17,825 nucleotides of DNA from Candidatus Pacearchaeota archaeon (GTDB lineage Archaea > Nanobdellota > Nanobdellia > Pacearchaeales > GW2011-AR1), in NCBI GenBank assembly GCA_016186375.1, contig JACPLS010000027.1:1-17825 (forward strand), in the 5' to 3' direction. Shown piece after piece: positions 1-17,825 of this stretch (the first letter of the stretch is position 1; each line of letters opens with the position of its first letter). The notes under the pieces were generated by a model that ran no database searches, was not told where the DNA came from, and worked only from the letters and a program-made list of their open reading frames with translations. Position numbers and translations under genes: made by a program.

Positions 1-144
1 ATTCATGTTTATAGAAGAAAAATAGTTCCAAATTGGGGTATGCTTGATTCAATAATCTATGCAACTTCGCGATTATATATTCTTCCAGTACTCACAAAAG
101 ACCCGCATTTTAAGGGTTTAGAAGGTGTTGAACTTCTTGAATAA
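1..144 (+). CDS. PIN-domain (VapC-like) protein, C-terminal fragment; the 5' end lies outside the window
   Basis: Frame 1 is open from base 1 to TAA at 142-144. It translates to ...GMLDSIIYATSRLYILPVLTKDPHFKGLEGVELLE, which matches the usual PIN C-terminus (D-x-[IL]I-x-A-T-A ... T-x-D-x-x-F). Confidence 0.6.
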   Translation: MHVYRRKIVPNWGMLDSIIYATSRLYILPVLTKDPHFKGLEGVELLE

Positions 145-184
145 AATCCTAAAACCTTATAAACCATCTTTTTCTATTCTTTTT

Positions 185-874
185 ATGAAAATAACACCAT
201 ATATGGAAAAGCTTAACTCATCAAATGAGTTTAAAGATTTTCAAAAAAAGAATAAGGATGCATTTATGGTCGCAGGCTTCTTTGTCTTAGACTTGGAAAT
301 GGGCCAAAACCTCTCCCAATTAGATTTCTATGTTCCATCAAAAAAGAAGATAGCCGCATTTACTCTAGATAAACAAGTTACAATGCAGCTCCTTGACTTA
401 GTCAACTCAACAAAAGAGCCTGAAAAACTGGATAAAGGAACAAAAATCGACCTTGATGCCATTCATGGTCTATTAGAAGACGAGATGAAAAATAGAAATA
501 TTACAGAAGGAATAAAAAAGATTATTGCAATAATCCAGACAATAGATGGAAAAAAGGTTTGGAATCTTAATTGCATTCTTTCTGGCATGGGTTTATTAAA
601 CGCCCATATTGATGATGAATCTCAAACTATCCTGAAAATGGAGAAAAAGTCAATGATGGACTATATTCAAAGAATACCTGCTGCCCAATTAAGGCAAATG
701 ACATCTACTCCTCAATCACCTCAAAAAGAATCAAAAGAAAATATAGAGTCGCAGATAAAGAAACTTTCTGAATTGGAAGGGGCAATAGAAAAAGAAAAAT
801 CAGAATTAAAAAAAGAACTTGATAATAAGGCTAAAAAACCAACAGAAAAAATACTTTTTAAAGATAAAAAGTAA
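185..874 (+). CDS. Hypothetical protein with a Lys/Glu-rich, coiled-coil-like C-terminal tail
   Basis: The ORF track starts at GTG 125. I prefer ATG 185 (MKITPYMEKL...) because a TATA-like box at 155-165 ends about 20 nt upstream, as at other genes here. I recognise no family. The tail is KESKENIESQIKKLSELEGAIEKEKSELKKELDNKAKK. Confidence 0.55.
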   Translation: MKITPYMEKLNSSNEFKDFQKKNKDAFMVAGFFVLDLEMGQNLSQLDFYVPSKKKIAAFTLDKQVTMQLLDLVNSTKEPEKLDKGTKIDLDAIHGLLEDEMKNRNITEGIKKIIAIIQTIDGKKVWNLNCILSGMGLLNAHIDDESQTILKMEKKSMMDYIQRIPAAQLRQMTSTPQSPQKESKENIESQIKKLSELEGAIEKEKSELKKELDNKAKKPTEKILFKDKK

Positions 875-921
875 ATATTATTAAGCTACTATTTCTAAGA
901 ATATTCGATAACTCTAAAAAA

Positions 922-1533
922 ATGAAACAAAGTAAAGCTGTAAAACAACTCTTAGCAATAAAAAAGTTAGGAAAAAGCATGCGTTTAGCTGCAGAAGATT
1001 GGAAATTTCAATGGCAGACTTTAATAGCCATAATACTATCGGCCAGAACAAGAGATGAAGTTACAATTAAAGTGTGTAAAAAACTCTTTAATAAATATAA
1101 AAATTTAAGTGAACTTAGCAACGCCAAAACAGAAAATATTTCCAAGATTATTAAACCGATCAACTTCTATAAAAACAAAACTAAAAATATAAAAAATTGC
1201 TCAAAAACTCTAATCGAAAAATTTAATGGAAAAATACCTCATAATCTCGAATTACTTATCTCCTTACCAGGAGTTGGAAGGAAAACAGCAAATGTTTTTC
1301 TTTCGGAACATAAGCATGATGCAATAGGAGTAGACACACATGTTTCATATATCTCACAAAAATTAAAATGGGTTAAGAACAATAAACCCCATAAAATTGA
1401 AAAAGAATTAGAAAATCTTTTTCCAAAATATTATTGGAATAAAATAAATCTCTATTTGGTTAAATTTGGAAAAACATATACAAGTAGAAGAAAGAAAAAT
1501 GAAATTTTAAATCAAATAATTAAGATTAAATGA
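922..1533 (+). CDS. nth: Endonuclease III-like HhH-GPD DNA glycosylase, apparently lacking the 4Fe-4S cluster loop
   Basis: Contains LIAIILSARTRDEVT, the helix-hairpin-helix motif LPGVGRKTANVFL (with the catalytic-Lys position) and GVDTHV (with the catalytic-Asp position). The C-terminus (LVKFGKTYTSRRKKNEILNQIIKIK) has no Cys where E. coli Nth carries C-x6-C-x2-C-x5-C. Confidence 0.85.
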   Translation: MKQSKAVKQLLAIKKLGKSMRLAAEDWKFQWQTLIAIILSARTRDEVTIKVCKKLFNKYKNLSELSNAKTENISKIIKPINFYKNKTKNIKNCSKTLIEKFNGKIPHNLELLISLPGVGRKTANVFLSEHKHDAIGVDTHVSYISQKLKWVKNNKPHKIEKELENLFPKYYWNKINLYLVKFGKTYTSRRKKNEILNQIIKIK

Positions 1534-1540
1534 AATTTCA

Positions 1541-1957
1541 TTAATCAATCTTCATTTTCTCTATAGAAATTGCCTCTGGAAGTTTTACAATATCGGTATC
1601 CGCAGTAATTAAAGACGCTCCATAAAGTTTTGCTATAGATACATAAAGTGAATCATAAATAGTAAGATTATAATTTAGCGCTATCTTAACTGTCTTATTT
1701 AAAAGGTCTGCAGTAAGAGCGACAATTTTAAGTTGGACATCCCAAAGATCTTTTATTGCTTTTTTTAATTCCTCCTCACTCTTTTTCTTATACCTCAAAC
1801 TATTTATGACCTCAAGAAAAGCCATCTCCGGTATAACTATTTCTATTTCCTGATTAATATGTTGATCACGTAATAATAATGCTTTTTCAGTGTTTTCTTC
1901 TTTAGAAAACCATTTTACAATAATAGAAGCATCTAAAACTTTCTTTTGTCTCTCCAT
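1541..1957 (-). CDS. vapC: PIN-domain ribonuclease toxin (VapC family)
   Basis: N-terminal VLDASIIVKWF. Acidic residues sit at PIN positions (LDAS, PEMAFLEV, IYDSLYV, ITADTD). It lies directly downstream of, and overlaps, a small antitoxin-like ORF. Confidence 0.8.
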   Translation of the reverse strand: MERQKKVLDASIIVKWFSKEENTEKALLLRDQHINQEIEIVIPEMAFLEVINSLRYKKKSEEELKKAIKDLWDVQLKIVALTADLLNKTVKIALNYNLTIYDSLYVSIAKLYGASLITADTDIVKLPEAISIEKMKID

Positions 1958-2196
1958 TCTCTTATAATCTCAACACCGGTTTTTCCTCCATCAAACACTT
2001 TTGAATTTCTTATTCTGTCCATGTCTTGTGATGCTCTTTCAGCTCTTACTTTATCAAATTTTTCTTCGTCCTGTAATTGTTCTAAATATTGTTGCACATT
2101 TTTCCTAATAATCGCACTCCAATTAATATGTTCTATTTTCCTCATATGTTCATGCATTTTCTTGTCTATTCTTACCGAAATTATAGAGTCTGTCAT
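1933..2196 (-). CDS. vapB: VapB-like antitoxin (87 aa) paired with the PIN toxin
   Basis: A small ORF upstream of vapC with a 25-nt overlap. N-terminal ISVRIDKKMHEHMRKI looks like a ribbon-helix-helix strand. The C-terminal GVEIIREWRDKRKF tail is typical of archaeal PIN partners. A TATA-like box ends 20 nt upstream of the ATG. Confidence 0.6.
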   Translation of the reverse strand: MTDSIISVRIDKKMHEHMRKIEHINWSAIIRKNVQQYLEQLQDEEKFDKVRAERASQDMDRIRNSKVFDGGKTGVEIIREWRDKRKF

Positions 2197-2216
2197 GTAA
2201 TAATTGTATTACTTGT

Positions 2217-2229
2217 ATATATTTAAATG
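2217..2229 (-). promoter_or_regulatory. TATA-like box for vapBC (minus strand reads catttaaatatat); it may also fire on the + strand
   Basis: It ends exactly 20 nt upstream of the vapB ATG at 2196. The element is close to symmetric. Confidence 0.5.
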
Positions 2230-2246
2230 TTTTGATTAAATAAAGC

Positions 2247-2409
2247 CAAGAACTTCAGAATAAATTCCGGAGTGCGTCTGGAGTTCTTGATCATGTCAGA
2301 AACAGAAAGTTTCTAAGCATCTCAAAACTCAAAAAGTTTCTCAACCTCGAAAATTAAATTTGCTTACTCACTGCTAAAGATAACGAGTTTGCACAAATTT
2401 AATTTTTTT
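2247..2409 (+). ncRNA. Candidate structured small RNA (unclassified)
   Basis: It starts about 20 nt downstream of the near-symmetric TATA at 2217-2229. There is a 12-bp stem at 2247-2258/2278-2289 (one G-U if transcribed on +) and a 6-bp hairpin at 2298-2314. A perfect 13-bp inverted repeat at 2350-2362/2394-2406 runs into T7 at 2403-2409. The patch is locally GC-richer than its flanks and has no credible ORF. Confidence 0.25.
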
Positions 2410-2435
2410 AATATCAATCTTAAATAGAGAATTAC

Positions 2436-2450
2436 ATAGATTTTTATATC
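2436..2450 (+). promoter_or_regulatory. TATA-like box (atagatttttatatc) for the DUF2238 gene
   Basis: It ends 20 nt upstream of ATG 2471. The identical 15-mer recurs at 3475-3489. Confidence 0.55.
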
Positions 2451-2470
2451 ATATAATATTATCTCTTACA

Positions 2471-3478
2471 ATGAAAAGAGGAAGAAAAAGTATCTTAAAT
2501 TATTGGAATATTCCTATTTTATTAATCATGGGTTTTTTAATTCAATTTTTCATTATGGAATCATATACCCTGAATGTTCTATTTTCAATAATCGCTTCTC
2601 TTGTTTTTATTTTCCTTGGATATTACTTCTGGAACAAGAGTTTTTTTAATTTTTTCTTATTTTCTCTAACAGCAATTAGTTTCTTCGTATCTCTTGAAGT
2701 AAGTTTTAATATAGGTTTCTATCTGACCTTTTTATTTTCTTTAATTTTTTCATTAATCTTCTCTTTTGCTTATCTCAAATGGAAGCATGATGAAAATTAT
2801 CCCCTACTTTTACTAATATCATTCATATTTATTTGGATTATTCTTGGATTTAATGTTCTTGATAGGACTGATTGGATTTTAGAAAATTCAATAAATGTTC
2901 CTTTTATAATAATAATTGTTCTGTTATCAAAATGGTTTAGATTTTCCAAATTATCTTATAGTCTATTTTATCTTTTTATGTTTATGAATGTAATTGGAAG
3001 CCATTACACTTATTCTGAAGTGCCATTTGGATTCTGGCTCGAAGGTTTCCTAGGTATAACTAGAAATCATTATGACAGAATTATTCATTTTAGCTTTGGA
3101 TTTCTCCTAGCTTATCCTTTAAGAGAAGTTTATATTAGAGTAGGCAATTATAAGGGTTTTTGGGCCCTTATGGCCCCAATTATAATGGTCTTGGGCCTAA
3201 GTGCTGTTTATGAGCTTCTTGAATGGTGGATTGCGGTTATTTTCGGAGGAGATCTGGGTATTGCATATTTAGGAAGCCAGGGAGATATTTGGGATGCTCA
3301 AAAAGACATGTTTCTTGCAGGTTTTGGTAGCATAATAACAATGTTTATTGTCTTCATTGTTCTAATAACATATAAAAGAAAAACCTTTATTTCAGAAATT
3401 AAAGATAGCTTAAAAGTAAAAAAACAAACCCCACTTGGAGAAATCGCTTTAGAAAAAATTCAAAAAACCCACAGATAG
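2471..3478 (+). CDS. Polytopic membrane protein with a C-terminal DUF2238 (YjdF-like) domain
   Basis: Multiple hydrophobic helices. The C-terminal half carries GSHYTYSEVPFGFW, RNHYDRIIHFSFGF, YELLEWW and AYLGSQGDIWDAQKDM, which I recognise as the YjdF/DUF2238 signature. Confidence 0.8.
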   Translation: MKRGRKSILNYWNIPILLIMGFLIQFFIMESYTLNVLFSIIASLVFIFLGYYFWNKSFFNFFLFSLTAISFFVSLEVSFNIGFYLTFLFSLIFSLIFSFAYLKWKHDENYPLLLLISFIFIWIILGFNVLDRTDWILENSINVPFIIIIVLLSKWFRFSKLSYSLFYLFMFMNVIGSHYTYSEVPFGFWLEGFLGITRNHYDRIIHFSFGFLLAYPLREVYIRVGNYKGFWALMAPIIMVLGLSAVYELLEWWIAVIFGGDLGIAYLGSQGDIWDAQKDMFLAGFGSIITMFIVFIVLITYKRKTFISEIKDSLKVKKQTPLGEIALEKIQKTHR

Positions 3479-3489
3479 ATTTTTATATC
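3475..3489 (+). promoter_or_regulatory. TATA-like box (atagatttttatatc) for secG/sec61-beta
   Basis: It ends 19 nt upstream of ATG 3509 and overlaps the stop codon of the preceding gene. Confidence 0.55.
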
Positions 3490-3508
3490 CTCTTTTTCTT
3501 CAATAAAT

Positions 3509-3691
3509 ATGGCATCAGATAATAAAATAAGTATGCCCGGTGCTTTTGGCGGGCTTATGCGTTATGATGAAGAATATAATAGTAAATTCATCTTTACCCC
3601 TACGCAGATAATTGGCTTTGTAATCGTAATTGTTATCTTTGTCCTCCTCTTAAAGCTTTTCTGGCCTGCCCCAGTTTTAGTGAATGGATAA
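3509..3691 (+). CDS. secG: Preprotein translocase subunit Sec61-beta (archaeal SecG)
   Basis: 60 aa. PGAFGGLMRYDEEYNSKFIFTPTQIIGFVIVIVIFVLLL matches the archaeal Sec-beta pattern (sAGL-x-RY-x-[DE]E ... P ... followed by a single C-terminal TM). Confidence 0.8.
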   Translation: MASDNKISMPGAFGGLMRYDEEYNSKFIFTPTQIIGFVIVIVIFVLLLKLFWPAPVLVNG

Positions 3692-3890
3692 TTTTATACT
3701 GTATAACCAGATCTCTTCCCTCTTTTGTTATATCTAAATACCCAAAATCCTTCATATAACCTATAAATAAAATATAACTACAAAAAGTGCATATCTTTTT
3801 AATTGTTAATAATGATCTTTTTCTTCGAACCAATATATAGACCACAAATAATTATCAGACATTATTTAATAGGTAATATTATTTAATGAA

Positions 3891-4886
3891 TTAATCATTT
3901 TTCGCAAAAGTCTCTGCAACTAAAAGAGGAAAAACAATAGTGGCGTCTGCAAATAACTTTACACTTTCAGCATTAGGCAATATCTTCCCCCAAGAAACCG
4001 CTTCATCCGGCATAGCTCCAGAATCACTTCCATCATATTCCTGTGCTGTATTAATATAAACAATGTAGTCTGCACCATTTCGAAGCATATTTGCGTTTAA
4101 AATTGAATGTTTTATTGTCCCAGCCCCTAAAATAATTGCCCCGCTTTTCTTTATTCCAATAGTAGTATTATTAATCATAACTGTGTCTTTCACTATATCA
4201 ATCTTGAAATCATCTCTCTTAAAACTAAAGAAATAAATATTATCTCCTAATGCTCCATCTGTCAAAACAGGGCAATATACGGGAATTTTATTTTTCCATG
4301 CCCAATAATAAATACTCTCTTTATTATTTATTTTTTCTCCTAATTTCCATATCAATTCATTTCCAGAGATAATTTTTCCCGTCTCCTTATGTTCTTGATA
4401 TAATTCCTCTAATATTGGTTGCACAAATTTTTCAAATTCCACATACATGTTATTCTCAACATAAATATTTCCTATCCTATTAATTCCTTTATTCCTTAAC
4501 TCTTTTCCCGAAGCACCAAAATCTCCCAAAACAAAATCGCCGAGACATTTAATAATATCTTCTTCAATGCCTCCAGTAGTTGTAACAAGAATATTAACTT
4601 TCCTATGCTCAACAAGATATCTAATTATTTCACGCAGGCCAGAAGATACCATATTGCTAGTGTATCCTAAAAAGATGAAAGCCCTTTCTTCAATCATCTT
4701 TTTAGTAATATCAATAGCTTTAGAAAATTGAGATGCTTGAAATCCAGTACTCTTATAATTATCAATTATCTTCTCATAATCTAAACCTCTATTAAAATCA
4801 TATCCTCTTATCTTTTCTCCTTTTACTACTTCTCCTTTTCTTAATAAATTCTTTCTAGCTATTTTATCTTTCTCATCATTTTCCAT
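3891..4886 (-). CDS. dys: Deoxyhypusine synthase
   Basis: 331 aa with GYTSNMVSSGLREIIRYLVEHRKVNILVTTTGGIEEDIIKC, GINRIGN and DGSDSGAMPDEAVSWGK, the classic DHS signature blocks. Confidence 0.92.
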   Translation of the reverse strand: MENDEKDKIARKNLLRKGEVVKGEKIRGYDFNRGLDYEKIIDNYKSTGFQASQFSKAIDITKKMIEERAFIFLGYTSNMVSSGLREIIRYLVEHRKVNILVTTTGGIEEDIIKCLGDFVLGDFGASGKELRNKGINRIGNIYVENNMYVEFEKFVQPILEELYQEHKETGKIISGNELIWKLGEKINNKESIYYWAWKNKIPVYCPVLTDGALGDNIYFFSFKRDDFKIDIVKDTVMINNTTIGIKKSGAIILGAGTIKHSILNANMLRNGADYIVYINTAQEYDGSDSGAMPDEAVSWGKILPNAESVKLFADATIVFPLLVAETFAKND

Positions 4887-4906
4887 ATTTCGAAGTCATT
4901 TTTTCA

Positions 4907-4917
4907 ATATATAAACC
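4907..4917 (-). promoter_or_regulatory. TATA-like box (minus strand ggtttatatat) for dys
   Basis: It ends 20 nt upstream of ATG 4886. Confidence 0.5.
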
Positions 4918-5021
4918 TTGTTTAAGAAAAATAATTGTGTAAAAAAGATGATAAGTTATGAGCATATCGCCAAAATAATAATTGGTAAACTTTTATCACT
5001 AATGTTTGCATTACCATAAAG

Positions 5022-5741
5022 TTATTTAGAAAAATTTGGCGAAGTGCCTTCGGCACTTCTTCTTACCCCGACAAACCTCCCATCGCAACGAAGGGCGCCG
5101 CAGTCGCCCCTCAAACTGCCGCTGCCGCTGCTGCCAAAAAACAGCAAACGCCCAACTGAAACGTCATCATATAAGTCATTTTTCTTCCAAATGCCAATTT
5201 TATCTCCATAAACTTCCTCATGTCTCTTCATATAGGCTTCAGCTCTTTCTCTTCCCCCCAAAAATGGAATTGTTTGTGGATGTTCCAACGCTTTATCAAT
5301 TTGAACTACTCCAGAAAAAGAATTTCTGAACTTATCCTCATCAAGAAGCCAAACTAATCTGTCTCCAAAACAATTTACAGATTCATCCAAGTCTACAAGT
5401 CTCTGAAATTCTTTCTGGGGTAAAATACCTGCGCCATCTTTTAGACCATATTTAATAGCAGTCCTTATGTTTTTAGGTTTTGAAAAATAATTAGGTATAT
5501 GAGCAATAACAACTACAGGATTTCCTTGTGATGTCCTCCCTGTAGCTCTTATACTTGGAGAACAATACCAATTTTGCCAAATTAATGCATTTTTTGGAGA
5601 ACTAATTCTAGTATCTACCAAAGCCGGCATAAATAGTGCTTCATGCTCTTTTTGACAATTTTCAAGAGCAGTAGCTAAATTATTATGATAAAATGGCTTC
5701 CCTACAACTCTCCTTGAAACTACAATACTATCTTCATCCAT
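5022..5741 (-). CDS. Hypothetical protein (239 aa) with a Gly/Ser/Arg/Cys-rich, GC-rich C-terminal tail
   Basis: A long ORF with its own TATA-like box 20 nt upstream. I recognise no family. The tail is LLFFGSSGSGSLRGDCGALRCDGRFVGVRRSAEGTSPNFSK. Confidence 0.6.
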   Translation of the reverse strand: MDEDSIVVSRRVVGKPFYHNNLATALENCQKEHEALFMPALVDTRISSPKNALIWQNWYCSPSIRATGRTSQGNPVVVIAHIPNYFSKPKNIRTAIKYGLKDGAGILPQKEFQRLVDLDESVNCFGDRLVWLLDEDKFRNSFSGVVQIDKALEHPQTIPFLGGRERAEAYMKRHEEVYGDKIGIWKKNDLYDDVSVGRLLFFGSSGSGSLRGDCGALRCDGRFVGVRRSAEGTSPNFSK

Positions 5742-5761
5742 AATATTCTAAGAAAAATACA

Positions 5762-5772
5762 GTTTATAAATC
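5762..5772 (-). promoter_or_regulatory. TATA-like box (minus strand gatttataaac) for the 239-aa orphan
   Basis: It ends 20 nt upstream of ATG 5741. Confidence 0.5.
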
Positions 5773-5785
5773 TTTCCATATGTTA

Positions 5786-6889
5786 CTATTTAATAGTTAA
5801 GAAGTTTTTTTTCTTCCCATGTAAATCCTTCTTCGCAGTTCCCCCAAATCTTCTAACCCTGTCAGAAAAATTTCTGACTGCCTTCTTTAATTCATCTGCA
5901 CCAAATTCAGGGAAATAAACATCGGTAAAATAAAGCTCTGCATAAGTTGCCTGAAAAGGCATTGCGCCGCTTGTTCTTTTTTCTCCAGAAGTCCTTATAA
6001 TCAAATCTGGGTCAGGAATATCTTTTGTATCTAAATAACCCAAAAACACCGCTTCATCTATCTTTCTTTTTTTATCTTTGAGTATTTTGTTTACCGCCCT
6101 TATTACCTCATCTCTCCCACCATAATCGAGCATTAATTGCACATTTAAATCCTCATAATCTTTAGTTTCACTCTCAAGTTTCCTTAATTCATTCATCAAA
6201 TCCTTGGGCAATCTGTCTTTTCTCCCCAAATGCCTAAATCTTATTCTGTGTTTATGAGCCTCCTCTTTTAATTTATCTATCTTTTTCAATATAAGACTAA
6301 AAATTGCCCTTATTTCCTTCTCATCTCTTTTCCAATTCTCTGTTGAAAATCCCCAAATTGATAAATATTTTATTCCTAATCTTTTCGCCTCTACAAATAA
6401 CTCCACTATTCTTTCATCACTTGCAGAAGTATAGTGCCCAAAACTTGCACTCAGTCCTCTCTCTCTAGCCCATCTTCTGTTTCCGTCCGGAATAATTAAA
6501 ACATGTTCAGGAATATTCTTTTTCTCATTTATCACCAAAGCTTTCCCTAAATTGACAAGGCTCTTTGCCTTGTCAATCATATAATTATCCTCCCTAATTA
6601 TGTCAAAGGCCGAATATCTTGCTAATGGTTTTTTCCAAAAATAATTAATATCCTCAATCTTCGAAAATCCAGGGCTATTTTTTATCCATGAAATAAATTC
6701 ATTCAATTTTTCGCCAGACCCTTGTGCAACAATAAGAACAGAGCCTTCTTTCCTGTTCATTACATAACCTCTCAATCCAAGAGAATCAGCTTGTTTTTTT
6801 ATCATGTATCTTAAATTAACTCCCTGAACCCTTCCAAATAACTCAATCTCAACTTCCTTCATTTCTTTTCTTTTATTTTCATCTTTCAT
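5786..6889 (-). CDS. uppS: Acylphosphatase-domain / undecaprenyl-diphosphate synthase (cis-prenyltransferase) fusion protein
   Basis: The N-terminal ~90 aa (FGRVQGVNLRYMIKKQADSLGLRGYVMNRKEGSVLIVAQG) fits the acylphosphatase motifs V-x-G-x-VQGV-x-[FL]R and G-[WY]V-x-N. The rest carries the UPPS blocks HVLIIPDGNRRWA, GFSTENWKR, DYGGRDE, IRTSGEKRTS and RRFGG. Its ATG overlaps the upstream stop as ATGA. Confidence 0.85.
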   Translation of the reverse strand: MKDENKRKEMKEVEIELFGRVQGVNLRYMIKKQADSLGLRGYVMNRKEGSVLIVAQGSGEKLNEFISWIKNSPGFSKIEDINYFWKKPLARYSAFDIIREDNYMIDKAKSLVNLGKALVINEKKNIPEHVLIIPDGNRRWARERGLSASFGHYTSASDERIVELFVEAKRLGIKYLSIWGFSTENWKRDEKEIRAIFSLILKKIDKLKEEAHKHRIRFRHLGRKDRLPKDLMNELRKLESETKDYEDLNVQLMLDYGGRDEVIRAVNKILKDKKRKIDEAVFLGYLDTKDIPDPDLIIRTSGEKRTSGAMPFQATYAELYFTDVYFPEFGADELKKAVRNFSDRVRRFGGTAKKDLHGKKKNFLTIK

Positions 6890-7965
6890 TTTCTTGTTAT
6901 CTCCCCCTCTAAAACTTCTCTAAATTTCTGTAAGTCCTCAGTTTTAATCCTCGCCCCAACAGCATTTTCATGCCCTCCTCCCGTGGCATCCGGAAATTGC
7001 TTTAAAACTCTTTCCAGAATATCCCTAACTTTATTGCCTCTCAAAGAAATATTAGAAATCATACCCTTTTTATAAGCAACCACAATGAAAAAATTAGAAT
7101 AAAGGTAAGATAGTTCATTTGCCAAATCAGCGCTTATACTTAATTCCCCAGAATAATCAAAAAATATTAAATTCTCTTTTTTGCATTCTTTCGCCATATC
7201 TAATAAGGTATTATATTTTTTCTTAATTTCATTGTATTTCTCTCTAAAACTCTTATTTCCTTCAATTTCCATAAAAACATCTGAAGGTGATTTACAACTT
7301 ATCAAGAAATTCTGCATCTGGACAACATGCGTAATAGAATCTTTCAAGCCAAAGCTAAAAGCCCTTGCTATTCTTCCTATTTCAGTTCCATAATAAATAT
7401 CAAATGGGCCTCTTATCTTATCGTTTCTTGTCAGAAAATCAGGCCATTGTTTATCAAATTCAGAAATAAAAGAAGGCATAAAGTTATCAGCTATACATCC
7501 TATTACTGCCAGCCATAAATCCTCTTTCCTCTCTGTTATTTTATAAACTAAAAAAGTAACTGGCTCATTGCTAATGTCCTTTCCCTTATTATAAGTGGGG
7601 TTATAAATATGTAAATTACTATAATTTTTACCAAACCTCTTTTCAATTCCATTATCTTCAGAGTAATGGTGGTCTATCCATATCAAAGGTAACTGCATTT
7701 TATCAATCTCTTCCATGAATTCCTTGGCAATAAGTGGTTTATCTAAAACAAAAACAGCATCTGCCTTCAATTCCTGCGCTTTTTTCGCATATTGCAAATT
7801 TAAGTCGGGATAACTCTTAACAGCAACTCCTTTTCCTCTTCCTATGTATCTCCTTAGAAGCAAATAGCTGCAAAGACCATCAGCATCATTATCATAAAAA
7901 AACAAAGGATTCTGCGCTCTTTCAAGATGTTCCTTTATTTCTTCAATTTGTTTTGGTGTTAACAT
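6886..7965 (-). CDS. DHH/DHHA1-family phosphoesterase (RecJ-like / NrnA-like)
   Basis: Contains FFYDNDADGLCS (DHH motifs I/II), IWIDHH (the DHH motif) and GGGHENAVGA (DHHA1). The ORF track begins at TTG 7971. I use ATG 7965 because the TATA-like box ends 20 nt upstream of it. Confidence 0.8.
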   Translation of the reverse strand: MLTPKQIEEIKEHLERAQNPLFFYDNDADGLCSYLLLRRYIGRGKGVAVKSYPDLNLQYAKKAQELKADAVFVLDKPLIAKEFMEEIDKMQLPLIWIDHHYSEDNGIEKRFGKNYSNLHIYNPTYNKGKDISNEPVTFLVYKITERKEDLWLAVIGCIADNFMPSFISEFDKQWPDFLTRNDKIRGPFDIYYGTEIGRIARAFSFGLKDSITHVVQMQNFLISCKSPSDVFMEIEGNKSFREKYNEIKKKYNTLLDMAKECKKENLIFFDYSGELSISADLANELSYLYSNFFIVVAYKKGMISNISLRGNKVRDILERVLKQFPDATGGGHENAVGARIKTEDLQKFREVLEGEITRK

Positions 7966-7985
7966 ACTCAAGACACATTATGAGC

Positions 7986-7998
7986 CTATTTAAATTTT
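7986..7998 (-). promoter_or_regulatory. TATA-like box (minus strand aaaatttaaatag) for the DHH-uppS operon
   Basis: It ends 20 nt upstream of ATG 7965. Confidence 0.5.
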
Positions 7999-8111
7999 AA
8001 GAAAGAATAATCTGCACATTTTCGTTCTTTAATTACATTAAATCTCATGTGAGTATCAACAAAAACACCAATACAATCAGTAAATATAAAATAAATCTTT
8101 TTTATATTACA

Positions 8112-9662
8112 TTAAGGGCAATTTCTCTTCTTATTATCAGCCCAAGCACACTTCCATTTTTTATCAAATACGTTATCTTCTCCAAAATTATCCTCAGATG
8201 AAGAACAATATAAATCATAATTTGTTTTAATACTGCTCAAGACAATATTGTCTATTATAGTTAAATTACGTATATTGCCTCCAAGTATTAATAAATCTCT
8301 AAAAGGAAAGTTACCATTGGAAATATATAATCCTATAGAATTATTTTTTATGAAATTGTTTTTAATAGTTATAAAAGAAGAATCCTTTCCAGATATCATT
8401 ATTCCCTTATCTGAATTATAAATACTATTATCAAAAATACGACTTTCGTTTGATGACTGAATATATATTCCTGAGAAAATTGAATTTAGAGACGATGTTT
8501 TTAAAATTGGCATATTTAATTTACCAATTATAATATTATTAGATATCAAAGTCCGACTACTTAAAATTAAATTTATCACGCCGTTATCAAGAAAATTATT
8601 AAATGATATAGTATCACGTTCATTACGTAACAAATAAATTGATGAATTATAAAGAGTGTTGCTAACAAAAAAATTACCTTTGCTTTCAAAATATTTATTA
8701 CTCTCATAAAAAGGTTCTATATTTATTGAGGCATTATTAAATTTATTATTACTAATATTATTTAATCCCATCAAACTTATAATATTCAAACCATATCCAT
8801 TATTAAATTTATGATTGAATGTATTATTAATAACATCATTACGATCTGCCTTAAATAAATTAATACTAACGCCATTTCTTGTTATTTTTTTAAATGTGTT
8901 CCCTGAAAGCATAGTAGAAAATGTATTGTTTAAAATAACAATTTGATTAGAAGCGAATTGTGAAACAGGTTCTTGTTCATAAAAAGAAATACCTGTTATA
9001 GTGTGAAACGATCCATAAAATAAATATATTGCATTACTATTGCTTATGATCGATCCTTTAAAAACTTTAGTATTATTTGCGCCATATGACATTATAGCTA
9101 TACCTTTACTATCCTTACTAAATAACTTCTTATCATTTAGATTCAAATTTACATTGCTTGAATTTATAACAATACAAGCAATATTGCCCTCAAATTTATT
9201 TTGGTCAGAAATCCAAAAATTTATATTTTTTTCTAAATAATAGTCTCCTGGAATATTAATGATCTGACATGAACCAATAGGGCTTCCTATTGGCAAAGGA
9301 GGTTTACACTCTCCATTTGAACAATAATAATCAGACAGACAATTAATATATTCAGTTTTATAGGTGGATCCAGAGCAATAATATTCAAAAACAGTTTTAT
9401 TTAGATTATAACAAAGATCTGTATATTGTTTACCAGAAACAGATATTGTTCCTTTTTTGGTTGAATAAATTCCATTATCACTATCAGCACAATAAACTGA
9501 ATTATAAATAGGAGTATTATCAACAACATTTCCAGTAACTCCTTTATTTCCTCCAAAAATACCTTTAATCCAATCACCAAAACTAAAAGCAGAAACAATA
9601 CTCAAACTTAAAATAAAAAATAATCCCACAACAAAAATAATTCCGAAAACCTCTTTTTTCAT
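8112..9662 (-). CDS. Secreted/surface protein: signal peptide, Cys-rich module, right-handed parallel beta-helix (NosD/pectate-lyase-like) repeats
   Basis: MKKEVFGIIFVVGLFFILSLSIVSAFS looks like a signal peptide. It is followed by YCADSDNG...CYNL...EYYCSG...INC...YYCSNGEC. After that come many N-rich repeats of ~22 aa of the type NNxIxxNxxGIxI (for example IYNSDKGIMISGKDSSFITIKNNFIKNNSIGLYIS). ATG 9662 is preferred over ATG 9695, which lies inside the TATA-like box. Confidence 0.75.
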   Translation of the reverse strand: MKKEVFGIIFVVGLFFILSLSIVSAFSFGDWIKGIFGGNKGVTGNVVDNTPIYNSVYCADSDNGIYSTKKGTISVSGKQYTDLCYNLNKTVFEYYCSGSTYKTEYINCLSDYYCSNGECKPPLPIGSPIGSCQIINIPGDYYLEKNINFWISDQNKFEGNIACIVINSSNVNLNLNDKKLFSKDSKGIAIMSYGANNTKVFKGSIISNSNAIYLFYGSFHTITGISFYEQEPVSQFASNQIVILNNTFSTMLSGNTFKKITRNGVSINLFKADRNDVINNTFNHKFNNGYGLNIISLMGLNNISNNKFNNASINIEPFYESNKYFESKGNFFVSNTLYNSSIYLLRNERDTISFNNFLDNGVINLILSSRTLISNNIIIGKLNMPILKTSSLNSIFSGIYIQSSNESRIFDNSIYNSDKGIMISGKDSSFITIKNNFIKNNSIGLYISNGNFPFRDLLILGGNIRNLTIIDNIVLSSIKTNYDLYCSSSEDNFGEDNVFDKKWKCAWADNKKRNCP

Positions 9663-9682
9663 AATAGGAGAATGAGAGAATA

Positions 9683-9692
9683 TATATTTAAA
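9683..9692 (-). promoter_or_regulatory. TATA-like box (minus strand tttaaatata) for the beta-helix protein gene
   Basis: It ends 20 nt upstream of ATG 9662. Confidence 0.45.
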
Positions 9693-9707
9693 CATTTCGA
9701 AATTGTC

Positions 9708-10265
9708 TCATATCATCTTAATGCCATGTTGCAAGATTTCTTTAACCAAAGGATCCCTTTTATGTTTATAGAAATCTTTTGTAAAATAATGAATTTCTAT
9801 CTTTTTCTTATATTTTTTCTCTATCTTTCTAATTACTTTTTCAACTTCTCTTTTATTTATTTGTTTGGAAACTATCGCAATATCTATATCGGAACTTGTG
9901 GTAAAAATTAACTTAGCATAACTGCCAAACAAATAAACATCTCTTATTTCTCTTACAGCTAAAAAAGCATCTTTAATATTTAAGATAAGAAAATATTCCT
10001 TCAGTTGAAGTTGCTTAAATGTGGAATATTTCTCATATAAAAACTTTAAGATTTCATTAATTTCTCTATTTTTGTGATTAATTGAAAATATATTTTTTTC
10101 TTTTATTAAAACATTGAGATTAATTAGTGTATAAAGGATTTTATCTAAAACAATATTAGGTATATTTGTCTTTTCTTTAATATTCTTTCTATTAAGTCTT
10201 GAACCAGGAGAAATAGAAAAAATAGTCAAGACTTTTACTATATTAGAATTAAATATATCTATCAT
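9708..10265 (-). CDS. Winged-helix (N-terminal) plus minimal nucleotidyltransferase (MNT-type, C-terminal) protein
   Basis: VYLFGSYAKLIFTTSSDIDIAIVS matches the pol-beta-superfamily motif G-S-x(9-12)-D-x-D. The N-terminal ~70 aa (NRKNIKEKTNIPNIVLDKILYTLINLNVLIKEKN) looks like a wHTH. A GAGGAGGT Shine-Dalgarno-like element lies 9 nt upstream of the ATG. Confidence 0.75.
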   Translation of the reverse strand: MIDIFNSNIVKVLTIFSISPGSRLNRKNIKEKTNIPNIVLDKILYTLINLNVLIKEKNIFSINHKNREINEILKFLYEKYSTFKQLQLKEYFLILNIKDAFLAVREIRDVYLFGSYAKLIFTTSSDIDIAIVSKQINKREVEKVIRKIEKKYKKKIEIHYFTKDFYKHKRDPLVKEILQHGIKMI

Positions 10266-10354
10266 TTAGAATGTACCTCCTCAAAAAGTCCCTTAATTTT
10301 CTCTAAATAAGTCAAAACAACTTTCTCCTTTAATAGAGTATCTATCTTTACCAT
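10262..10354 (-). CDS. Candidate 30-aa leader ORF (MVKIDTLLKEKVVLTYLEKIKGLFEEVHSK) coupled to the nucleotidyltransferase gene
   Basis: Its ATG lies 23 nt downstream of the TATA-like box at 10378-10386. Its TGA overlaps the downstream ATG (AAATGA). It is below the ORF-track size cutoff and I recognise no family. Confidence 0.25.
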   Translation of the reverse strand: MVKIDTLLKEKVVLTYLEKIKGLFEEVHSK

Positions 10355-10367
10355 TTTATGGTATTAT
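10346..10367. repeat. 22-nt direct repeat, copy A (ctttaccattttatggtattat), with an internal ACCAT-N3-ATGGT dyad
   Basis: It is identical to 10387-10408. It lies on the gene-proximal side of the TATA-like box and covers the predicted transcription start and the small-ORF ATG. Confidence 0.9.
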
Positions 10368-10377
10368 ATGTATAACT

Positions 10378-10386
10378 CTTTATAAA
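10378..10386 (-). promoter_or_regulatory. TATA-like box (minus strand tttataaag) between the twin 22-nt repeats
   Basis: This is the only TATA-like element upstream of the wHTH-NTase gene. It lies 23 nt from the small-ORF ATG at 10354. Confidence 0.45.
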
Positions 10387-10408
10387 CTTTACCATTTTAT
10401 GGTATTAT
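10387..10408. repeat. 22-nt direct repeat, copy B (ctttaccattttatggtattat)
   Basis: It is identical to 10346-10367, with a 41-nt start-to-start spacing. It abuts the distal (BRE) side of the TATA-like box and starts 9 nt past the stop of the 884-aa gene. Confidence 0.9.
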
Positions 10409-10416
10409 TTAGTACA

Positions 10417-13071
10417 TCAGTATATTACAACCCTGTCAGTATAATCATCATAAGGCATTTCAACACTCTTAATCTCTTCAACACTCTGCAAATTATTAGC
10501 CTTAACCTTTCCACTTGAAACAGTATATAAAACATCATCCATATAAAGAGATCTCTTGATGGAAAATCTATCATCATACCAATTTCTCTGATAGGAAAAA
10601 CCTCCTGGAAGGCTATCAATCATATAATTTCCCCACCCGGTATTTTCATAACCACTTGCATTTGTCTTCCAGACATCTTCCCCCTGTTTAACCCAGACAT
10701 TTCCTTGCCAGTCTTTTCTCTCAGCTCCAATTGGTTCATCTTTAGCAGGCCCATTTTTCTTCTCGCTATCATTAAAATGACTAATCTTTCCACGCAAACT
10801 AATTTCATCATTATCAATATTCAAAACATATGCTCCTTGCCAAATTACATCCCCATATCTCGCATCTTCAGGAGTTTCTTTCCATCCCTGTTGATTGTAT
10901 TTATTCTGGTTAATTTCAGCCAACAAAATTGGCAATACCAACAATTTCCTTTCTTTATCAAATAAGAATGCTTTGTGGTCTTGTAAAGCATAGCTATCAG
11001 TTCCTCTGTCTCCAATATCAAATTTTGCAGCTTCCTGAGGATTTTCAACATCACTTACATCAAATAATGAGATTTTTATCCCTTGATACCATGCAAAGTT
11101 TTCTCCTCCTCCGCGGGCATTTTTTCCAATTCCAATAATATAATTTTCATCATAAGGATGCAAATAATCAGAATATCCAGGAATCTTCAAATATCCTAAA
11201 ACTCTCGGATTACCGCCATCACTTAAATCAACAACGTAAAATGGATCAATTTTCTTGAATGTAACAATATATGCCCTATTCCCCATAAATCTTACAGAAT
11301 AAATCTTTTCTCCTGGAGCAAGGTCTTCAACACTTCCAACATTTTTCATATTTTTATCTAAAACAAATAAGTGATTTAAACTGTTTCCGCTCCAAACTTC
11401 TCCAGTAGTAGTCGCAATTCTGAAATTCCCATCAAATTCATCCATTGAAAACTGGTTTAATACATGCCCAAATACTTCTCCAACTCCCTCGTAAGTTATT
11501 CTCTCCTTATCAATATTAATCTTATGAATTACAGTTTTCTCACTCTCTTTCCCTATTCTTAATTTGAACGCTTCCAACTCCTTCTGAAGCCTTTGGTCAA
11601 AAGCATTCTTATCCTCGCCACTTAAGGAATCTGAATAATCTTTGGTAATTTTCATCGCCAAATTAAATTTACCATAGTCGGATTCACTTGATTTCATAAT
11701 CTCAACAACTTTCTCCTTTTCTTCTAATGGTAAAAGAGGCAATATAACATCTTCCACAATTCTTTTGTTATAATCATTATATGAAGCTCTTTTTAATGAT
11801 GTCAGATAAACATTATTCTGAGAAACATATATCGTTCCAGTTGCTCCTGTTAAATATACTTTATTAGAAACATCTCCGCTTTCAATATCCATTGCAACGA
11901 CATTAGTAAATACAAATTGCCCATCATTAATATCATTATAGTAAACATCGCCAATAGGCACTGTTTTTTCCACCCCGTTTATTTCTAAAACAGGATAAAT
12001 ATCTCTTCCTCCATAAATATATTGTGATGAAATAGCATATACATAATCTCCAATCATTCTAGAATCAATATAATTGCCCTTTATCGATATATTTTTCTCA
12101 AGTTCTGGTCCGCTTCTATCAGATATATCATAAACATATATAATTGTTTTTTCCTCAGAGTATCCCCCACATTCTCTTCCAATACATGGGGCAACCATCC
12201 CGCTGCTCGCAACTTTATCTTTAGTTTCTGCATATTCAGGAAGATAGGACATATATTTATAAGTATTTCCAAATACTATCAATTTATCACCATTGACAAA
12301 AATATCTCTAATATTTATACTATCATTAAAGTCAATTTCCCCGACAAGGTTCATCCTTTCAGCAGGATAAGCATCAATTATTAGTAATTTCTTTCCATTC
12401 AATAAATAAATATACTTTCCATCATTTTTTACAAAATCCGGTTCGTCAACTCCTTCAACCTGTATATTTGTCTTTGAATAATCTGCAGTTCCTGTTTCAG
12501 AATCAGAATAAACTGAAGAAGCACTTGCCTTAGCCACTTCTGTTCCAACTCCACCAGCAAAAGTTTCAGCTGTTCCATAATATCCTCCAATATTTCTAGC
12601 AGCCTCTTCTCTTTCATTTACAAATTTTTCTAGTTCCTTGTAAGAATTAAACTGTTTCATATTACTATCACTGTTCAAATTCTCAATTCTTTCTTGTGAA
12701 CCCAGCAAAGCAATTATTAATATTGCTCCCAAAACAGCAACAAACAAAGCCAATGGAGCAGCAGAAACAAGTCTTCGTGGACTGATTATAATCTTCTTAT
12801 TTGACAATTTATAAGTAGGAATTTTTTTTCCTTTTACACTCCAAAAGAAATTCTTACATTTTTCTATCAAGCCAGCATCAAGTAATTTCTTAATATTATA
12901 ACCAACTGTATTAAGAGGAATGTTCAATAATGAAGAAATATCACTTTCACTCATCTCCTTTTCAGCTATTAAATCCAAAATCTTTTTGCAAGTTTTATTA
13001 GTCATAACTTCAGCAATTGCTGCAGATCTCGGGTCATTCAAATCAACATTCAGATATTTTTCTTCTCTCAT
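10417..13071 (-). CDS. ArsR-like HTH / single TM helix / large extracytoplasmic beta-propeller-domain protein (884 aa)
   Basis: The N-terminus (AAIAEVMTNKTCKKILDLIAEKEMSESDISSLLNIPLNTVGYNIKKLLDAGLIEK) is ArsR/HTH_20-like. A TM helix follows (AAPLALFVAVLGAILIIALLG). Then come motifs I associate with the Pfam Beta_propel family: TNIQVEGVDEPDFVKNDGKYIY and LKIPGYSDYLHPYDENYIIGIG. Confidence 0.8.
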   Translation of the reverse strand: MREEKYLNVDLNDPRSAAIAEVMTNKTCKKILDLIAEKEMSESDISSLLNIPLNTVGYNIKKLLDAGLIEKCKNFFWSVKGKKIPTYKLSNKKIIISPRRLVSAAPLALFVAVLGAILIIALLGSQERIENLNSDSNMKQFNSYKELEKFVNEREEAARNIGGYYGTAETFAGGVGTEVAKASASSVYSDSETGTADYSKTNIQVEGVDEPDFVKNDGKYIYLLNGKKLLIIDAYPAERMNLVGEIDFNDSINIRDIFVNGDKLIVFGNTYKYMSYLPEYAETKDKVASSGMVAPCIGRECGGYSEEKTIIYVYDISDRSGPELEKNISIKGNYIDSRMIGDYVYAISSQYIYGGRDIYPVLEINGVEKTVPIGDVYYNDINDGQFVFTNVVAMDIESGDVSNKVYLTGATGTIYVSQNNVYLTSLKRASYNDYNKRIVEDVILPLLPLEEKEKVVEIMKSSESDYGKFNLAMKITKDYSDSLSGEDKNAFDQRLQKELEAFKLRIGKESEKTVIHKINIDKERITYEGVGEVFGHVLNQFSMDEFDGNFRIATTTGEVWSGNSLNHLFVLDKNMKNVGSVEDLAPGEKIYSVRFMGNRAYIVTFKKIDPFYVVDLSDGGNPRVLGYLKIPGYSDYLHPYDENYIIGIGKNARGGGENFAWYQGIKISLFDVSDVENPQEAAKFDIGDRGTDSYALQDHKAFLFDKERKLLVLPILLAEINQNKYNQQGWKETPEDARYGDVIWQGAYVLNIDNDEISLRGKISHFNDSEKKNGPAKDEPIGAERKDWQGNVWVKQGEDVWKTNASGYENTGWGNYMIDSLPGGFSYQRNWYDDRFSIKRSLYMDDVLYTVSSGKVKANNLQSVEEIKSVEMPYDDYTDRVVIY

Positions 13072-13091
13072 ATTTCACTTAGAATTTAGTT

Positions 13092-13100
13092 CTTTATAAA
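13092..13100 (-). promoter_or_regulatory. TATA-like box (minus strand tttataaag) for the 884-aa gene
   Basis: It ends 20 nt upstream of ATG 13071 and is immediately flanked by the 36-nt palindrome. Confidence 0.5.
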
Positions 13101-13102
13101 CG

Positions 13103-13138
13103 CAGCGAAGACTTCAATTATAATTGAAGTCTTCGCTG
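13103..13138. repeat. Perfect 36-nt palindrome (cagcgaagacttcaatta|taattgaagtcttcgctg)
   Basis: The 18-nt arms are exact reverse complements with no spacer. It sits 2 nt upstream (distal side) of the TATA-like box of the HTH-propeller gene. Confidence 0.9.
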
Positions 13139-13147
13139 TAAACTTGT

Positions 13148-13187
13148 AAAAAAAACTGATTATAAAAACCTCTGAATATCAAAAAAA
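13148..13187 (-). terminator. Oligo-T termination zone for the P-loop gene transcript
   Basis: On the minus strand there are T7 (13181-13187), T5 (13164-13168) and T8 (13148-13155) runs downstream of the GC-rich hairpins. Archaeal RNAP terminates at oligo-T tracts. Confidence 0.4.
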
Positions 13188-13195
13188 CGATGTGC

Positions 13196-13220
13196 CACCG
13201 CAGCTTAAAAGCTGCGGTTT
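13196..13220. repeat. 25-nt GC-rich hairpin repeat, copy 1 (caccgcagcttaaaagctgcggttt)
   Basis: It has a 7-bp stem (CCGCAGC/GCTGCGG) with a ttaaaa loop. It is identical to 13256-13280. Confidence 0.9.
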
Positions 13221-13255
13221 GTGACAGGCACTCGTTTTTTGGATGCTCAAAAAGT

Positions 13256-13280
13256 CACCGCAGCTTAAAAGCTGCGGTTT
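13256..13280. repeat. 25-nt GC-rich hairpin repeat, copy 2; the hairpin loop contains the stop codon of the P-loop gene
   Basis: It is identical to copy 1 and lies 60 nt away. The minus-strand TAA (13265-13267) sits in the loop, and the last codons (..NRSF*) are encoded by the repeat. Confidence 0.9.
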
Positions 13281-13903
13281 TCTAGAGACTTTTTGACATA
13301 AAATCTAACTTCATCAGTTATTTCTTCTAATGATTTTGAATTTACGTTAATTCTAATTACTGGAATTCCTTTTTTCTCCACATTAAACATAGATTCATCA
13401 AATAAATCTTTCAAACGAGATAAGTAAATCAATCCATCATGTAATTGTTTAAATTTATTATTTCTTTGATTTGAAATTTCTGGTGTTATGTCAAAATAAA
13501 TGAAGGAATTTGGATATGAAAATAGATTTTCTAAAAAGAATTTTAAGGGTTTTTTAGCATGCATTTGCAAACCAGAATTTAAATAAAAATCAAAATAGCA
13601 TAAAGTATCTATTATAGGGTCTCGATCTGAAATTAAAACTCTGGATAATTTTTTTACTTTCTGTTCAAAGAAATAAGGAAACAAATAGGTAAAATATGCT
13701 GCCCCGGTAAAATACTTTAAATTATTGATTTCTCCAAATAATACTAATCTATTAACATATCTTGCGAAAAATCTTGACATTCCTGAAACATTATCTCCGT
13801 GATAACTTAAACGAATTGTGTCAATACCTTCTATTTTTTCAAGGGCATTTACAACAGAGCTTTTTCCAGTATTGTCTAATCCAACTATTGATATTTTATA
13901 CAT
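13265..13903 (-). CDS. P-loop NTPase, thymidylate-kinase/deoxynucleoside-kinase-like
   Basis: Walker A motif ISIVGLDNTGKSS. A DR-type motif, LISDRDPIIDTLCYF. A lid-like block, FIYFDITPEISNQRNN. The order and spacing resemble the Tmk/dNK fold. Substrate is unknown. Confidence 0.55.
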   Translation of the reverse strand: MYKISIVGLDNTGKSSVVNALEKIEGIDTIRLSYHGDNVSGMSRFFARYVNRLVLFGEINNLKYFTGAAYFTYLFPYFFEQKVKKLSRVLISDRDPIIDTLCYFDFYLNSGLQMHAKKPLKFFLENLFSYPNSFIYFDITPEISNQRNNKFKQLHDGLIYLSRLKDLFDESMFNVEKKGIPVIRINVNSKSLEEITDEVRFYVKKSLENRSF

Positions 13904-13923
13904 CTTTATAAATTAACAAATCA

Positions 13924-13934
13924 ATATATAAATT
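13924..13934 (-). promoter_or_regulatory. TATA-like box (minus strand aatttatatat) for the P-loop gene
   Basis: It ends 20 nt upstream of ATG 13903. Confidence 0.5.
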
Positions 13935-14012
13935 AAGTTGTATTTAATTTTTATGCAAATCATAAAAATTTCCATATTTTTAACCACTCAAATTGTATAC
14001 TAAATTGAAGAG

Positions 14013-14026
14013 AAATATTTAAATAC
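14013..14026 (+). promoter_or_regulatory. TATA-like box (aaatatttaaatac)
   Basis: It ends 20 nt upstream of ATG 14047. Confidence 0.5.
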
Positions 14027-14046
14027 ATCATTTCAATAAAAAAATT

Positions 14047-14247
14047 ATGAATAAATGGACTGAACTTTTATTAGGCCTGATTTTGGTTGTAGGAGTAATT
14101 ATCTTATCTTTCTATTCACAAAGCTGGGGCACCAAATGGAACTTCCTTAGTGCTGCCTGGACAGTTTTGAAGGGTGGAGTTATCTGGTTCATCTTCGCAA
14201 TAGGAATTCTTTTCATTATTCTTGGTATCTCTGATCTGAAAGGATAA
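14047..14247 (+). CDS. Small membrane protein (66 aa, two predicted TM helices)
   Basis: Two hydrophobic helices: LLLGLILVVGVIILSF and VIWFIFAIGILFIILGI. It has its own TATA-like box at the standard spacing. Confidence 0.55.
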   Translation: MNKWTELLLGLILVVGVIILSFYSQSWGTKWNFLSAAWTVLKGGVIWFIFAIGILFIILGISDLKG

Positions 14248-14259
14248 AAATATTTATAC
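14246..14259 (+). promoter_or_regulatory. TATA-like box (aaaaatatttatac)
   Basis: It ends 20 nt upstream of ATG 14280. Confidence 0.5.
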
Positions 14260-14279
14260 TGCTCTTTCCTTCTTTATTT

Positions 14280-14729
14280 ATGATCCAAATAGACACTACA
14301 ATTCTTGCGGCTAATTATAAATTATTCTATATTCTTTTTGCTCTATTAATTTTTCTTGTAATTCTGTCAATTATAGGTTGGATAATTGTCCAAACAAAAA
14401 AAGACAAACCATCAGATGCACCAATAGCATTTCACAAATCTATCTCTTCTCTTATAATGTTAAGAGGTATTGTCTGGCTTGCTCTTTCTTATATAATAAT
14501 TAAACTCTCAATAGTAATAAATCTAACATTTTTAATGTTATTTGGAATAATTATTGGAGTTCTTCTCGGTTTAGGTGAATTAATTCTCTCTATCGGCCTT
14601 TTCACCAAAAAGCCATGGGCAGAATGGATTTTTCATAAAGTCAAACATTTCATCCTCGCACCTGTGACTGATAAAAAAGCTAATGAATTGCCAACTCAAA
14701 CTCTAATTAATAATCAAAACCCTGGCTAG
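14280..14729 (+). CDS. Membrane protein (149 aa, 3-4 predicted TM helices)
   Basis: Hydrophobic segments LFYILFALLIFLVILSIIGWIIV, GIVWLALSYIIIKLSIVINLTFLMLFGIIIGVLLGLGELILSIGLF. I recognise no family. Confidence 0.55.
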   Translation: MIQIDTTILAANYKLFYILFALLIFLVILSIIGWIIVQTKKDKPSDAPIAFHKSISSLIMLRGIVWLALSYIIIKLSIVINLTFLMLFGIIIGVLLGLGELILSIGLFTKKPWAEWIFHKVKHFILAPVTDKKANELPTQTLINNQNPG

Positions 14730-15337
14730 AACTTTATTTCCAAGCCTACACCAACTCCGAGAGAGTCTTTTTTTTGAAATCCATTATATCTTCCTTCCAC
14801 AACAAAGTAAAAATCTTTCTTAATTCGTTTCCCTAATTGAACTTCGGTCACAACATTATTTGGTCTAAAATTATAATCAAAAAAACCACTTATATACATA
14901 TCACCATTTCTAAAGTTCTTGTTGCCATACAAAACCACCTGTGCTCCATCATTTTCTGTTGCAAATGGATAAAACGTCATACCAAAAAACCCATTTTTCA
15001 TAATTTTAGAAAGATTTGGTTCATATGATATACCTAAACGATGTATTCCATTAGGATAAGAAAAATCTCTATTATATTCTCCTGAAATATTAATTCCTTG
15101 CCAAACTGTCTTTGAAAGTTTATATTCGCCATAAGCATTATCAAATTGTGCATTGTCTTCTTTGCTCATGAAAAAATCTGTAAAACCGAAAAATTTAGTT
15201 CCTAAAGGTAAAGTAGGTGCACTCAAAGTTACTGAAGCTGTTGGCATGCCTCTTGTATCATAATAAGAGCTAACTCCTCCAGCAATTTCAGCTCCTATAG
15301 TCTCTTTGGTCAAAACTCCTAATAAAACAAGTGCCAA
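14726..15337 (-). CDS. Outer-membrane-type beta-barrel-like protein (Tsx / DUF5020-like by eye)
   Basis: Repeated amphipathic alternating segments: ASVTLSA, FFGFTDFF, AYGEYKLSK, GINISGEY, RLGISYEP, FFGMTFYPF, AQVVLYG, MYISGFFDYNF, VVTEVQLG, FYFVVEGRY. The C-terminus DSLGVGVGLEIKF ends in Phe. The only start candidate is TTG 15337. Confidence 0.5.
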   Translation of the reverse strand: MALVLLGVLTKETIGAEIAGGVSSYYDTRGMPTASVTLSAPTLPLGTKFFGFTDFFMSKEDNAQFDNAYGEYKLSKTVWQGINISGEYNRDFSYPNGIHRLGISYEPNLSKIMKNGFFGMTFYPFATENDGAQVVLYGNKNFRNGDMYISGFFDYNFRPNNVVTEVQLGKRIKKDFYFVVEGRYNGFQKKDSLGVGVGLEIKF

Positions 15338-15357
15338 AATACCTTTCTTTGTTGTTT

Positions 15358-15687
15358 TTAATTTCGTTTTTTATATATATCCGTCCTTATTTTATAAAAA
15401 TCAGAATCATATTTAGGAAAACTATAATCTCCTTCTCTAATTATTTTTTCACCATAAATTTTACTTTCTAATACAATATAATCCAAATGATGATCATTTG
15501 CTAAATCATGAAATTCCGCTTTTTTAAAATAAATATAGGGCGTTACAATGTAAACTGTCTCATTAGAATTAAATCTTTTTTCTACAACGAGTTCTCGCCT
15601 TCTACACCCTGAAAAAGTTAAAATTCCAGCAAGTGCTAAAAGAAATAATCGTTCTTTTATTTTAGTTTTTTCTCCTTTCTTTATCAT
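15358..15687 (-). CDS. Putative lipoprotein (109 aa)
   Basis: MIKKGEKTKIKERLFLLALAGILTFSGC has a Lys-rich n-region, a hydrophobic core and a lipobox-like FSGC. It lies 20 nt upstream of the barrel-like gene on the same strand. Confidence 0.5.
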   Translation of the reverse strand: MIKKGEKTKIKERLFLLALAGILTFSGCRRRELVVEKRFNSNETVYIVTPYIYFKKAEFHDLANDHHLDYIVLESKIYGEKIIREGDYSFPKYDSDFYKIRTDIYKKRN

Positions 15688-15707
15688 TCTTCCTCATAAG
15701 TTATTAC

Positions 15708-15716
15708 TATATAATT
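15708..15716 (-). promoter_or_regulatory. TATA-like box (minus strand aattatata) for the lipoprotein/barrel pair
   Basis: It ends 20 nt upstream of ATG 15687. Confidence 0.45.
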
Positions 15717-15745
15717 ACTATAAATAAGATATATTTAAATATTAA

Positions 15746-15763
15746 CTCTCTATTTTTAGAGAG
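15746..15763. promoter_or_regulatory. Inverted repeat CTCTCTA-N4-TAGAGAG in the divergent promoter region (candidate operator)
   Basis: Perfect 7-bp arms. It lies 7 nt upstream of the trmB-like TATA box and about 30 nt from the lipoprotein-gene TATA box. Confidence 0.4.
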
Positions 15764-15770
15764 CTATAGA

Positions 15771-15783
15771 AAAATATAAAAAG
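15771..15783 (+). promoter_or_regulatory. TATA-like box (aaaatataaaaag) for the TrmB-family gene
   Basis: It ends 20 nt upstream of ATG 15804. Confidence 0.5.
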
Positions 15784-15803
15784 ATATAATTCAATAAAAA
15801 AGT

Positions 15804-16517
15804 ATGGATTTTTCAGTTTTAGAAGAACTTGGTTTGAGTAAAGGAGAAATAAAAGTATATCTTGCACTTTTAGAGCAAGGCGTAAGCAAGGTTGGAACAA
15901 TAATTGAAAAAACAGAAATAGCTAGTTCAGCAGTTCATAACTCTCTTCACACTCTATTAAATAAAGGTTTAATCTCTTATATTAAAAAGGGGAAGATTCG
16001 ATATTATCAAGCGTCTCCTCCAAAATATTTAGAAAATTTCTTCAAACAAAAGTTAGAAAGACTAAAAGAAATTCTCCCTATAATTGAAGAAAAACAAAAG
16101 ATAAGAGAAAAACAAGAAGCAGAAGTTTTTGAAGGAATTAAAGGTGTAACTACAATGCTTAACCTTCTCATAGAAGATACTAAAAAAGGAGAAGAATATC
16201 TCTTTTTTGCAACATATATAATTGGTAAAAATAAAGAAATACAAGAATTCTTTGAAAAATACGATTTTAGGCGAAAAGAAAAAGGTCTATATGTAAGGGG
16301 GCTTGCCTTGCCTGAATTAAAACCTCTATTCTTAAATCGAAATAAAATTCTACATATAAAATATCCAAAATTTCCAATTCCAAAAGATGTCAGCATAGTT
16401 AAAGATACAATCTGCCTTATTTCGTGGGGAGAAAGACCAATCGGATTCTTAATACGCTCAAAGCAAATTGCAGAGATGTATAGAAGTTTATTCAATGAAG
16501 TATGGAACAAAACATAA
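15804..16517 (+). CDS. trmB: TrmB-family transcriptional regulator
   Basis: The N-terminus LEELGLSKGEIKVYLALLEQGVSKVGTIIEKTEIASSAVHNSLHTLLNKGLISYIKKGKIRYYQA is the characteristic TrmB wHTH. A ~140-aa C-terminal effector-type domain follows. Confidence 0.85.
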   Translation: MDFSVLEELGLSKGEIKVYLALLEQGVSKVGTIIEKTEIASSAVHNSLHTLLNKGLISYIKKGKIRYYQASPPKYLENFFKQKLERLKEILPIIEEKQKIREKQEAEVFEGIKGVTTMLNLLIEDTKKGEEYLFFATYIIGKNKEIQEFFEKYDFRRKEKGLYVRGLALPELKPLFLNRNKILHIKYPKFPIPKDVSIVKDTICLISWGERPIGFLIRSKQIAEMYRSLFNEVWNKT

Positions 16518-16528
16518 TCACCACAATT

Positions 16529-16540
16529 AATTTATATTTC
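16529..16540 (+). promoter_or_regulatory. TATA-like box (aatttatatttc) for nreA
   Basis: The tttatat core ends 20 nt upstream of ATG 16558. Confidence 0.5.
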
Positions 16541-16557
16541 ATCTAATTAACATTTTA

Positions 16558-17718
16558 ATGCCCTTCTGCAAGATCTGCAACATCTGGAATTGCGACAAAC
16601 ACATGTTTTTCATAGGGAAAACCAGATTAATTAAGAAATTCTCCGGTTCAAGCCCGCCAGAAATTTTCGTGGGAAAGTGGAATTATCCGAATGTTTATAC
16701 AGGAATCCTATCACCAGAAGAACATGGAGACACTTCTCTCCTCTCATCACCAGAAGCATGGCATTCAAATAAACTATCAATCCCACAAATCTTGGAAAAT
16801 AGAAATAAGCTTATCTACGGAAGAACTCAGAGCCATATTAAAAAACATCACTCAAATTTTCTTTCAGTTATGCAAGAAGTAGCCATGACTCAAAAATCAA
16901 TATCTCTGGATTTCCAGTTAAAAAAACCAATAACAAAACAAGAAGAACAAGCTTCTAATGCTCCATTAATATCAAAAGCTGCAGAAGTTTCTTCGGTTCG
17001 CCTCCAGGAAAACCCCTCTGTAAAGCCAAAAATAGATTATTTAGTCAATGATAATGATGCAAAATCCTCAATTGCAATGTTAGAACTCGAAAAAGTTGGA
17101 ATTGGAACTTCATCAATTATCAAGCTCTTATCAGCAGGGCTCCTTGGTCTCAAACATCAGAGGAAATTAGTTCCCACAAGGTGGGCAATCACAGCAACAG
17201 ATGACCTTCTCTCAAAAGAAAAATTGAAATCAATTCGTCAATTTTCAGAATTATCAGAGATTCAAGTCTTCTCCGCTTATTACTTAGGAAACCATTATGA
17301 ATTTCTATTGTTGCCAGAAAAATGGAGTTTTGAAGTTATTGAAATTTCTCTTAAAAACCTTGGCGTCTGGCAAGATTATGAATCCTTCTTCCCAAGAAAA
17401 ATTTATGCAGATAGTGTTACAGGAGCTTATTACGTAAACCGTCTTGCAGTTAGCGAATATCTAGAAAAAATAAAGCGTCAGGCTTCCTGTATAGTTTTCA
17501 GAGAAGTTAGGCAAGAATACTCTTCTCCTCTTGGTGTCGGCATTTTAAGGCAAACATCTAGAGAAGCTTTTTCACAACAACCAAAAAAGTTCAACACTCT
17601 TAATAAAGCCCTAGAAGATATTCAACAAAGATTAAAATTAAAAATTGATAATTTTACATCAAAATCTATATTGCTAAGAAATCATGGAATACAAAAAAAG
17701 CTCGAGAGCTTTTTTTAA
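16558..17718 (+). CDS. nreA: Nre-family archaeal DNA repair protein (NreA-like) with a C-terminal PCNA-interacting PIP box
   Basis: An N-terminal Cys/His cluster (CKICNIWNCDKH), then GSSPPEIFVGKWNYPNVYTGILSP and VPTRWAITATDD blocks typical of Nre (DUF650/651) proteins. The extreme C-terminus QKKLESFF fits Q-x-x-[LIM]-x-x-[FY][FY]. Confidence 0.8.
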   Translation: MPFCKICNIWNCDKHMFFIGKTRLIKKFSGSSPPEIFVGKWNYPNVYTGILSPEEHGDTSLLSSPEAWHSNKLSIPQILENRNKLIYGRTQSHIKKHHSNFLSVMQEVAMTQKSISLDFQLKKPITKQEEQASNAPLISKAAEVSSVRLQENPSVKPKIDYLVNDNDAKSSIAMLELEKVGIGTSSIIKLLSAGLLGLKHQRKLVPTRWAITATDDLLSKEKLKSIRQFSELSEIQVFSAYYLGNHYEFLLLPEKWSFEVIEISLKNLGVWQDYESFFPRKIYADSVTGAYYVNRLAVSEYLEKIKRQASCIVFREVRQEYSSPLGVGILRQTSREAFSQQPKKFNTLNKALEDIQQRLKLKIDNFTSKSILLRNHGIQKKLESFF

Positions 17719-17825
17719 TTAAATTTCACCACATTTCTAATCTTTTCGCCATACTGTTCTCTGCCTGTGTGATATACTACATTCCCACAAATATACTTAT
17801 CAATTGCTCTTCTTTCAAATGGCAT
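17715..17825 (-). CDS. Partial or short ORF at the window edge (..MPFERRAIDKYICGNVVYHTGREQYGEKIRNVVKFN*)
   Basis: The frame is open from the last base of the window to TAA at 17715-17717. An ATG falls at 17823-17825, but the ORF may continue beyond the window. I recognise no family. Confidence 0.3.
   Translation of the reverse strand: MPFERRAIDKYICGNVVYHTGREQYGEKIRNVVKFN

Follow-up and report, generated by a model that had tools for sequence, protein, structure and literature searches.

A predicted 12-stranded β-barrel with a putative TrmB switch in DPANN archaea

A candidate transmembrane β-barrel in a Pacearchaeota contig

The 17,825-nucleotide stretch of DNA analyzed here (the window), a contig of a Candidatus Pacearchaeota archaeon, contains a gene whose product is confidently modeled as a 12-stranded transmembrane β-barrel of the outer membrane protein (OMP) type. 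Transmembrane β-barrels are regarded as typical of the outer membranes of bacteria and of organelles with that origin, and the Omp85/BAM machine is considered necessary for them to fold. We know of neither an outer membrane nor BAM machinery in Pacearchaeota-type archaea, and a barrel in these organisms is therefore unexpected. The explanation toward which we lean is that of a working archaeal barrel serving as a regulated channel for small solutes that inserts without BAM. The gene and the elements surrounding it are listed in Table 1; both open reading frames singled out in a preliminary description of this DNA were recovered on the minus strand.

Table 1. Features of the barrel locus, in coordinates of the window.
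Feature	Position	Strand	Details and basis
Barrel ORF, HYW75_01860 (NCBI)	14726..15337	-	203 codons from the annotated TTG; ends ...DSLGVGVGLEIKF; mature part from about EIAGG
Upstream in-frame extension of the barrel ORF, KTKLKTTKKGI	15338..15370	-	Sequence and alignment with the signal peptides of relatives
109-aa ORFan with putative signal peptide and lipobox-like FSGC	15358..15687	-	ATG start, MIKKGEKTKIKERLFLLALAGILTFSGC...
Core promoter and leader: TTAATA and TATA box TTTAAATA (15739-15732)	15688..15745	-	Sequence
Palindromic putative operator CTCTCT-AAAAAT-AGAGAG (CTCTC-N8-GAGAG)	15746..15763	.	Abuts the TATA box
TrmB-family transcription regulator, 237 aa	15804..16517	+	Divergent; Pfam TrmB

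Fold and membrane character of the barrel

The AlphaFold2 model of the barrel protein, built on an alignment of 16 sequences, has a pLDDT of 88 and a pTM of 0.76 and consists of one N-terminal helix followed by 12 strands. A Foldseek comparison with the PDB gave 51 matches at E ≤ 1e-3, and the best 50 of these were all transmembrane β-barrels (probability 1.00), namely OMPs of bacteria together with a small number of designed barrels. The highest TM-scores, normalized to the target, belonged to the 12-stranded KdgM (0.67 to 0.68), NanC (0.59), and OMPLA (about 0.5), with E-values of 9e-6 to 6e-5 for KdgM and NanC. The preliminary description had proposed an OMP-type barrel from its alternating polar and hydrophobic segments, and both the fold class and the alternation are borne out by the model. 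Closure of the barrel and the width of its pore are predictions from the fold matches and the strand count, which suggest an even, antiparallel set of strands.

The strands have the character expected of a membrane-spanning wall with a polar interior. In the 16-sequence alignment the residues of each of the 12 strands alternate between a hydrophobic side of V, L, I, or F and a side that is polar or charged. The mean Kyte-Doolittle gap between the two faces is at least 1 unit, mostly 1.5 to 4, in 12 of 12 strands. The invariant residues are charged or polar and face the lumen (D38, R40, E82, E98, R111, D165, Q178, E192, R194, and E211), as does the nearly invariant Q144. Some ten acidic and some ten basic residues that point into the lumen are conserved, and many of these are invariant. 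The conserved polar motifs YYDTR, EYNRD, DYN, and RYNGF are grouped at one rim. The loops are very short. The window protein ends in G-L-E-I-K-F, in line with the C-terminal β-signal previously proposed for it, and an aromatic last residue (F, W, or Y) is found in 22 of 31 members of the archaeal clade and 49 of 69 other members of the family. All full-length relatives carry an N-terminal signal peptide, with an n-region and an h-region followed by either AxA or a lipobox Cys; the latter occurs in about a third of them, only ~8 residues ahead of strand 1.

KdgM and NanC (PDB 4FQE, 4PR7, and 2WJQ), the best structural matches, share with the archaeal protein 12 strands and a length near 200 residues, as well as short turns, a barrel of monomer size, and charges in the lumen. 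Both are substrate-induced channels with a dedicated transcription regulator. There is, however, no detectable sequence relationship by Pfam or PDB profile, and identity in the structural alignments is only 10% to 13%. KdgM and NanC are also assembled by BAM in proteobacterial outer membranes, whereas the archaeal barrel, whose loops are shorter still, belongs to cells in which an outer membrane is not known.

A TrmB-family regulator and a conserved putative operator

The search for homologs in related archaea that accompanied the preliminary description as a proposal yielded 27 non-redundant archaeal-type barrel loci from NCBI, ENA, Logan, and JGI, of which 26 were informative. In most archaeal loci the barrel gene has a divergent TrmB gene as its neighbor. 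The 237-aa regulator of the window matches PF01978 (TrmB) with 51.6 bits (cut-off 25.6, E = 8.3e-14), and a Pfam search detected no sugar-binding C-terminal domain in it. Some 42 nt separate the putative operator from the start codon of TrmB. No other sequence in the window matches CTCTC-N8-GAGAG, for which 0.02 matches would be expected by chance. The palindrome recurs at an equal offset in 16 of the 26 informative loci (window included), whose barrels are 31% to 72% identical to that of the window and whose GC content ranges from 28% to 58%; the block of operator and TATA box is thus conserved in DNA among loci whose barrel proteins have diverged this far. Counting loci in which the barrel gene is divergent beside TrmB and/or the palindrome, 18 of 26 carry the linkage and 8 of 26 do not.

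Because regulator, palindrome, and TATA box are conserved together in these 18 loci, we infer from position and co-conservation that the TrmB-family protein regulates the barrel operon by binding the palindrome. The promoter block itself is retained in position and sequence 5' of the barrel gene in four aligned loci (L001, L006, L007, and L013). In the window, this sole demonstrably conserved promoter stands 5' of the 109-aa ORF rather than directly 5' of the barrel ORF, with a Shine-Dalgarno sequence, GAGGA (15695-15691), in the leader ahead of the ATG at 15687.

A comparable arrangement is known from the TrmB/TGM system of Thermococcales, in which a TrmB-family regulator has a palindromic operator next to the promoter. 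The two have in common a TrmB-type winged helix, an inverted repeat next to a TATA box, and a target gene for solute traffic at the envelope, a role that is putative in the present case. They differ in the operator, here CTCTC-N8-GAGAG, in the lack of a detected sugar-binding C-terminal domain, and in the target, an ABC transporter in Thermococcales and, as we propose, a β-barrel here. With a TATA promoter, a CTCTC-N8-GAGAG operator, and a divergent TrmB, the barrel gene has, in the explanation that we favor by a little, become an ordinary archaeal gene.

Possible function, membrane, and mode of assembly

The mechanism that we propose would begin with export of the barrel precursor by Sec, for which the relatives appear to use either a signal-peptidase-I-type or a lipobox signal peptide. 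The protein would then fold at the cell surface and enter a lipid bilayer without a BAM machine, a step that the very short loops would help. The lumen, lined with charges, would form a narrow passage by which these metabolically poor cells take up small hydrophilic solutes that they have to import, and the TrmB-like regulator, on its operator next to the TATA box, would turn barrel production on or off. No Omp85 or POTRA gene was present in any flank of the barrel loci examined. A broader proposal, which we offer tentatively and with slightly more doubt than confidence, is that DPANN archaea of the Woese-, Pace-, and Nanoarchaeota types natively make a bacterial-type barrel outside a classical outer membrane, free of BAM and with a dedicated TrmB switch, and place it either in their own membrane of isoprenoid or host-scavenged lipids or in a tightly apposed host membrane. 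If this is true, it would be the first transmembrane β-barrel family native to Archaea, and it would point either to an outer lipid layer so far overlooked in such cells or to a novel use of porins at a symbiotic interface. Either the DPANN envelope would then differ from what has been assumed, or a porin could be deployed in the cell's own or a host membrane without BAM. Such a system would give a handle on nutrient uptake by host-dependent cells in the form of a single small protein with its regulator and operator; each of the three can be tested in vitro without culturing the organism.

Many charges inside the lumen are paired and might just as well block the barrel. A conserved salt-bridge network would in that case leave no channel, and the protein would act as an anchor in the membrane, as an adhesin or contact protein, or as an enzyme. 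Known barrels of 12 or fewer strands include several that are not channels (OMPLA, OmpA, PagP, and OmpX), and one of these, the enzyme OMPLA, is among the best fold matches. The strong conservation of the lumen-facing acidic and basic positions would suit such a network, and the clustering of the four polar motifs at one rim is what a binding or active site would produce. However, neither the OMPLA catalytic signature (Ser-His-Asn) nor those of PagP or OmpT could be assigned, and the protein has no sequence match to these enzymes. The best TM-scores are moreover to true channels, KdgM and NanC, and an adhesin with an exposed binding domain would need longer loops. We regard a non-channel role as rather unlikely, but it deserves serious consideration.

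Less probable still is that an episymbiont exports the barrel into a closely apposed host membrane and thereby draws out metabolites, one of the roles envisaged in the preliminary description. A porin directed at another cell has a precedent in the neisserial porin, which spontaneously transfers into target-cell membranes. DPANN of the groups concerned are reduced and thought to be host-dependent, the small size and short loops of the barrel suit unassisted insertion, and tight control by a dedicated module of repressor type would fit a potentially dangerous protein. For "vampiristic" Woesearchaeota, genes of another type of pore-forming toxin, tlyC, have been proposed (PMC9723730). Against a host-directed pore stands the lipobox Cys of about a third of the relatives, which, so close to strand 1, would tether the barrel to the membrane of the producer unless the membranes of producer and host nearly touch. 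There is also no known host for these lineages, and genes for a secretion or delivery apparatus are lacking in the neighborhood of the barrel gene.

The 109-aa ORF and its variable slot

The preliminary description had treated the 109-aa ORF and the barrel as a cassette of a bacterial-style lipoprotein and its partner, and this part of it is not supported. The sole match to the 109-aa ORF among 5.8 billion (5.8e9) protein clusters is the ORF itself, Pfam and NCBIfam contain no match to it, and tblastn found none in any archaeal barrel locus examined. It is missing from the closest relative of the window, L013, in which gene order is otherwise identical. Elsewhere the slot between promoter and barrel gene holds unrelated ORFs (L021, L022/23, L029, and L032) or, in other lineages, nothing. 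These comparisons mark the 109-aa ORF not as a conserved partner but as a lineage-specific occupant of a variable slot, which separates the presumably regulated promoter from the barrel gene; co-transcription of the two genes is probable. An AlphaFold2 model of it was uninformative (pLDDT 48.6).

The N-terminal part of the ORF reads ...LALAGILT-F-S-G-C; compared with the lipobox pattern [L/V/I][A/S/T/V/I][G/A/S]C, positions -2, -1, and +1 fit and position -3 is F. Such a signal need not be bacterial, given that lipobox proteins and the lipidation enzyme AliA have been reported to be prevalent in DPANN archaea (PMC12462473). With the archaeal lipobox lipoproteins of the AliA/AliB pathway (PMC12462473) the 109-aa ORF appears to share an n-region, an h-region, and the pattern [L/F][S/T/A][G/A/S]C, a pattern also present in about a third of the barrel relatives. 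It departs from them in having no homologs and in its F at -3, and its lipidation is here a prediction.

Its possible derivation from the barrel gene was considered at two levels. The body of the ORF as a diverged barrel copy was rejected on the basis of an hhalign probability of 2% against the barrel family. For its 5' end, chained DNA similarity to the signal-peptide region of the barrel is exceeded in only 6 to 19 of 1456 windows of the same contig; the ungapped local score of the same pair is unremarkable, with 25 of 818 windows equaling it. Duplication of the 5' end from the barrel's signal-peptide region is thus a weak lead.

Start codon and selection

The reading frame of the barrel is open in the 5' direction as far as 15370 (KTKLKTTKKGILALVLLGVLTKETIGA followed by EIAGG) and contains no ATG; an ACG at 15367-15365 occupies the position at which relatives have their ATG start. 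The h-region and a cleavage-type site between TIGA and E lie within the annotated ORF, and the signal peptide has its positively charged n-region encoded 5' of the annotated TTG, in the extension. The TTG itself is 20 nt past the stop of the upstream ORF and has an AAGG Shine-Dalgarno-like element. Since there is no ATG and an inserted ORF stands ahead of the gene, expression of the barrel is predicted to require initiation at the TTG (or at ACG or ATT), or else coupling with the upstream ORF. A -1 slip at an A6 run (15372-15367), which would fuse the 109-aa and barrel ORFs, was set aside because the run is short and the heptamer imperfect.

These features raise the question of whether the ORF is a young pseudogene in this genome, parted from its promoter by an insertion and deprived of its start by a change of ATG to ACG. 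About 330 bp containing the ORFan separate the conserved promoter from the barrel ORF, whereas in L013 the promoter is directly 5', and the module of barrel and TrmB is capable of decay, as L036/L037 hold a truncated barrel next to a truncated TrmB. The sequence of the gene argues otherwise. Its 203-codon frame is unbroken in a genome of 30% GC, where stops arise easily, and the protein keeps every residue that is conserved family-wide. The ratio dN/dS between the window and L013 is 0.147/0.654 = 0.22, which shows purifying selection on the barrel gene. Tajima relative-rate counts for the window against L013 are 19 versus 18 with L014 as outgroup and 6 versus 17 with L001, so the lineage of the window barrel is not accelerated. 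The TTG with its AAGG element permits coupled translation, and the barrels are intact in the 4 other lineages with ORFs in the same slot. We therefore consider decay of the gene improbable.

Relationship to Tsx and other barrel families

Pfam and NCBIfam contain no match to the window barrel at E ≤ 1, and a profile of 88 barrel-family sequences had no match among all PDB sequences at E ≤ 10. The earlier suggestion that the protein belongs to the Tsx or DUF5020 families, and hence might be a nucleoside channel, did not hold up. It has some attractions: Tsx is also 12-stranded, a 26-residue hairpin motif (F-P-x-x-T-D-x-x-G-x-Q) is common to the barrel family and E. coli Tsx, a nucleoside-scavenging lifestyle would fit, and some of the 88 relatives have sub-threshold matches to Channel_Tsx (4) or DUF5020 (6). 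The best of these matches, however, reach only 20.9 bits over ~45 residues for Tsx (PF03502), against a gathering threshold of 27.2, and 18.6 bits for DUF5020 (PF16412), against 36.7. The hhalign probability of the 88-sequence profile with E. coli Tsx is 0.8%, and no Tsx structure appears among the best 50 of the 51 Foldseek matches. More of the relatives match the generic OMP_b-brl (16 of 88, best E = 1.1e-4, below threshold), the commonest of the sub-threshold OMP-clan matches, which also include DUF2490 (5 of 88). As no Pfam family is matched, we do not count the barrel as a member of either family, and a nucleoside channel of this kind seems very improbable. We are somewhat inclined to see in it instead a member of an unnamed family of small 12-stranded barrels with a mature part of about 190 residues.

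Resemblance to the wider MBB clan (OMP_b-brl PF13505, OMPLA) is broader. It extends to the signal peptide, to strands that are antiparallel, amphipathic, and even in number, to strand ends rich in aromatic residues, to a C-terminus of the form Gly-x-x-hydrophobic-x-aromatic, and to real homologs in diderm bacteria. The archaeal clade differs in lacking the N-terminal coiled-coil extension present in many bacterial homologs, in its archaeal promoter, operator, and TrmB control, and in its occurrence in organisms for which neither an outer membrane nor BAM is known.

Archaeal context and probable ancestry

The archaeal neighbors reported in the preliminary description were all found on the window, namely Sec61-beta (3509-3691), deoxyhypusine synthase, Nre_N/Nre_C, and TrmB. 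Mis-assembly or mis-binning of bacterial DNA onto an archaeal contig, which might be suspected from an otherwise bacterial fold class whose nearest non-archaeal homologs are bacterial, is effectively refuted by GC content and skew that are continuous over 14-16 kb, by the independent assembly of L013, which has the barrel between the same archaeal neighbors (TrmB and a 149-aa membrane protein), by the archaeal TATA box and operator directly upstream, and by the flanks of the 27 loci, which are archaeal wherever visible and carry TBP, eIF-1A, NreA, DNA ligase, and tRNA-intron endonuclease. The native encoding first proposed from the neighboring genes and promoter is thereby upheld, with the same archaeal neighbors seen in many independent assemblies and the operator conserved beside the TATA promoter.

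OMP-type barrels in Woese- or Pacearchaeota had no description in the literature searched, subscription journals lying outside its scope; the nearest report notes in passing that Altiarchaeales may have a distant relative of PopA (PMC12228718). IMG/VR viral contigs contained no barrel relatives and therefore give no evidence for a viral vector, and among viral proteins a fold search matched nothing beyond generic OMP-like barrels encoded by phages.

According to GTDB records, close relatives of the barrel come from Nanoarchaeota and Woesearchaeota, and those of ~30% identity from Gemmatimonadota and Latescibacterota. In a midpoint-rooted neighbor-joining tree, in which most sequences have no taxonomic label, the archaeal barrels form one clade apart from the ~30%-identical homologs of diderm bacteria. 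Our preferred account, in which our confidence is modest, is that of a family that occurs in diderm bacteria and of which one clade is fixed in DPANN archaea, with representatives in Pacearchaeota, Woesearchaeota, and Nanoarchaeota MAGs. Given the ~30%-identical diderm homologs and the single archaeal clade, bacterial ancestry of the archaeal barrel, which the preliminary description had anticipated as an acquisition from bacteria, is the most economical reading.

The 203-aa protein as an OMP-type membrane barrel

The 203-aa product (HYW75_01860 in the NCBI annotation of this Candidatus Pacearchaeota MAG contig) is very probably a natively encoded, conserved membrane barrel of the OMP type, and the barrel proposed in the preliminary description is borne out. 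AlphaFold2, using a 16-sequence alignment, produced a model (mean pLDDT 88, pTM 0.76) with an N-terminal helix, corresponding to the signal peptide, and 12 strands. Foldseek found 51 PDB matches to this model at E ≤ 1e-3, and all of the top 50 were transmembrane beta-barrels, bacterial OMPs apart from a few designed proteins. Target-normalised TM-scores were highest for the 12-stranded barrels KdgM (0.67–0.68), NanC (0.59) and OMPLA (~0.5). Independently of the model, a V/L/I/F face alternates with a polar face in 12 of 12 strands of the alignment, and the invariant lumen-facing positions are charged or polar (D38, R40, E82, E98, R111, D165, Q178, E192, R194 and E211, with Q144 nearly invariant). 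Closure of the barrel and the size of its pore are predictions drawn from fold matches and strand count. All full-length relatives carry a signal peptide, which in about one third includes a lipobox Cys ~8 residues ahead of strand 1, and the C-terminal residue is aromatic in 22 of 31 archaeal-clade members.

Positions of the barrel operon, its operator and related features; L021, L022, L029 and L032 are related loci numbered on their own contigs
Feature	Position	Strand	Remarks
Barrel ORF	14726-15337	-	203 codons, TTG start, C-terminus ...GVGVGLEIKF
109-codon ORF	15358-15687	-	ATG start; product N-terminus MIKKGEKTKIKERLFLLALAGILTFSGC; 20 nt upstream of the barrel ORF
Palindrome, window copy	15746-15763		sole match in the window; 0.02 expected by chance
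Sec61-beta gene	3509-3691		archaeal neighbour
Slot ORF, L021	892-1152		small, domain-less, between operator/promoter and barrel gene
Slot ORF, L022	2366-3005		as for L021
Slot ORF, L029	470-949		as for L021
Slot ORF, L032	1004-1258		as for L021

Family assignment

Membership of the Tsx or DUF5020 families, also suggested earlier, was not upheld. The 203-aa protein had no Pfam or NCBIfam match even at E ≤ 1, and a profile of 88 family members matched nothing among all PDB sequences. When the 88 members were scanned singly, the commonest sub-threshold matches were to the OMP clan (OMP_b-brl 16, DUF5020 6, DUF2490 5, Channel_Tsx 4), with top scores of 20.9 bits for Tsx against a cut-off of 27.2 and 18.6 for DUF5020 against 36.7. 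An hhalign comparison of the family profile with E. coli Tsx gave a probability of 0.8% and aligned a single stretch, a hairpin motif of 26 residues (F-Y-P-x-x-T-[ED]-x-x-G-x-Q) that pairs barrel residues 129–154 (window ~14910–14990) with Tsx residues 187–212. This motif probably explains the Channel_Tsx matches. Because the scores are sub-threshold and the hhalign probability so low, the resemblance can reflect no more than a remote relationship within the superfamily. The fold is of a known kind; no described family includes the protein.

The literature searched, with incomplete coverage such that an earlier mention is possible, held no description of this family or of such barrels in these archaeal lineages; the nearest published mention is a brief comment that the double-membraned Altiarchaeales may have a distant relative of PopA (PMC12228718). 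One clade of the family is fixed in archaea without a known outer membrane and is coupled to an archaeal promoter, an operator and a TrmB regulator.

Distribution and origin

Run exhaustively over 1.84 billion cluster representatives, phmmer recovered 159 relatives at E ≤ 1e-3, of which 49 reached E ≤ 1e-10. Homologues were found in related archaea, with close relatives (39–55% identity) in Nanoarchaeota and Woesearchaeota MAGs among species-representative genomes and one record labelled Methanosarcinales. Relatives with ~30% identity occur in species-representative genomes of Gemmatimonadota, Latescibacterota and an uncultured bacterium, and more bacterial-type members come from a 7.8-Mb sulfatase-rich chromosome and a 108-kb contig that also carries a TolC-family gene. 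Many bacterial members have an N-terminal coiled-coil extension that is absent from the archaeal ones. In a neighbour-joining tree, the archaeal-context sequences all fell in one clade and the bacterial-context ones all elsewhere. The simplest reading, in line with the bacterial acquisition proposed earlier, is that the gene passed once, long ago, from bacteria to archaea and then spread vertically. The direction of transfer is not proven, because the tree is distance-based, midpoint-rooted and built from mostly unlabelled sequences.

Three bacterial homologues (in loci L010, 7902-9848; L011, 6277-11024; and L016, 6001-7393) adjoin signal-transduction genes, including sensor histidine kinases, a periplasmic binding-protein-like gene and a response regulator. 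The module also occurs in high-GC loci (L003/L008, 55%; L019 and L039, 51–58%), one of them labelled 'uncultured Methanosarcinales archaeon'; either the family is not confined to DPANN lineages of low GC or this label cannot be trusted.

Archaeal loci, operator and regulator

The two ORFs lie in archaeal surroundings, as first described, near genes for Sec61-beta, deoxyhypusine synthase, NreA and a TrmB-family regulator, and both GC (28–31%) and skew are smooth across the barrel region. Assemblies from NCBI, ENA, Logan and JGI yielded 27 archaeal-type loci that are non-redundant at 95% identity, with flanks that include TBP, DNA ligase, NreA, eIF-1A, tRNA-intron endonuclease and LeuRS. The closest relative, locus L013 (72% identity), has the window's exact gene order of TrmB, barrel gene and 149-aa membrane protein. 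With smooth composition, shared order and archaeal flanks, assembly chimerism is effectively refuted, as argued earlier, and the gene is a domesticated one.

Among 26 loci with upstream sequence, 18 have a divergent TrmB-family regulator and/or the palindrome CTCTC-N8-GAGAG beside the barrel gene. The palindrome is separated from the start codon of TrmB by ~42 nt and directly abuts a TTTAAATA TATA box facing the barrel gene. Conservation of this block at the DNA level, while the barrels are only 31–72% identical to that of the window and GC ranges from 28 to 58%, is strong evidence that the palindrome acts as a functional operator and that the barrel operon is natively transcribed in archaea, in keeping with the native expression claimed at the outset. 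The neighbouring TrmB paralogue may be the palindrome-binding protein, and control of the barrel by a TrmB-like regulator through this site is likely.

In the window (15700-15725) and in L003, L005, L006, L007, L009, L017 and L018, a GTTACTA / TAGTAAC-like motif follows the TATA box and precedes the start codon of the barrel operon. Some of these loci lack the TrmB link, and the motif may be either an additional regulatory element or a chance occurrence in AT-rich sequence. At L036 (508-1021) and L037 (164-677), the barrel is reduced to its C-terminal half (query residues 103–214), which lies 32 nt from the TrmB C-terminal end and is apparently part of a module remnant left by deletion and decay.

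State of the barrel gene

The barrel ORF has no ATG. Its in-frame upstream sequence reads KTKLKTTKKGILALVLLGVLTKETIGA and then EIAGG, with ACG at 15367-15365 (-) where relatives carry ATG; a single T-to-C change would explain the loss, and the ATG-restored signal peptide would read MKLKTTKKGILALVLLGVLTKETIGA. The annotated TTG (15337; 15337-15340 region, -) is preceded by ATT, follows an AAGG element and lies 20 nt past the upstream stop codon. Despite the missing ATG, we consider the gene functional on the grounds of its constraint: dN/dS against L013 is 0.147/0.654 = 0.22, and relative-rate counts (19 vs 18 with L014 as outgroup, 6 vs 17 with L001) reveal no acceleration in the window lineage. 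The alternative of a young pseudogene is very unlikely. The gene probably shares a transcript with the 109-aa ORF.

The convergent 149-aa membrane-protein gene (14280-14729) overlaps the barrel gene by 4 nt (14726-14729), the two stop codons sharing the palindrome CTAG; L013 has the same convergent neighbour.

The 109-aa ORF and a variable operon slot

The lipoprotein-plus-barrel cassette of the preliminary description did not survive comparison. Among 5.8 billion protein clusters the 109-aa ORF has no match other than itself; it shows no Pfam or NCBIfam domain, gives an uninformative model (pLDDT 48.6) and is missing from L013, where, as in most other linked loci, the regulated promoter lies immediately ahead of the barrel gene. 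Four other lineages (loci L021, L022/23, L029 and L032) hold 0.3–0.6 kb with unrelated lineage-specific ORFs in the same slot, downstream of the operator, so the 109-aa ORF is one filler of a variable slot that looks like a hot spot for lineage-specific genes. The ORF is probably a real coding sequence, since it keeps 109 codons open in 28%-GC DNA and has a GAGGA Shine-Dalgarno and the conserved promoter. Nor is its lipobox a bacterial-style mark, as both lipobox proteins and AliA, an enzyme of lipidation, are reported to be common in DPANN archaea (PMC12462473).

The signal-peptide region of the 109-aa ORF is similar to its counterparts in the barrel gene and in barrel relatives that bear a lipobox (LTFSGC in the ORF, LTFTGC in the relative P0017). 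Its first ~28 codons resemble the barrel signal-peptide region (15617-15671 vs 15309-15372, -; KTKIKERLFLLALAGILT vs KTKLKTTKKGILALVLLGVLT). The resemblance hints at a partial duplication of the barrel gene's 5' end, but the statistics are weak, with an empirical p of only ~0.004–0.03.

Possible working of the barrel

The barrel would be exported by Sec and then inserted, independently of BAM, into a surface bilayer. No Omp85-type gene was present in any fetched flank. Two features point to the producer's own membrane, entered from outside, or to another membrane in very close contact as the target: the loops are short on both sides, and the lipid-anchored N-terminus of some relatives is only ~8 residues from strand 1. 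Once inserted, the barrel might tentatively be seen as a narrow hydrophilic solute channel. Somewhat less likely is a plugged barrel that serves as an anchor, contact protein or enzyme, and a host-directed pore is less likely still.

Other features of the window

The gene at 5786-6889 (-) is an unusual fusion, in which an N-terminal acylphosphatase domain is combined with a cis-prenyltransferase domain of the undecaprenyl-diphosphate-synthase type. Two large surface-type proteins are encoded at 10417-13071 and 8112-9695 (-): one of 884 aa, which has an ArsR/HTH_20 domain at its N-terminus and a Beta_propel domain behind it, is conserved beside the barrel neighbourhood in locus L004, and the other, of 527 aa, is a NosD/beta-helix protein with a signal peptide.
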